Virus record (IMG/VR): IMGVR_UViG_3300026518_000009
Coordinates: 16,247 to 80,246 of that record
From: a virus
DNA: 64,000 nucleotides
Reading direction: 5' to 3' (one strand)
The notes beneath the pieces are model-generated. The model saw only the letters and a list, made by a program, of their open reading frames with translations, did no database searches and was not told where the DNA came from. Every line of letters starts with the position of its first letter. Within the stretch, counting starts at the first letter, position 1. Below, piece after piece: positions 1 to 64,000 of this stretch. The position numbers were made by a program, and so were the translations under genes.

Positions 1-3000
1 ACTACACACCAACAAGTTGGATTTAATATAGAAAATTATCTAAAAATACATTTTAGTGATTATGATATTACTAAATTAAATGATGATTATAAGAAGTTTA
101 GTAATACTACTCAAAATTTATTTGATAGAAATAATAGTAATAGTTTATTTAAGTTCTTAGATAATTATCTTCAATTAAAAAAATTTAATATAGATACTTT
201 AATAAGAAGTCCGAAAGGAAAATATTTATTCAATGTAGATAAGGATGGTACTTTTAGTTTTGGAAGTACTACAAGTGAGGTATTGTATTCTGCAAAAATA
301 GAAGATGGAAAATATATATTTACTAGTGAGATAGCATCAGGTATAACTAAGGATTTAACTCTAGATGAATTTATGATTAAGTTTAATAATGCATTACATG
401 ATAAACAATCATTTATTCCATTTGCAGTTAAATATACTAAAATAAATGGACAAGATATTTCAATACATGAACCAATTATTCATGCTCATAATCAAATAGG
501 AATTAAAAATAGAACAAATGATGATTTTGAAATAACTAATGTAAATACATTTAAAAATTATAATAGATTTGTAGAAGATAAATTACAAACTACATTTGTT
601 GGTACTAATAAAGATAGTGATGGAAACTATATTTATTTTACTCAACCAAATCTTCATTTTAACATTGCAGAAGAAATGAAGCCTGAAAATGTAGAACATA
701 TTAATTCAGATTTAGATAATATATTAAATAATACATCTGAAGAAGGAGTTGATTTAGATAATATACTTAATGATGAAGCTAATAATGACGGTAGACCATC
801 AATAAATAGTGTTGAAGCAGATGATAAAGAAACTACTATATATAATAATGATGATATTAAAACTACAAGCGATTATTATATAAAAGAGTTTGGTTCATTT
901 ACCCAACAAAAACAAATTGCTAATTCATTAATTAAACCAATTTTAAGATTATATACTGAACAAGTATTAAATAATAGTAGTGAATTATCAAAATTAAATC
1001 ATTCAGAATATTTTAATCAAAAATATTTACAGTTAGTAAAAATTAAAGATATACTTAGTAATATTAAAAGTAAATTTGATATTGACAAATTATCTATAAA
1101 TGATAAAGATAAAAAGTTTCTAGCATCTCTTGGAATTGATTATAGATTAAACAACGCTAATGAATTGTTATCTGATATGTTAAAATATTATGAGATAACT
1201 ACAAAACCAGACATTTATAAAAAATTAGTAGAACATGCTAAATCGGAATTAAATAATATTGGAATAAATACTAAAGGTAAAGAATTTAATTTTGAAGGAT
1301 TTGAAGAAAATGAAGATGGTGAAAATAATTTATATGAAACTGCTAAATATGATGATAAAGCTAGATTAAAATTAAACGATAAGCACATATCTAGTCCATT
1401 ATTTAAAGCTTTTTTATATACTATTCCATATACAGAATCTAAAGATGGTAAAAATATTGCTAAACGTAATGTACTTGGATTAGATATGTATGCTAATATT
1501 GATGATATATATAATAAACTTCATAGTATTTCAATGGATAAAGTTCTTACATTTGATGATATGATGAAGGTATTACGTTCTCAACAAACAGTATATCCAG
1601 TATTTAAAACTATAGCTGACAGATTAAATAATGATATAATGATACCAGTTCAAACTGAAATGGTTAATTATATGGCTAAATATAGGCACGAATTACAAAC
1701 TGCTATTGAAAGTAAATTTAATAAAGCAACATTAATAAATAATAATTCTACTACTGGTAAATATGGTATATTTAACGATTGGAGAAATAAATTTAATATA
1801 AGTAATTATATTATTGCAAAGGATGATAATTCATTTGAATATGATATTGATAAAATAAATGAACTTAAATCTAATTATAGTAAAGCATATGACTTATACA
1901 AAAATGATTATTTAAATCCTAAATTTCAAAATATATTTAAAAATATATTATCTAAATTTGGAATAGATTTATCTAATAGAACAATTAATACAATATTTGA
2001 ATTACCAAATAGTATTGAGAAAGCTAATATAGAACAAATATTAAATCCAAAAGCATCTAATTCATTTATTGGAATGCTATTTAGATTATCTAATTCTAAA
2101 GGTGATATAGATAAGATTAGTCCATTTAATAATAAAGCTATTTCTAAATATCTATTAAATATTGCAAAAGTTGAAGATATATTTAGTGATAAAGTATTTG
2201 ATAATTCTGCTATAGATGGTTCTGGTAATTTAATATTTGAGCCTCAAGATTATAATTATCTTAAAAATACAGTAAATGATATATTAAATCCTAATGGTAA
2301 TAAGCTTTCAGATCTATTAAAAGCTTCATTTAGTAAACATTCATTATGGTTGAATGCTATTGCATCAAATTCTAATATTAGAAAGAATTTTAAAGTATCA
2401 TTTTTTGATTCATATAAATTAGGAAATAATAGCAGCAATGCTACAGAACGTAAATTATTAACTGAATCTAATCAAAATAAAATAGCATTAGATATATTTG
2501 CTAATAGTACACATGATAGAACTAATTTCTTTGGATTAACATTTGGTGAAAATTCAACATCTCCTATATTTACTACTGCTAGACAAGATATTAAATTATA
2601 TTTTGATGAAGAAGGTGGTAAAATAAGAGTTGATGATAATACAGTAGAACTAGCATTTAATCAAGCATTAAATGAAATAGAAAGAATAAAAACATTTCAA
2701 GATACTATTAAAAAAACTAAATTTAGTGACTATAATAATGGTGCAGAAACATTCTTTTTATATAGATATTTAAATAAGGATGAACTTAGTAAAATTATTA
2801 GTAAGGATGAATTAGGTGAGATATATACAGGAAATAAACTAGAAATTACTCCTAATGGTATTAATATTATTAAAGATGTTATTAGAAGAAAGTTAGAAGA
2901 ACATATTGAAAATACAATAGCTGATTTCGAAGAACATAATAATATTAAATCTAAAGAAATACAAATAAAAGATAAAAATAAGGATGAAGTTAAAACAGTA

Positions 3001-6000
3001 AAAATATATACTCCAGATAATCTTAGTAAACAATATAGTACTGATAAAACATTTAAACCTGTAAACATTAGTGGTAAAACTGAATATTATAAAAATAAAA
3101 CTTTATTAGAGAGTGATACATTAAGAAATACTATAGCTAATTTTGCTATTCAAAGTAAATTAGCTAATGCAGAAATGTATTATATGCTAGCTGATCCTGC
3201 TATTATGACGAAAGTAGATAAGGATGGTAAAGTTGATATTGAAGCTACATTTAAAAATTTACAAAAGAGATTAAAAGGTGCATTATCTCCTCATATTACT
3301 GGTAATTGGACTACTCCTACATTTAGAAGTGTTACAGCTAAAGATAGAATTATTGATAGTAAACATTTAAATGAATATCATGATAAATTAAAAATTAATG
3401 GTTATAAAGAGTTAGAAACAACTGATGGTTTTGAACTTACTACATTAAAAGAAGATATTGAATTTAGATTGGCTAATAATCTCATTAAACCAAATATAGC
3501 TAAATCAATATTAAACAAAATTAAAAAAGTTAGTAATACAGAAGATAGATATTTTGAATTAGATAATATTGAAAAGGATGCTATATTTAATGTAAATAAA
3601 CCTATATTATATAGTAGTAAATATTACCCTGATGAAGATGTTAATATGATACATTTTCGTAAATCTAGTGCTATGCCATTACTTCCAGAAATGACTAGAG
3701 GATTACCTTTAGATAAAATTAGAGTTGCTATGGAAAGAGATGGAGTCGATAGAGTTGGATTTAATACTACTGATAAATTAGGTAAAACTGAATTAGCTAC
3801 TTTATTTGATAAAGAAGGAAATATACTAAATAATATTAGATTTAACGATAATCAAATACAAACTATTAATAGAGATGTATTTGGTATGCAACAACATATT
3901 CCAACTGATAATCATGAAGTAGCAGTTATCACACAGCTTAATTCATTAGCATTAGATGGATTATTAGATACTAAAGGTTTTAAATATAAAGATAAGACAT
4001 ATAATGGACATCAACTAAGAGATAAGAAGGAAGAATTAAAAATAAAATTATTTGAGTTAGGAAAACAAAGAGTATTAAATAGATTTGGAATAGAAGAATC
4101 AAATGGTGAATATAAATTTACTAATTATAGTGGACTAAAAAAATTATTATTAAATGTAGCTAAGAAGAACAATTGGAGTGATATTGATATTCAACAATTA
4201 GGTATTACAAAAGATGGTAAAAGTTTTAAATTTCCATTAATATTTAATAATAGTTTAGATAGAATACAATCTGCTTTAGTTAGTTATTTAAATAAAGAAA
4301 TTATAAAAATTAAATTTAATGGTAGTGGTGATGTTCAAGTACCAGATTTAGGATTTGGTAAAGCTATTACTACAGACTATAATAAATTATCTGATAGTGA
4401 AAAATCTAATTTAAAGGCTAATACTATATTTATAGATGGATATAATAATAATACTTTAGATGCATATGGAATAAATAATGATAGTAGTGTTAGACGTATG
4501 CAAGTATTAGTATCGTGGGGATTTACTGATAATACTGGTAATCTTTTAGATATTAATAAATTTACAAAAATAAATGATGATGGTAGGTTAGTAATAGATA
4601 CTGATAAATTACCTAAAGAAGTATTAGAAGGTATATATACTCGTATTCCTAAACAAAAACATGGAAGTACTGTACCATTTGAAATAGTAGGTTTTCTACC
4701 TGAAAATATGAAAAAAACTGTTGTAGTTGCAGATGGTATTACAGAACAAATGGGTTCTGACTTTGATATTGATAAGATGTATAGCTATCTTAAATATAGA
4801 TATCTTGATAAAGATGGCAAATTTAATGTTGTAAGTAAAGATACCAAAGATGATATAGAACATAAATTAGAATTAATTAACGAATATAAAACATTACAAG
4901 AACAATTTGGTGAGTTAGTTAGTAATAATAAAGCATATGTTGAGATTGATGGTAAAAAGAAATTAACTGAAATTGGAAGAAAAATACAAGATAAAATTGA
5001 TGAAATTAAAACTGAAGTTAATGATAATTTAGATGAACAATATTATAAACAATTATTAAAAATAAACACTGAAGATAATGTTATTAAAAATGACTATGTA
5101 GATTTATTAAACTCCATTTATACTCATCCAGATGTAGCTAAAATTGCATTAACTCCATTAACAAATACTGATTTAGATAATGAAATATTAAGACAGAAGT
5201 TTAGTACATATTCAGATATTACTGATTGGAAATATCAAAGAGATAGTTATAATTTACAACAAAATGGTAAAGATTTAATTGGTATTATATCATTAGCTAA
5301 TATTTATAATGCTCATGCTCAAGCTCACACGTTAGAACTTGGTAAGATATTAAGAGATAAAATAAAAATATTAGATGATACTGGAAATGTTTTAGATTTA
5401 AATTATTTAGGTGGAACTGCTAAATCTAAATTCATAGACGATAATAACAATGTTATAATTAGGAGTAAATCTGATAATATTCAGACATTACAGGATGCTG
5501 CTGTAGATAATGGTGCTAATCCTAAATTGGGATACTTGGGAGTAAATGTAAATAATATTAATTCTATTATTACTGCATTACGACTAAAAACTAATGATAA
5601 TGAATCTATGAACATTAACTTTATACTTAGATTAATTAAAATACCATTAGTAAAAGAATATCTTAATAATATACTAGAGTTTAAAAATAATAATGATTTT
5701 GAACATAGAGGGTTTGAATTAAAATATGCAAATGATAAATTAGAAGAGAAGTATAAGGATGATTTATATAAAGATAATGATAAATTATTATCTGCTAAAA
5801 TGCTATTAGATGCAATAAATGATGATAATATTACTAATTCAACTGCTACTTCTGCTTTAGAATTATTCAAAAAATTATATAAACTTGGTGATGCAGAAGC
5901 TAAAGTGATGAGTACTGTTATGAGTGCTATTAGAAACGGTGCTGGTAAAAATATATATGAATCTATGGGTTTAGCAAACAGATTATATTCTGATGTCATT

Positions 6001-9000
6001 AATAATGAATATATTCCAAAAGCTTATGAATTATTAGGAGATTTAAAATATGATAAAAATAATAGACCATACATAGATTACAAAACTGAATTAGGAAAGG
6101 CATTTGAAAATAGTGTTATATTTACCAATCAGTCATTAGGAAGATTATTAAATATAAATACTCCTAAATTAAGAACTGTATTTAGTGAATTATACAACAA
6201 TAATATCCCATTAAATGCTAAGAATATTAAAGGAGTTGTAGATGAATACAGAACTGCTATATTATCTAGTAAATCTGGTATAGTACCTAATGATATTGTT
6301 AGACAAGAAAGATATAGATTATTATATGGTAAAACTTCATTATGGAATAGAATACAAGATTATCTTAAAACTAATGATAATAAATTTTTAGATGAATTAA
6401 AAATTAAATCAGTACCTGGCAAAGATATTGCAAAGCGTATTGCTTATGATAATACTAAAGGTAAGAACATAAGTGAAGTTGACAATATAAATTATATCAA
6501 TGAGATGTTATATTCTGATAATCTAGAATTAAAGAGTATCGGTGAAGATTTAGTTAAATATAGTTATTTAGTTTCTCCTATATTTAATACTATAAGTTTT
6601 ACTAGATTTATTAGTACCAAATATTTGGAAGAATTAGGAGTAGATAAAAATCTTAGAAATATAAATATAACAAATGTTCCTATGGATGGCAAAACTAATG
6701 TTAATACAGAAGCATTCATAGCTCAACAATATCAACATAAGCCATATTTAGCAATTAATCTAAATACTGATGGAATTGATATAATTAAATCACATTTTGG
6801 AAGTAAAGGATTTAGAGAAGAAGTTGCTGTTAATCTAGATAAAAAAATATTTAATGGTAAAGTTCCTAATTTTTTATCTGATAATTATAAAGATAATAAT
6901 GGTAGTAGAACATGGTTATTATATGAATATATAGGAGTAAATAATAATAATGAATATGTATATAAAAGAATTGATACTGCTGGTAATGCTAATAAGCAAG
7001 GTAAATATATAAAAGAATATAATCTTAATACTAGAAGAATTATAAGTTTATTTAATGATAATCAACATGATTATAATTATAAAGGTATTGAAAAGATTAT
7101 AAGTAGACCTACAGAAATAAATGACGAAACTCCTACTACTAACTCTTTGCCAAATATTACAGCTGTAGATAAATACGCTAAAGATGGTAAATTAACAAGT
7201 ACATTAAAAGAAATAAAATCTAATGATTATTATAGTTTAATTGCAGATACATTTAGTAAATATTTTAAACATACTACTGATGTTAATTTTGCATTTGATA
7301 ATAGTTTACCAAATAATATTGCTGGTATATATAAAGATGGATTAATTAGAATGAATGGAAACATTGATTTAGATAATCCAAAAAATATAGATACATTCGA
7401 AGCTAAGATATTACATGAATCAGCACATGCTATAACTGATAAGTTGATAGATAATTATTTTAATAATAAATCAGCTAATACTAAAGAAGTAAATGCTATA
7501 TTAGATAGACTTAATGAAGTATTTATTCATAGTAGAAATAAAATAATTAGTAATAGTGATAAGGAAGAATATTTAAAAGATTTAATTAACAAATTTAGTA
7601 AACTAAATAAAAATGATAAATTATCTATATCCAAAGAAGATGCTAAATATTATGGATTTACTGATTTACATGAGTTTATTAGTGAAACTATAAGTAATAA
7701 TAAATTTAGAGAATTACTTAATAATGTAAAATATAACAAAGATAGAACTGTACTAGATAAGATTAATGGTTTATTACAAAAAGTATATAAAACTATATTA
7801 AAATCATTCGGATTGGATGTTAAGCCAAATACTGCATTAGACTATACATTTAATGAGATATTTAATTTAATGCACGAAAATAGTAAATATGATAATTTTG
7901 ATGACTTAAAAGTTGATGGTAATGATTTTGCTAATAAAACAGTAGTTGAAAAAGCTAATGATAATATAGTAGATAAATTAAATCTAGATAAAAAAGCAAT
8001 ACTTACTAAAGATGAATTATCTATAATCGCTAGAAATACCGATACAAAAGAAAATATGCTAGATAAAGACCCCTACTCAGATACTTATATTCCTACTCAA
8101 GATCCTACTAATAATAATATAGCATCAAATTATAAAGTATTTACTAAAGAAAGTATTATATCAGGACTTAGAGAACGTGGAGTTATAGATAATAATGGTA
8201 AAATATTAGATAAAAATACAATATATAAACTTCAACAAAAATTAGGAGATAGAGTATTATCTATTAAAAATAATACATTAGAAATTAATGAATCTGAACT
8301 AGCTAACTATAATACTAAACTTAAAGAATATGCTGCTAATAATACTGGACAAGTATATAGCACTCATAATTCTATAATAACTACAGAACATTCTCCAGAA
8401 ATTAAAAAAATGATTAACGAGTATAATATACTTATTAGTAAATATAATTATAAGCTTACTGGAACAATGTCTAATAAAGAGAGAGCTATTATTGAAACTA
8501 GAATAGATAAATTACGAGAATTTAGAGATGAATTAATTGAAAATGATTCTATAGATACTATTAAAACTATAGCTAATAAACAATTAGATTTAGCTCATTC
8601 TATATTAAATAAAAAAGAATTAACTCATTTAGATATTCAAGCCGCATCTGATATAGCTAGTATGTGGAATAAAAATACTACAGATAACTATTTAACAGCA
8701 GAACAAAAATTAAATCCTGAGAATAGTGAATATAAAGTATATAGGGAATTAAATACAAGAGCGATTGATATAGATAATGAAGTATTATATCATGCTAGAG
8801 AATTAGCACTTGATTATATAAATAATACTATCGGATTTAATAAAGAAATTAAATTAAAAGATTTATTAGCAATACATGATATTCCTTATTTTAAAGCTAC
8901 ATTTATGGATTTATTTAAAGCTAAAAGTCCATTATTACAAACTATTGGAATGGTATTATCTATTGCTAATAATGGACCAAATGGTGTTATACTTGAAATG

Positions 9001-11868
9001 AATAAAACAGTAGATGATATATTTAAACCTATAGAAAATGATAAAAGTATAAAATCAATTGTTGGTAATAATTTTGATATATTTCATAAAAAAGATTCAA
9101 AAGGAAATATTTTACTTAGTTTAGTAGAACGTACAAGTGCTAAATGGGATGAAGATTTAGCTAATTTTAAGAATAAATTATCTTTATTAGATAATCAATT
9201 TGACAATGGTATTATTAAAGATAAAAATACTTATTTAAAAAGAAGATTTGCTGAAATTAGAAAACAGAATAAAAAACAGATATTAGTTGATATTGTAGCA
9301 TTAGGTCTTACTGGTAGAGTTAATAGTAGACAAAGACCTGGGTATAAATTTGATGACCCTAGTGAATATAAACAATATCTAGTTGATGAATTAGGAAAAA
9401 ATATTGCTGAAGAAGTTATTGAAAATGCAAAAAGTGAATATCAACAATATTTAAATGATAAAGAATATAAAACTGAACTAATTAATGATTCTGATTTAAG
9501 TAAAGAAGAAAAAGATGTAGAACTAAAAAAATGGATAAAAGATAATAATCCAGAATTAACGTTAGATAGGATATTTACTGGAGAAGATATAGATGGTGGA
9601 AGTAATGGATTTAAATATATAGTTAAAATACCTAGAAGAAGAATTAAGCAAGGAGATAAATATATTGATACTGGATATTATGATAAAGATTTTGAGAAAA
9701 TAATGGCTAATGATAAATTAAGAGAGATATATAATAAACATAATGAATTATTAACTAAATTCTTAATTAAATTACCTAGATTAACAACTAATAATTTAGA
9801 TACTAATTTCTTACCTGGAGTACTAAAATCATCTTATGATACAATGTTTAAAAGTGAAGATTCTAGAATGAATATATTAAATTCTAAATTAATAGAGTCA
9901 ATAGCTTCTACTGATGTTAGAAAACTTGTTGGAGATAAAATTAAATTATATGTTAAATCAGATATACATGGTAAAATATTAAAGAGTATTCCTATACATT
10001 ATGTAGAACATACTCAACCAGATTATATGTATTCAACAGATTTAAAATATAACTTGAAAAAGTTTGGAGAAATGGCATTAAATTATGAATATAAAAATGC
10101 TATGGAACCAGTATTATTTACATTACTAAAGGTATTAGATAATGCTAGAGAAATACAAACTACTGATAGTGGAGCAAATATATACAATGAAAATGGGGAA
10201 TTACAAACTAAAGATAATGGTTTAGTAATGTCTCATAAATTGGTAGATAACTCTATTGCAAAAATAATGTATGATGAAGGATTAAAACATAAATATAGTT
10301 CTAAGGTAATTCATAATCCTCCTAGTATGAATGAAGTAAAATTAGTTACACTTCGTAGAAAGTTAGAAAGGGGTGAGATAACTAAAGATGAATATGATTC
10401 TAAGTCTGCTATTATTAGTAAATCAGATGATAGTCAAATAACTTTATTAAATGCTAAACAACAACATATATTAAAAAGATTAGGATTACAAATAGAAAAT
10501 GATTATCATAAATTAGAAAATGATTTTGAAAATAATAATATTTCAGAAGAAGAATATAATACAAAATTAAATAGATTAGAAAAAGATTATGAAGCATTAG
10601 GTGGAAGAAATTTATCTACTACAAAAGTTGCTGATAAATTTTTATATCTAACTCAGATGAAAGGTATGGCGTTAAACTTTACTTCAGGTATGGGTAACTT
10701 TTTATATGGAATTATTGCTATGTTTACTCATGCTAATGGTAGAGTTGAATTTAATAATAAAACAGCTTTTAAAGCAATGAATGAAGTATTATCAACTAGA
10801 TTAAAATCTAAAGAAGATAATAAAGTATATAACATAATGAAGAATGGTAATATTGTATACGATACTATTGATGCTAGACATGACACTGTTAAAAGTAGTG
10901 ATATGTTTAAACAAGTTCATAATTTAGATTTTTATGTATTTCAAAGTCAAACTGAGTATTTAATTCAAGCAATGTCATATATAGCTAAAATGATGCACTA
11001 TAAGGTAGAAGATAAAAATGGAAATACAATAAGCTTATATGATGCATATAAGAATGATGGAACTATTGATATTGATAAAATGGGTGAGGATTTTGCTAAT
11101 AGATGGAATCATATTACAAAACCAGGAGAGGTTAATGATTTTGTTAATTTTAGAGAAAGTGGAATTGAGTTAAATAAAATGTTACATGGTAATTATGATC
11201 CTAGTAGTCCTAAATTAATAAATAGTACATTATTCGGTAAAGCTTTAATGCAATTTAGAAATTGGATACCAGAAGGAATATTTAGTAGATTTAGTGATGA
11301 GTTTTATGATCGTAGATTAGGTAGAACTATAAAAGGTAGATGGACTACATATGGTGAATTAGGAATAGGTGGAAGTCTTAAAACACTATTAAAACAAATA
11401 TTATATAGACCAGATGCATTTATTATTGATGGTGAAAAGATGAAAGATGTAGATATAGAAAATATGCGTAGAAATCTAGGTGAGTTAGCTGTTGCTGTAA
11501 GTATTCTTGGAATGATGCTTGGTCTTAAAGCTATTATTAATTGGAATAAAGATGAAAATAATGGTGGAATAGGAGCTTCTAGTGCTATGGTAGCATATAA
11601 TATATTGTTTAGAGCTAATCAAGATATATACTTTTATAATAATCCTAAAACATTTTACAATATTCTTCGTTCTCCATTACCAGCAACAAAAGTATTTACT
11701 GACTTTATGAATGCTGCACATGGAAGTTATAAAGAACTTACACAAGATAATTATAGAGGTCAAAGTTGGTATAGTAAATGGGCAAAAGTATTTCCTATAT
11801 TAAATCAAGCACCTAAATGGGATTATTATGCTAATAATATGTTAAAGACTAATTATGGTTATCAATAA
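1..11868 (+). CDS. Giant virion-packaged RNA polymerase polyprotein (crAss-like; RNAP + zincin-like protease + C-terminal cargo domain), 5'-truncated by the window
   Basis: Frame 1 is open from base 1 (the track start at 283 is an internal TTG). Motifs: TRIPKQKHGS, QMGSDFDIDKMY (DxDxD, ~4750-4780), DAAVDNG, LHESAHA...LHEFISE (zincin, ~7411-7690), C-terminal LMQFRNWIP. Size and position are typical of crAss-like RNAP genes. Confidence 0.9.
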   Translation, partial: TTHQQVGFNIENYLKIHFSDYDITKLNDDYKKFSNTTQNLFDRNNSNSLFKFLDNYLQLKKFNIDTLIRSPKGKYLFNVDKDGTFSFGSTTSEVLYSAKIEDGKYIFTSEIASGITKDLTLDEFMIKFNNALHDKQSFIPFAVKYTKINGQDISIHEPIIHAHNQIGIKNRTNDDFEITNVNTFKNYNRFVEDKLQTTFVGTNKDSDGNYIYFTQPNLHFNIAEEMKPENVEHINSDLDNILNNTSEEGVDLDNILNDEANNDGRPSINSVEADDKETTIYNNDDIKTTSDYYIKEFGSFTQQKQIANSLIKPILRLYTEQVLNNSSELSKLNHSEYFNQKYLQLVKIKDILSNIKSKFDIDKLSINDKDKKFLASLGIDYRLNNANELLSDMLKYYEITTKPDIYKKLVEHAKSELNNIGINTKGKEFNFEGFEENEDGENNLYETAKYDDKARLKLNDKHISSPLFKAFLYTIPYTESKDGKNIAKRNVLGLDMYANIDDIYNKLHSISMDKVLTFDDMMKVLRSQQTVYPVFKTIADRLNNDIMIPVQTEMVNYMAKYRHELQTAIESKFNKATLINNNSTTGKYGIFNDWRNKFNISNYIIAKDDNSFEYDIDKINELKSNYSKAYDLYKNDYLNPKFQNIFKNILSKFGIDLSNRTINTIFELPNSIEKANIEQILNPKASNSFIGMLFRLSNSKGDIDKISPFNNKAISKYLLNIAKVEDIFSDKVFDNSAIDGSGNLIFEPQDYNYLKNTVNDILNPNGNKLSDLLKASFSKHSLWLNAIASNSNIRKNFKVSFFDSYKLGNNSSNATERKLLTESNQNKIALDIFANSTHDRTNFFGLTFGENSTSPIFTTARQDIKLYFDEEGGKIRVDDNTVELAFNQALNEIERIKTFQDTIKKTKFSDYNNGAETFFLYRYLNKDELSKIISKDELGEIYTGNKLEITPNGINIIKDVIRRKLEEHIENTIADFEEHNNIKSKEIQIKDKNKDEVKTVKIYTPDNLSKQYSTDKTFKPVNISGKTEYYKNKTLLESDTLRNTIANFAIQSKLANAEMYYMLADPAIMTKVDKDGKVDIEATFKNLQKRLKGALSPHITGNWTTPTFRSVTAKDRIIDSKHLNEYHDKLKINGYKELETTDGFELTTLKEDIEFRLANNLIKPNIAKSILNKIKKVSNTEDRYFELDNIEKDAIFNVNKPILYSSKYYPDEDVNMIHFRKSSAMPLLPEMTRGLPLDKIRVAMERDGVDRVGFNTTDKLGKTELATLFDKEGNILNNIRFNDNQIQTINRDVFGMQQHIPTDNHEVAVITQLNSLALDGLLDTKGFKYKDKTYNGHQLRDKKEELKIKLFELGKQRVLNRFGIEESNGEYKFTNYSGLKKLLLNVAKKNNWSDIDIQQLGITKDGKSFKFPLIFNNSLDRIQSALVSYLNKEIIKIKFNGSGDVQVPDLGFGKAITTDYNKLSDSEKSNLKANTIFIDGYNNNTLDAYGINNDSSVRRMQVLVSWGFTDNTGNLLDINKFTKINDDGRLVIDTDKLPKEVLEGIYTRIPKQKHGSTVPFEIVGFLPENMKKTVVVADGITEQMGSDFDIDKMYSYLKYRYLDKDGKFNVVSKDTKDDIEHKLELINEYKTLQEQFGELVSNNKAYVEIDGKKKLTEIGRKIQDKIDEIKTEVNDNLDEQYYKQLLKINTEDNVIKNDYVDLLNSIYTHPDVAKIALTPLTNTDLDNEILRQKFSTYSDITDWKYQRDSYNLQQNGKDLIGIISLANIYNAHAQAHTLELGKILRDKIKILDDTGNVLDLNYLGGTAKSKFIDDNNNVIIRSKSDNIQTLQDAAVDNGANPKLGYLGVNVNNINSIITALRLKTNDNESMNINFILRLIKIPLVKEYLNNILEFKNNNDFEHRGFELKYANDKLEEKYKDDLYKDNDKLLSAKMLLDAINDDNITNSTATSALELFKKLYKLGDAEAKVMSTVMSAIRNGAGKNIYESMGLANRLYSDVINNEYIPKAYELLGDLKYDKNNRPYIDYKTELGKAFENSVIFTNQSLGRLLNINTPKLRTVFSELYNNNIPLNAKNIKGVVDEYRTAILSSKSGIVPNDIVRQERYRLLYGKTSLWNRIQDYLKTNDNKFLDELKIKSVPGKDIAKRIAYDNTKGKNISEVDNINYINEMLYSDNLELKSIGEDLVKYSYLVSPIFNTISFTRFISTKYLEELGVDKNLRNINITNVPMDGKTNVNTEAFIAQQYQHKPYLAINLNTDGIDIIKSHFGSKGFREEVAVNLDKKIFNGKVPNFLSDNYKDNNGSRTWLLYEYIGVNNNNEYVYKRIDTAGNANKQGKYIKEYNLNTRRIISLFNDNQHDYNYKGIEKIISRPTEINDETPTTNSLPNITAVDKYAKDGKLTSTLKEIKSNDYYSLIADTFSKYFKHTTDVNFAFDNSLPNNIAGIYKDGLIRMNGNIDLDNPKNIDTFEAKILHESAHAITDKLIDNYFNNKSANTKEVNAILDRLNEVFIHSRNKIISNSDKEEYLKDLINKFSKLNKNDKLSISKEDAKYYGFTDLHEFISETISNNKFRELLNNVKYNKDRTVLDKINGLLQKVYKTILKSFGLDVKPNTALDYTFNEIFNLMHENSKYDNFDDLKVDGNDFANKTVVEKANDNIVDKLNLDKKAILTKDELSIIARNTDTKENMLDKDPYSDTYIPTQDPTNNNIASNYKVFTKESIISGLRERGVIDNNGKILDKNTIYKLQQKLGDRVLSIKNNTLEINESELANYNTKLKEYAANNTGQVYSTHNSIITTEHSPEIKKMINEYNILISKYNYKLTGTMSNKERAIIETRIDKLREFRDELIENDSIDTIKTIANKQLDLAHSILNKKELTHLDIQAASDIASMWNKNTTDNYLTAEQKLNPENSEYKVYRELNTRAIDIDNEVLYHARELALDYINNTIGFNKEIKLKDLLAIHDIPYFKATFMDLFKAKSPLLQTIGMVLSIANNGPNGVILEMNKTVDDIFKPIENDKSIKSIVGNNFDIFHKKDSKGNILLSLVERTSAKWDEDLANFKNKLSLLDNQFDNGIIKDKNTYLKRRFAEIRKQNKKQILVDIVALGLTGRVNSRQRPGYKFDDPSEYKQYLVDELGKNIAEEVIENAKSEYQQYLNDKEYKTELINDSDLSKEEKDVELKKWIKDNNPELTLDRIFTGEDIDGGSNGFKYIVKIPRRRIKQGDKYIDTGYYDKDFEKIMANDKLREIYNKHNELLTKFLIKLPRLTTNNLDTNFLPGVLKSSYDTMFKSEDSRMNILNSKLIESIASTDVRKLVGDKIKLYVKSDIHGKILKSIPIHYVEHTQPDYMYSTDLKYNLKKFGEMALNYEYKNAMEPVLFTLLKVLDNAREIQTTDSGANIYNENGELQTKDNGLVMSHKLVDNSIAKIMYDEGLKHKYSSKVIHNPPSMNEVKLVTLRRKLERGEITKDEYDSKSAIISKSDDSQITLLNAKQQHILKRLGLQIENDYHKLENDFENNNISEEEYNTKLNRLEKDYEALGGRNLSTTKVADKFLYLTQMKGMALNFTSGMGNFLYGIIAMFTHANGRVEFNNKTAFKAMNEVLSTRLKSKEDNKVYNIMKNGNIVYDTIDARHDTVKSSDMFKQVHNLDFYVFQSQTEYLIQAMSYIAKMMHYKVEDKNGNTISLYDAYKNDGTIDIDKMGEDFANRWNHITKPGEVNDFVNFRESGIELNKMLHGNYDPSSPKLINSTLFGKALMQFRNWIPEGIFSRFSDEFYDRRLGRTIKGRWTTYGELGIGGSLKTLLKQILYRPDAFIIDGEKMKDVDIENMRRNLGELAVAVSILGMMLGLKAIINWNKDENNGGIGASSAMVAYNILFRANQDIYFYNNPKTFYNILRSPLPATKVFTDFMNAAHGSYKELTQDNYRGQSWYSKWAKVFPILNQAPKWDYYANNMLKTNYGYQ

Positions 11869-11907
11869 AATACATATTCAACTTAAATATATATTTTCAT
11901 AGTCAAG

Positions 11908-11947
11908 AAAAAGGGGTCTGATATATAACTATATCGATCCCTTTGTT
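11908..11947. terminator. Likely bidirectional intrinsic terminator between converging modules
   Basis: AAAGGGGTC-T-GATATA/TATATC-GATCCCTTT hairpin flanked by A- and T-rich runs. Confidence 0.7.
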
Positions 11948-12042
11948 ATCTATTAACCTGACTAATGATTATTATTAAATTATGTCAAATTTTAATGTAA
12001 TACTTTTGTGAAAATATAAATATACTTTTTTATATATGTAAT

Positions 12043-12354
12043 TTAATTAACATTAATATAATCAATATATTTAATTTCATTAAGTCTTTCATTTGTTAAT
12101 CTACTTTTCCATAAATGTATAACTTTTTTAGCAGCATTAATATTAGTAAACCCATAAGTTCTATTAATAGTTTTATATAAACTATTAATGTCATCAGTAA
12201 AATTACCATTTTTATCAACTGCTGATATTGATTTCCAATATCTTTTTCTAAATATTCCAATAGTAGTATTTGATAATTGAGGATAATATAATTTTTTACC
12301 ACTATATTGTTCTTCTACTTTAATTCTAAAAATTGGTTTAGCTTTATAAATCAT
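12043..12354 (-). CDS. hypothetical protein
   Basis: 103-aa ORF, last in the leftward operon. Confidence 0.65.
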   Translation of the reverse strand: MIYKAKPIFRIKVEEQYSGKKLYYPQLSNTTIGIFRKRYWKSISAVDKNGNFTDDINSLYKTINRTYGFTNINAAKKVIHLWKSRLTNERLNEIKYIDYINVN

Positions 12355-12380
12355 AATAATAATATTTAAAATCTATTTAT

Positions 12381-12788
12381 TTACTTATCCTTACTATTAG
12401 TATTAGTAATAGAATTTGAATCATCTCCTATTACAGTATTGCCATCATATGGTTTAATTAAACCATCATATGTACCAGATATATCACGTTTTTTAGTATG
12501 TAATTCATCTTGTGGGTTTAAAGCTTCTGATAATTTATCTAATTTATTATTAATATCTATTTGCTCTAATTCTTTGGCTTTATTAATCCACCACTGTTCT
12601 TTAGCTAAATCAATATTAATATCATCTTTCTTACCAGCTCTCATCCTATAAAAAAATGCTGTTACATAACAAACATCTATCATTTTTTCTACACCCCAAA
12701 TCTTGATAGCCATGTTGATAGCTTCAATTGGATATGAATTATAATAATTAGGATGATTAATTGTGTTTAATGTTTTATTGTTATCCAT
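12381..12788 (-). CDS. DUF3310 (SaV-like / T7 gp1.7-like) protein
   Basis: INHPNYYN..IEAI...YRMRAGKK...DLAKEQWW pattern. Confidence 0.8.
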   Translation of the reverse strand: MDNNKTLNTINHPNYYNSYPIEAINMAIKIWGVEKMIDVCYVTAFFYRMRAGKKDDINIDLAKEQWWINKAKELEQIDINNKLDKLSEALNPQDELHTKKRDISGTYDGLIKPYDGNTVIGDDSNSITNTNSKDK

Positions 12789-12789
12789 A

Positions 12790-13233
12790 TTAATTGAATT
12801 TATAATAATTAAATCTATGTTTTATTGTATTTATATAATTTTTATTTATATGTTCTCTTTCACATAATGTTATTATATTAGATACAATAATATAATTTTT
12901 TATATCTATAGTTTTTAAAGTAGATAATTTATATTCTATTAATGCCATAATTGTATTTTTAGGAATGGTATTATTATCATTAAAATTATTAATAATATTA
13001 TGTATGTATATTAAAGTATCATATTCTACTTTAGCATTTTGAAAATTAATTGTTTCAAAAGTATATACACTATTTTTAACTTGATAATATGTAATGAATT
13101 TAGAACCTTTTGTAATTACCACTCTATTAAAATATACATTATTTTTATATTTAATTAGATATACTTCCTTATTACTTAATACACTATCTGATACCAGTGT
13201 GTCCAAAGCCTCCTGTACCTCTTTCTGTCTCAT
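12790..13233 (-). CDS. hypothetical protein (true start probably near 13184)
   Basis: ORF fills the gap between dut and DUF3310; its first 16 codons overlap dut. Confidence 0.55.
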   Translation of the reverse strand: MRQKEVQEALDTLVSDSVLSNKEVYLIKYKNNVYFNRVVITKGSKFITYYQVKNSVYTFETINFQNAKVEYDTLIYIHNIINNFNDNNTIPKNTIMALIEYKLSTLKTIDIKNYIIVSNIITLCEREHINKNYINTIKHRFNYYKFN

Positions 13234-13660
13234 CTAATTTATCTACTTTATTAAATTGTATTCTACTATATTCTTGTAAAACAAATTGTCCAATTCTATC
13301 ACCATTTTTTATTATGATATCTTTATTACTAGAATTATAAACCAGTAAATTACATTCACCTCTATAATCTGAATCAATAACTCCTACTCCATTAGTTATC
13401 ATCAATCCTTTTTTATAAGCTAATCCACTTCTAGCATGAACTTTAATGACATATCCTACTGGAATACTCATATATAAACCAGTGTGAACCATAGTTCTTT
13501 GTCCTGGTTTTAATTTATAAGCATAATTATTATCTAATATACAGTTATTAGTTTCATGTGTTATATATGCTTTAACATCTACTCCAGCACTACCTAAAGT
13601 AGCGTATGTAGGAGTATCATTATTACTTTTATTTACTATTTTAACATCTATTATTTCCAT
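13184..13660 (-). CDS. dut: dUTPase (trimeric)
   Basis: All five motifs: SAGVD, ARSGLA, GVIDSDYRGE, DRIGQ, ERGTGGFGHTG. Confidence 0.97.
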   Translation of the reverse strand: MEIIDVKIVNKSNNDTPTYATLGSAGVDVKAYITHETNNCILDNNYAYKLKPGQRTMVHTGLYMSIPVGYVIKVHARSGLAYKKGLMITNGVGVIDSDYRGECNLLVYNSSNKDIIIKNGDRIGQFVLQEYSRIQFNKVDKLDETERGTGGFGHTGIR

Positions 13661-13882
13661 TTATTTATTATTTTTTAAATTATTTAATCTTTTCTTTTCA
13701 TTATTTAATTTATAATCTATTATAATATCTATTATATCAAATATAGCATTTATTAAGAAATATATACCTACTATTATAATAATACTTTTTGATATTAATT
13801 CAGGAGTATAAATAAATTCTATTCCACATATAAGATACCCAATAATTTTAAATAATTCTATTATTTTCTTTGCTTTTGTCAT
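13661..13882 (-). CDS. small membrane protein
   Basis: Two hydrophobic segments; abuts dut. Confidence 0.6.
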   Translation of the reverse strand: MTKAKKIIELFKIIGYLICGIEFIYTPELISKSIIIIVGIYFLINAIFDIIDIIIDYKLNNEKKRLNNLKNNK

Positions 13883-14144
13883 TATTAATTATTTTAATTA
13901 TATTAGTTTTTAATTTATATCCTAATGGTTCACAATTAAAATCAGTACCAAATATTGATAATTTATCTAGATTATTTTTAAAATAATTATCTATTTCTTC
14001 AACAGTATTATTTGGTGCTATTTCTTTATTAGGAAATAATATATCAACACTACCAATTCTAACATTAGAATCTACTTGCTTATAAACTGGTCTATTCCAA
14101 TCATCAATTCCTTCAAATTTAAATTTTTTAATATTAATATTCAT
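13848..14144 (-). CDS. hypothetical phage protein
   Basis: 98-aa ORF with GIDDWNRPVYK motif; operon packing. Confidence 0.7.
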   Translation of the reverse strand: MNINIKKFKFEGIDDWNRPVYKQVDSNVRIGSVDILFPNKEIAPNNTVEEIDNYFKNNLDKLSIFGTDFNCEPLGYKLKTNIIKIINNDKSKENNRII

Positions 14145-14386
14145 TATTGATATTGTTTAACTTGTTTAGCAAAATCATCACAATAAGTATATAAATTACT
14201 AGGAGTTAAATATCCATTAATATTATCTATTTTAAATTGTTCATATTCAATTCTATTTTTACATTTCCATAATTGTAATCTAGTTCCAGATATAGCACTA
14301 GGAATATCTAATCTAATTTCATCGTTAGAATTTATTGTTACAATTACATTATCAATTACTTTTCTAGCTATTACCTTTTTTCTCAT
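14144..14386 (-). CDS. hypothetical protein
   Basis: 80-aa ORF, stop/start overlap with the next gene. Confidence 0.65.
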   Translation of the reverse strand: MRKKVIARKVIDNVIVTINSNDEIRLDIPSAISGTRLQLWKCKNRIEYEQFKIDNINGYLTPSNLYTYCDDFAKQVKQYQ

Positions 14387-14456
14387 TATTTTGTAAGCTT
14401 AATTGTAAAATCTAATTTAAATAAATTATACATAAATATTTATATAATATCTATTT

Positions 14457-15491
14457 TTATACTAGTAGCTCCTGTGCTAATACTAATGCTTTATTATTTA
14501 GTTTATTATCACTACCTCCTAATACAAGTGACTCCATTTTTTTATCTTCACTAGTATATTTTTTTATATTAGATAAATAACCAGTAATTGCATTATATAC
14601 TCCAAATCCTGTTCCAATAATATTATCTTGACCTACACCAACTTGATAATATTTCATAATATCTAATAGTATATTCTTTTTTCTAGTAGATATTACATCT
14701 GAATAATTAAGTTTAACTTTTTCTTGTTTAAATGATAAATATTCTTCTCTATTAAGAATTACTTTTGTAAAATAATCGTTAGCTTCTTTATCATCTATTT
14801 TAATATTAGTTAATTTTTTATATAATTCTTCATTTTCTTGAGTAATAGTTTTACTAATTTGAAGAATATTACTAGCATCACTTATTTTATCATGAACATT
14901 TGTTGTATGTCTAAGATTAAATTTAAATTTAGCTTGACTATATCCATATGCTAATGTATTTTGACATACTACTCTAATTGGAGTAAGAAATATACTAACT
15001 GATCTACTACCGTCATGAGAAATACTAACTACTAAATAATTTTCAATAGTATCATATCCATTTAATATAATATAATATGGAAGTTTAGCTGTAATAAATA
15101 CTACTTCACCATTACCTAATGCTCCAGCTGTTTCATAAATAGCTTTATCTTTTCCAACAATACTATCCATAAATTTAAATGCCTCAGTATTTTGCACTAT
15201 CTCATATCTGTCACTAACAGTTCCAAATATATCTAATGTATCAGTACGATATGTAGCAAAAGTATTTTCTACTTGTTTACCTTTTATACCTGTAGTATCT
15301 TTAATATAGTTGTTAAATTTAGCATATATTGGAGCTTTATCAATAGTATAATCTAAATTAGCTAGTTTTATTGCTTCTTTACTTGTCATAGCATCATCTA
15401 CAATGGTACCTAGTTTATGCCAAGCAGGTTCTTTGTGTGATACAAAACTATAAGTTCCTTTTTCTTTATTAAAATTTATATTTGCACTCAT
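14457..15491 (-). CDS. DUF932/DUF945-family phage protein
   Basis: EPAWHKLG, YEIVQNTEAF, ETAGALGNG, SHDGS, TPIRVVCQNTL, LRHT motifs. Confidence 0.9.
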   Translation of the reverse strand: MSANINFNKEKGTYSFVSHKEPAWHKLGTIVDDAMTSKEAIKLANLDYTIDKAPIYAKFNNYIKDTTGIKGKQVENTFATYRTDTLDIFGTVSDRYEIVQNTEAFKFMDSIVGKDKAIYETAGALGNGEVVFITAKLPYYIILNGYDTIENYLVVSISHDGSRSVSIFLTPIRVVCQNTLAYGYSQAKFKFNLRHTTNVHDKISDASNILQISKTITQENEELYKKLTNIKIDDKEANDYFTKVILNREEYLSFKQEKVKLNYSDVISTRKKNILLDIMKYYQVGVGQDNIIGTGFGVYNAITGYLSNIKKYTSEDKKMESLVLGGSDNKLNNKALVLAQELLV

Positions 15492-15518
15492 TTTATTTTA
15501 TATTAATAATTAATTATT

Positions 15519-15797
15519 TTACTTAATATCTACATTGTATGTTCCAGTATTATATAATAAATTACCATTTTTATTTGTACCATCAAATGTAACCCACGGA
15601 TATGATGGATATGGAGGATATATCGGAGTATCTATTATTATTGGACTCATCCATTTACTAATTACCTCTGTAATTAATGTAAAGCTTTTCCATTCCCTGT
15701 TAGGAAATAATTTATCTAATATATCAATTAATACTCCGAATTGTACATTTTCTAATATATTTATAGTTTTATTGTCTGTATCTATTTGTAATTTCAT
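15519..15797 (-). CDS. hypothetical protein
   Basis: 92-aa ORF, ATGA-type overlap with the upstream gene. Confidence 0.65.
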   Translation of the reverse strand: MKLQIDTDNKTINILENVQFGVLIDILDKLFPNREWKSFTLITEVISKWMSPIIIDTPIYPPYPSYPWVTFDGTNKNGNLLYNTGTYNVDIK

Positions 15798-16108
15798 TTT
15801 ACTAAGTTTTCTAAATCCTCTAATTTAATATTATCTATATTATTAATAAGAAATTCATATTTCATTTTATTAATTAATCTATCTGGTTTAATAATCAATA
15901 CTGTAGAATTATCTTTACTTCTATATATACTTTCATTTATAGAATTAAACATATCAATATCTACATTTTGTAGATGAGTAAGTATCATTTTAAACTTACT
16001 TTCATTTGGCCATATGTTACTATCATCAGTATATAAGAAGTTATCTATAACCATAATAACTTCTTTTCTGTCCACTTTATATGGAGTAATTAATTCACTT
16101 ATTGTCAT
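15794..16108 (-). CDS. hypothetical protein
   Basis: 104-aa ORF, operon packing. Confidence 0.65.
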   Translation of the reverse strand: MTISELITPYKVDRKEVIMVIDNFLYTDDSNIWPNESKFKMILTHLQNVDIDMFNSINESIYRSKDNSTVLIIKPDRLINKMKYEFLINNIDNIKLEDLENLVK

Positions 16109-16505
16109 CTTTTTTACAATTAATTATATTAAAATTATTTACTGTAAATATATAACTATCATATTTAATTATGCCTTTACCATTAATATTAATATTATAA
16201 TCAACATTATTGTTATATTTTAATACATATAATAAATCATTTCTAGCTTTATTAATAATGCTAAATAATGAGTTACTCAATCCTTTGGTAATATCTATAT
16301 CTGTAATAGATATATCAGATATTTTAATATAATTTAATAAAGCATATTCATTAATAGTTAAATTATATTTAGTATTTTTTCGTTGTAATCTATGTAATTT
16401 AATACTATTTCTAGCTTTTACAGCTTTATATCTACTAATTCTAGTAGTAAGTATTCTATTTACACGTTGTAAATGATTTATATCATTAATTATTTCTTGC
16501 TGCAT
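16095..16505 (-). CDS. hypothetical protein
   Basis: 136-aa ORF, operon packing. Confidence 0.6.
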   Translation of the reverse strand: MQQEIINDINHLQRVNRILTTRISRYKAVKARNSIKLHRLQRKNTKYNLTINEYALLNYIKISDISITDIDITKGLSNSLFSIINKARNDLLYVLKYNNNVDYNININGKGIIKYDSYIFTVNNFNIINCKKDDNK

Positions 16506-16647
16506 CTCTTTCTATTCCTGTTTGAAGATTAAATATTGCGTCCTTAATATTTCCTAGCAATAATAGAATATGTATATTATTAGTTTTTTCATATTCTATC
16601 ATTGCTAAGTCATATATATATTGTAATTCTTTTAATAATTCTATCAT
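16486..16647 (-). CDS. small hypothetical protein (53 aa, not in ORF track)
   Basis: Read manually: MIELLKELQYIYDLAMIEYEKTNNIHILLLLGNIKDAIFNLQTGIERDAARNN; ATGA overlap with the upstream gene and fills the gap. Confidence 0.6.
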   Translation of the reverse strand: MIELLKELQYIYDLAMIEYEKTNNIHILLLLGNIKDAIFNLQTGIERDAARNN

Positions 16648-16937
16648 CGTTCTATATTTGGTAAATTATTAATAGATCGAATGTAGTTTATACACTCTAA
16701 CATTGTGTTAGGATTAATATCTTTATAATTAGTCATAGTATATTTTATTACATCTGTAAAATTATTAATATTAGCAATTTCAATATGTGATATTTCAGCA
16801 GGATATTTAAAATTATTATATGAAATGAATGCTGTATAATTTGTAGATACTGGAATTGCCAAATATTCATATCTAGTCATATCACCTGGTTCAGATATAA
16901 TTTTATTTACTATAACTTTAGTTATTCTTCTACTCAT
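16644..16937 (-). CDS. hypothetical protein
   Basis: 97-aa ORF with EPGDMTRYEY motif. Confidence 0.65.
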   Translation of the reverse strand: MSRRITKVIVNKIISEPGDMTRYEYLAIPVSTNYTAFISYNNFKYPAEISHIEIANINNFTDVIKYTMTNYKDINPNTMLECINYIRSINNLPNIER

Positions 16938-16939
16938 AA

Positions 16940-17516
16940 TTATTTAATTATAATATTATCATCTCTAATTAACGAAGCATTTTCTATCTCTACACCACTT
17001 TTTTAAGTCAGCTTTCAAAGCACGTTTATCAACAGTAACATTATATTTTACATCTTTTAATTTAAGTGTATTTACTATTAAATTAAAACTATCCATACTT
17101 AATAAGTCATTTAATTTATATTTCATATAATCTGCATTATAGAAATTCTCATCTACTTTAACAACTTCATTTTTTCTAGTATAAAATTTAATAGTACCAT
17201 AATCAATAACTCTATTTCCTGACTTACCAACTTCACCAAATAGCACAACTGCATCTCTTATTGCAGTCTTTAGTCTTGTTTTAGTATTTTGTTTAACTTC
17301 TTTGAGTTTTCTAAGTCTATCAATTTCATCATCAATCATTTTAATTTCACCATCTAATTTCTTAATTACATAATAATATGATTTAAGTTTATCTTCTAAA
17401 TCATCTTCTGTAATTTTAAGTTCTTTTGCATCTTCATCCTCAAGAACTCCATCATTTTCTTCAATCTGGTTAAGAAGTTGAAGATATTTATCTTCTATGT
17501 TATATAAACTAGCCAT
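16940..17516 (-). CDS. Siphovirus Gp157-like protein (apparent +1 frameshift near the 3' end)
   Basis: MASLYNI..., coiled coil, DKRALKADLK. The family-like tail SGVEIENASLIRDDNIIIK* lies in another frame and ends at 16940; the in-frame ORF stops at 16965. Confidence 0.8.
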
Positions 17517-17519
17517 TTG

Positions 17520-18065
17520 TTATAATTTTATATGATTAATACTTATATGATTAATTGCAAATTTAATTGCATCTCTATTTAATTTAATTGTATCTATAAA
17601 ATAAATTTTACTATCAAATTTATAATTATTTAATTGTTTAATAAGTTTAGATGGAATAATAACTTTAGTATTCTTACAAATTGACATTGTTTTATTTTTA
17701 ACTATTGAAGTATTAATAATTCTGATAGTATAATAATTATTACGTTTTAATGTTCTTTTTAATTTAGTAATAATTCTTTTATCATTAACTCTAATAAATG
17801 TTATTTTACTATTTAATGATAATTTATCTAATAATATTTTAAATGTTAAATCATTAAATTTATCAGTAATTGTAGTAACTTTATCAATCATTTTTGTTGT
17901 ATTGGTATTTGTTGGACTTAATATAGTATTAAACATTTTAGATACAATATTATATTTAATTTCATCATAATCTAATGCTCTAACATTTGGTATTTTATTT
18001 CTAATTGAATTAAGAAATAACTTATAAATATTATTATCATCACAACTAATTATATATACTTTCAT
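17520..18065 (-). CDS. hypothetical protein, possibly a degenerate dNMP-kinase-like fold
   Basis: Pattern MKVYIIS...EIK...KFND..F...ITFIRVND...YTIRI...NYKFD recalls phage dNMP kinases, but there is no Walker A. Confidence 0.6.
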   Translation of the reverse strand: MKVYIISCDDNNIYKLFLNSIRNKIPNVRALDYDEIKYNIVSKMFNTILSPTNTNTTKMIDKVTTITDKFNDLTFKILLDKLSLNSKITFIRVNDKRIITKLKRTLKRNNYYTIRIINTSIVKNKTMSICKNTKVIIPSKLIKQLNNYKFDSKIYFIDTIKLNRDAIKFAINHISINHIKL

Positions 18066-19066
18066 AGATTTAATAATTTAGTAAATTCATTATGTGTTTG
18101 AACAAAACCAGCAGCTCCTTTATGACCACCTCCTCCATATTGCTTAGCAATTAGACTACAATCTATATTTCCATTATCATTATATAAACTCCAAGTCCAT
18201 TTACCATTCTTAAACCAAAAACAAGCAAATCCATCATATCCATCTTTATGATAATCTATACCAAAATTAATAGGATTAAAGCGTTCTTGATTAACTACTA
18301 AAAATTTAACTGGCTTATAAGCATATTTACCATTTATATAACCATTTTTAACATTAACTGAAAAATTAATTTTAAATGCTTTACTATAAATTTGTTTAGC
18401 TTCTGTACAAAGATATTTATAAATATTTTTACCTATTCCCCATATAATTTGTAAACTCATTCTACTAATTATATTATTTGTAGTTTTTAACAACCAAATA
18501 TAAGCATCTTCATAATTACTTATTATTTGTCTAGCACCATATTGAAATTCTAATACTTTTTGTTCTTCATTAGTTCCTTTATGTCTAAAACTATCATACA
18601 TACCTAATAATCTAACTATTTCAGGCATTTTATCATTAGGATAAAAATAACTCCAAGTTAATTCACAAGCTGCATAACTGGTATTACTAATTCCATCCAT
18701 TGGAACATCTCCATTTCTACTTTTAGATTTAATATCATTTATAGCTGATTTATGATGATCTATATAAATAAACTTCTTATTTAACATTTTAAATTGTTCA
18801 TGTATATTAACCATTTCTAATCCACTAAAACTAACATCCACCATTATTATAGTATCATATTTAGTTAATATATTATCTTCTGGAACTTTGTCACCATAAT
18901 CATATCCATACATAGTTAGCATATCAGGAGAGAAAGTATTTATTTTATCTCCATAATTAATAATAATTGGTACTGTTGTACTTTGTTTTTTAAACCATTT
19001 CTTAATTATTGCTGCTGACATCCAACCATCTAAATCTCTACTATGATATATACATATTGTTTTCAT
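18062..19066 (-). CDS. DHH/DHHA1 phosphoesterase
   Basis: YHSRDLDG, VDVSF, IDHH, GGGGHKGAAGF. Confidence 0.93.
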   Translation of the reverse strand: MKTICIYHSRDLDGWMSAAIIKKWFKKQSTTVPIIINYGDKINTFSPDMLTMYGYDYGDKVPEDNILTKYDTIIMVDVSFSGLEMVNIHEQFKMLNKKFIYIDHHKSAINDIKSKSRNGDVPMDGISNTSYAACELTWSYFYPNDKMPEIVRLLGMYDSFRHKGTNEEQKVLEFQYGARQIISNYEDAYIWLLKTTNNIISRMSLQIIWGIGKNIYKYLCTEAKQIYSKAFKINFSVNVKNGYINGKYAYKPVKFLVVNQERFNPINFGIDYHKDGYDGFACFWFKNGKWTWSLYNDNGNIDCSLIAKQYGGGGHKGAAGFVQTHNEFTKLLNL

Positions 19067-19071
19067 TTTAT

Positions 19072-19260
19072 TTATCTTATTAAATTTAAATTATATAATA
19101 CTTGTAGTGCAGCCAATATTTCAACTACAAAAATTATCCATAATATATTATCATCAATATTTTTATTATATTTATCATTTATATAATCTATTAGTTTAAA
19201 AAAACTTATTGTTGTACCAATGATAATTATAATAGATATTGTTCCTATTAATAAAATCAT
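19072..19260 (-). CDS. small membrane protein
   Basis: Two hydrophobic helices, 62 aa. Confidence 0.6.
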   Translation of the reverse strand: MILLIGTISIIIIIGTTISFFKLIDYINDKYNKNIDDNILWIIFVVEILAALQVLYNLNLIR

Positions 19261-20573
19261 AGCTCTACTTGTAAATCATTTATATCCATATCAAAACTAT
19301 CACGTATTCTACCAACTGCATGAAATGGTAATCCAGTTATTGTTCTTTCATAATATGTAGCAGTTACATATTTTCCAATATAATTATCTTTATTTCCTAA
19401 TAATTCTTTCCTTATTTCTTCATTACCTTCAGGTGTACATTCAAACGTTTTATCATTAATATCATTTTCAAGAATAAATGTAATGTATGTTCTAATATTA
19501 TCTTCATTCTTTTTAATAATATCAATTATTTTAAATTCTCCTGATAATAATTTTTTAAGTTTAATCATATTAGTTTTTCTACCACCAAACATATATTCTG
19601 CATCAAACTCTCTTAATATTATACCTTCAAATCCACTATTTAGTGCAGATTCAAGATAATTATATACTTCATTAAGATTATATGCTATTACATGACCTAC
19701 ATTAATAATACTACTAGGGGTACCGCTATTTAATATAAATCTATTATATGCTGCAATATAATTTAAGTTAGTAGTTCCATGAAGTATATTATTTTTATAT
19801 AATATTCTTTCTTGCTGTGACATATCAGGTATGCTTAAATCAAAACAATAAAAACTAACCTTATTACTGTCTAATGAATGTTTACTTATTTTACCATTTT
19901 TAATTATAGGTATTCTACGTCTAATATTACTAAGTAATTCTCCATGATTGTACAATTCTCCATCTAATACTATATTATCTTTAAATAATGATTCATTTAA
20001 ATTAGTAATATGTGGAAGATTATATTCTAATCCTTCTTTAGATAATAATTTAATTTTAGGTGTATTATTACTAAATAAATTATTATTATCTAAATCTTTT
20101 ATCATTAATAATGTACTTCTAACACCATTAATTTTAGGTTGTACTATGTAAGGAAAATGAAATTTCTTTACATTTTTAAATTGTACAGCTTTCATTGGTT
20201 TTAATACATTATTAGCATCTGTTTTATTTATAGATAATCTAGTATCTAATATATCATATAATCTACTTCCATTTAAGTCCAAAGTTGCTATATCATCACC
20301 AAGATCGGATAAATGTTTATATCCATGTTTAAGTTTATCTTTATATTTCGATTTAATTTCTTTTACAGCTTGTGTAAATGGAGTAGTAGCATTAGATTTA
20401 CCTATATTTTTACCAACAATTACATTCTTTGTGATTGTTCTAATATTTCCATCTAATTGACCAGTATTAATACTAATAGTAGCAAATTCATTTCTATCAG
20501 TTACATTAGCACTCCATACTATTACTTTACCATTTATATTTTTACTATATAATTCTCCAGTATAATATTTCAT
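19257..20573 (-). CDS. ATP-dependent DNA ligase with N-terminal WGR-like extension
   Basis: QPKINGVR (motif I), LDGELY, FDL, EGIILR, KLK; OB-fold C-terminus. Confidence 0.92.
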   Translation of the reverse strand: MKYYTGELYSKNINGKVIVWSANVTDRNEFATISINTGQLDGNIRTITKNVIVGKNIGKSNATTPFTQAVKEIKSKYKDKLKHGYKHLSDLGDDIATLDLNGSRLYDILDTRLSINKTDANNVLKPMKAVQFKNVKKFHFPYIVQPKINGVRSTLLMIKDLDNNNLFSNNTPKIKLLSKEGLEYNLPHITNLNESLFKDNIVLDGELYNHGELLSNIRRRIPIIKNGKISKHSLDSNKVSFYCFDLSIPDMSQQERILYKNNILHGTTNLNYIAAYNRFILNSGTPSSIINVGHVIAYNLNEVYNYLESALNSGFEGIILREFDAEYMFGGRKTNMIKLKKLLSGEFKIIDIIKKNEDNIRTYITFILENDINDKTFECTPEGNEEIRKELLGNKDNYIGKYVTATYYERTITGLPFHAVGRIRDSFDMDINDLQVEL

Positions 20574-21025
20574 AATGTTACATTTTTAATTTCTTCTAAT
20601 GTCTTATTTAATTTATGAGGAACTTTATAAATAATTACATATTTAGGATTATTAAATAATTGCATTAAACAATTCCAACTACTATGATAATCTACATGAA
20701 TAGGATTTCTAGTATTTCTGGTATAATCTTTAATACTAAAACATTCATAATGCTTTACAATAGTATCTTTATTATCTACTCCTTGTAATTTAGCATCTTT
20801 AACATGAATGTATTTAATATCAATTAATTTTGATAATGTTCCAGACTTAATATTAGAAGTATCACCATATGTTATAACATCAGTTATATCAAATGGATAA
20901 TTATCAAATTCTTCTTTTTTAAGATTATCTATTTTATTAACTTCTTCTTTAGATAATACTTGTAATACATAATCAAATCCATCTTTTATTTTAAATACTC
21001 CAACTTTGCCTTCAAATTTAATCAT
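20570..21025 (-). CDS. hypothetical protein
   Basis: 151-aa ORF overlapping both neighbours. Confidence 0.7.
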   Translation of the reverse strand: MIKFEGKVGVFKIKDGFDYVLQVLSKEEVNKIDNLKKEEFDNYPFDITDVITYGDTSNIKSGTLSKLIDIKYIHVKDAKLQGVDNKDTIVKHYECFSIKDYTRNTRNPIHVDYHSSWNCLMQLFNNPKYVIIYKVPHKLNKTLEEIKNVTL

Positions 21026-22250
21026 TTTTAAACATTTTATTAATTAGTTTAATACCATTACTTTTTCCATTATTAGTAAAGTATTCAAATAAATCTTTAC
21101 TATTATTTGTTCCACTATTATTTTTTATATATTGCTTAAACATATCTTCATATAATGTTATATTATTATTTATTTTCAATATTCGATTAAACATTAATCT
21201 TATTTCTCTAGATGTAAAACTATTTTTATTTAATTTATTTGTACCAATAAATACTGTTTTAATATCATATAATATATAATGATAAAATCCATTCATTATT
21301 CCTTCTTTATCAAAATCAACATTTATTATTATATTATTATACATTCTATATAATTCTTTTAATAAATCAGGAGTTAATCTAGCACTCTCACTATTAAAAC
21401 TAGTAACACAATATTGTAATGTATATTTGCTTGAAATACCAATATGAAAAAATATATCGTTATTTAAATTTGACTCTATATAATTTTCTATACTCTTACC
21501 ATATTTATCAAATAAATTACATTCTATCACCAATTTATCTTTTCTACTTTTAGTAATTATTAATGTATCAGCATTATATAATTCATATGGAGCTTGAAAT
21601 ATACTTGTATTATTAGTTTTAAACTTAAATTTTCTATCTTCAAATGGATTATATACCTGAAGTATATCTAAATTATCTTTTTTACCTAAATAATATACAT
21701 ATGCAGGATTACTTGATGTATATATGTATATTGGGTCAACCATATTATTAATCCATATAAATTGAGCTACATATACATCTCTATTATATAAATGATTAAG
21801 CGATACTCCTCCGTTATTCCAATACTCTATATTATCTATAGAGTAATTTCTAGCTTTAAATTTTATAATAGATTTAGTTCTATTTAGTTTATGAATTTGT
21901 TTAGACTTAACTGTATTACTTATTGTATTATTTTCTAATATTATATTACATATATTTATAAATCCTGATGTATCATTGCAATCATTGTTTGATAATAAGC
22001 CAACTAACTGAAATATATCACCTGAATATGTATTATTAGCCCAATCTTTCATTACTAATTTGCCATTATCATAAAACATAAATCCTAATGATGGATTAAT
22101 ATCATTTCTAAGAGGATTTCTAATTTTATTAGATGTATGTTCTAAACAATACTCTATATCTGAAATAGGTATATTTAGATATTTAGCAAATAATTGTATT
22201 TGATTGTAATTAATTAATATATGGTCTTTAATATTATTTGTTAGCTTCAT
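21018..22250 (-). CDS. crAss-like DNA primase
   Basis: IRNPLRNDINPSLGF...MKDW N-terminus; TOPRIM-like IITKSRKD...SES...DFDKEG...KDLFEY. Confidence 0.85.
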   Translation of the reverse strand: MKLTNNIKDHILINYNQIQLFAKYLNIPISDIEYCLEHTSNKIRNPLRNDINPSLGFMFYDNGKLVMKDWANNTYSGDIFQLVGLLSNNDCNDTSGFINICNIILENNTISNTVKSKQIHKLNRTKSIIKFKARNYSIDNIEYWNNGGVSLNHLYNRDVYVAQFIWINNMVDPIYIYTSSNPAYVYYLGKKDNLDILQVYNPFEDRKFKFKTNNTSIFQAPYELYNADTLIITKSRKDKLVIECNLFDKYGKSIENYIESNLNNDIFFHIGISSKYTLQYCVTSFNSESARLTPDLLKELYRMYNNIIINVDFDKEGIMNGFYHYILYDIKTVFIGTNKLNKNSFTSREIRLMFNRILKINNNITLYEDMFKQYIKNNSGTNNSKDLFEYFTNNGKSNGIKLINKMFKND

Positions 22251-22285
22251 TTAATATAGATTTATATTTAATTATAAAATAATTA

Positions 22286-22320
22286 CAAAAATAGGGGCAA
22301 GCTATATTACTTGCCCCTGT
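22286..22320 (-). terminator. Intrinsic terminator
   Basis: AGGGGCAAG/CTTGCCCCT 9-bp stem followed by a U-run on the minus strand. Confidence 0.85.
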
Positions 22321-22338
22321 TAAGTCCACTATTTGTTA

Positions 22339-23094
22339 TTAGGTAAGACCTAACTTTTCAGCTAATCCTGTTGGTAAAGCAGGAGCAGCATTAGCATCTG
22401 GAACTGTATTAGCAATAGAAGCAGTTGCTCCTAATTCTACAGCTTCATTAGGTCTGAATGCTAATGTTGTTTCAATCTTTCCATTTACTATATTAACTTT
22501 CTGAATAAAACCAGTTCCAACAAAAGTAGGAAATCCTAAATATGTAAGTTTTTTACCACTTGCAATAAGTTTTAGTAATAGTAAATCTTTAGGAGAATAA
22601 ATAGGATTAGTTTTATCCTTACCAACATTAAATGCCTTAGCAAAATCGTTAAAGAATTTAGTAAACCATTTTACTCTATCATCAATACTCATATCAGTAT
22701 CTACTTCTAAATCAAAACTAATCTTTTTATAATTAGCATTACCTTCAAATTGGTCATGAATATGTTTCAATCTCTTCCACAATTCAAGATACATAATTTC
22801 AAGATTCTTTTCTGTAACATTTTCTCCATTAACCTTAACATGAGAAATAGGAAGTTCACTATGAGTAAAATATCTATCTGGATCAGTAGCTTTAGCTTTA
22901 TATTCTGTAAAATGAAATGATATTCTAGGAACTACTAATCCTGCATATTCCCACTTACTATTTGCATCTATTTCACTAGTAGTAACTTCTACACTAGTTA
23001 AATATGCAGGACACATATTATTAAATTGTGGAAATGGTTTAAATGGTAAACGTGCAGTTACGTCTACATTTTTATCAACTTTAATCTTAGCCAT
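22339..23094 (-). CDS. conserved crAss-like replication-module protein (possible ssDNA-binding)
   Basis: 251 aa, position next to primase, flexible Ala/Pro C-terminal tail, own terminator. Confidence 0.7.
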   Translation of the reverse strand: MAKIKVDKNVDVTARLPFKPFPQFNNMCPAYLTSVEVTTSEIDANSKWEYAGLVVPRISFHFTEYKAKATDPDRYFTHSELPISHVKVNGENVTEKNLEIMYLELWKRLKHIHDQFEGNANYKKISFDLEVDTDMSIDDRVKWFTKFFNDFAKAFNVGKDKTNPIYSPKDLLLLKLIASGKKLTYLGFPTFVGTGFIQKVNIVNGKIETTLAFRPNEAVELGATASIANTVPDANAAPALPTGLAEKLGLT

Positions 23095-23141
23095 ATTTTT
23101 ATTATTTTTAAATTATACTGTACTGTTGTTATTTTAAATTT

Positions 23142-23177
23142 AGTCTATACTAGACATATTAATATCTAGTATAGACT
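23142..23177. repeat. 13-bp perfect inverted repeat
   Basis: AGTCTATACTAGA-N10-TCTAGTATAGACT. Confidence 0.9.
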
Positions 23178-23187
23178 TATATAATAT

Positions 23188-23754
23188 TTATTCTTCACTA
23201 CTACCTTTAGGAGTATGTTCAGAGAATTTAATATTTGTAATAAGATACAAGGTACGTTCTACTCCTTCGGCAATTTCAATAGGTTCTCCATCGTTTACAG
23301 GAACAATATCAGCAGAACCGATTTTAGTTGCAATATAAAGAACATTCTTCTTACCTGTTTCTTCACTAATATTTTCACGTTTAACAACAAGTCCTTTTTC
23401 TACCAAATCATCACCTGCAATTGAAGATAGTTCAAAATCATTAGCCAGCATAGTATTGTAAATTCCACTATATCTAAAAGCACGCTGTTTACTAATTAAA
23501 CTACCTTGTTCTTGTCCATCTACTTCAAATCCAGCTTTAGCAATATAATAGCGTTCATTCTGATTATCAGCACCACTATCTTTCATATCAAACATTACAA
23601 CCCTATCACCAGGCATCACATCAAGAGCAGCCATAGCTTTATTATTTAGCTTAAAGTTGCTATAAGTTGAAGTAATTGTAAGTTTCGGGCTTACTTCACT
23701 AACGTTTTTAGTTCCACGTTTAACCATTCCTTTTGAAAAATTCAAATCTTTCAT
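23188..23754 (-). CDS. conserved crAss-like replication-module protein
   Basis: 188 aa, PKLTITSTYSNFKLN...AMAALDVMPGDRVVM; typical locus. Confidence 0.7.
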   Translation of the reverse strand: MKDLNFSKGMVKRGTKNVSEVSPKLTITSTYSNFKLNNKAMAALDVMPGDRVVMFDMKDSGADNQNERYYIAKAGFEVDGQEQGSLISKQRAFRYSGIYNTMLANDFELSSIAGDDLVEKGLVVKRENISEETGKKNVLYIATKIGSADIVPVNDGEPIEIAEGVERTLYLITNIKFSEHTPKGSSEE

Positions 23755-23911
23755 GTTGTTTTAAAATTTTAAAATTACGTAATATAAATTAATTAACTAT
23801 ATAAATATAATATTATATATGTTCTATGTTTTAACTAACTATTCTTATTATAATTATATCAGATAATCTCTGTTAGATTAATAGTTGTTAGTATAGCTAT
23901 ATATAATATTT

Positions 23912-24874
23912 CTATTTATCAATACTTATTGTTTCTAATTCTTCTTCTGAATTAACATCGACTATTTCCATAGCTTCTTCTTTAGAATATGCACCTTGTA
24001 ACATGTCAGCTACTACTATTCTACCACCAATACTAGTAACTCTATTTCTTAGCATTGTAGCAGGATGATTATTCCAATTATCTCTACCTTTTATATATAA
24101 TGGTTTTTTAGTATTAGAATCAATTAGTGAACTATGATAACCATTATATAATCCAGCATCTGTAGCATCTTGTAATGAATAATGAAATGTTTTATCTATA
24201 TTATTAGATTTTCTTATTAATCTTAATGAACTTACAAATGTAATACCATGTTTTATTAATATAATTTTGCCATCATCATTTGCTTTTTTTACTTCATCAT
24301 CAGTTGTAACTCCTTTAATATATATAAAATAATCATCTCTTAAATTATCATTATCATCTGTAAATAACCATTTATGACCTAGATATTTACCAGTAAGTAA
24401 ATCTTTATAAGTTATAGCTGGAGCATAGTCTCTTATATAATGCATTTCAGTTCCACTATCTAAAATAGCTTTAGTTATAATTCCTACATCTAATGCTAAA
24501 ATATCACTATTTTTAGTAGATATAACATATATTTTAGACATACTGGTAATAGCATTTAATCCTAGCTCTTTACCTCTTAATACACTAAAATAACTATTTG
24601 CATTTAATTTTCTACCTAACATAATTGATGCTGCTGGACTAATTCCCATATCCCAACCTAATGTGATAGCTGCAATTATATCTCCAGTATCTACAATGAC
24701 ATTACCATCTTTATCTTTGTGCTCAAACGGTTTAGCCATTGTACTATGTTTAATTTTTTCAGCAAATAGTTCTATTTGTTGTAAATTTGGAAGTACATCT
24801 TTTTGAGGAATTGTAGTAGCAGGACTGCTTACTACTTCATTTTTCTTAATTACTTTTGTGTTGTTATTTTCCAT
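23912..24874 (-). CDS. RecT-like ssDNA annealing protein
   Basis: AITLGWDMGISP, GKELGLNAITSM, YSLQDATDAGLY...NWNNHPATMLRNR. Confidence 0.7.
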   Translation of the reverse strand: MENNNTKVIKKNEVVSSPATTIPQKDVLPNLQQIELFAEKIKHSTMAKPFEHKDKDGNVIVDTGDIIAAITLGWDMGISPAASIMLGRKLNANSYFSVLRGKELGLNAITSMSKIYVISTKNSDILALDVGIITKAILDSGTEMHYIRDYAPAITYKDLLTGKYLGHKWLFTDDNDNLRDDYFIYIKGVTTDDEVKKANDDGKIILIKHGITFVSSLRLIRKSNNIDKTFHYSLQDATDAGLYNGYHSSLIDSNTKKPLYIKGRDNWNNHPATMLRNRVTSIGGRIVVADMLQGAYSKEEAMEIVDVNSEEELETISIDK

Positions 24875-24921
24875 TTTAAATATTAGTTTATATATACCTT
24901 ATCTTTATTAAAAACGGACTG

Positions 24922-24953
24922 CTAAATTACAATAATAATTTATAATATCCAAA
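24922..24953 (-). promoter_or_regulatory. Bacteroidota sigma-A-type promoter (near consensus)
   Basis: TTTG-N20-TAATTTAG on the minus strand, upstream of the 24874 start. Confidence 0.6.
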
Positions 24954-24956
24954 TTT

Positions 24957-26444
24957 TTACTCACTTTTTTTCATATATTTTTTAAATTCATTCATTGTGA
25001 AAGTTGCTATATATTTATTTTGTTGTCTAATCTTTAACTTAGTTTTATCTCTACTTTTATAAAACTTACCTTTTTCATCAATAAAATCATCAAAAAATAG
25101 ATTAATAATTATAGTTATTTTATTTGGATTATAATAATTAATAGTTTTACCTCTAGCAGTTCGTTGAGCATATTGAACAGGATTAGTACTACCACTAGTA
25201 GTAATAACCATATCTAATATATCTAAATCAAATCCTTCATCTACAGCATTAACAGTATTTAGCATATTATAAAACTTATATTTAAATCCTTGTTTAATAT
25301 GATCTAGTTGCTTTATAGCACTAAATTTTTTAGGTTTTCCTGCTTTAGTAGTTAAAATCTTTCCAGTTATAAAATCAGTTATATATTTACTCTTAATCTT
25401 ACTATGATATGATACAGCTTTTATTTTAGAAATAGTATTATTAACACTATCGGTTATTGCATCTGCCATATCAATACTCCCATTAAAGGTAATTATATTT
25501 TTATCTTTATATATAAGATATAGTTCTAATACTGCTTTTAATTTAACTTCATTATAATTATGAATAACATTACGTTGTTGCATTGCTGTATAATATTTGG
25601 TAACATTATTTTTTATATTAATAGGATTCCAATATTTATCAATATTTTTGTTATATTCTGTATCTAATTTTAACGTTGTATTATATCCCATTGCTTGAGA
25701 TAATGCTTCTCTAACATCATGTGATTTAACGTAAACATTATCTATCTTTTTACCAGAATAACATGCCATAATAACTTCAAAATCACTATTAAATATATAT
25801 CTACCATCATTATATACTAAACGCTTATGACTATCTTTAAATATATCAAATACTTCATTCATTATATTACTATGTTTAATATATTTTTCTTTATCTTCAT
25901 CTGTTAAATCTAATTTAATATTAAATTCAACAAAATTACTTATCCAATTATTTCTAATTGCTTCAGTTTCAGATATTTTATCTATTACAGGACAATATTT
26001 ATTAATAGTAATATTATTATATGGATATGAACCAGTTAATCCTAATATATTATTATATTTTATAAATTTACCAGATATAATATTAAGTCTAATATCACTA
26101 GTAAATCTATGAATTTCATCAACTATTAACAATCCAATTATATTATCAATAGTATTGTATGTATTTATAAAATTAGTAATTGTTAATAATGTTACTAATG
26201 ACTTAAAATCATTATTATATGAATAATAAGATTTATAATTATCTAGTTCTTGTTTCCATACTTCTAATATAGCAATCGAAGGAACTATTACTACTACATT
26301 ACCAAAATTATTTGCAGTATAATAATCAATTATTTTTATTGCTGTTAATGTTTTACCAAATCTCATAACATAATCTAATGCTCCTTTCATTTTACTATCA
26401 ATAAATCTCTGTATTCCTATCTTTTGTCTTTCATTTTTTGTCAT
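24957..26444 (-). CDS. Superfamily 2 (SNF2-like) helicase
   Basis: MRFGKT, VDEIH, LGLTGS, DEGFD, QRTARG. Confidence 0.9.
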   Translation of the reverse strand: MTKNERQKIGIQRFIDSKMKGALDYVMRFGKTLTAIKIIDYYTANNFGNVVVIVPSIAILEVWKQELDNYKSYYSYNNDFKSLVTLLTITNFINTYNTIDNIIGLLIVDEIHRFTSDIRLNIISGKFIKYNNILGLTGSYPYNNITINKYCPVIDKISETEAIRNNWISNFVEFNIKLDLTDEDKEKYIKHSNIMNEVFDIFKDSHKRLVYNDGRYIFNSDFEVIMACYSGKKIDNVYVKSHDVREALSQAMGYNTTLKLDTEYNKNIDKYWNPINIKNNVTKYYTAMQQRNVIHNYNEVKLKAVLELYLIYKDKNIITFNGSIDMADAITDSVNNTISKIKAVSYHSKIKSKYITDFITGKILTTKAGKPKKFSAIKQLDHIKQGFKYKFYNMLNTVNAVDEGFDLDILDMVITTSGSTNPVQYAQRTARGKTINYYNPNKITIIINLFFDDFIDEKGKFYKSRDKTKLKIRQQNKYIATFTMNEFKKYMKKSE

Positions 26445-26775
26445 TTTTAATTTTATTTATATCAAATTTTAAAATCTCTTTTTTAGATTTATGTTTAATT
26501 TTATGTGTAACCTTAACTATATTATTTTTCTTTTTATTATTTCTATTCCATATTTTATAATATAATTTACGTTCTTCATTATCAAAAGGTTCATATTCAT
26601 ATGCAACATGAAAACTAGTATCATCATTAAAGAATAATACTAAATATCTAAATCCAGATTCATTAATAATAATTTTAACTTCTCTTACTATATGAGCATT
26701 TGAGTCTACATCTTTGTTTTTATTTATAACAACATCTCCAGGTTCAAATGCTACTTTATCAAATAAATTATCCAT
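26431..26775 (-). CDS. hypothetical protein
   Basis: ATG at 26775 (MDNLFDK) is a more plausible start than 26802. Confidence 0.6.
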   Translation of the reverse strand: MDNLFDKVAFEPGDVVINKNKDVDSNAHIVREVKIIINESGFRYLVLFFNDDTSFHVAYEYEPFDNEERKLYYKIWNRNNKKKNNIVKVTHKIKHKSKKEILKFDINKIKNDKK

Positions 26776-26935
26776 TATTTGAATGTTTATTATTATTTCC
26801 AAAACTTACCCATAGTAATAAAGCAATTCCTATTAATTCTCCTGTTTCAGTAATTGTTTCATCTGTCATATCAATTGCACTTGCAAATATTATAAATAAT
26901 ATTATTGCAATTATAAATATTATTACTGCTTTCAT
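26768..26935 (-). CDS. small 2-TM membrane protein (55 aa, not in ORF track)
   Basis: Read manually: MKAVIIFIIAIILFIIFASAIDMTDETITETGELIGIALLLWVSFGNNNKHSNNG; fills the gap after polB. Confidence 0.6.
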   Translation of the reverse strand: MKAVIIFIIAIILFIIFASAIDMTDETITETGELIGIALLLWVSFGNNNKHSNNG

Positions 26936-26937
26936 AA

Positions 26938-28947
26938 CTAATCAAATAATGTTCCATTATGTTTATTCATATCTTTAGTATTTATATTATATACTTTATG
27001 TATAATATCTAATACCTTTTTTTTATACCAAATATAATTAATATCATAATCGTTAGAATAATAAAATTTATTAAATATTGTAACATTATATCCTTTAATT
27101 ACATTTGTAAGTTTATTAGATAGTAAATTACGTTTTAAAAATACTCCTCCGTGATTACTTACAAAATATCTATTATCTTTTTGAAGAATTTTTATATTTA
27201 ATTTACCATCTTTTATAGTATGATATTCACTTCTAAATTGTGAACCAACTTTAATGCTTATACAATAGTCATATATATCATAATTTTTAATTATATTATC
27301 AATATCTTTATTATTATTTATAAAATATTCATATAATGTTTTTGCTATAGCTGGTGCATAATATCCCTTATCAATTTTAATATCAAATGAGAAATCACCT
27401 TTAGTTTTAATTTCATTATTATCTTTTAAAGTTATATAATCATTAACTGTAGTTCTAATATACTTTGTATATTTTGTATATACAACCCCAAAATTATATT
27501 TTTCTGCCCAAGAATTACAAATATTATAATAATCATCTAATTTATCATTATCAATAATTGATACAATTCCATCTGTATTAGCACTAATAACATGAATGTT
27601 ATTTAATTCTAAGTTTTCTATTAATGACATTAAATATAATTGACCATTTATAGTAACTTTATACATTGCTTTTAAATCATATAACCAACTGTATTCAAAA
27701 CCAAGCTTACCATATATAGCATTAATTACAATTTTAAGTATTCCAGCGGTATCTTTATCACCATTTACTTTTGCTTTTAATCTAAGTTCTGTAAGATTTT
27801 TTACTAATTTAACAAATATAGAATTAACATGCTCAGGATGAATTTTAAGATTAATCATAATACTAGGATAAAAACTATTAACATCTGCATCAATTATATT
27901 ATCATACTCATTATTAGTAAATATTCCTCCACTATCTACACTATGTAATCCTCCAGTAGCAAATTGATATGCAGTTCTATTAAATATTAATAGTTCTTTA
28001 AATGTATCTCTACCAATGTTAATACTTATATTCTTTAATGAATCTAGAAAAGATTTAAGTTTATCAGAGTTAAATGTAATATTTTTATCTATAATATCAA
28101 TTAATTTAATTTTACGTCTATATGTACGCTTATTATAATATTCCCAATAAGTTAATCCTGTAGCACTTTGATAAAACTTACTCATTAATCTATCAGCAAC
28201 ACTACTTCTACTACTAGATAATACATTAACTTCATACTTTTTACTAGTAACAATTCTTTGTTTTAATTCTGACTGACTATAATTATATAGATTTAAAGTT
28301 ATTAAGACATCATTAATGTTGTAATCAATGATACTAGATAAATGCTCATTAATAACATATCTATCAAATGATTTTAAATCAGGAAATAAACCATCATAAA
28401 ATTTAATACTTTCTATTTCAGTAATAGGAGGCATTGTATAATCTTCAATCTTATAATACTTTAATGCTATTGCTACCTGTTTTAATGATATTTTACGTTT
28501 ATCAAGATAATGTAAACTCATTAAATCAATACTAAACCATAAATTAGAATAAGGTATGTTATTATCTTTTCTATAATTACCTGGATAATTAATAATAGTA
28601 TCATTAAAATCTTTTAATTTCTTAGTAATAATATCTGTATTATTATATTCATGTAATTTTTCTTTTATAATATAATCTAATACTATATTATCATATTTAT
28701 TAATATTATATCCAACTAATACTTCTGTATGTTTATTCTTTAAGAAATCTACAAGTGCTTGTAATTGATTAGTTTCGTTAAATACAATAAATATTTTAGG
28801 ATTCATTATATTTAATGCAGCTCTCTTTTCATTATCATCTTTGTTTATATCGGCTGCAATATACCTATCAACGCCTTTTGCATTGATAGGTATAAATGTA
28901 GCCGTAAAACAATTAGGAAATACTTCAATATCATATACATATGTCAT
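26938..28947 (-). CDS. polB: DNA polymerase family B (crAss-like)
   Basis: Exo YDIEVF, GYNINKYD, YNINDV; Pol DADVNSFYPS, KIVINAIYGK, NTDG. Confidence 0.95.
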   Translation of the reverse strand: MTYVYDIEVFPNCFTATFIPINAKGVDRYIAADINKDDNEKRAALNIMNPKIFIVFNETNQLQALVDFLKNKHTEVLVGYNINKYDNIVLDYIIKEKLHEYNNTDIITKKLKDFNDTIINYPGNYRKDNNIPYSNLWFSIDLMSLHYLDKRKISLKQVAIALKYYKIEDYTMPPITEIESIKFYDGLFPDLKSFDRYVINEHLSSIIDYNINDVLITLNLYNYSQSELKQRIVTSKKYEVNVLSSSRSSVADRLMSKFYQSATGLTYWEYYNKRTYRRKIKLIDIIDKNITFNSDKLKSFLDSLKNISINIGRDTFKELLIFNRTAYQFATGGLHSVDSGGIFTNNEYDNIIDADVNSFYPSIMINLKIHPEHVNSIFVKLVKNLTELRLKAKVNGDKDTAGILKIVINAIYGKLGFEYSWLYDLKAMYKVTINGQLYLMSLIENLELNNIHVISANTDGIVSIIDNDKLDDYYNICNSWAEKYNFGVVYTKYTKYIRTTVNDYITLKDNNEIKTKGDFSFDIKIDKGYYAPAIAKTLYEYFINNNKDIDNIIKNYDIYDYCISIKVGSQFRSEYHTIKDGKLNIKILQKDNRYFVSNHGGVFLKRNLLSNKLTNVIKGYNVTIFNKFYYSNDYDINYIWYKKKVLDIIHKVYNINTKDMNKHNGTLFD

Positions 28948-28980
28948 ACTTATTCAAATTTAATATTAATATTATTTTTA

Positions 28981-29526
28981 TCAGTATATAATTTTATATT
29001 TAATACCAGTCTTTTCTTCAAGTAATTTTTCTGCTTTATCTTTTGAAATAGTATTTGTATTTCTACGCCATATTAAATCACCATACTTATTTGGATTTAA
29101 TATATTCCATATTGGAGCTTCATATACTTCTATAATATCAAACTCATTAGTTTCAAATGTATATTTTAAATCATTATCATAATTATCAAGTTCTAATGTA
29201 CCATCTTCAGATACTAATTTAGGGATAGGAGTACTTAATGCTACAATTCTCATTCTACCATCTCTATACCTAACTCTCATAAAATCTTTTAAATCAGACT
29301 TAGTAAATGTTGAAGATGTTGTATCAAGAAATAAATCATAATTACTATCAGCACTAATCTGAAATTTTCCTTCATCAGTATATGTTCTCTCTGTACCATC
29401 TATTGTAGCTGCATATGTATAAGGTTTATAATCAAAACTTTTTCTAAAATTAGTAGCAGATCTACCATCTCTAGTAATCAGTTTATGTCCAGCTAATGCT
29501 TTTTTTAAATTAAATTTTTGTCTCAT
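28981..29526 (-). CDS. hypothetical two-domain phage protein
   Basis: FNLKKALAG..LITRDGR N-domain plus TKSDLKD.MRV.YRDG C-domain. Confidence 0.7.
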   Translation of the reverse strand: MRQKFNLKKALAGHKLITRDGRSATNFRKSFDYKPYTYAATIDGTERTYTDEGKFQISADSNYDLFLDTTSSTFTKSDLKDFMRVRYRDGRMRIVALSTPIPKLVSEDGTLELDNYDNDLKYTFETNEFDIIEVYEAPIWNILNPNKYGDLIWRRNTNTISKDKAEKLLEEKTGIKYKIIY

Positions 29527-29535
29527 AATATTATT

Positions 29536-29805
29536 TTATTTGTAATAAGGCCATTTTAATTTTAAATATCCATCATATCCTACTTTAATCATATTATTAC
29601 TAATAAAACTACATTTAGAATAATGTACAAGAAATAAACTATCATTCTTAGATTGAGTAAGAATGATAGTATTAAGTGTATTATTTATTTTATTACATTT
29701 ATTACTTATAGTATAATTTTCATATGTAATTAAAAATACATAAATTGTCATACATATAATAATTATTATATAATTTTTATTATTCATATTATTTAGTTTT
29801 TTCAA
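29536..29805 (-). CDS. hypothetical membrane-anchored protein
   Basis: N-terminal hydrophobic segment. Confidence 0.55.
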   Translation of the reverse strand: MKKLNNMNNKNYIIIIICMTIYVFLITYENYTISNKCNKINNTLNTIILTQSKNDSLFLVHYSKCSFISNNMIKVGYDGYLKLKWPYYK

Positions 29806-30178
29806 TCATTTCATTAAATAACATAAGTCTATCTTTATAATTACAAGTAGGAAATATATAAGAAGTTCTTCTTAAACTATCTTTATATCTATCTAAGATA
29901 GCTTTAAACTCAGGAAGTGTTTCTAATGAATTATATGTTATATATAATTTACTAAAAGAATTCATAAGATTTTTAGTTTTAGTAGAAATAAATGATTTAT
30001 TAGTATCCATACATATAATAGAATTTTTAATAAATGCACACATCCCAATATTTAATTCATTCTTTCTAGTAAAATGTATATATTTTAAATAATCATTTTT
30101 AGCATGTTTGTATATATAATTTCTAACTTTTTTTGGAAGAGTACTAAAATCAATTATTTCTATTTCTTCGTTTTCCAT
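29789..30178 (-). CDS. hypothetical protein
   Basis: 129-aa ORF, operon packing. Confidence 0.65.
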   Translation of the reverse strand: MENEEIEIIDFSTLPKKVRNYIYKHAKNDYLKYIHFTRKNELNIGMCAFIKNSIICMDTNKSFISTKTKNLMNSFSKLYITYNSLETLPEFKAILDRYKDSLRRTSYIFPTCNYKDRLMLFNEMIEKTK

Positions 30179-30719
30179 CTTTTTTCATTTTAAATTTAGC
30201 ATCAGGCTTAATATAATGTTTAATAGTTTTTGGTTTAACAGCAATAGTATCACCTTTATTAATAGTAATAACTTCTTTAGTTATATTATCTTTGCCTTTC
30301 TTACTTGTAGTAGTACCCCCAAGTATTGGATCAGGTTTACTAGTAAATGTTTTACTACTATGAATATCAAATCCATAACTTTTATTAAACATTTTAACAT
30401 TTCTAACAAATACCTTTTTAACTTTATCAGCAAATTTAACAAACTTGCCAGTAACATCTTGATAATATATTTTTCTACCTTTTGTAGCTTTTCTATTATT
30501 ACCATTAAATGCTATACCTTTTTTATTAACTTTCATACTAGTACCAAAATTACCAGCAGTATAATGAGGTTTATTAACTTTATTCAAATATTTTCTATAT
30601 ACTGATTTACTAGTATAATGCCATTCATTATTAAGTTTAACTTTCTTTAGAGCATAAGATTTATTAACTCTCAATACTTCTCCAGTTTGTTTATTCTTAA
30701 TACAAATTAGTTTTTCCAT
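30150..30719 (-). CDS. highly basic hypothetical protein
   Basis: 189 aa, Lys/Arg-rich. Confidence 0.7.
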   Translation of the reverse strand: MEKLICIKNKQTGEVLRVNKSYALKKVKLNNEWHYTSKSVYRKYLNKVNKPHYTAGNFGTSMKVNKKGIAFNGNNRKATKGRKIYYQDVTGKFVKFADKVKKVFVRNVKMFNKSYGFDIHSSKTFTSKPDPILGGTTTSKKGKDNITKEVITINKGDTIAVKPKTIKHYIKPDAKFKMKKDGKRRNRNN

Positions 30720-30722
30720 TAT

Positions 30723-30968
30723 TTATTTTTGTTTACTTTTAAAAAATTTATTAATTACAGGATAACACTCTTTTAATGTTGCTTTAATATCATCAATATT
30801 AAATGTATTAATATCATTATTATATCTAACTCGTATAGTTATATCATTTTCATATATATTATATGACTCAACTACACCATTTATAATAGTAGCAATATCA
30901 TGTTTGCATTTAATTATATATACTTCTTGTTTTATACTAAAAGGAAGTGTAATTACTTTATTTTCCAT
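30723..30968 (-). CDS. hypothetical protein
   Basis: 81-aa ORF, tight packing. Confidence 0.65.
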   Translation of the reverse strand: MENKVITLPFSIKQEVYIIKCKHDIATIINGVVESYNIYENDITIRVRYNNDINTFNIDDIKATLKECYPVINKFFKSKQK

Positions 30969-30969
30969 A

Positions 30970-32169
30970 TCACCAGTCTAAATTATTAATCTCAATAAAC
31001 TTATGTATAATACTAGCTGTTATTGTATGACAACCAGCAATAAGAGTATATTCTTCAACTCCATTAATTTTCATCTTTTTAATAGACTTAACTTTATATA
31101 CTCCAATATTAATAGATTTACCATTTGCAATAAATTCTTTATTATCAACTTCTAGTTTATTAAATATTTGAAATAATCTTTTAGCATGAGAAGTAGGAAC
31201 TCTAGCTCCCATAGAAGTAACAATTTCAGATTTATCCTTATTAAATCTTAAACCAGTAATTAATGTATAATTTGGTCCATATGGTAAATATGGTATGTAT
31301 ATATTATGTAAATTATAAGTCATCCATTCAACTAAATCTTTATTATATGTTAATATTAATTCTTCATATTCCTCTTTTTTACGCTTTTCAACTTCTAATC
31401 TATAATTTTCAAATATTTGTAGTATTCTATTTTTAAGTTCAGTATTATTATATAAATCTAATTTATCTTTTATTTTAGGATAACTTAATTTAATGCCTTT
31501 ACTATATAACATTTGAGGGTTAGTATGAATATATATATACCAAAATCTCTTAGCATTATATATTTCTTTCTCTTTTTTATTATAAAAATGTCCAGTAAGA
31601 ACTTGTTTATACGTTTTATTAATATCTATAATACAATCAGTTCTTGTCCAACCATTATAACAATTATACCAATGTTTACCAATAATTTCATTAACAAATG
31701 TAAAATCAATTTTATTATAAAATCTACGTCTAATTTTTTTATATTTATTAGATAAGTCATTAATATATTGTAAATAATCCCAATTAACCATTACTCTAGA
31801 ATTATGAATAACATCATATAATCTACTAAATGTTGATAGATTATTTATTACTAGTTCTTTTATATAATTTTCTATATTAACTTGTAATTCTTCATTTACA
31901 TTAATAATTCTATATTTATGAATACTATTACTAAAAGCATTCAATATATGAGATGAAGATAATCCATTTCTATATATTCCAGAAGTTATATTATTACTTA
32001 CAAATAGATTATTACTAATTTTAATTGCAATTAAATTATTCCATTTATAGAATTTATTATCCTTAATTTCATAATTACCAAATTTTATATCTCCTTTTTT
32101 ATGAGCAAATATATGTGGTAATTCATAAACACTTTTAACTAATATTCCTTTACTAGTTTTTTTCTTCAT
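30970..32169 (-). CDS. hypothetical phage protein
   Basis: 399 aa; C-terminal TSMGARVP...IGVYKV...IAGCHTI domain. Confidence 0.75.
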   Translation of the reverse strand: MKKKTSKGILVKSVYELPHIFAHKKGDIKFGNYEIKDNKFYKWNNLIAIKISNNLFVSNNITSGIYRNGLSSSHILNAFSNSIHKYRIINVNEELQVNIENYIKELVINNLSTFSRLYDVIHNSRVMVNWDYLQYINDLSNKYKKIRRRFYNKIDFTFVNEIIGKHWYNCYNGWTRTDCIIDINKTYKQVLTGHFYNKKEKEIYNAKRFWYIYIHTNPQMLYSKGIKLSYPKIKDKLDLYNNTELKNRILQIFENYRLEVEKRKKEEYEELILTYNKDLVEWMTYNLHNIYIPYLPYGPNYTLITGLRFNKDKSEIVTSMGARVPTSHAKRLFQIFNKLEVDNKEFIANGKSINIGVYKVKSIKKMKINGVEEYTLIAGCHTITASIIHKFIEINNLDW

Positions 32170-32173
32170 ATTA

Positions 32174-32743
32174 TTAAAAATTAAATGTTATAAAGGGATT
32201 TACGTATCTTTTATACATCAATCCAATATTAATAAAATCATTAGTATAACTTTTTATTAAATTATCATTACTCTTGTTATATAACACATAAGCAGGATGA
32301 TATGTAGCTATAATAATTTTATTATTAATTGGTATTATATATCCACGAAAATCACTTATTTTTAAATTATTTTTATTAAAATATACATTTAAAGCAATAT
32401 TTCCTAATAATACTATAATTTTAGGATTATATAATATTAATTCTTGCTTTAAATATGGTAAACAATTATTAATTTCTCTTATTAGAGGACTTCTATTGTT
32501 AGGTGGCCTACATTTTATAATGTTAGTGGTGTATACATTATTTCTAGTTAATCCTATTAATTTTAATAGATTATTAAATAATATACCAGAATTACCAATA
32601 AATGGTACTCCATATTTATCTTCATAGTAACCAGGTGCTTCTCCAATAAACATTAAACCATTTTTATTTGTATTTCCATTACCACTAACAATAGTCTTAC
32701 GTGATAAGCTAATATCACATTTATTACATGTGTTTATATTCAT
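32174..32743 (-). CDS. Uracil-DNA glycosylase family 4
   Basis: CxxC, GEAPG, KCRPPNNR, LLGNIA, YHPA. Confidence 0.95.
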   Translation of the reverse strand: MNINTCNKCDISLSRKTIVSGNGNTNKNGLMFIGEAPGYYEDKYGVPFIGNSGILFNNLLKLIGLTRNNVYTTNIIKCRPPNNRSPLIREINNCLPYLKQELILYNPKIIVLLGNIALNVYFNKNNLKISDFRGYIIPINNKIIIATYHPAYVLYNKSNDNLIKSYTNDFINIGLMYKRYVNPFITFNF

Positions 32744-32751
32744 AAATTAAA

Positions 32752-33093
32752 TTACTTCATAGTTAAATTGTATTTATCTACTAATATCTTTAAATTAGTT
32801 AATGATAATAAAATATATAAAAAGTATTTATCTCCTATTATAGTATAACCTACTTCGCCTTTATAATCATCATTATATTGTATACTTCTATCTATACAAA
32901 AATTATAATAATCTTTATTACAATTATCTATCATGTCTTTTATAGTATAATCTTGAGTACTTCGTCTACTATGTGAGATATTAAGGTCTAATTTATCAAT
33001 ATGAGTATTATAAGATAACATTACTGCATCTTTAAAAAACTCTTTTAATATATTAGTATTTAGTATATTGATGTTATAAAATCCAGTTTTCAT
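32752..33093 (-). CDS. hypothetical protein
   Basis: 113-aa ORF. Confidence 0.65.
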   Translation of the reverse strand: MKTGFYNINILNTNILKEFFKDAVMLSYNTHIDKLDLNISHSRRSTQDYTIKDMIDNCNKDYYNFCIDRSIQYNDDYKGEVGYTIIGDKYFLYILLSLTNLKILVDKYNLTMK

Positions 33094-33111
33094 CTTATAA
33101 TTTAATTAGTA

Positions 33112-33321
33112 TTAATTTAATATTGGTAAATTATTAAGAAAACCAACATAAAAGAAATATGAATTTAGATAACATTTATCATTATCAATAGTAAATTTTT
33201 CTGTCTGTAAATACTTAATATTTCTAGATGTTCTAAATACTAGTTCTTTTTTATTGGTTATACCATATAAAAATAAACAATTATTTGGACTAGTCCATAC
33301 CATTCTTATTGATTTTCCCAT
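33112..33321 (-). CDS. hypothetical protein
   Basis: 69-aa ORF filling the gap. Confidence 0.5.
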   Translation of the reverse strand: MGKSIRMVWTSPNNCLFLYGITNKKELVFRTSRNIKYLQTEKFTIDNDKCYLNSYFFYVGFLNNLPILN

Positions 33322-33332
33322 AATATTCAGTT

Positions 33333-34763
33333 TTAATATAAAATTATTGCTTTACTTTTAGCTCTACTTAATCCTGTATATAATAATCTATTTCTAGTTT
33401 CTATTACATTAGGATTATTATTTGTATTAGTTCTTGGTGAACGTTTATTTCCATTATAATATATTATATCTAAACTATCTATAAATACTGTATCTATACT
33501 ACTACCTTGAGCTTTATGAGTAGTTATAGCATATCCATAATCAAGTTCTTTTTTAACAAACGCAACTTTTTGTTTACGATTATTAAATAACTCAAAATCA
33601 ATCATAGTTAAATATAGATGTTTAAAATTATAATACATTTTCCATAATTCACCTTTTTTAATTAAATCACCATATAATGCATTATGATGTAGTTGATATA
33701 ATTTATTATAATAATTAACAAATGTTTTACTATTATGGTCAACTACATTAACCGTATGAATGAAACCAGTATCTAAATCTTTTAATGTTGCAACAAACAT
33801 ATCAAATTTATAATCAGATGTCTTTTTATATACATCTATAACAATATAATCATTACTATTTATTATTATAGGTGATATAAATTCATCAACAATAGTTTGA
33901 TAACCAGTTAATATATCATTTTTAACCAATATATCTTTACTTTCTGTTAATTTACCTCTAATATATCTATTCCAACTGTTTATTCTATCATTAGTATATG
34001 CACATAACTTATAACTATTAACATCTTTTTTATATTTATCACTTTTAAAAGCATCTACAACTAGTTTAGAAAATATAATTCCATCTACCATTTCATACCC
34101 GACATTATTATTTATATTTGTTTTATGAGACTTAATGTAATTTATAAATTTTGCAGTATTATGTTCAACATCATATCTTAATAATTCAAATAGTTTATGT
34201 AATGGATTATTTAAACTTTGTCTAACAACATCTACTAATTCAGTGCCATATTCATTATTAAAAACAGGCGAAAGCTTAATACTATGATTCATTACAGGTG
34301 GTAATTGAAGTTTATCACCAATATATATAATTTTAGTATTATATTGTATTGATCTAATATCATTTAACTTTTTTAAATCAGGTGAAATCATACTAGCTTC
34401 ATCTACTATAATAATATTAAAATTTATAAATTTATTACTACCTAATGTTTCAAATTTTAATTTATCAATATTAAAATTTTCTAATGCAAAATTAGGTCTA
34501 AGTCCATGTAAACTATGTAATGTATGTCCTTTAACTCCAGTAAATTTTTCAATTACTCTTACTGCTTTATGAGTCGGAGCAGATACACATATCCTTTTAT
34601 TTTTAAATAATTCTTTTATAATATATTTAACTATAAATGATTTACCAGTTCCAGCTTCTCCACTAATTGTATATGAAAGACTTTTATTATTATTATACCA
34701 ATCTTTTATATCTTCTAATAATCTTTTTTGACTATTAGTAAATGTTACTTTTGTATTTTTCAT
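33333..34763 (-). CDS. SF1B RecD/Dda-like helicase
   Basis: GEAGTGKS, APTHKA, DEASM, GDKLQLPPV, VVRQ, YAITTHKAQGS, LYTGLSRA. Confidence 0.93.
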   Translation of the reverse strand: MKNTKVTFTNSQKRLLEDIKDWYNNNKSLSYTISGEAGTGKSFIVKYIIKELFKNKRICVSAPTHKAVRVIEKFTGVKGHTLHSLHGLRPNFALENFNIDKLKFETLGSNKFINFNIIIVDEASMISPDLKKLNDIRSIQYNTKIIYIGDKLQLPPVMNHSIKLSPVFNNEYGTELVDVVRQSLNNPLHKLFELLRYDVEHNTAKFINYIKSHKTNINNNVGYEMVDGIIFSKLVVDAFKSDKYKKDVNSYKLCAYTNDRINSWNRYIRGKLTESKDILVKNDILTGYQTIVDEFISPIIINSNDYIVIDVYKKTSDYKFDMFVATLKDLDTGFIHTVNVVDHNSKTFVNYYNKLYQLHHNALYGDLIKKGELWKMYYNFKHLYLTMIDFELFNNRKQKVAFVKKELDYGYAITTHKAQGSSIDTVFIDSLDIIYYNGNKRSPRTNTNNNPNVIETRNRLLYTGLSRAKSKAIILY

Positions 34764-35083
34764 TAGAATGTTAATTTATTAATATCAAATACTCTTAATA
34801 TTGCAACAGCATATACATTATCTATATTATCATTCTTAAAATACATTGTATTAAATATACTCATATTTTTATCAACTAATGATATTTGATTATCATCTGC
34901 TAATATAAATGTATCATATTTATCTCTTACATATTTTAAAAATGTATATAATTGTAAATTAAGAGATAGACTTATAAACGCTTTGGCATCTAATCCACCT
35001 ACATAATTTACTTTGTACCATTTTATGAAATCTGTTAATTCTTTTTGGTATGATTCTACCAAAATTGTTATTAATTCGTTCAT
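34763..35083 (-). CDS. hypothetical protein
   Basis: 106-aa ORF abutting the helicase. Confidence 0.65.
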   Translation of the reverse strand: MNELITILVESYQKELTDFIKWYKVNYVGGLDAKAFISLSLNLQLYTFLKYVRDKYDTFILADDNQISLVDKNMSIFNTMYFKNDNIDNVYAVAILRVFDINKLTF

Positions 35084-35219
35084 ATTTATAATGTTTTATT
35101 TCACTAAATTTATCTTTAATACTATTAATAATTATATTTAATGTAACTAAATTTATATCGCTTGTAATTACAGTAATAAATATTTTATCTTTAGTATAGA
35201 AATATATTTTAAATCTCAT
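34959..35219 (-). CDS. hypothetical protein
   Basis: Plausible 5' half; long 3' overlap with the next gene. Confidence 0.4.
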   Translation of the reverse strand: MRFKIYFYTKDKIFITVITSDINLVTLNIIINSIKDKFSEIKHYKYERINNNFGRIIPKRINRFHKMVQSKLCRWIRCQSVYKSIS

Positions 35220-35239
35220 AATATTTATATTTTATTAAA

Positions 35240-35476
35240 TTATTCATAAAACTCATTTATTGTAATATAATTACCAAATCTATATTCAAATAAATAATTT
35301 TTATTATACCAATATCCTTGTTTTTTATTATATTTAAAACCATATTCTTTCATAGTTTTAAATGCTTCTGCTTTAGTATTAAATAACATACAAGTTCGGC
35401 TATATCCATTATATATTTTAACTATTGTATATACTTTTTTATAACATCCTGTATGTTCAGTTTTTTTACAATTCAT
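35240..35476 (-). CDS. hypothetical protein
   Basis: 78-aa ORF. Confidence 0.6.
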   Translation of the reverse strand: MNCKKTEHTGCYKKVYTIVKIYNGYSRTCMLFNTKAEAFKTMKEYGFKYNKKQGYWYNKNYLFEYRFGNYITINEFYE

Positions 35477-35549
35477 AATATTATTTTTTAATTATGCTAT
35501 AAATACCAATATAAAAGAAAATGCCGAATTATTATTTGTATTATCTTTT

Positions 35550-35885
35550 CTACATTATTTTCTTTATAATAAACTTATTGTTTTCTATTATACCTTTTAT
35601 CTTTTGACCATGTTTAACTACACTCCAATATTGTGTTATTATATTACATTTAGTACAATTACCTTTATTATTCCTCTTTGTCCAAGCAATATGTTTATTA
35701 TTTTCAGGTTTAGAATATAAATATTTATATAATTTATTATTATTTATATCTAAATTATCTATATATAACTCAACTTCATTAGATAATATAGCAGTAAATT
35801 TACCATTATAATATTTAATTCTAGCAATTCTAAGATTATCTCTAACCTTAGAATTGCTATTAATTAATCCATCCTTAAAATTCAT
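35550..35885 (-). CDS. hypothetical protein
   Basis: 111-aa ORF with a CTKC motif. Confidence 0.6.
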   Translation of the reverse strand: MNFKDGLINSNSKVRDNLRIARIKYYNGKFTAILSNEVELYIDNLDINNNKLYKYLYSKPENNKHIAWTKRNNKGNCTKCNIITQYWSVVKHGQKIKGIIENNKFIIKKIM

Positions 35886-35888
35886 ATT

Positions 35889-36383
35889 TTATTTTGTTAT
35901 TATTGTACAAATTACTCTTTTATCAGGTCTAGATATAATTTTAAATCTATGTCGTCTAACATCTTCAATATCTTCTCCATTAATATTAACAGTATATTTT
36001 CTACCATTAATATTAGTTATAACTCCTTGTTGAGATTTAAAATTATATTTTGCAAGATTATGTAATAAAGGTTTAAATACTACAACAATATCTCCTATTT
36101 CAACTTTATTAGGAATTATTTGTCTTGTATATTCAAATTTATCACCATCATGTACTAAATTATATTGTTGATAGTTTAATTCACCTTTAATATTATTATT
36201 AACAACATAATATTTCATCAGTTTACAATCTGTCTTATTAACTATAACATTATTAGTTAAAGTTAATCGTACTTTACCTACTTTCTTTACCGTATAAAAT
36301 AAATTATTATATTTAATTATACAACCTTTTACAAAATGTAATGTAGGATTTAATACTGGAAAAAGTTTTATTATACCTTTCAT
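35889..36383 (-). CDS. hypothetical protein
   Basis: 164-aa ORF, SH3/KOW-like beta-rich segments. Confidence 0.65.
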   Translation of the reverse strand: MKGIIKLFPVLNPTLHFVKGCIIKYNNLFYTVKKVGKVRLTLTNNVIVNKTDCKLMKYYVVNNNIKGELNYQQYNLVHDGDKFEYTRQIIPNKVEIGDIVVVFKPLLHNLAKYNFKSQQGVITNINGRKYTVNINGEDIEDVRRHRFKIISRPDKRVICTIITK

Positions 36384-36389
36384 AATATT

Positions 36390-36494
36390 TTAAATTATTT
36401 TAATTAATAAATATATTGCAGCAATAATAAGTATACTTATTAGAAATATAACTATTATATTACCTGCAATGATTAATATTTTATCTGTTTTCAT
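36390..36494 (-). CDS. single-TM microprotein (34 aa)
   Basis: MKTDKILIIAGNIIVIFLISILIIAAIYLLIKII; ATGA-coupled to the upstream microprotein. Confidence 0.55.
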   Translation of the reverse strand: MKTDKILIIAGNIIVIFLISILIIAAIYLLIKII

Positions 36495-36610
36495 AATATA
36501 GATATTAAATTACTAATAATTATATAAAATCCATATATAGCAATAGCAATAGCTCCAATTAATGTTAATGTTGAACCTACTACTACTATAAAATTTACAA
36601 TAGTTTTCAT
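36491..36610 (-). CDS. single-TM microprotein (39 aa)
   Basis: MKTIVNFIVVVGSTLTLIGAIAIAIYGFYIIISNLISIL. Confidence 0.55.
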   Translation of the reverse strand: MKTIVNFIVVVGSTLTLIGAIAIAIYGFYIIISNLISIL

Positions 36611-36622
36611 TTTATTATGTTT

Positions 36623-36690
36623 TAAAAAGAGTGTGCAACCGTGTATTATCCATCTCCTCTGCCCCACTTTCGGTAATTGTTACACACTCT
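36623..36690 (-). ncRNA. Candidate structured RNA / terminator-like hairpin with large purine-rich loop
   Basis: 12-bp stem AGAGUGUGUAAC/GUUGCACACUCU (U-G pair only on the minus strand) followed by UUUU. Confidence 0.45.
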
Positions 36691-36695
36691 ACTAT

Positions 36696-36956
36696 TTAAT
36701 TATATTTAAAAGTTAAACATGGATATAAATTATCAATGCTTACATTATGTAATTCATCAATAATTTCAATTATTGCTGTATTATCATCATTATTAACTTC
36801 TACAACAACTCCTAAATAACGTTCTTCACCAAGATAATATATTATTTTATCACCTGGTTTTAAATTAGATTTCATTCTCTTTGTTTGTGTTTCTATATAC
36901 CATACATATCTAACACCTAATAATAATAATATTATTATTCCTATTTTAAGTATCAT
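36696..36956 (-). CDS. membrane-anchored small protein (N-terminal TM + KOW/SH3-like domain)
   Basis: Hydrophobic N-terminus, LKPGDKI...GVVVEV; YajC-like architecture. Confidence 0.65.
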   Translation of the reverse strand: MILKIGIIILLLLGVRYVWYIETQTKRMKSNLKPGDKIIYYLGEERYLGVVVEVNNDDNTAIIEIIDELHNVSIDNLYPCLTFKYN

Positions 36957-36988
36957 TGTTTTTATTATTTATGATTAATAAATATATT

Positions 36989-37258
36989 TAAACACTATGC
37001 TTACTCATAGTGTTAAGGAACTTAATTAATACTAAATATATTAATCGACCTTACATCTAAATCGTTGACAGTAAGATTACTTGTTCCACTTATAACTTAT
37101 CTAGAATTTATAAGGTATCTTTACAATTAGTTGAACAAGTTTAACTCTAATTGCAGTCCTCACTAATGTAGAGCAACTATCACTTTCTTAAATGCTATTA
37201 TATCTCTAACCTTATATCTCAATTGAGTATATAAGTAACTTGATTATAGCTGTCATAT
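36989..37258 (-). ncRNA. Candidate ~270-nt multibranch, pseudoknotted structured RNA
   Basis: Seven helices and two long-range loop pairings found by eye; three mismatches on + become G-U pairs on -. Confidence 0.6.
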
Positions 37259-37260
37259 AG

Positions 37261-37584
37261 TTAGTTATTAAATAATAAACCTCCTATTGCAGCTCCTAAC
37301 ATTAATGTTAATATTAAAAATGTAAGTAACCAACCAATTGTTAGATTATTTACATTATCAGTACCAGATACTATTATTGCTTTATAATATTTATTATTTT
37401 GTTTAATAATAATATTATTTTTAATATTACCAATATTTGAAACATGTACCATCAATACTGTATCAGCTTTATTAGCATTAAATATTTTCATTGCAGATAA
37501 TGGAATACTATTTACTTGCTTTACTGTTGTACTACATGCAGAAACTAACATTATTGTAAATAGAATAATAATTAATTTTTTCAT
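37261..37584 (-). CDS. putative lipoprotein with C-terminal TM helix
   Basis: Signal peptide MKKLIIILFTIMLVSA-C; C-terminal hydrophobic helix. Confidence 0.75.
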   Translation of the reverse strand: MKKLIIILFTIMLVSACSTTVKQVNSIPLSAMKIFNANKADTVLMVHVSNIGNIKNNIIIKQNNKYYKAIIVSGTDNVNNLTIGWLLTFLILTLMLGAAIGGLLFNN

Positions 37585-37612
37585 TATTTTAATATTATTT
37601 ATGATTAATAAA

Positions 37613-37735
37613 ATTACTACCTTTAAAACTATTTCTAGTAAAACTTGGTAGTATCGAAATTAGTTTTAATTATTGTGGCATCTCACCACTTTACACTAAT
37701 ATTAAGTGTGGCTGTTGTAACTAGCTTAACCGGTC
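37613..37735 (-). ncRNA. Candidate structured leader: small hairpins + H-type pseudoknot
   Basis: UUAAAACUA.UUUC/GAAA.UAGUUUUAA stem; loop UACUACC pairs with downstream GGUAGUA. Confidence 0.5.
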
Positions 37736-38154
37736 TATTTTTTATAATATTTTATTTTTGTACTTTTTTACATTACATTATATAAACAAATTATATATTA
37801 TTAATAAAATATAGTAAAATGTTTATTATTTACTAAATGTTGATTATTATTGATTAATGCTTATTGCATGATTTATAGATAGTTATTAAATAGTGATTAA
37901 TAAGTATGTAATAATGATTAGAAAATTACATTATATAATAAGGGGAAAATAGAGAGAGTTATGGTGAGAAGTAAAGAGGGAAGAAGGGATAGTTCCACAC
38001 TTCATTCTTTATCTTTACATTAATTACATTTATGTATTATCCTTCATTTTATCTTTCACAAAATATTTATTATTTTCTTGTTATTTATAATTTATAATTC
38101 TATTTATTACTTTATTACATCATTTATCTATATCTTGATAGTATATGTTTGTAT

Positions 38155-38379
38155 TTAAGATATTGGTTCTTCAATTAAAGAATCATCTATTTCAACTGTT
38201 TCTATTGCAACTATTTTAAATATAGGTATATATTTATTAGAAGAAAAATAATTATAACCTAATACTTCATATGCAATTTTAATAACATTAATACCAAGTT
38301 TTTCAACTTTACTATTATTTGTAGCAAGATATTCTTTTACTACATTTCCTTCTTCTGCATAAATTTTATTAAAAATCAT
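38155..38379 (-). CDS. hypothetical protein
   Basis: 74-aa ORF. Confidence 0.6.
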   Translation of the reverse strand: MIFNKIYAEEGNVVKEYLATNNSKVEKLGINVIKIAYEVLGYNYFSSNKYIPIFKIVAIETVEIDDSLIEEPIS

Positions 38380-38404
38380 TATCTTAAATTTTTATTTTAT
38401 TATA

Positions 38405-38439
38405 TAAAAAAAGCAACAGGATATTTCTACCCTGCTGCT
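38405..38439 (-). terminator. Intrinsic terminator
   Basis: AGCAGCAGGGUA-GAAA-UAUCCUGUUGCU followed by a U-run on the minus strand. Confidence 0.85.
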
Positions 38440-38447
38440 ATGTTGTT

Positions 38448-38843
38448 TTATGATTCTGTTGATACAGCTTCTTCTTGTTGAGCTTTAACAATTTCATCAC
38501 CAATCAAGACATCATCAACGATATTAACATCACCAATCAAAGATGTAGCCTGAATAATCTCAATAGGTGAAGAAATTTCACCAAGATTTGTTACAGACCA
38601 AACTTTAGATATACCATTTCTTCCATCGTGTGTCTGATATTCATGGCGACGATTGGTATCATTTACAGAAATTGCATAAGTTTTACCAACTTCAAATCCA
38701 TACATTTCTGCGGATGTTCCAGCCATTACTATCATACTACGTGGATATGCTCCAGCAATTGGAGAACAAAATACAGGCATCTTACCTTGTTTATCAGGAA
38801 CAGTACTTCCCTGATATTCACTAATTTTTACTACTGCGTTCAT
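38448..38843 (-). CDS. first leftward gene; hypothetical, possibly OB-fold-like
   Basis: 131 aa, visibly higher GC, own terminator, acidic C-terminal tail. Confidence 0.8.
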   Translation of the reverse strand: MNAVVKISEYQGSTVPDKQGKMPVFCSPIAGAYPRSMIVMAGTSAEMYGFEVGKTYAISVNDTNRRHEYQTHDGRNGISKVWSVTNLGEISSPIEIIQATSLIGDVNIVDDVLIGDEIVKAQQEEAVSTES

Positions 38844-38859
38844 AGCTATAAATTTTTGT

Positions 38860-38931
38860 GCAATAGTCCTGAGCTATTGCGGTTATTGTTAAATCTGTAT
38901 CCAGGAAATACAGATACCAACGGGGATACCG
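38860..38931 (-). promoter_or_regulatory. Twin hairpins with complementary loops in the 5' leader
   Basis: GCAATAG/CTATTGC and ATCTGTAT/ATACAGAT stems; loops TCCTGAG and CCAGGAA. Confidence 0.6.
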
Positions 38932-38979
38932 CAGGCTGAATTTTAGTATGGGGTCTAAGAATAAGGTGTTCCACACTCT

Positions 38980-39135
38980 CATTAACATTAACATTAACAT
39001 AAAAAATTAATATCAACATTAATATAAATATCAATATCAACGTTAACATTAGCATTAATACTTTCACTAATACTAATATTAACATTAATCTTATTACTAT
39101 AATCAATATTTATCTTAATATAAACATTTATATTA
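38980..39135. repeat. Degenerate hexamer tandem array (consensus YATYAA, ~25 units)
   Basis: CATTAA CATTAA CATTAA CATAAA...TATCAA CATTAA TATAAA TATCAA TATCAA CGTTAA CATTAG CATTAA... Confidence 0.85.
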
Positions 39136-39428
39136 TTTATAATTCCTATATAATCTATAATATAATATTAATTTTTATTAACATTTATTATAGTTATATA
39201 TTATAAATGATATATATTTTAATAATTGTATTTATATAATATTAGGAATATTATTACTAAGCGGGGATATAAATATAATATATATAGTAGTGGGGTATTT
39301 ATATAAAAGTAAAGTAGGAATAGTATTACAATAACATTACTGTATTTTATTTCTATTGGTATTTATATTTTGTAATATAGTTTTAGTGTAGTTTTAATAT
39401 ATGTATTAATAAGTATTATATTAAAAGT

Positions 39429-39469
39429 AATATTAAGAGTATTATAATTATTAATATTAAGAGTATTAT
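39429..39469. repeat. 17-bp direct repeat
   Basis: AATATTAAGAGTATTAT at 39429 and 39453. Confidence 0.7.
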
Positions 39470-39518
39470 TATTTATTAATATTTGTTTATTTATATTTGC
39501 TTTGCTAAGATTATTTGG

Positions 39519-39550
39519 CAAAGTTATAATATTTTTTTAATATATTCAAG
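39519..39550 (-). promoter_or_regulatory. Bacteroidota sigma-A-type promoter (leftward)
   Basis: CTTG-N20-TAACTTTG on the minus strand. Confidence 0.6.
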
Positions 39551-39730
39551 TATTTTAACATTTTTTAACTTATGAATATATAATTATATATAATATAGTT
39601 ATATATATTAATATTAATGTAAATTACTATTTATTAATAAGTTATTAATATACATTATAATATAGTTACTATCCTATACTTTATTATATATATTACACAA
39701 GAATAAATATTAATTATTTTTACATTATAG

Positions 39731-39761
39731 CTTGATTTTTGAAAATATTTGATTATTTTTG
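39731..39761 (+). promoter_or_regulatory. Bacteroidota sigma-A-type promoter (rightward)
   Basis: CTTG-N19-TATTTTTG upstream of the late module. Confidence 0.55.
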
Positions 39762-39822
39762 CATATAAATAATGATTATGATTTATTTTTAATTTATACT
39801 TTTGTGTGTTGTTATGGTGAAT

Positions 39823-39860
39823 ATAAGTTAGGGGAGTTTAATTATTCCTCTAACTTATTT
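39823..39860 (+). terminator. Hairpin in the leader of the late module (terminator/attenuator-like)
   Basis: ATAAGTTAGGGGAG...TTCCTCTAACTTAT with G-U pairs on +. Confidence 0.6.
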
Positions 39861-39917
39861 AATAAGAATAATAATAATTTAATTAATATATTTAATAACA
39901 GTTTAAATTTATAACTT

Positions 39918-40316
39918 ATGAATGAAGTAAAAGAAGAATTTAAAACAGAAACAAAGTATCAACCAGTAAATGGTAGAATGCTAATTAAAGTAGTAACAGA
40001 AGATTTTCCTACAATGAATATTATGACAGGAGCAAAGCCTAATACTATGGGTTCTATAAAAATGTTTATTGCTGGAACTAGTATTTCTGGATATAATCTA
40101 GGAGATGAAGTATTAGTAGAACCACGAGAGATTGCTAATCCTGATAATAAAATATTTGATGATGATAATGAAAGAAGTTATTCTAGTATTAAAGCTCATA
40201 TAAATAGTTTAAAGAAAAGTGAGTATGATGAGTTTGTTAAAAAGAATCCTAGATTATCTATTGTTGAATATGTAATTATTCATAATAATTTTATAATCGC
40301 TAAAGTTGTTAAATAA
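39918..40316 (+). CDS. GroES-like co-chaperonin homolog (putative)
   Basis: YQPVNGRMLIKV...NLGDEVLV...EYVIIHNNFIIAKV follows the GroES strand pattern. Confidence 0.55.
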   Translation: MNEVKEEFKTETKYQPVNGRMLIKVVTEDFPTMNIMTGAKPNTMGSIKMFIAGTSISGYNLGDEVLVEPREIANPDNKIFDDDNERSYSSIKAHINSLKKSEYDEFVKKNPRLSIVEYVIIHNNFIIAKVVK

Positions 40317-40318
40317 TA

Positions 40319-40804
40319 ATGGGTATAGTTAATGATTCATCAAATAATTTAATTAATAATATTAATAATATATTATTAGGAACGACAAAATATGATGATT
40401 ATATATTATTAGAAGATGATGATAAATTAATAGTTATTCAATTAATGAAATTAGCATTTAAACATGTATTTAAAAAATTAGTTGAATCTAAATTACCAGT
40501 ACATTTACCATATATAGGAACATTAAAAATAAAAGAAATAAATAAAATAGCATTGAGAGTTAAAGATGAAGTTGCTATTGAATTTGGATATGAATCATTT
40601 AATAATATACCTAGTGATATAGATAAAGATAAATTATTAGAAATAAAAAATATTATTTCAAAAAGAATAATTATTGAAAATAACAATAGAAAAGAGTTAC
40701 AAAATAGTATCAAAGCAAAATTAAAATTAGAAAAAGAAAAGAATAGACGGTTATCTAATAACAAGATATTAACCTTTGATATTAATAAAATAAACAAAAA
40801 ATAA
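40319..40804 (+). CDS. IHF/HU-like DNA-binding protein (divergent)
   Basis: Helix + VHLPYIGTLKIK motif; crAss-like locus. Confidence 0.55.
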   Translation: MGIVNDSSNNLINNINNILLGTTKYDDYILLEDDDKLIVIQLMKLAFKHVFKKLVESKLPVHLPYIGTLKIKEINKIALRVKDEVAIEFGYESFNNIPSDIDKDKLLEIKNIISKRIIIENNNRKELQNSIKAKLKLEKEKNRRLSNNKILTFDINKINKK

Positions 40805-40814
40805 TGTATAAACA

Positions 40815-40846
40815 CTTGACTTTATAATATTTTTGTGTATCTTTGC
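40815..40846 (+). promoter_or_regulatory. Bacteroidota sigma-A-type promoter
   Basis: CTTG-N19-TATCTTTG. Confidence 0.65.
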
Positions 40847-40868
40847 AATGTATTTAAAATATAGGGCT

Positions 40869-41039
40869 ATGAAACAGATTACAATTTCAGAACGAGTACA
40901 CAAATTATTTACTAACAAACAAATTGATACTTCATATAAAGAAGTTAAGAAATTAAAAAATATTAAAGTTGGTAAAACTGGTAAATTAAAAGGTGGTTTA
41001 CATTATGTACTTATGAAAAATGGTTTTTTACTATTTTAA
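40869..41039 (+). CDS. small basic hypothetical protein
   Basis: ATG at 40869 (MKQITISERV) lies downstream of the promoter. Confidence 0.55.
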   Translation: MKQITISERVHKLFTNKQIDTSYKEVKKLKNIKVGKTGKLKGGLHYVLMKNGFLLF

Positions 41040-41051
41040 ATAATAATAATA

Positions 41052-42029
41052 ATGAAATTATATTTTAATGAAAAAGCACATAAATATACTGATGAATTTG
41101 GTAATAAATATATAAGTGCTACAACACTAATAGGAAATTATACAAATAAATTTAGTGATAAGGAAAAAGATATTGCTAAAGCTTGTGCTAGAATAGGTAA
41201 AAATCCTAGACATCCTAAATATTTACGTTATAAAGATAAATCTGCTAAACAAATATTAGCAGAATGGAAAGCCATTAGAGATAATGCTTGTAATATAGGT
41301 AATAATAAACATAGTTACCTTGAGCATGCTGTTAAAGACTCTAATGGTTTTTTTAATGTATTTAAGACAAAATATAATACTAAGGATAACAATGGAAATG
41401 TAAAATTATTTACAGTTGAAGATTTATCAAATAATATTAATATAGGTGAATTAAATATAGATTATTTCATTGATACTGGTATTAAAGATAAATATCCAAA
41501 GATATATGAAATAATAAAATTATTAGTAAATGATGGATGGAAGATATATAGTGAAATAGGAGTATTTGATTCATCTACCTTAATATCTGGATTAATAGAT
41601 ATATTATTTATAAAAGATAAAGACTTTATTATATTAGATTGGAAAACTAATAAAGATACTATTAAGTTTGAATCTGGATATTGGGATAAAGATAATAATG
41701 GAAAAACCACTAATTATGTATTTACAGATAAAAGATTTAAACCTCCTTTAGATCATTTACCTCAAAGTGTTGGTAATAAATATACACTTCAATTAAGTTT
41801 ATATGATTATTTAGTAGAACTGTTTGGTTTTAATTTTGTTACAAATATATTATGTCATATTAAGCATGATGTATATACTTATGAAGATGAAGAGGTTGTA
41901 GATGATATTACATTACTAGGAAAGAATAAGGTAGAAATATTATCTATTAAATATCTTAAACAAGATATTATTAATATGGTAAATCATTATATTAATGTAA
42001 GAAGTAATGGACAATTAACTATTATATAA
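41052..42029 (+). CDS. PD-(D/E)XK family nuclease
   Basis: YISATT, GNNKH, SEIGV, SGLIDIL, LDWKTN, YTLQLSLY. Confidence 0.9.
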   Translation: MKLYFNEKAHKYTDEFGNKYISATTLIGNYTNKFSDKEKDIAKACARIGKNPRHPKYLRYKDKSAKQILAEWKAIRDNACNIGNNKHSYLEHAVKDSNGFFNVFKTKYNTKDNNGNVKLFTVEDLSNNINIGELNIDYFIDTGIKDKYPKIYEIIKLLVNDGWKIYSEIGVFDSSTLISGLIDILFIKDKDFIILDWKTNKDTIKFESGYWDKDNNGKTTNYVFTDKRFKPPLDHLPQSVGNKYTLQLSLYDYLVELFGFNFVTNILCHIKHDVYTYEDEEVVDDITLLGKNKVEILSIKYLKQDIINMVNHYINVRSNGQLTII

Positions 42030-42031
42030 TT

Positions 42032-42229
42032 ATGAATGTAAGTATTAGATTAAAATATAATAAGTTTGATAAAGTATATCATATAACTCCTAATAGTAAT
42101 GATTTAATCATATTAGATGCTAGAATTTATATGGATGGCTCTGTTCAATATTTAGTTACATCTGGAATTGATAATTATGTATGGATTAACGAAGAAGAAT
42201 TAACTAAAGAGAAAATAATACAATTATGA
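42032..42229 (+). CDS. hypothetical protein
   Basis: 65-aa ORF, ATGA overlap. Confidence 0.65.
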   Translation: MNVSIRLKYNKFDKVYHITPNSNDLIILDARIYMDGSVQYLVTSGIDNYVWINEEELTKEKIIQL

Positions 42230-42840
42230 AATTATTTACAATAGTAAATGGTGATATAGTTATCAATAAGATAGAATTATTAACTATTACTGAATTTAAA
42301 TCTATATTAAAACGTACTAAGCATAATGAAACTCCTGCTAAAAAAAGAGATAGAATATTTAGTGAGTTAGCTTACATTTATCATATAGCTGATAGTAAGA
42401 GTTTACCAAATACTAAAGGTTATGATGATAAAGAAGCACATATATATGCTATTGAAAAAGCAGGATTAGATAAAGATTGGAAACCTGATGAATTAATATT
42501 AAAAGCAATAGAATTATATAAAGAAGAAAATAGTAGTGTTGCTAAAGACACAATTAATGAATTATTAAAAACTTTTAGATTTACTAATAAAGTTATAATA
42601 AAAGTTAGAAAAGCTATTGAAGATATACTTGATACAGACAAATTAAATAAAGAACAAGCTGCTGAGGTATTAGGTCTTATTGAAACTAGTATAAAATTTG
42701 GTAGAGATATACCAAAATTAAGTAGAGAATTAAATACTGCAATAAATGAATTATATGAAGATGAAAATGATGATGTAGTATTATTACGTGGTAGTAAAGA
42801 ACCAGTTCCTATGAGTGCTGATCCAGATACTGATTTTTAA
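42226..42840 (+). CDS. conserved crAss-like protein upstream of terminase (possible small terminase)
   Basis: ELAYIY...AGLDKDWKPD motif, helical, typical position. Confidence 0.7.
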   Translation: MKLFTIVNGDIVINKIELLTITEFKSILKRTKHNETPAKKRDRIFSELAYIYHIADSKSLPNTKGYDDKEAHIYAIEKAGLDKDWKPDELILKAIELYKEENSSVAKDTINELLKTFRFTNKVIIKVRKAIEDILDTDKLNKEQAAEVLGLIETSIKFGRDIPKLSRELNTAINELYEDENDDVVLLRGSKEPVPMSADPDTDF

Positions 42841-42858
42841 TAACTAAATATAATAGAA

Positions 42859-43173
42859 ATGAAAACAGAAAATTTATTAATTAAATGTATTAATATAGAA
42901 TTAGAAGCTAATGATCAAAATATAGCTGATAATTATCCTAATAGTGGATTCTATATTATTGAAAATAGTAAAGTTGAAGGTTTATTTTATGTTAGTAAAG
43001 AGAATAACACTGTAATATATATAGATACTATTGCTCAAATTAAGTCATATATTACTAAAACTAAAAATAAAAATGATGTAGCTAAAATTGATAATAGTAT
43101 TATTACAGGAGATGTATTACTTAAAACTATTGCTATGATAGTAAACAATGAAAATTATAAATCATTAAAATAA
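42859..43173 (+). CDS. hypothetical protein
   Basis: 104-aa ORF. Confidence 0.65.
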   Translation: MKTENLLIKCINIELEANDQNIADNYPNSGFYIIENSKVEGLFYVSKENNTVIYIDTIAQIKSYITKTKNKNDVAKIDNSIITGDVLLKTIAMIVNNENYKSLK

Positions 43174-43179
43174 TATATT

Positions 43180-43296
43180 ATGGGTAATATTCCAATTATA
43201 GATATGAATGACTCTAATTTTAATAGTAAATTAGATTTTATGTTAAATACGGATGGTATTCCTACTATTGATGAATTAATGAATGAATTAAAATAA
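43180..43296 (+). CDS. small acidic protein (38 aa, not in ORF track)
   Basis: MGNIPIIDMNDSNFNSKLDFMLNTDGIPTIDELMNELK; stop is 1 nt before the terminase ATG. Confidence 0.5.
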   Translation: MGNIPIIDMNDSNFNSKLDFMLNTDGIPTIDELMNELK

Positions 43297-43297
43297 T

Positions 43298-45610
43298 ATG
43301 GTTGATAGTTCACATAAAACTTTACCATTTATTGAATATGTACATAGTGATAAATCTATGTATCCTAAAGCTAGTGAAACATTAAATACTAGATTAGGAG
43401 TTAATTATATAGATAAAGATAATGATTTTCTTATCGGTAATAGTGGTGGGTTTTTAATGAATTGGAATTTTAAGTTTATTGATACTTATATATTTAGTGA
43501 AGCAGCAAGAGCATATGAAGAAAATAGACATAATCCTGATATAGTTAATTGGGTTAATAGTATTACTATTAGTAAAAGTGAAAATAGAAATAAGTATTAT
43601 TATTGTCCTCATAGATTTGGTACTGAAGAATATAATAAATTTTGGAGAAGAGAAACATATCGTAGAAGAAATGGTATGACAGCTAAATGTAAATTATTAT
43701 CTACTGGTAAGATAGTTAATTTACATATTACAGGTGATCATTATAATTATCTTAATTATAGTAGAATTAATAGAACTCCAACTAAAGATGAATTTGAAGA
43801 ATTACATAAAAAAGGTGATTATAAAACAACTCTTATACAAGGATTTCCTAGATTTTGGGATGGAGATTACTGGAATTTTAAGATAGATTTCTTTATAGCA
43901 AATAATGGATTTCATTTAGCTAAAGGTAAAGCTCGTGGTAAAGGATACAGTAATAAACGTGGAAGTCAAGCGGCAAATACATTAAATTTAATTCCAAGAG
44001 CTACTGTTGTATTAGCTGCAGATTTAATAGATTACTTAACTGATGCTGATGCAACTGCTGGAATGGTTAAAACTAATCTTGATTGGTTAGAAAATAATAC
44101 TCATTGGAGAAGATTTTATTTAAGTGAAGACTTAGAAGAACTTGAATTAGGATATAAAACAAGTACTGGTGGAAATACTAAATATGGATATAGAAGTAAA
44201 TTATATAGTGTTAGTATTCATGTTAATGAAAGTGCTGCGATTGGCAAGAAAGCAATAGAAATAGATTTTGAAGAAGCTGGTAAATGTCCTAATCTTGAAA
44301 AAGCATTAAGTGTAACATTAAGTAGTACTGAAGTTGGTGCAGGCAATATTGGTACAATTAGAGTATATGGAACTGCTGGCACTAAAGCTGCTAACTGGAT
44401 ACCTTTTTCTAATGTATTTTTTAATCCTTCTAGATATAAAATGATGCCATTTGAAAATGTGTGGGATTACGATGCTAGAAATAAAGTATGTGGCTTCTTT
44501 CATCCTCAAGTTCTTAATATGGAACCATTTATGGATAAATATGGTAATAGTTTACTAGAAGAAGCATATGAATATGATAAAAAAGATAAGAAGTTACAAG
44601 AGAAAGAATTAACAATATCTCAATATATTACTTACGTTGGACAAAGAGCTAATACTCCTGAAGAAGCTTTTAAACAAGGTGGTGAAAATATATTTAGTAG
44701 TATTGAATTAAGTACTCATATTGCTAGAGTATTATCTGATGATAGTATTGCATATTATAGAGATGGAATGATTGTATCTACTGAAAAAGGATTAGAATTT
44801 AAAACTAATTTAGAATTAAAAGCTGCTGGTATAACAACTCATCCATATATAACTGATGTTCCATTTTCTGTCAAAGATGATATATATGGTTGTATTAGAG
44901 AATATTATCCTCCTTATTTAGTAGATGGAAAAGTTCCCTCTGATCTATATTATGTAACATATGATACAGTTGGAATAGATAAAAATAGGAAATATATTAC
45001 AAATAAACATTCTCTAAATTCAATGCAAGTAATAATGTATCCAAATAATTATACTAATACTAGAGGTGATATTATAGTAGCTAGTTATGCTGGAAGACCA
45101 GATAGAATGGAAGAAGCTGATAAAATATTTCTTAATTTATGTAAAAGATATAATACTATAGGTGGTGGAGTAGTTGAACGTGATAGAGGAGAAACAATTA
45201 GTAATTTTAGAAAATGGAAAGAAACTAAATGGTTATCTACTGATCCAACTATAATATTATCTAATAAACGTAAAATGGTAGACGCTGTATTATATGGTAT
45301 TTCAATTGGTTCTGGGGATAATGCTATGCGTGGTTTAGAAATGCTTAGAGATTGGTTATATACTAAAGTTGGGGATGATGAAAATGGAAATCCAATATAT
45401 GTGTTCCATTATATAAACGACTTACCCTTTTTAAAAGAGTTGTCTATGTTTAATTTTAATGATAATTTTGACCGTATAAGTTCTATGAGAGTAGGAATGT
45501 TTAAATTAAATGCAATGAAAGTAAAACATAAGTCTGATATGATTGCAGCATCTAAATTTCATAGTGCTAGTGTATATAGTCAAATTGGTTTATATGGATA
45601 TAATAATTAA
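43298..45610 (+). CDS. terL: Terminase large subunit
   Basis: ITGDHYNYLNY, KARGKGYS (Walker A), FEEAG (Walker B), YGTAG, nuclease YDT...NFDRISS. Confidence 0.93.
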   Translation: MVDSSHKTLPFIEYVHSDKSMYPKASETLNTRLGVNYIDKDNDFLIGNSGGFLMNWNFKFIDTYIFSEAARAYEENRHNPDIVNWVNSITISKSENRNKYYYCPHRFGTEEYNKFWRRETYRRRNGMTAKCKLLSTGKIVNLHITGDHYNYLNYSRINRTPTKDEFEELHKKGDYKTTLIQGFPRFWDGDYWNFKIDFFIANNGFHLAKGKARGKGYSNKRGSQAANTLNLIPRATVVLAADLIDYLTDADATAGMVKTNLDWLENNTHWRRFYLSEDLEELELGYKTSTGGNTKYGYRSKLYSVSIHVNESAAIGKKAIEIDFEEAGKCPNLEKALSVTLSSTEVGAGNIGTIRVYGTAGTKAANWIPFSNVFFNPSRYKMMPFENVWDYDARNKVCGFFHPQVLNMEPFMDKYGNSLLEEAYEYDKKDKKLQEKELTISQYITYVGQRANTPEEAFKQGGENIFSSIELSTHIARVLSDDSIAYYRDGMIVSTEKGLEFKTNLELKAAGITTHPYITDVPFSVKDDIYGCIREYYPPYLVDGKVPSDLYYVTYDTVGIDKNRKYITNKHSLNSMQVIMYPNNYTNTRGDIIVASYAGRPDRMEEADKIFLNLCKRYNTIGGGVVERDRGETISNFRKWKETKWLSTDPTIILSNKRKMVDAVLYGISIGSGDNAMRGLEMLRDWLYTKVGDDENGNPIYVFHYINDLPFLKELSMFNFNDNFDRISSMRVGMFKLNAMKVKHKSDMIAASKFHSASVYSQIGLYGYNN

Positions 45611-45613
45611 TAT

Positions 45614-47941
45614 ATGATAAGTACTAGACAAGACCAACGTGTTTCAGTCGCTAAAAAACAGAGTGAAGGATGGTATATGCCAAATATTCATTATTATATT
45701 GGTATGGCTACTGCATTAAATAATAAAAACAATACACAAGAAAATCTTAATGCTGCTAATGGAATAATAGATACTACTACGTATAATTATGTATTGAATC
45801 CTATACAATTTGATGGTAATATACTAAGAAAACTTCCAGGAGAAATAAGGGATGTTGATTTTATTAATCCAATTAGGGAAAAGAATATAGGTGAATATTT
45901 AGAATTACCACATAATTATACTGTAAAAGTTGATGACCCTAATACTTCATTGTTAAGAAATAAACAAGTTGCTGATGAATTAACTCCAATATTACAGCAA
46001 GCAGTAATAAATTTAATTAATAATGAAAAAAATAATCCTAATGGATTACAACAACAATTAAATAATCAACAAAATCAGCAGGAGCAACAACAAAATCAAC
46101 AAGACATAAGTCAGCAAAATCAACAACCTCAACAAAATCAACAAGTAGAATCCCAAATTCCTATAAGTGGAGTTCCATCTGCGGATATTAAAGATATTAA
46201 AGCTGTAATAAAAGAAGCTACTGATAACTGGTTTGATAGTAGAGCTGAAAGAGTTAGTAATCTTATTCAATGGATATGTGATAATAATGATTCAGAAAAT
46301 AAAAGATTAACACTCTTTAATTATTGGTGGAGTACAGAAGAATGTTATATTCGTACATATATTAATAATAATGAAGTATTATATGAAATTATCAGTCCAT
46401 TAGAAGGTTATCCTATTGATAATAGTTATGAGTTTGTAGATGACCATGAGGCATTTGTTATAATGCGATATATTAGTATTAATACTATATATGAAAGATA
46501 TGAAGATAAATTATCTAAAGCTGATATAGAATATCTAAAAGAATTACAAAATAGAACTAATTCTACTGGTTTATGTACTATTACTGCTCAATTAGTAACT
46601 GATATTTATGGAAGAAAAGTATTTGATGAAAATAATAATGCTGTTCCTGGAAATACCTCTTATAATATTTCTAAAAATGGAATGATTAGAGAAGTTATAT
46701 TATATTTTAAAACTAGTACTAAACGTAGAATACTATATAAATATAATCAATTAGGTACTGTTGTATCAGAGGTAATTCAAGATAAAAATTTTGTATTTGA
46801 TACATCCAAAGGCCATATTAGTATAGAGAATGAATGGATTACTGAAACTTGGGAACAAGTATTGTTAGGAGAATATTATATTGGTATATATTTAAAGCCA
46901 GAACCAATTCCAGTACAAATATATGATGCTAATGGTCATAATAAACTTCCTATAATTGGTAAGAAAGGTCTTATTAATGGAGTATATATTAATCCTATTC
47001 CTCATAGAATTGCACCTAATTTAGCATTATATAGAATAATTACATTACAAATAGAACGACAGTTTGCAAAATACAAAGGTAGTATGGAGCTTATTCCTAA
47101 ATCTATGCTATTAGGTGATAATGGTGATATAAAAGGTAATATGTTTTATCGTATTGCTGATGGTACTATTATATATGATGATCAAGCTGTAGATTTTAAT
47201 ACTGCTGCTCAAGGATATAGAATAGTTGGTAATGATGCTGCAACTAACTATATTAAAGCTTTAATTGATTTTAGAGATATGATTAAAGCTGAGGCATGGG
47301 ATATGGCAAATATGAATGAAAGTAGATATGGAAATGCTCCTGCAAGTGCTACAGTTACAAATAATAATCAAAATATATTTAGAGCTAAATTAGGTAGTGT
47401 ATTAATGATTACTACATTTAATAGTATATTATTAAGATTATATCGACAATTGGTTGAATATGCTAAAGTAGCTTATGTTAATGGAGTATCTGGTGCAATC
47501 AGAGATGATGCTGAAAATAAGATTACTTATTTTAATATAGATAGTGGAGAATTAACTGAAAATAATTATGGTATATTTATGTCTAATGCTGTATTAGATT
47601 TAAATAAATTAGAAGAATATAAAAAATTAGCATTTAGTGCTAGTCAGAATGGTGATTTTGATATTGCTATGGAAGCTATTGATTCTGATAATATTAGTAG
47701 GATTAGAAAACATATTAAAGAATTAGTTAAAGCTAATAAAGAATATCAACGTGAATTAGAGATTCAAAAGCAACAAACATTAATGCAAATTAATGAAGAA
47801 AAAATGCAAAGTGCACAAGCAGATAGAGATAATGCTCTTGCAATGGTTAAATTAAAAGAAGAACTTATAACTAATAGAGATTTAAAACTAGCTGCTTCTA
47901 ATAATTATAATAAAGGTAAAGTTAATAATATAAATAAATAA
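45614..47941 (+). CDS. Portal protein
   Basis: Follows terL; IRDVDFINPI...IGEY, ITETWE, AWDMANMNESRYG; size typical of crAss portals. Confidence 0.88.
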   Translation: MISTRQDQRVSVAKKQSEGWYMPNIHYYIGMATALNNKNNTQENLNAANGIIDTTTYNYVLNPIQFDGNILRKLPGEIRDVDFINPIREKNIGEYLELPHNYTVKVDDPNTSLLRNKQVADELTPILQQAVINLINNEKNNPNGLQQQLNNQQNQQEQQQNQQDISQQNQQPQQNQQVESQIPISGVPSADIKDIKAVIKEATDNWFDSRAERVSNLIQWICDNNDSENKRLTLFNYWWSTEECYIRTYINNNEVLYEIISPLEGYPIDNSYEFVDDHEAFVIMRYISINTIYERYEDKLSKADIEYLKELQNRTNSTGLCTITAQLVTDIYGRKVFDENNNAVPGNTSYNISKNGMIREVILYFKTSTKRRILYKYNQLGTVVSEVIQDKNFVFDTSKGHISIENEWITETWEQVLLGEYYIGIYLKPEPIPVQIYDANGHNKLPIIGKKGLINGVYINPIPHRIAPNLALYRIITLQIERQFAKYKGSMELIPKSMLLGDNGDIKGNMFYRIADGTIIYDDQAVDFNTAAQGYRIVGNDAATNYIKALIDFRDMIKAEAWDMANMNESRYGNAPASATVTNNNQNIFRAKLGSVLMITTFNSILLRLYRQLVEYAKVAYVNGVSGAIRDDAENKITYFNIDSGELTENNYGIFMSNAVLDLNKLEEYKKLAFSASQNGDFDIAMEAIDSDNISRIRKHIKELVKANKEYQRELEIQKQQTLMQINEEKMQSAQADRDNALAMVKLKEELITNRDLKLAASNNYNKGKVNNINK

Positions 47942-47964
47942 TAATAACAATTAAACTTAATAAA

Positions 47965-49383
47965 ATGGCAGACGGAAAAATTGTAATACCAGGAGAAAAA
48001 ATAGATACTGGAATTAATGATATTAAACCTCCAGAAGAATTAACTCCTGAACAAATTGCAGCTAAAGAAGCAGAAGAAGCTGCTAAAAAGAAAGCAGAAG
48101 AAGATGATAAAACATCACTAGAAAGTGGTACAAATGAGTCTAAAGTTGAAATAGATGGAATTGAATATAAATTGGATGATAAAGGTAATGCTTTATCTGA
48201 AGATGGTAATATATTTAAAACTAAAGAAGAATTAGATATACTTGAAGATTCTAATAATAATAATGATAATAATAATAAATTAGATATTGATGGTGTAATT
48301 TATACTATTGATAAAGATGGAAATGCAGTAGATGATAAAGGAAATATTACATACAGTAAGGAAGATATAGATAAAATGGAAGCTAATTCTGAAAATGAAT
48401 TAGGAGATGTTGATTTAAAATCTATAATTGATGACACTAAAATTGTTATTACTGATAAAGATGGAAATCCTATAGAATATGATAATACTAAGGAAGGATT
48501 AGAAAAATATATAGAAGATGTATATAATAAAGCTAGTAAAGATGCAGTTGATGAGCAATTTGAAAAATTATATACAGCATATCCATTTCTTCCTAATTTG
48601 TTAACACATTTACAAGCTGGTGGAACATTTGATGATTTTGCTAATACTGAAAGTTATGCAAATGTAACATTAGATAAAGATAATGAAGCACAATTAAAAG
48701 CTATTATTACTAAAGCTAGAAGTGCAAGAGGAGATTCTCAAGAGAGTATTGATAGATACTATAATTATCTTAAATCTAGTGATGACAATAATGATGCTGT
48801 AATTGAAGAAGCTGAAAGAGAACTTAAATATTTAAAAGATACAGAACAGCAAAGATTACAGAAACAACAACAATTAATTGACCAACAACAACAAGCACAA
48901 CAAGAAGAATTAAATAATTATTGGGGTGTTAAAGTTGATGAACAAGGTAATTTAATTGATTTAAATAAAGATAATAGTGTTTATTCTATTATTAAAAATA
49001 AAACTATAAAATTGGGAGATGATACTTTTAAAATTCCTGATAAAATTAGAGTTGTTGAAAATGGTAAAGCTATTCTCTATACTCCTGATGACTTTTTTAA
49101 ATATTTATATGAACCGATAGTAGTTAATATAAATGGTAAAAGAGTTACTACAACTAGAGATAATATAAAGCTATCTCAGGAGAAAGAAAAACGTAATATA
49201 AATAATGACTTGTATGATGCTTTTCTTAGATTTACTAATTATGATAAATCTCAATTTATTAATGAACAAATTAAGAATAGTGAAGTACAAAAAATTAAAA
49301 AGTTAAGTGCTAAGCGTATTAAGAAATCAACTAACACTAAAACTGCACCGACGGGTGGTAAAAAACGTATTGTAATTAAATAA
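47965..49383 (+). CDS. acidic head-assembly protein (putative scaffold)
   Basis: Between portal and MCP; acidic, with a duplicated IDG.EY.LD..GNA module. Confidence 0.75.
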   Translation: MADGKIVIPGEKIDTGINDIKPPEELTPEQIAAKEAEEAAKKKAEEDDKTSLESGTNESKVEIDGIEYKLDDKGNALSEDGNIFKTKEELDILEDSNNNNDNNNKLDIDGVIYTIDKDGNAVDDKGNITYSKEDIDKMEANSENELGDVDLKSIIDDTKIVITDKDGNPIEYDNTKEGLEKYIEDVYNKASKDAVDEQFEKLYTAYPFLPNLLTHLQAGGTFDDFANTESYANVTLDKDNEAQLKAIITKARSARGDSQESIDRYYNYLKSSDDNNDAVIEEAERELKYLKDTEQQRLQKQQQLIDQQQQAQQEELNNYWGVKVDEQGNLIDLNKDNSVYSIIKNKTIKLGDDTFKIPDKIRVVENGKAILYTPDDFFKYLYEPIVVNINGKRVTTTRDNIKLSQEKEKRNINNDLYDAFLRFTNYDKSQFINEQIKNSEVQKIKKLSAKRIKKSTNTKTAPTGGKKRIVIK

Positions 49384-49415
49384 TATTGTTAAATTAAAGT
49401 AAACAAAATGAGAAA

Positions 49416-50897
49416 ATGAGAGAACTATATAGTACAGCTTATAATAGCGAGCGTTTTACTGATGAAAATGTTCTATATAAAAATGATTTAATTGATGCAC
49501 CTACTCTTAGTAGAGGACTTACTTATCTATATGGAAAAGATAGTGAAATGTTTCCTTTACTTAGTCTTACTGAAGGACAAAATGGTCTTGTAAGTATTCC
49601 ACGTAAAGAACTAAATGATACTCAATATACTTGGAATGTTATGGGTAGAATGAAACATACCAGTAGAGTTGTTGGTCTTGCTAATCCTAATAATTCTAAG
49701 CCTGGTTTAGGATTTACCCCTTTTGATGTATATTTTGAAGATGATTGGTTTTTGAAATTTTATGGTGCTACTACTCCTGATAAACAGCATAATGTTCGTA
49801 TTCAGGGTACTCCTGTTAAAGTTGGAGATAAAAAGTTTAAAGTTACCTTTATGCTTAATACTTCTGACCCTGAAGAATATGTTAGTCTTGAAAACTTTAT
49901 TGGTAATGTAGCATGGGTTATGACTGCTCCCTCAGTTGGTGCTAGTCATTCTGATGGTACATCTAGTAATAGTATGTCGCCTGGAAAATGGAGCAATCAA
50001 TTTGGATTTCTTCGTTTTAGTAAACAAATTGCTGGTAATATTGCTAATAAAGTTACAAATATTGAATTTGATTTAGAGGGAGGTGGAACTACTAATCTAT
50101 GGATGCCGTGGGAAATGCGACAGTTTGAAATAGATAGAAGGTTAATGCTTGAAGAAGAACTTTGGAATGGTAAATATAACAGAGATAAATATGGTCAAAT
50201 TCATCTTAAAGATAGTGAAAGTGGTGAAGTAATTCCTAAAGGAGCTGGTGTTAAGGAAATTCTTAAAACTACTGGACAGTATGATACATATGGAACATTG
50301 ACTCTTAAGAAAATTGATAGTGTAATTACTAATCTATTTTCTAATAGAGTTGATAATAACCCTATGGAACTTGTATTTTATACTGGAACTGGTGGTATGA
50401 GAGCTTTTAATGAAGCTATTAAAGTTAGAGCTCATGCTAATCAGTATTATTATAAATTAAGTGAGGCAGAAATCATGAGTGGCAAAGATGGTTATCTAAG
50501 TTATGGTAAGTATTTTATGCAATATAAAACTATTGATGGTTATGTTATTACTCTAAAACATGCTAATATCTTTGATAAAGGACTATATGCTGAACTTGAT
50601 AGAGCTAATGGTAATATGTATAATGGACTTCCTGCTGAATCATATAATATGATTTTGCTTGATATGAGTACTAATGATGATGGAGAACGTAATGTTCAAC
50701 TAGTTGGTGAACAAGGAAGAGAAGTTGTTACTGGTATTTATAAAGGTATGAGTCCTTTACCAGGTGCTTGGGGTGCAATTGACAATGGTAAATTGTTAAG
50801 TACAAAGAAAGATGAAGCTAGTTATGAAGTATTTGTTTCACAAGGCATTACTTTAAAAAATTATACTACTAGTTATTTCCTTGAATTTGTAAAATAA
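49416..50897 (+). CDS. Major capsid protein
   Basis: crAss-like MCP pattern (FPLLSLTEG, YTWNVMGR, NQFGFLRFS, IPKGAGV, YTGTGG); optimized-looking codon use. Confidence 0.92.
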   Translation: MRELYSTAYNSERFTDENVLYKNDLIDAPTLSRGLTYLYGKDSEMFPLLSLTEGQNGLVSIPRKELNDTQYTWNVMGRMKHTSRVVGLANPNNSKPGLGFTPFDVYFEDDWFLKFYGATTPDKQHNVRIQGTPVKVGDKKFKVTFMLNTSDPEEYVSLENFIGNVAWVMTAPSVGASHSDGTSSNSMSPGKWSNQFGFLRFSKQIAGNIANKVTNIEFDLEGGGTTNLWMPWEMRQFEIDRRLMLEEELWNGKYNRDKYGQIHLKDSESGEVIPKGAGVKEILKTTGQYDTYGTLTLKKIDSVITNLFSNRVDNNPMELVFYTGTGGMRAFNEAIKVRAHANQYYYKLSEAEIMSGKDGYLSYGKYFMQYKTIDGYVITLKHANIFDKGLYAELDRANGNMYNGLPAESYNMILLDMSTNDDGERNVQLVGEQGREVVTGIYKGMSPLPGAWGAIDNGKLLSTKKDEASYEVFVSQGITLKNYTTSYFLEFVK

Positions 50898-50908
50898 AAT
50901 AAAATAAT

Positions 50909-50932
50909 GGGGGTATCTTAATTGATACTCCC
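50909..50932 (+). terminator. Hairpin after MCP (terminator or mRNA stabilizer)
   Basis: GGGGGTATC-TTAATT-GATACTCCC; no strong U-run. Confidence 0.6.
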
Positions 50933-50981
50933 TACTAATAAATAATATATAATAGGTACATAAACTAATAAATAAAATAAA

Positions 50982-52079
50982 ATGTTAGTAGATAATAAAA
51001 AAGTTTGGATATATTGGAGAAAATTAGAAAGTTCATATTCTTATGCAAATAGAAAAGTATTAGTTGAACCTCCTCGTAAAATTGGTGGTTCTATTTCTTC
51101 TACTTCTAAAATGTTAGCAAATGTTGAAGAACAAAAAGAGATTATGCCTGATATTATATCTGTAAGTCCTACATCACCTAATTGGTCTGAATTATTATCA
51201 TCTTATTGGAATAGTATAAGTATTGAAATTCCTGAAAGTGGTAAAGAATTAGAAGTAGGTTTTATATATGATATTCAGAATTCTAGTAAATCTAAATATA
51301 TTAAACAAATTAATGATAGTATTAATTCAGAGAAATCTAAGTTAACTACTGATAATGATTTAAAATCTTATATAGATAATAAACTAAATAAAGTATTATT
51401 AGATTTTAATAAAAGTTTAAAACTTCTTAATAGTATTACGAATGATAAAGCTCGTGAAGCAGCTAAAACAAAAGCTTATAAGGATAAATATGATTCAATT
51501 GTACGAATCGAATCAGAACGATATAAAGTTGGTACTCCTATCAGCCCTGATAACTATATGTTATATCGTTATTGTCTTATTTATCGTGATGTTGCTAATG
51601 AATTTAATTTAGCTACTAAAAGTCCTTATATTAGATTTTACTTACATAGTGAAGAAGATATTAAGAGATTTAAAGAACAAGCTTATAAATTAGAAAGAAG
51701 TCGTATGTCTGCTTATCTTGATACTATTAAGAGTGTAAGTAAAGTTGAGAATGTATTATATGCTATGGGTTTTGGTGAAGAAATTCCTAAAGAAGATATA
51801 GATAAATATACATATCTTGATAAAAAATCAAAAGAAAATTCAAATAAATTTATCAGTATTGCAACTAATAAAAATTTAGAAATATTAGGTTTAATTGAAA
51901 AATATATACAAAGCAACATTTTACATAGACTATCAGGTAGTCAGGTAATTGTAGATGGGGTTGATTCATCTAAAATTATTGGTAATAATGTAAATGAAGT
52001 TGTAAGTTGGTTTAGCAATAAATCTAATGCTGCTGAAGTTAGTGAATATGCTGCTAAGTTTAAAAGTTTACCTAAATAA
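50982..52079 (+). CDS. conserved crAss-like structural-module protein
   Basis: Immediately after MCP; KIGGSISS, YMLYRYCLIYRDVAN, IIGNNVNEVVSWF. Confidence 0.8.
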   Translation: MLVDNKKVWIYWRKLESSYSYANRKVLVEPPRKIGGSISSTSKMLANVEEQKEIMPDIISVSPTSPNWSELLSSYWNSISIEIPESGKELEVGFIYDIQNSSKSKYIKQINDSINSEKSKLTTDNDLKSYIDNKLNKVLLDFNKSLKLLNSITNDKAREAAKTKAYKDKYDSIVRIESERYKVGTPISPDNYMLYRYCLIYRDVANEFNLATKSPYIRFYLHSEEDIKRFKEQAYKLERSRMSAYLDTIKSVSKVENVLYAMGFGEEIPKEDIDKYTYLDKKSKENSNKFISIATNKNLEILGLIEKYIQSNILHRLSGSQVIVDGVDSSKIIGNNVNEVVSWFSNKSNAAEVSEYAAKFKSLPK

Positions 52080-52097
52080 TAACTAAAATTAAATAAA

Positions 52098-53297
52098 ATG
52101 AAAGATGTTTTTATTACTGCCGATGCAGCTGAATATCCATTAGTAAGTGCAGTTGCAGGAGTTTGGGAAATAAATAAATTATCTACTGGTGCATTGGCAC
52201 TCTTTAATGAAGATGGTAGTATAATTAGTAATGATGTAGATGTTACGAATATTACGAAGAATGATATTACTGGAGATGTAGTTGAAATTGTTTTATCTAC
52301 AACTACTGGAACTCCTAAAGTATCAATTCCTATTCGTAGAAAAAATCTTATTCATTCTAAAGTTCCATATTCTGCACCTGTAGCTGCAGTTAAGGTTCTT
52401 GGTGGAGAAGTTAATGGAGGGGCTAGTACATATAGTCTTAATCTTCCTAGTAGTATTTCTGCTGGTGATTATGTTGGAGTTGATATTGTTGATTTAAGTA
52501 AACCAGTTGAAAATACTCAGCGTGTTAAAACATATGGTTTTACTGCTGTTAATACAGATTCATTAGCTGGCACTGGAATTAATAATATTATTAGTAAATT
52601 AGTAAGTCTCATTAATAATGATCCTAATGCTGTAGTTACAGCTAGTGCTAATAATGATGGTACTAATAATACTGGTATCAAATTTATTGCTAAAAGTGCT
52701 GGAAATGATTTTGCAATTGCTAAAGAAGATGGTGTTCTTAAAGATGCAAATATTGTTGAATATAAAGTAGTTGATGGAATTTATACTCCTAGTGCTACTA
52801 CTACAGTAATTGCTAATGATGTTGGACATGGTACCTATGCTCATGTTGCTAAATCTGAAAAAGATTTATTACCATATAGTGGTCGTAATGGTGGACATGT
52901 TCTTGAAAATGAACTTTGGTCTGCTAAAAATCAAGCTGTTCCTGGACTTACTTATGATACATATGTATTAATTTTTACTCCTAAGCGTGATTCTTTATTA
53001 AGTCCTACTGGAAATAATGAACAATTGATTAACATTTTTGTTCCTACTGCTAATAAATATGCAGCAGATGCTATTACTAGTGGTACACTTGTTGTTGGAA
53101 AAGCTTATGAAATTGTTACATTTGTATCAGGTGATGATTTTACTAATGTAGGAGCTTCTTCAAATAAATCTGGAGTTGTATTTGTAGCAACTGAAACTAC
53201 TCCAACTACTTGGACGAATACTTCTAGTTTAAGAGAATTAAATTCTAATAGTATTAATTATGCTTTAGATGTGATACTTCCGTTGGTTGCTGAGTAA
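52098..53297 (+). CDS. putative auxiliary capsid/structural protein
   Basis: Ala/Gly/Thr/Val-rich, crAss-like locus, followed by a strong terminator. Confidence 0.7.
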   Translation: MKDVFITADAAEYPLVSAVAGVWEINKLSTGALALFNEDGSIISNDVDVTNITKNDITGDVVEIVLSTTTGTPKVSIPIRRKNLIHSKVPYSAPVAAVKVLGGEVNGGASTYSLNLPSSISAGDYVGVDIVDLSKPVENTQRVKTYGFTAVNTDSLAGTGINNIISKLVSLINNDPNAVVTASANNDGTNNTGIKFIAKSAGNDFAIAKEDGVLKDANIVEYKVVDGIYTPSATTTVIANDVGHGTYAHVAKSEKDLLPYSGRNGGHVLENELWSAKNQAVPGLTYDTYVLIFTPKRDSLLSPTGNNEQLINIFVPTANKYAADAITSGTLVVGKAYEIVTFVSGDDFTNVGASSNKSGVVFVATETTPTTWTNTSSLRELNSNSINYALDVILPLVAE

Positions 53298-53312
53298 TTT
53301 TTTTTCATGATT

Positions 53313-53337
53313 AGGGGAGTGTAATGCTCCCCTTTTT
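53313..53337 (+). terminator. Intrinsic terminator
   Basis: AGGGGAGT-GTAAT-GCTCCCCT-TTTT. Confidence 0.85.
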
Positions 53338-53350
53338 AATATTTTATATT

Positions 53351-54550
53351 ATGACTATATCTGAAATGCACATTGGTATTGATTTATTACTTCAAAGATT
53401 GAATAGTGAAATTGATGCTGATATTGAACCTAAAGAAAAAGATTACTTTATTAATCTTACAACTAAATTACTTATAAAAGCTATATTAATTAATGAAAAG
53501 AATTCTATTGAACCATATATATCTAGAGAAGATATTAATAGATATTATAATTCACTTAGAGTTTTTATTAATGAATATAATTTAGATTTATATAATTATG
53601 GAAAATATTATAGCGGTAAGATACCAGTAACAGATGGATATAATAATAGTATAAAATCTGGATTATTAATTGATGGAGTTACATATAGAATAAAAACTAA
53701 AGGAAATACTGATTTATCTAATTTTGGTTATGATAAATCATCTGATACTTTTAAATGTAATACTAAATTAGTAAACAACATATCTACATTAGGAGTTGGT
53801 ACTTATAAAATTATTAATCCTGGCAATTTATTATTAGATAATACAGCAGTTATATATAATAATATTGAACCAGAAAGTATATTTATAATTACTGGAACTA
53901 ATACTTCAACATCAGATAGTAATACATTAATAAAACCATTAAAAATATCTCCTGTTTGGGATGATACAACAGAGCTAGAAATAGTAAAAGATATAAATTA
54001 TTATGAAGGTATAGGAGTTACATCATTTGTATCTAACGACAAAATAGTTAATTCTAATAATATTGTTATTGGAAACACATATGTTGTAAATAAAGATAAT
54101 ATTGATATTAGTGCTATATATAATTATAATATACTTAATGCTAATAAAGGAATGATATTTAAAACAATATCTAATACTATAAATACTATAAATGATGAAG
54201 ACTTACTTGAGTTAGATGAGGTAGATTGTAGATTACCATTAGATAGAGAAATAAATAATTATCTTCATAATTCGTTTGGAAATATTAAAACTAATCCGTT
54301 GTTTACTTATTATGATGATGAAATTAGAATATATACAAACAATAAGTTTAAAATATATAAAGCTATTTTAAAATATATTATTACTCCTAAAGATGTAGAT
54401 GTAGAAAATAGTATTAATAGTCCATTACCAGAAAGTATGCATGAATTTTTACTTGAATTAGTAGTTAAGAAAATAGCTTCTACAATAAACAGTCCAGATT
54501 ATCAATATATTAGAAATGATATTATTGATAATAACAAAATAGTTGAATAA
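53351..54550 (+). CDS. ring/head-tail connector protein with inserted repeats
   Basis: MTISEMHIGIDLLLQ...EKDYFIN N-terminus and YIITPKDV...LPESMHEFLLELVV C-terminus. The track start at 53324 overlaps the terminator. Confidence 0.75.
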   Translation: MTISEMHIGIDLLLQRLNSEIDADIEPKEKDYFINLTTKLLIKAILINEKNSIEPYISREDINRYYNSLRVFINEYNLDLYNYGKYYSGKIPVTDGYNNSIKSGLLIDGVTYRIKTKGNTDLSNFGYDKSSDTFKCNTKLVNNISTLGVGTYKIINPGNLLLDNTAVIYNNIEPESIFIITGTNTSTSDSNTLIKPLKISPVWDDTTELEIVKDINYYEGIGVTSFVSNDKIVNSNNIVIGNTYVVNKDNIDISAIYNYNILNANKGMIFKTISNTINTINDEDLLELDEVDCRLPLDREINNYLHNSFGNIKTNPLFTYYDDEIRIYTNNKFKIYKAILKYIITPKDVDVENSINSPLPESMHEFLLELVVKKIASTINSPDYQYIRNDIIDNNKIVE

Positions 54551-54771
54551 TGCAACAATTAATACGTTCAAAAAGTAAAAGATTAAGAATTGCTATTTTA
54601 GCATTTTTTATATATATAATATTAGGTATAATAACTTTATTTACAGATTCTAGTGCGTTAAGTGGAATGGGAATTTATGTTGGAAGTACTAGTTTACCAA
54701 TATTAGTTTATATACTTGGAGAATCATTTAGACCATCTAATAAAAATAATAATAATGGATCAGGATGTTAA
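54550..54771 (+). CDS. putative holin (2 TM)
   Basis: 73 aa, two hydrophobic helices, basic termini. Confidence 0.55.
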   Translation: MQQLIRSKSKRLRIAILAFFIYIILGIITLFTDSSALSGMGIYVGSTSLPILVYILGESFRPSNKNNNNGSGC

Positions 54772-55171
54772 AGATAAATTTGAAGTAAATAAACAAGAAC
54801 ATAACGCTATGATACAACAGATAACTAATAGTAGATTTGAATTAAGAATATTAGTTGCTGTATTAGGTATTCTTATGAGTGTTATTATTTATCTTCTTAG
54901 TGATAATGTTAGATATCAAAAATTAGCATATAAAGCTAATATTGAAAGATATGATTATAATCATAAATTAGACTATACTATAAAAGGATTAACGTATAAG
55001 GTTAATTCATTATCTAGTGATGTTACAAAATTGTCTAATTTTGTTTATACTATTAATTACAAAATAAATAAGAGAGATAGTATATTTTATTATAATGAAT
55101 ATAGTATATTAAAAAGAGATTTTTATAATTATAGAAGTGAACATGATGGTAAAATACATAATGCAGAATAG
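54755..55171 (+). CDS. single-TM coiled-coil protein (lysis-associated?)
   Basis: Start MDQDVK; one TM followed by a coiled coil. Confidence 0.55.
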   Translation: MDQDVKDKFEVNKQEHNAMIQQITNSRFELRILVAVLGILMSVIIYLLSDNVRYQKLAYKANIERYDYNHKLDYTIKGLTYKVNSLSSDVTKLSNFVYTINYKINKRDSIFYYNEYSILKRDFYNYRSEHDGKIHNAE

Positions 55172-55622
55172 ACGATGGTATTATCCCGATACTACTATAT
55201 CATCATTACATATAGATTTTAATAAAGTAGGATATACATTAGAAGATACAGTAAGAGCTAATGGAATAAAAGTTAAAAATTATACTGCTATTCCAGAAAA
55301 TATATCTGGATATAATGTTGCTATTAAATATTCTAATCATTTTAAAAAAGATGTAGTTGTATTATATACTGATATTATTGATGGAATATATACTATAAAA
55401 AAGAACGGAGTTATATTTACTAACATATATTCTCATGGTGGAAATGATAATAAAGATACAGATGGATGTATATTAGTAGCTAAAAATAAAGGTATAATAG
55501 ATGGTATTCCTAAAATATGGGATTCTATTTCTACTGAAGTATTTAATTTTGTAAAATCTGAATTAGATGCTAATAATAAAATAAAATGGATTATAAAAAA
55601 CTATCCTAATGAAAATATTTAA
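55137..55622 (+). CDS. DUF5675-family protein (putative L,D-transpeptidase-like endolysin)
   Basis: TISSL...YTLED...TAIPE...SHGGN...DTDGCILVA; start may be 55161. Confidence 0.75.
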   Translation: MNMMVKYIMQNRRWYYPDTTISSLHIDFNKVGYTLEDTVRANGIKVKNYTAIPENISGYNVAIKYSNHFKKDVVVLYTDIIDGIYTIKKNGVIFTNIYSHGGNDNKDTDGCILVAKNKGIIDGIPKIWDSISTEVFNFVKSELDANNKIKWIIKNYPNENI

Positions 55623-56121
55623 ATTATTAATATTTATATTTACTATTACATCATTTACATCGTGTGTTACACAACAAGCATGTAGTAGAAAATATCCACC
55701 TAAAATAATAAATAAGGATAGTATTGCTATAAGAGATAGTATTATAACAGTGTATTTACATGATAGTATATTAATAAATGCTGATACTGCTCAAGATAAT
55801 ACTATTGTGCATACTGCTAATGGAATAATTAATAGTAATAAATTAATTAAAGAATTACATTTATGTAAAGCAACATCACAAGTTATAAATGGAAAACTTA
55901 ATTTAACATTAATGCAAAAACAAGCTATTGTAGATAGTTTATTAAAGCATAATATAAAAGTAAAAAATAAAATAGTATATAAAACACGAACAAGAGTAGT
56001 AGTAAAATATATACATCATTGGTATTCTGGAATAGAAGAATTTCTAGCTATATTTATGTTAGGCATTATTTTGTTCATATTGGCTCGTACTGCATTTAAA
56101 ATAATAAGTAAAATACCTTAA
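55609..56121 (+). CDS. lipoprotein with C-terminal TM (unimolecular-spanin-like)
   Basis: Lipobox-like ...SFTS-C at residue 19; C-terminal TM. Confidence 0.6.
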   Translation: MKIFKLLIFIFTITSFTSCVTQQACSRKYPPKIINKDSIAIRDSIITVYLHDSILINADTAQDNTIVHTANGIINSNKLIKELHLCKATSQVINGKLNLTLMQKQAIVDSLLKHNIKVKNKIVYKTRTRVVVKYIHHWYSGIEEFLAIFMLGIILFILARTAFKIISKIP

Positions 56122-56122
56122 T

Positions 56123-56785
56123 ATGGCAACTTTAAATTTAATTGCAGATGAATTATCTGCAACATTGGATAGACCATTTGATAGTATGCTAAAAGAACGT
56201 ATAAAGTCTTCTTTTAGACATGCTATATATACGTTATTAAGACAGCAAATTAATAAATATGGAATTAATGATAATTATAAAACTAGATTTTATAGTGATT
56301 TAATGCTTACTGAAGATATTACTAATTCTAATAATATTAATTTATATAGAAGTAAAAATAAAATTCCAACACCATTACGATATAATTCAGATGACCCATT
56401 TACTTCAGTTACTATTTTAGATAGTAGTAATGTTAATTATAGTAATAATCCATTTTTATTTAGTAAACCTATAGAAATAAAATATAATGGTTTATTAGCT
56501 ACAAATATAAATAAACCTCCTAGATATGTATATCTTAATGAATATATTTATATATTTAATATAAATCCAAATATAGATATTAATACTTCTAAATTAATAA
56601 TAGAAGGAGTATATCCAATTAATGATATATTATCAATTAGCGATAAATATAAATTTAATGATAATACTACTTTAACAGTTCCGGAAGATTTAATAGAAGA
56701 TACTAAAGCATTTATATTAAAATATGATTTTTCAATTACTGATGCTAGAGATAAAGTAAAACCAATAAATATTGATAATGAGTAA
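56123..56785 (+). CDS. ring/tail structural protein
   Basis: MATLNLIADEL...RSKNKIPTPLR...YLNEYIYI...PEDLI pattern of crAss-like ring proteins. Confidence 0.7.
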   Translation: MATLNLIADELSATLDRPFDSMLKERIKSSFRHAIYTLLRQQINKYGINDNYKTRFYSDLMLTEDITNSNNINLYRSKNKIPTPLRYNSDDPFTSVTILDSSNVNYSNNPFLFSKPIEIKYNGLLATNINKPPRYVYLNEYIYIFNINPNIDINTSKLIIEGVYPINDILSISDKYKFNDNTTLTVPEDLIEDTKAFILKYDFSITDARDKVKPINIDNE

Positions 56786-57779
56786 TTTAGATAAATATAC
56801 AACTGCTAAATTAGTTGGATTTGAATATACATCTATTATTAATAATAAAATAGAATTGTTAAAGTCTAAATTAGAAGATGCAACTCGTAATCGTAAAATA
56901 TATGAAAAGTTAATACTTATTAATAAAGATAAAGTATATCCGAATGATATATTAAGTTATGTTAGTGATGTTTATCATAATAAAAAGCAATACAATAAAT
57001 TTAAAATAATTGAACTATTTAATGTAAAGAATGGTCAATATAGAAATAAGATTAATTCTATATTATATAATAATGTATCTAATGATGAATTTAGATTAAT
57101 ATATAGTTATTATGTTAATTTTATGGAATACTCTATATTAGAAAGTAATTTAGATTTAAAACTTGAAAAATATGAAAGATTGAATATATCTAGTGCTACA
57201 ATATCATATTTGTTTAAAATATACTTTTGGTATATATCTATTGGATTATTAAGAAGTAGGTCTAAAATTCAATTACCATATAATGTTAATATTAGAGTGT
57301 ATGGTAAAAATCCTAATAATGCTCGTAAAAAATATAATAATAATAGTGTTAGTGTAGATTGGGGAGAATCTTTAAAAGTATTAATTAATATTGCTAAAGA
57401 AATAAAACCAGATTTATATAATGCGTATATAAATAAAAATATAAAGAAAAAGGATTTTATTCAATCTATGAAACCTTATGTATATAATAAGGAATTAAAT
57501 CCTAATGGTAAGAAATGGATTGTTAAAAGAGATAAAGATTTTAATTTATGGATTGTAATATGGTCTAGATTTAGTAATTTAAAAAATATAAGAAATTATT
57601 CTATTATTCCTACTAATTTTATTGCTACTAAAGATAGAAGTCAAATACAGTTTGCAAATAATGTTAAATCTATAGATGATATAATTACTAGTAGAGAATT
57701 AGGATTTAGAGATAAACTTAGAGTACTAGAAAGATATGATATTAATTACTGTTTAAATACATTTGATAATGATTTATAA
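56772..57779 (+). CDS. crAss-like IHF-related/hypothetical protein
   Basis: IQLPY...VDWGESLK...GKKWIV motif; typical locus. Confidence 0.6.
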   Translation: MIMSNLDKYTTAKLVGFEYTSIINNKIELLKSKLEDATRNRKIYEKLILINKDKVYPNDILSYVSDVYHNKKQYNKFKIIELFNVKNGQYRNKINSILYNNVSNDEFRLIYSYYVNFMEYSILESNLDLKLEKYERLNISSATISYLFKIYFWYISIGLLRSRSKIQLPYNVNIRVYGKNPNNARKKYNNNSVSVDWGESLKVLINIAKEIKPDLYNAYINKNIKKKDFIQSMKPYVYNKELNPNGKKWIVKRDKDFNLWIVIWSRFSNLKNIRNYSIIPTNFIATKDRSQIQFANNVKSIDDIITSRELGFRDKLRVLERYDINYCLNTFDNDL

Positions 57780-58692
57780 AAAAATAAATAGCAAAGTAAT
57801 TATATCTAGAATATTAGATACTTATAATTTAAATGCAGAATCATTTGTAAGTAGAGTTCCTAATTGGATATATAATGCTATGAGAAGTATTAAAGTTAGC
57901 GATAATTTAATACCAGCTGTAGTATATTCCACTGTTAGAGATTATAAGTGTGTAATTCCAGATAATACAATAGAGTTAGAAGCAGTAACATATAACGGAT
58001 TTAGACTTCCTAGAATAGATTATATAAATCAAAGTGTTTCTAGTGAAATGGATGACAATTATCATCCAACATTAAAATATCAATTAGATAATAATGGATA
58101 TATAATTACAACATTTAGGAATGGTAATATAAGATTTTATATAAAAACTTTTCCACTGTCATTTGATGCAGACAGTAATATATTTTTTCCATTAATTCCT
58201 GATAATGAAGAATTACACACTGCTTTAGAATGGTATATATTAAGACAATTATTATATAGAAGATATAATCTACCAGGATTATCATTAAGAGATAATAATC
58301 CTTTTACAAATCCTGCATTAGCTTGGGAGAAACATAAATTAATTGCTAGAAATAGTTTAGTAAGTCTTGATACTGATGATAGAGAAGCAATTAGTCGTAT
58401 GTTGCGTTCATTATTATCTAATTATTATAGATATTATGAATCTTTTGGTAATGTTGGTGAATTATATAGTAATAGTACAAAAATAGATATTACTGGTACT
58501 CTATTTGTATATGTTCAAAGCGAACCTAGCAAAATATGGTATATTAATCATAACTTAAATACATATCCAGATATAACAATTATATCTGATGGAAAAGAAG
58601 TTATATATGCTAATATACAATACGTTGATTATAATAATGCTATTGTTACATTTAATGAAGCTATCACTGGTAGTGCATATTGTAGGAGATAA
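57763..58692 (+). CDS. ring/tail tubular protein with C-terminal appended domain
   Basis: WIYNAMRSI, YIITTF, PLIPDNEELHTALEWYIL; extra YVQSEPSKIWYINHNL domain. Confidence 0.7.
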   Translation: MIMIYKKINSKVIISRILDTYNLNAESFVSRVPNWIYNAMRSIKVSDNLIPAVVYSTVRDYKCVIPDNTIELEAVTYNGFRLPRIDYINQSVSSEMDDNYHPTLKYQLDNNGYIITTFRNGNIRFYIKTFPLSFDADSNIFFPLIPDNEELHTALEWYILRQLLYRRYNLPGLSLRDNNPFTNPALAWEKHKLIARNSLVSLDTDDREAISRMLRSLLSNYYRYYESFGNVGELYSNSTKIDITGTLFVYVQSEPSKIWYINHNLNTYPDITIISDGKEVIYANIQYVDYNNAIVTFNEAITGSAYCRR

Positions 58693-58697
58693 TTGCT

Positions 58698-59678
58698 ATG
58701 GCATATGATATATATGATGATTTAGATTTACATAATGGTGAATTAATAAGAGCATTACTATATAATACACCAGATCCAAATAATGATACTAATCTAGTTA
58801 ATTCTAGAAAAGGAGCAGTATGCTATAATACTACTGATAATTATCCATATTATTATGATGGTATATCTTGGAAAAAATTACCTACTAATGAAAATACATT
58901 ACTTTACACTAATTTAAAATTAATGCCTGAAAAAATAGGAGGATATGATATTGGAACTATATTTGATAAAGTTAATTATAAATCTATATTAGATGGCTTA
59001 TTATATCCATATCAATATCCAGAATTTTCTGATTTTAAATTATTAATTGATAATAATGTTATAACTGAATATGAAATAGGAACTCATTTTGATTTTAATA
59101 CAAGTATTGATTATGTAGTTAATAATTTTAATAATGTAGATATATATAAAAATTATATAATATCTTCTAGTATATTTAATATTATAAATAATTCTATAAT
59201 TCCTACTAGCAATTCTAATGTAAATATTCAAATTTCACCTATAGATTTTAATTCTGTATATGATATAGATATATCTATAGAAGGACATAATACTAAAGAT
59301 GATATATTTAAAAGTACATATATAGTTAAAGTTAGAAAATATATGTATTATTATTTAGGAAATGAGTTATCATCTCCAACTACTAGTTCTGATATTAGAT
59401 TATTATCTAAATACTTTCTTGATAAATTAAATAGTGGAATATTTAATATAGATATTAATAAAAATACACAAGAATTTAGTTTATATATACCATCTGATAA
59501 AAATATTAAAGTTATAGACATTGAAAATATGAATGCAAATATAACAGATAATTTTACATATACTAATATAGATATAACTCATAGTAATGGTTTAGTATCT
59601 ACTTATAAGAAATGTACTATCTATTTAGGTGGTGCTGGATATTTAGATAATACAACTTTTAAAATTGAAGTAATATGA
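58698..59678 (+). CDS. tail-associated structural protein
   Basis: DLDLHNGEL...GAVCYNTTD...YDGISW N-domain; ILDGLLYPYQYPEF. Confidence 0.65.
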   Translation: MAYDIYDDLDLHNGELIRALLYNTPDPNNDTNLVNSRKGAVCYNTTDNYPYYYDGISWKKLPTNENTLLYTNLKLMPEKIGGYDIGTIFDKVNYKSILDGLLYPYQYPEFSDFKLLIDNNVITEYEIGTHFDFNTSIDYVVNNFNNVDIYKNYIISSSIFNIINNSIIPTSNSNVNIQISPIDFNSVYDIDISIEGHNTKDDIFKSTYIVKVRKYMYYYLGNELSSPTTSSDIRLLSKYFLDKLNSGIFNIDINKNTQEFSLYIPSDKNIKVIDIENMNANITDNFTYTNIDITHSNGLVSTYKKCTIYLGGAGYLDNTTFKIEVI

Positions 59679-62600
59679 ATTTGAACTTACCTTATGGAAT
59701 ATATGTTTCTACAAATGCTGATTTAGATGTAAAATATAGAGTTGCTAATAATACAGCTAGAGATGCTCTTATAACAAATAAATTAGTTAAAGTTGGATTT
59801 GTAATATATAATGAATCTGATAATAAAAGATATTGGCTTAAAACATATCCTACTGAAGGAAGTTTAACTGGAGTTGAATGGGAAGATATTAATCTTAAAA
59901 TAACTACTGAAAATACATCTGGCATATCTACTTTAGTTAATAATGTATTGAATATTCCTAATTATTCACATCCATTAAAGAAATGGGTAAATAAAACAGA
60001 TTTATCAGGTTCTACTATTATTTCTAATCTTACTATTGATAGTTTAGGACACCCAACAGATTGGATAACAAGAAATTTAACTCCTACTGATATTGGAGCA
60101 CAACCTGCTGGTACATATGACAATTATGTTAAATGGATTATAAGTGTTGGGGGAGTTACTGGAAATATAATAAGTGGAAATACATTAGTATTTGATGCTG
60201 GTAATGTGTTAAATACATCTTATAGTGATACTACTAAAACAGTAACGATAGGCCACAATGACATTACAAGGACAGACCCGGCTAAGACAACAATTACACC
60301 TGGATATTCAGGAACATTTGATATAGTAGAAAGTGCAACTTCTGATGCACAAGGCCATCTTACTGCCATTCAACAAAGAACAATACAATTACCAGATGCT
60401 TATGTACATCCATCACATACAGCTTATACAGAAACCCTTTCTGGAGCAACAGTTTTTGCAACATTTAATTCAGATGCATTAGGTCATGTTACAAGTTTAA
60501 CTACTCGTACATTGACCCTTGCTGACTTGGGGGCACAGGCTGCTGGTAATTATGAATTAATAGCCAATAAAAATATAGCAAGTGGATATGCCGGATTAGA
60601 TTCTAATGGTTTAATATTTACTTCTCAATTACCTCCACTGGCAATAAGTCAACCTTATGTAGTTGCATCTGAAACTGCCCAATTAGCATTAACTGTCCAA
60701 GAGGGAGACGTAGCAATCAGAACTGATTTGAAAACCTCTTATATTGCTTTGAATAGTTCAAATGCTTCAATGTCAGACTGGCAGCAACTTCTTACACCTA
60801 CCGATAATTATGTAAGTGGGGCTTCTTGGAATACTTCAACTGGTGTTTTAACTATTAATAGAAATGCATTAAGTGATATTACTGTCCCGATCGATGGACG
60901 TTATATTGTTGCCAATGCGGCTATCACTGGAGCTACACATACAAAAATTACTTATGATGCAAATGGATTAGTTACCGCTGGTGCAGATTCTACTACATCG
61001 GATATTCCTGAAGGAACTAATTTATATTATACAGACGCAAGGGTAGCTGCTAATAGTGCCGTTGCTGCAAATACTGCAAAAGTAACAGAAAGTACTACAG
61101 TAACCGCTCCATTAGTTTTAAGTGGATATAATATATCATTACCTAAAGCTACTGGTTCTGTTAATGGTTATTTAAGTTCTGCTGATTGGACAACATTTAA
61201 TAATAAACTTTCATCATATACTGAAACAGACCCTGTATTTAAAGCATCAACTGTTTATAATATAAGCAATGGAACTGGTTTTTTAAAGAATAATGGAACA
61301 GGAACATGGAGTTATGATAATTCTACATATTTAACAGGAAACCAGACAATATCAATTACAGGAGATGCAACTGGTTCTGGGGCAACCTCAATTGCATTGA
61401 CATTAGCAGCATCTGGTGTAACTGCTGGAACTTATAATAATGTTACAGTAAATGCAAAAGGATTGGTAACTGGAGCAAGTAACGTAAGTTATGAACCAGC
61501 TTTCACGAAAAATACAGCCTTCAATAAGGACTTCGGAACAGCAACCGGTCAAGTTTGGGGATATGATGCACATCCAACAACAACAAGTGATTATGGATTG
61601 CCTACTTATCCTACTACGTTACCAGCATCAGATGTATATGCGTGGGCTAAGGCAGCAACAAAACCGAGCTATACAACCGATGAAGTAACGGAGGGTTCAA
61701 CAAATCTATACTATACCGATGCAAGGGTTGCAGCAAAGGTAACACAATCTTATGTTAATGGTTTAGGGATTAATGCTGCTACTTTAGGAGGAATATCATT
61801 AGCAAATTTTGTTTATGGGACAAATGGACAAGCGAATACTTCTGTAGCAGATGTAAATACAATTCCTAAAGCTGGCTTTTATGTTGGCTATAATACAGCT
61901 AATTCTTTTACTACTGGGGATTTTGGGATAATTAATATCCCAACGTGGAAGGATTCATCAAGTTCAAGTCAATATTCATTGCAGATAGGAGCACCTATTG
62001 GGACAACAGCATCTATTAGGTTTAGGAATATTGTTAATAATACCGCTGGTACTTGGTATACGCTGTATGGAAATAACAATGCTAATAGTACAGGAGTTGA
62101 TTGGTCAGCCCAAAACATAACCCTTGCAGGTTCAATTACAGGGGCTACTTCAATCACTACAGGAACAATCACCCCAACAAACCTGACAACAGGCTATATT
62201 CCTTACATGAATGGAAGTCTGGTTAATAGTCCTGTTTATACGGATGGGGTTAATGTTGGGATTGGAACAATTTTAAAAGCAAATACATATCCATCAACGT
62301 TTACAACTTTAAGCATAAAAACCCAAACAGGAGATTATTGCCCTATAATTGAATTAGTTGGTACAAGGTCTGCGACAAATGGTAATCAAAATGGGATAAT
62401 TCAGTTTTTTAATGCAACAACTACTCCTGTTTGGGTTAATACAATTGCATCTATACAGGGAACAAGCCCTGATTCCGGACAATTAAAATTTGATGTTGCT
62501 AATACTGGAACATTATCAGAGGCAGCAAGAATAGACCAATATGGCAACGTCTTTATTGGTTACACTTCCGACCCCACAAGTGGAAATAAATTGGCTGTTA

Positions 62601-62761
62601 ATGGAAATGGGTACTTTGCAGGGAATATAACAGCAACAGGTGAAGTAACAGTTGGTCCACATACAGATGGAACAACAGAAGTTGCATCTAATGTGTTATA
62701 TGGGACAACAGACCCTCCATCAGGTACATTTAAAGAAGGAACAATTTATATAAAATATTAA
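59675..62761 (+). CDS. Tail fibre protein
   Basis: 1028 aa, Thr/Gly/Ala-rich; repeats D..GH.T, NLYYTDARV, ITGDATGS, GNVFIG. Confidence 0.85.
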   Translation: MNLNLPYGIYVSTNADLDVKYRVANNTARDALITNKLVKVGFVIYNESDNKRYWLKTYPTEGSLTGVEWEDINLKITTENTSGISTLVNNVLNIPNYSHPLKKWVNKTDLSGSTIISNLTIDSLGHPTDWITRNLTPTDIGAQPAGTYDNYVKWIISVGGVTGNIISGNTLVFDAGNVLNTSYSDTTKTVTIGHNDITRTDPAKTTITPGYSGTFDIVESATSDAQGHLTAIQQRTIQLPDAYVHPSHTAYTETLSGATVFATFNSDALGHVTSLTTRTLTLADLGAQAAGNYELIANKNIASGYAGLDSNGLIFTSQLPPLAISQPYVVASETAQLALTVQEGDVAIRTDLKTSYIALNSSNASMSDWQQLLTPTDNYVSGASWNTSTGVLTINRNALSDITVPIDGRYIVANAAITGATHTKITYDANGLVTAGADSTTSDIPEGTNLYYTDARVAANSAVAANTAKVTESTTVTAPLVLSGYNISLPKATGSVNGYLSSADWTTFNNKLSSYTETDPVFKASTVYNISNGTGFLKNNGTGTWSYDNSTYLTGNQTISITGDATGSGATSIALTLAASGVTAGTYNNVTVNAKGLVTGASNVSYEPAFTKNTAFNKDFGTATGQVWGYDAHPTTTSDYGLPTYPTTLPASDVYAWAKAATKPSYTTDEVTEGSTNLYYTDARVAAKVTQSYVNGLGINAATLGGISLANFVYGTNGQANTSVADVNTIPKAGFYVGYNTANSFTTGDFGIINIPTWKDSSSSSQYSLQIGAPIGTTASIRFRNIVNNTAGTWYTLYGNNNANSTGVDWSAQNITLAGSITGATSITTGTITPTNLTTGYIPYMNGSLVNSPVYTDGVNVGIGTILKANTYPSTFTTLSIKTQTGDYCPIIELVGTRSATNGNQNGIIQFFNATTTPVWVNTIASIQGTSPDSGQLKFDVANTGTLSEAARIDQYGNVFIGYTSDPTSGNKLAVNGNGYFAGNITATGEVTVGPHTDGTTEVASNVLYGTTDPPSGTFKEGTIYIKY

Positions 62762-62763
62762 TA

Positions 62764-64000
62764 ATGGATGCTAACTATAATACATTAGATAATATTCCCC
62801 CAATATTTGATACTGAATATTGGGTTAAACAAAAATTGTTATATCTGACCAAGAACTCTACTGATTTTGATAATAATAAAATAGTTGGCATAACAAAGAA
62901 TAGTTCAACTGAAGGGCAATATCCAGGGGCATTAGTTACTAAAGTATATTCCTATGATGATATTAATAATGCTATAACTAATACTCCGGTATTAACATTA
63001 ATCATGGATGAAACAAGTAGTTATGTTACATCACAATCAAGTGGGGCATCTGTAATATTTAATAATGGAAATAATCCTAAAATAAAAAGGTTAACAATAC
63101 TTAATTTTTTAGTAGCAAGTATAGCGTTAAAATCTGGTTCTACCGCATTACCAAATCAAATAGGAAATGTAACTGATGATTTTTTATTAATATTTAATTT
63201 AATAGGGTGGGATAATACTAATAATGATACAGTAGATATAAATTATACAACTGGTGGTACAGTTATTGCCGGAGCAAGTTCTGATTATGATATTGATATT
63301 ATTGACTCTAATCATTTTGTTGTAGCAACATCTGCATTAGCTGGTTTAGTTCAAATATATGAAATAAATAGTACATTTGATGGTATAACATTATTAACAC
63401 AATTATCTAATACTGATAGTACACAAAGAAGTACAGTAAACACAATCAAAATAATAGATAGTTCTCATTTTATGGTTAGCAGGTTTATTCCTACAACTAA
63501 TGTTTCTGAACTTATTGTATATTCATTTGATACATCATATAATATAACTGAATTAAATAGGATAACATTAGCAAGTGGAACAGCATTAAGGGATTTTACA
63601 TTTGAAATAGATACTGACAATAAATACGGGGTTATATTTGGATATGATCCGGGTGCACCATCTGGACATGCTAATATTTATAGTGGATATATTTCATATA
63701 ATAGTGATTTTTCTATAGTTAACGCATCTATACAAGAAGACCCATATTTAACTGATGGAATGACAGTTGATATATATTCATTTAATACACAACCAGAAAT
63801 AAAACTTTTAACTAATAATTATTTCTTAGTTACAACAGGAAATGGAGCGTCTATAAATTATTATCTATATAAACAGGCCACTAATTATCCAGAATTAATA
63901 TTAAGAAGTGGTTGGGCAACAGATGATAAGCGTAATATAACATCTATATCTAATCTGATTATTAATAAAAATATATTTATATCAAGTTGGGCAGACAGTT
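62764..64000 (+). CDS. putative tail/receptor-binding protein, 3'-truncated (not in ORF track)
   Basis: ATG at 62764 (MDANYNTLDNIPP); appears open to the window end; repeats IDSNHFVV / IIDSSHFMV / LTNNYFLV suggest a beta-propeller. Confidence 0.65.
   Translation, partial: MDANYNTLDNIPPIFDTEYWVKQKLLYLTKNSTDFDNNKIVGITKNSSTEGQYPGALVTKVYSYDDINNAITNTPVLTLIMDETSSYVTSQSSGASVIFNNGNNPKIKRLTILNFLVASIALKSGSTALPNQIGNVTDDFLLIFNLIGWDNTNNDTVDINYTTGGTVIAGASSDYDIDIIDSNHFVVATSALAGLVQIYEINSTFDGITLLTQLSNTDSTQRSTVNTIKIIDSSHFMVSRFIPTTNVSELIVYSFDTSYNITELNRITLASGTALRDFTFEIDTDNKYGVIFGYDPGAPSGHANIYSGYISYNSDFSIVNASIQEDPYLTDGMTVDIYSFNTQPEIKLLTNNYFLVTTGNGASINYYLYKQATNYPELILRSGWATDDKRNITSISNLIINKNIFISSWADS

Follow-up and report, generated by a model that had tools for sequence, protein, structure and literature searches.

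Sequence comparison supports the conclusion that selection has maintained at least one of four ORF-free segments in the early region of a divergent marine crAss-like phage, here termed D, as a structured RNA element of the sense strand, common to five crAss-like phages. As far as can be judged from its sequence, D is a previously undescribed RNA motif that belongs to no Rfam family. To our knowledge, hardly anything has been learned about the cis-signals behind early gene expression in the Crassvirales, which rank among the most abundant phages known. D recurs at the same place of the early unit in five divergent crAss-like phages and provides a concrete handle on such signals. It lends itself to mutagenesis, to capture of a binding factor with D as bait, and to searches of new genomes. 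On balance, we lean towards reading D and the three neighboring spacers as cis-acting parts of leftward early mRNAs rather than as a linked set of pseudoknot RNAs.

Four ORF-free segments in the early region

The segments lie in a window of 64,000 nucleotides, the whole stretch of DNA analyzed here, from the virus record IMGVR_UViG_3300026518_000009. A listing of sequencing runs places this DNA in a single one, a DNA run from a hydrothermal vent and the probable source metagenome, and in no RNA run. The ORF map places all four, with small leftward genes in between, where a preliminary description of this DNA had put them. As delimited here, they are A at 38860-38936, B at 37613-37735, C at 36989-37258 and D at 36628-36690, each on the minus strand. 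Reading the segments under TAG=Q or TGA=W codes revealed no hidden ORFs. Genomic context identifies the phage as one of the Crassvirales, which are recognized by TerL, portal and MCP of crAss type together with a giant ORF for RNA polymerase and modules that diverge. The genome yields matches to phrog_6681, phrog_6547 and phrog_11589 and contains an ORF of >3,900 aa, and the best GenBank matches of its helicase are crAss-like phages (33-37% identity). The same alternation of early small genes and long ORF-free spacers occurs in two complete crAss-like genomes. With a G+C content of 25-40%, the four segments stand apart from the other intergenic DNA of this genome (10-16%).

Helices were found in all four segments where the preliminary description had located them, and comparison with dinucleotide shuffles separates the segments by strength. 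Segment A folds far better than its shuffled controls (z −3.55 on the minus strand, −1.5 on the plus strand), whereas the others reach only about −2, with minus- and plus-strand values of −2.36 and −0.8 (−0.83) for B, −2.05 and −1.75 for C, and −2.2 and −2.1 for D. Folding is thus better on the minus than on the plus strand for A and B. In a fold scan of the minus strand, made in 100-nt windows as far as window position ~37,900, those that overlie C and D rank in the top ~2%, and the hairpins of these two segments are far from the strongest.

That the elements match no known RNA class, as stated earlier, was borne out by the Rfam 15 covariance models, which at gathering threshold gave no matches in the whole window or in the four contigs that carry relatives of D (L089, L090, L091 and L045). 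At E-values up to 10 over positions 36000-39400, only three chance-level microRNA or intron matches appeared, outside all four segments. ARAGORN reported neither a tRNA nor a tmRNA, and a blastn search of the region against GenBank phages gave no match. Among ideas considered by eye, the cores of known self-cleaving ribozymes, CRISPR-repeat mimicry and DGR template repeats were dropped for want of matching cores, an Rfam match or a further copy elsewhere in the genome.

Conserved structure and placement of segment D

Segment D (36628..36690, minus strand) is closed by a 12-bp stem, AGAGUGUGUAAC/GUUGCACACUCU, that is followed by four U and encloses an invariant AAUUACCGAAAGUGGGG, a variable middle and AAUACACG. 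We defined the D family by a covarying closing stem with an invariant AAU(U/A)ACCGAAAGUGGGG directly 3′ of its 5′ arm and AAU(A/CA)CACG directly 5′ of its 3′ arm. Relatives of the phage were sought through the helicase: a single-protein query returned nothing, an alignment of four sequences retrieved the loci L045-L050, and an alignment of 22 sequences retrieved distant loci only (≤37% identity). L045 is a syntenic locus and encodes a helicase 67% identical to that of the phage studied here. Homologues of D are located at L045:904-986, L089:7839-7892 (the same place as L071:1083-1136), L090:6077-6215 (minus strand) and L091:10394-10445. Together with the window these make five members, one per contig, and every contig carries crAss-type genes. 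All five score between 31.8 and 83.2 bits with the RNA model R2, which was built without L090 and L091, and an RNA-model search of the whole records G000, G001 and G002 found one copy of D in each.

Pattern searches with the D core depended on the spacing allowed. A first pattern with a gap of 10-40 nt found nothing in viral or genome contigs; the actual gaps are 4, 6 and >40 nt. A 15-mer scan gave 31 loci, 2 of them real, and subsequent scans added L091. Pattern matches in bacterial genomes and at 78 further viral loci fail the D model and were rejected, and D alone, searched against GenBank phages, had just one chance-level match.

Across the five members, every one of the 12 closing-stem pairs shows compensatory change, and 98.3% of the cells are paired, a level reached in 0 of 500 shuffles; slid controls are at most 58% paired. 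The stem includes U-G wobbles and a single A-C cell. Candidate inner pairings of D are a CC/GG mini-hairpin and AUU/AAU. Its sense strand has a lower MFE than the antisense strand in 5/5 members, and a U4 run ends the stem in all members but L091. The core of ~25 nt is invariant, though the flanks have wholly diverged, and insertions of 4 to about 90 nt are tolerated. The preliminary description had looked to covariation in relatives as support for its structures, and such covariation is seen for D, in all 12 stem pairs, and for the hairpins of A in one relative. Likewise, its observation that G-U pairs mostly favor the minus, mRNA-like strand holds for D in all five homologues, and one relative bears it out for A.

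The strand bias also bears on whether D, or the motif AGTGTGGAAC found upstream of A and B, acts as DNA, either as a promoter or recognition site of the injected virion polymerase, possibly an extruded hairpin of the kind found in N4 early promoters, or as a replication or packaging signal. An invariant, single-copy core (AATTACCGAAAGTG-GGGG) would resemble polymerase or origin signals, and gp66 of the crAss-like phage phi14:2 transcribes denatured DNA in vitro. However, a double-stranded or cruciform signal should be strand-symmetric, and the asymmetry of D therefore counts against such a role: the wobbles read as U-G on the gene strand alone, and in 5/5 members folding is better for the sense strand. 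The closing stem conserves pairing and not sequence, U runs follow it, and one copy per genome is few for a class of early promoters. We consider a role as DNA quite improbable.

D is co-oriented with its flanking genes in all cases and opposite to the MCP or TerL gene. The unit that contains D diverges from the packaging and structural module, and D falls within its first 0.6-5.6 kb. Its position is conserved without a conserved neighbor. A tblastn search with the proteins adjacent to D in L089, L090 and L091 found no shared one; in L045, D directly precedes a homologue of the S1/CSD-like 164-aa gene, and the two TM microprotein genes that follow D in the window are missing from this syntenic locus. 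The preliminary description had envisaged a single RNA-based system coupled to envelope-modifying genes. Since the neighbors of D differ from phage to phage and only the D core is shared, one linked system is unsupported. No candidate for a factor that binds the D core emerged.

An invariant core on a variable stem would also suit a binding platform, and some or all of the spacers might be stand-alone, abundant, trans-acting ncRNAs such as decoys, sponges or anti-defense RNAs, with D as their protein-binding module. The closest precedent is phi14:2, a crAss-like Cellulophaga phage in which early intergenic regions yield abundant ncRNAs of unknown function and in which no early promoter motif could be found (bioRxiv 10.1101/2020.03.07.982082). 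These ncRNAs arise in sense direction at the g004-g005 and g005-g006 junctions (Drobysheva et al., bioRxiv 10.1101/2020.03.07.982082), and transcripts of the two long regions exceed those of most genes and stay present throughout infection. Both phages are marine and crAss-like, with early small genes, one of them for a membrane protein, set apart by long ORF-free spacers, although the spacers here are shorter (85-570 nt) and the comparison extends to genomic layout only. The maintained G+C of the segments, and the location of D in G001 and G002 inside ORF-free gaps of 680-900 nt among tiny ORFs, likewise agree with trans-acting RNAs. On the other hand, neither sequence nor covariance-model searches detected similarity of any segment to the first 9 kb of phi14:2, the g004-g006 spacers included. 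In the window and in L045, moreover, D is wedged between two genes, just after a stop codon and 15-35 nt upstream of a start codon, which fits a role in cis. A trans-acting role hence appears rather unlikely to us, and we continue to favor cis-acting parts of the early mRNAs.

Leader A and the first leftward gene

Segment A (38860..38936, minus strand) consists of three hairpins, at 38916-38936, 38893-38915 and 38860-38880, and lies 16 nt upstream of the first leftward gene. Its MFE of −25.6 kcal/mol was equaled by 0 of 200 shuffles. A relative, P0122, encodes a protein 84% identical to the product of this gene and shows no visible change across the first 60 nt of the leader, as deduced from a read-through ORF translation rather than DNA, in which silent changes are invisible. 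In this relative, hairpin 2 has an A-U to G-U and a G-C to G-U change, and hairpin 3 a swap of U-A for C-G. A 1-nt indel ahead of the ATG in P0122 implies that the leader stretch is non-coding. The substitutions suggest that the hairpins of A are maintained in this relative by compensatory and wobble changes. The preliminary description had proposed a series of pseudoknot or kissing-loop RNAs. The loops of A share a 5-bp match that is rarer than the matches within B and C (P about 0.009, uncorrected) and persists in one relative as U-G; the same change also extends hairpin 3, a rival effect that leaves a loop-loop interaction unproven.

The first leftward gene (38448..38843, minus strand) has a G+C content of 35-40% and encodes a 131-aa protein whose C-terminal tail is acidic. 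ENA yielded two homologues, 84% and 74% identical, whereas a query of IMG/VR and JGI metagenomes returned nothing; the ENA contigs encoding P0122 and P0123 measure 644 and 2,481 nt. The protein matches no Pfam or PHROGs family, and a PDB sequence search gave noise only. ESM Atlas leads point to DUF3127 and SSB, and Foldseek places RPA/SSB folds on top (E 0.07-0.3); the AlphaFold model has a pLDDT of 55, a low confidence that makes the fold matches mere leads. Taken together, these predictions suggest that the protein is probably an OB-fold ssDNA-binding protein. On these leads, which are weak and come from fold comparison and a language model, the gene does not look like one for an envelope protein. 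Directly downstream, at 38412..38439 on the minus strand, a hairpin with a 12-bp stem, a 4-nt loop and U7 (z −5.78) was flagged by a terminator scan. A canonical intrinsic terminator has a short G+C-rich stem, a loop of ~3-8 nt and an immediately following U tract, and this hairpin displays all three features.

The upstream boundary of the unit may be marked by AGTGTGGAAC. The 80-kb genome contains exactly two exact copies of this motif, each on the minus strand and upstream of a leftward unit. Copy 1 (38968..38977), on the 5′ border of the conserved leader A, comes after hexamer repeats of the AATGAG and TGTTAA types and is a candidate promoter or 5′-end signal. Copy 2 (37992..38001) precedes a C/U-rich tract devoid of G (about 37940-37990), beyond which an A/T-rich stretch runs into B. 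The two copies align with a z of 3.7, P0122 keeps the motif, which reads through as M-W-N, and the 5′ arm of D is a one-mismatch copy of it. This distribution would favor a signal acting as DNA.

Segment A would accordingly be the hairpin-rich 5′ leader of a single-gene unit composed of motif, leader, probable ssDNA-binding gene and terminator. Such a leader probably sets the stability or translation of the mRNA, possibly through autoregulation by the encoded protein. A known parallel is gene 32 of phage T4, the gene for a ssDNA-binding protein with an autoregulatory structured leader. A shares with it a structured 5′ leader before a putative ssDNA-binding gene, in a sharply delimited and probably highly expressed unit. 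There is, in contrast, no sequence relationship between the two, and the SSB identity here derives from weak fold and language-model leads.

Segments B and C and a possible punctuation of the early transcript

Segment B (37613..37735, minus strand) contains small hairpins and a 7-bp helix, UACUACC/GGUAGUA, followed by UUUU and a 19-mer shared with C. It lies upstream of a lipoprotein-like gene (37261..37584, minus strand) whose 107-aa product combines a lipobox-like signal peptide with a hydrophobic helix at the C terminus. Segment C (36989..37258, minus strand) is a 270-nt ORF-free spacer with several hairpins. At its end come AACACUAUG/CAUAGUGUU, which form a 9-bp hairpin, then a U/A-rich tail and finally the 19-mer shared with B. 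The gene after C (36696..36956, minus strand) encodes an 86-aa protein anchored by a transmembrane helix, with a weak YajC-like match to PF02699 (E 8.6e-5; 22.8 bits, under the 28.2 cut-off). PHROGs and Pfam searches with nine or ten small proteins gave nothing beyond this sub-threshold match. Downstream of D, two overlapping genes for TM microproteins occupy 36390..36610 on the minus strand (39 aa at 36491-36610 and 34 aa at 36390-36494).

The pseudoknots previously proposed for B and C are not supported. Complementary 7-mers are expected ~3 times in B and ~11 times in C and were observed 8 and 20 times (P about 0.05); for 8-mers in C, 3.4 are expected by chance and 8 were observed. Loop-to-distal complementarity in these segments is not above chance, with 7-8-mers expected 3-11 times per segment, and neither supports a place in a pseudoknot or kissing-loop series. 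More generally, 7-8-bp ‘pseudoknot’ complementarities are to be expected by chance in A/U-rich phage spacers and call for caution.

As functional RNAs, B and C are unproven, and there is a substantial chance, a little short of even, that they are non-functional, being decayed gene remnants or plain spacers with background A/U-rich folding. Their z-scores of only about −2, the similar folding of both strands of C, and the marginal excess of complementary k-mers are all compatible with this; no homologues of B or C were found, and the syntenic L045 has different genes upstream of D. Their base composition and ends tell against it. B and C have a G+C of 25-30%, ~2x that of other intergenic DNA of the genome, and contain no ORF remnants under three genetic codes. 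Their last ~47 nt are paralogous, aligning with a z of 7.1, and include the 19-mer TTATTAATCATAAATAATA in two exact copies (36963..36981 and 37593-37611, minus strand), each of which stops 6-8 nt short of a start codon. The earlier remark that two leaders end alike is thereby confirmed.

On the favored reading of the spacers as cis-acting mRNA parts, B, C and D would share a common plan, in which a stem-closed folded domain is followed by a U-rich tract, an A/U-rich leader of 15-35 nt and the AUG. Attenuators, terminators and processing sites are laid out in this manner, and such elements might punctuate a polycistronic early transcript. The early operon of T7 has intergenic RNase III processing hairpins, and lambda has nut and terminator punctuation. 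The likeness lies in intergenic stems between short early genes of a lytic phage, with a stem and U-rich tract just upstream of the next start. The D core, however, is unlike boxA/boxB and the T7 R sites, and crAss-like phages use a two-barrel virion enzyme as their early polymerase. Set beside canonical terminators, D has a 12-bp stem and, in 4 of 5 homologues, a U run, but its loop of 28 to about 115 nt (39 nt or more by another count) is far above those of efficient intrinsic terminators, and its stems are A/U-rich in the other phages. The last hairpins of B and C are followed by U/A-rich tails but have <3 G-C pairs.

We infer that the segments are transcribed, that the transcript is terminated or processed at D, and that a conserved factor, a phage protein or polymerase, binds the D core. 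Binding would decide whether the stem and U run halt transcription or mark a processing site, and D would in this way control whether expression proceeds beyond the first small genes to the replication genes downstream. A hairpin with both functions has a precedent in the HMP-PP thiS riboswitch, a terminator-embedded aptamer in which one hairpin could both sense and terminate (PMC6478431). Like D, the thiS motif carries conserved nucleotides within a stem and a U run after it (PMC6478431). D differs in that its core lies in a large loop or junction and not at the stem shoulders, in having no Rfam match, and in being phage-borne, without a consistent downstream gene or candidate ligand. A narrower proposal makes D a dedicated stop, pause or hand-over signal of early transcription in a crAss-like clade, which we regard as a long shot. 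As a hand-over signal, D would mark the boundary between immediate-early and replication genes, and its core would be recognized by the injected virion RNA polymerase or a phage antiterminator. If true, D would be the first known cis-signal of crAss-type early transcription. A tail resembling the 19-mer region of B and C also follows the D element of L045.

Structured spacers in the leftward unit

The IMG/VR record is 80,246 bp long with an estimated completeness of 87%, and the window corresponds to its bases 16247-80246. A hydrothermal-vent metagenome, the sole sequencing run in which this DNA occurs, is probably the source of the record. Genome G+C content is 24%. Based on crAss-type TerL, portal and MCP genes (phrog_6681, 6547 and 11589), an ORF of >3,900 aa extending past the edge of the window, and a Dda-like helicase with only 33-37% identity to described crAss-like phages, the phage is a divergent marine member of Crassvirales. 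An extremely A/T-rich region (ca. 38,980-39,917) separates its divergent genes, and the stretch studied here is the initial 2.5 kb of the unit running leftward from it.

This stretch contains four ORF-free, minus-strand segments, A (38860-38936), B (37613-37735), C (36989-37258) and D (36628-36690); these and the intervening genes match the preliminary description, and helices are present in each segment. No hidden frames appeared in the segments with TAG or TGA reassigned. Relative to dinucleotide shuffles, minus-strand folds had z-scores of -3.55 (A), -2.36 (B), -2.05 (C) and -2.2 (D), versus -1.5, -0.8, -1.75 and -2.1 on the plus strand. In a minus-strand scan of 100-nt windows, which reached window position ~37,900, the C and D windows ranked in the top ~2% of folds, and hairpins at 28805-28904 (z -10.6) and 35805-35904 (z -8.7) were far stronger. 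These two are the strongest local minus-strand folds in the scanned part of the genome, the latter being a 26-nt inverted repeat (35813-35868) within the 5' portion of the coding sequence for the 111-aa protein. More striking than the fold z-scores is the G+C contrast: 25% in C, 36% in D and 38-40% in the A region, against 10-16% in other intergenic DNA of the genome, with B and C at about twice the intergenic background. Rfam and ARAGORN returned no matches, in agreement with the earlier failure to match any element to a familiar RNA class. A YajC match of the TM-helix-anchored 86-aa protein (36696-36956) falls below threshold (E 8.6e-5, 22.8 bits versus a cut-off of 28.2).

The proposed series of pseudoknots and the coupling of the spacers to envelope genes found no support. 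The 7-8-bp loop-to-distal matches cited for pseudoknots are not evidence, because A/U-rich sequence yields such complementarity by chance: about 3 Watson-Crick complementary 7-mers are expected in B and 11 in C, compared to 8 and 20 observed (P ~0.05). In A, the two 7-nt loops are complementary over 5 bp, and a match of this kind is rarer (P ~0.009 before correction). The original observation is partly confirmed and its interpretation partly supported.

Segment D and its homologues

The structured-RNA claim fared best for D, which represents a well-supported new RNA motif family, and for A, a conserved structured leader; for B and C it is unproven. A JGI metagenome contig, L045, encodes a helicase 67% identical to that of the window and is syntenic for the 164-, 111-, 86- and 106-aa genes. 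Directly upstream of its 164-aa homologue lies a D-like element in which the 17-nt AAUUACCGAAAGUGGGG and the AAUACACG of D recur, both again abutting the closing stem. The closing stems themselves are wholly unlike (AAAAUCAUAUAG/CUAUAUGAUUUU versus AGAGUGUGUAAC/GUUGCACACUCU). Scanning IMG/VR for the core yielded three further members: L071 in G001, a 98-kb genome (middle region of only 6 nt, 16-bp stem), L067 in G002, a 122-kb genome (insert of ~76-90 nt), and L091 (middle region of 4 nt, 21-bp stem). Both genomes are complete and carry crAss-type MCP genes, and L091 has a crAss-type TerL and shares the window's order of genes from exonuclease to TerL.

A covariance model trained on three members retrieved the two left out at 50.6 and 31.8 bits and detected a single copy in each of three whole records (that of the window, G001 and G002). 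When the five sequences were compared, every one of the 12 closing-stem pairs had changed on both sides and 98.3% of stem cells formed standard pairs; none of 500 shuffles equaled any pairing measure, and sliding the 3' partner lowered pairing to 33-56%. Since the invariant cores beside both arms fix the register, this covariation is not an artefact of fitting alignment to model. The gene strand gave the more stable fold in all five elements (gene-strand/opposite-strand MFEs of -17.2/-13.7, -20.7/-19.3, -16.8/-10.9, -37.5/-33.8 and -21.0/-10.9 kcal/mol), which, together with U-G wobbles and one A-C cell in the stem, points to D acting as an RNA and not as a DNA cruciform. Four of five members carry a U4 run where the stem ends, and the variable part of the D loop is purine-rich.

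Core-pattern matches in bacterial genomes and 78 further viral loci all failed the D model; judged from these searches, the motif appears rare and confined to crAss-like phages. Wherever context sufficed, D had the same orientation as the small genes beside it and lay 0.6-5.6 kb inside the unit diverging from the packaging/structural module. The flanking genes showed no homology between phages, and the D core is the sole part shared at the nucleotide level. In architecture, D is reminiscent of aptamers embedded in terminators, for example the HMP-PP riboswitch (PMC6478431); it belongs to no Rfam family. On the best-supported reading, D would be a terminator-embedded, factor-binding motif. The 164-aa protein downstream (35889-36383), whose gene is kept beside D in L045, shows faint S1/CSD-like similarity (PF22708, E 0.011) and is a possible RNA-binding partner.

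Leader A and the first leftward gene

Segment A precedes the first leftward gene (38448-38843; 131 aa, 35-40% G+C), which is followed by a canonical terminator (z -5.8). Its product has two ENA homologues with 84% and 74% identity. The gene call of the closer one, P0122, starts 44 codons further upstream, so that its translation runs through the leader and exposes the leader's sequence; an indel of one base ahead of the genuine ATG marks this stretch as non-coding. Leader changes were deduced assuming minimal codon changes, with silent substitutions invisible. The first 60 nt, spanning AGTGTGGAAC and hairpin 1, show no visible change, which is unexpected beside a protein with 16% amino-acid divergence. 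Within the remaining 63 nt, hairpin 2 carries A-U to G-U and G-C to G-U changes, both of which are tolerated on the mRNA strand only, and hairpin 3 a U-A to C-G change.

The 131-aa protein has an acidic C-terminal tail. Profile and sequence searches with it were negative; ESM Atlas led to DUF3127 and SSB clusters, and Foldseek hits of its model (pLDDT 55) were mostly RPA and bacterial SSB OB folds, at only E 0.07-0.3. The product is probably an ssDNA-binding protein. The leader of T4 gene 32 is autoregulated, and would be the obvious analogy for leader A if the protein truly binds ssDNA. The equivalent unit of L091 opens with a gene (L091:9242-9781) for a 179-aa protein, which likewise ends in a strongly acidic tail (EEELKKAEEEED) and has no detectable similarity to the 131-aa protein.

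Repeats, segments B and C, and early-region architecture

The genome contains exactly two copies of AGTGTGGAAC (~0.03 expected from base composition), both on the minus strand after AATGA: at the 5' edge of leader A, and 416 nt upstream of the lipoprotein-like gene (37261-37584), before a G-free C/U-rich tract. The 5' arm of D matches it with one mismatch. AGTGTGGAAC may be a promoter or 5'-end signal. Directly upstream of the first copy, in the 7-17% G+C divergent region, lie TGTTAA/TATTAA hexamer-periodic repeats (38978-39110), which may represent either origin iterons or an UP-like element of a promoter. The tract directly after the second copy (37940-37995, minus strand) spans ~50 nt, with a G+C skew of +0.7 on the plus strand.

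The shared leader end noted earlier extends further: the final ~47 nt of B and C are paralogous and include an exact 19-mer ending 6-8 nt ahead of each start codon. Like D, each closes with a hairpin and then a U-rich tract, and an A/U-rich tail resembling these ends follows the D element of L045. B and C may be functional leaders or attenuators; that they are decaying spacer is quite conceivable, if short of probable.

The best-supported reading takes the spacers as cis-acting mRNA elements, which would punctuate an early polycistronic region; a trans-acting non-coding RNA is a possible alternative, as is a DNA-level polymerase signal, although the latter is disfavored by the strand asymmetry. 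Two long intergenic regions in the early part of phi14:2 are transcribed at levels exceeding those of most genes (bioRxiv 10.1101/2020.03.07.982082), the nearest experimental precedent for the window's spacers; no sequence relationship between these regions and the segments was found. G001 and G002 share a second non-coding island (L089:6005-6084 and L090:8037-8117; 81 nt, 73% identity, E 2e-5), absent from the window, a hint of additional conserved elements, RNA or DNA, in their early regions. These early regions (L089, G001:42000-54000, and L090, G002:1-12000) are mosaics of 50-130-aa ORFs and 400-900-nt ORF-free gaps at ~30% G+C, reproducing the spacer architecture of the leftward unit at a larger scale.
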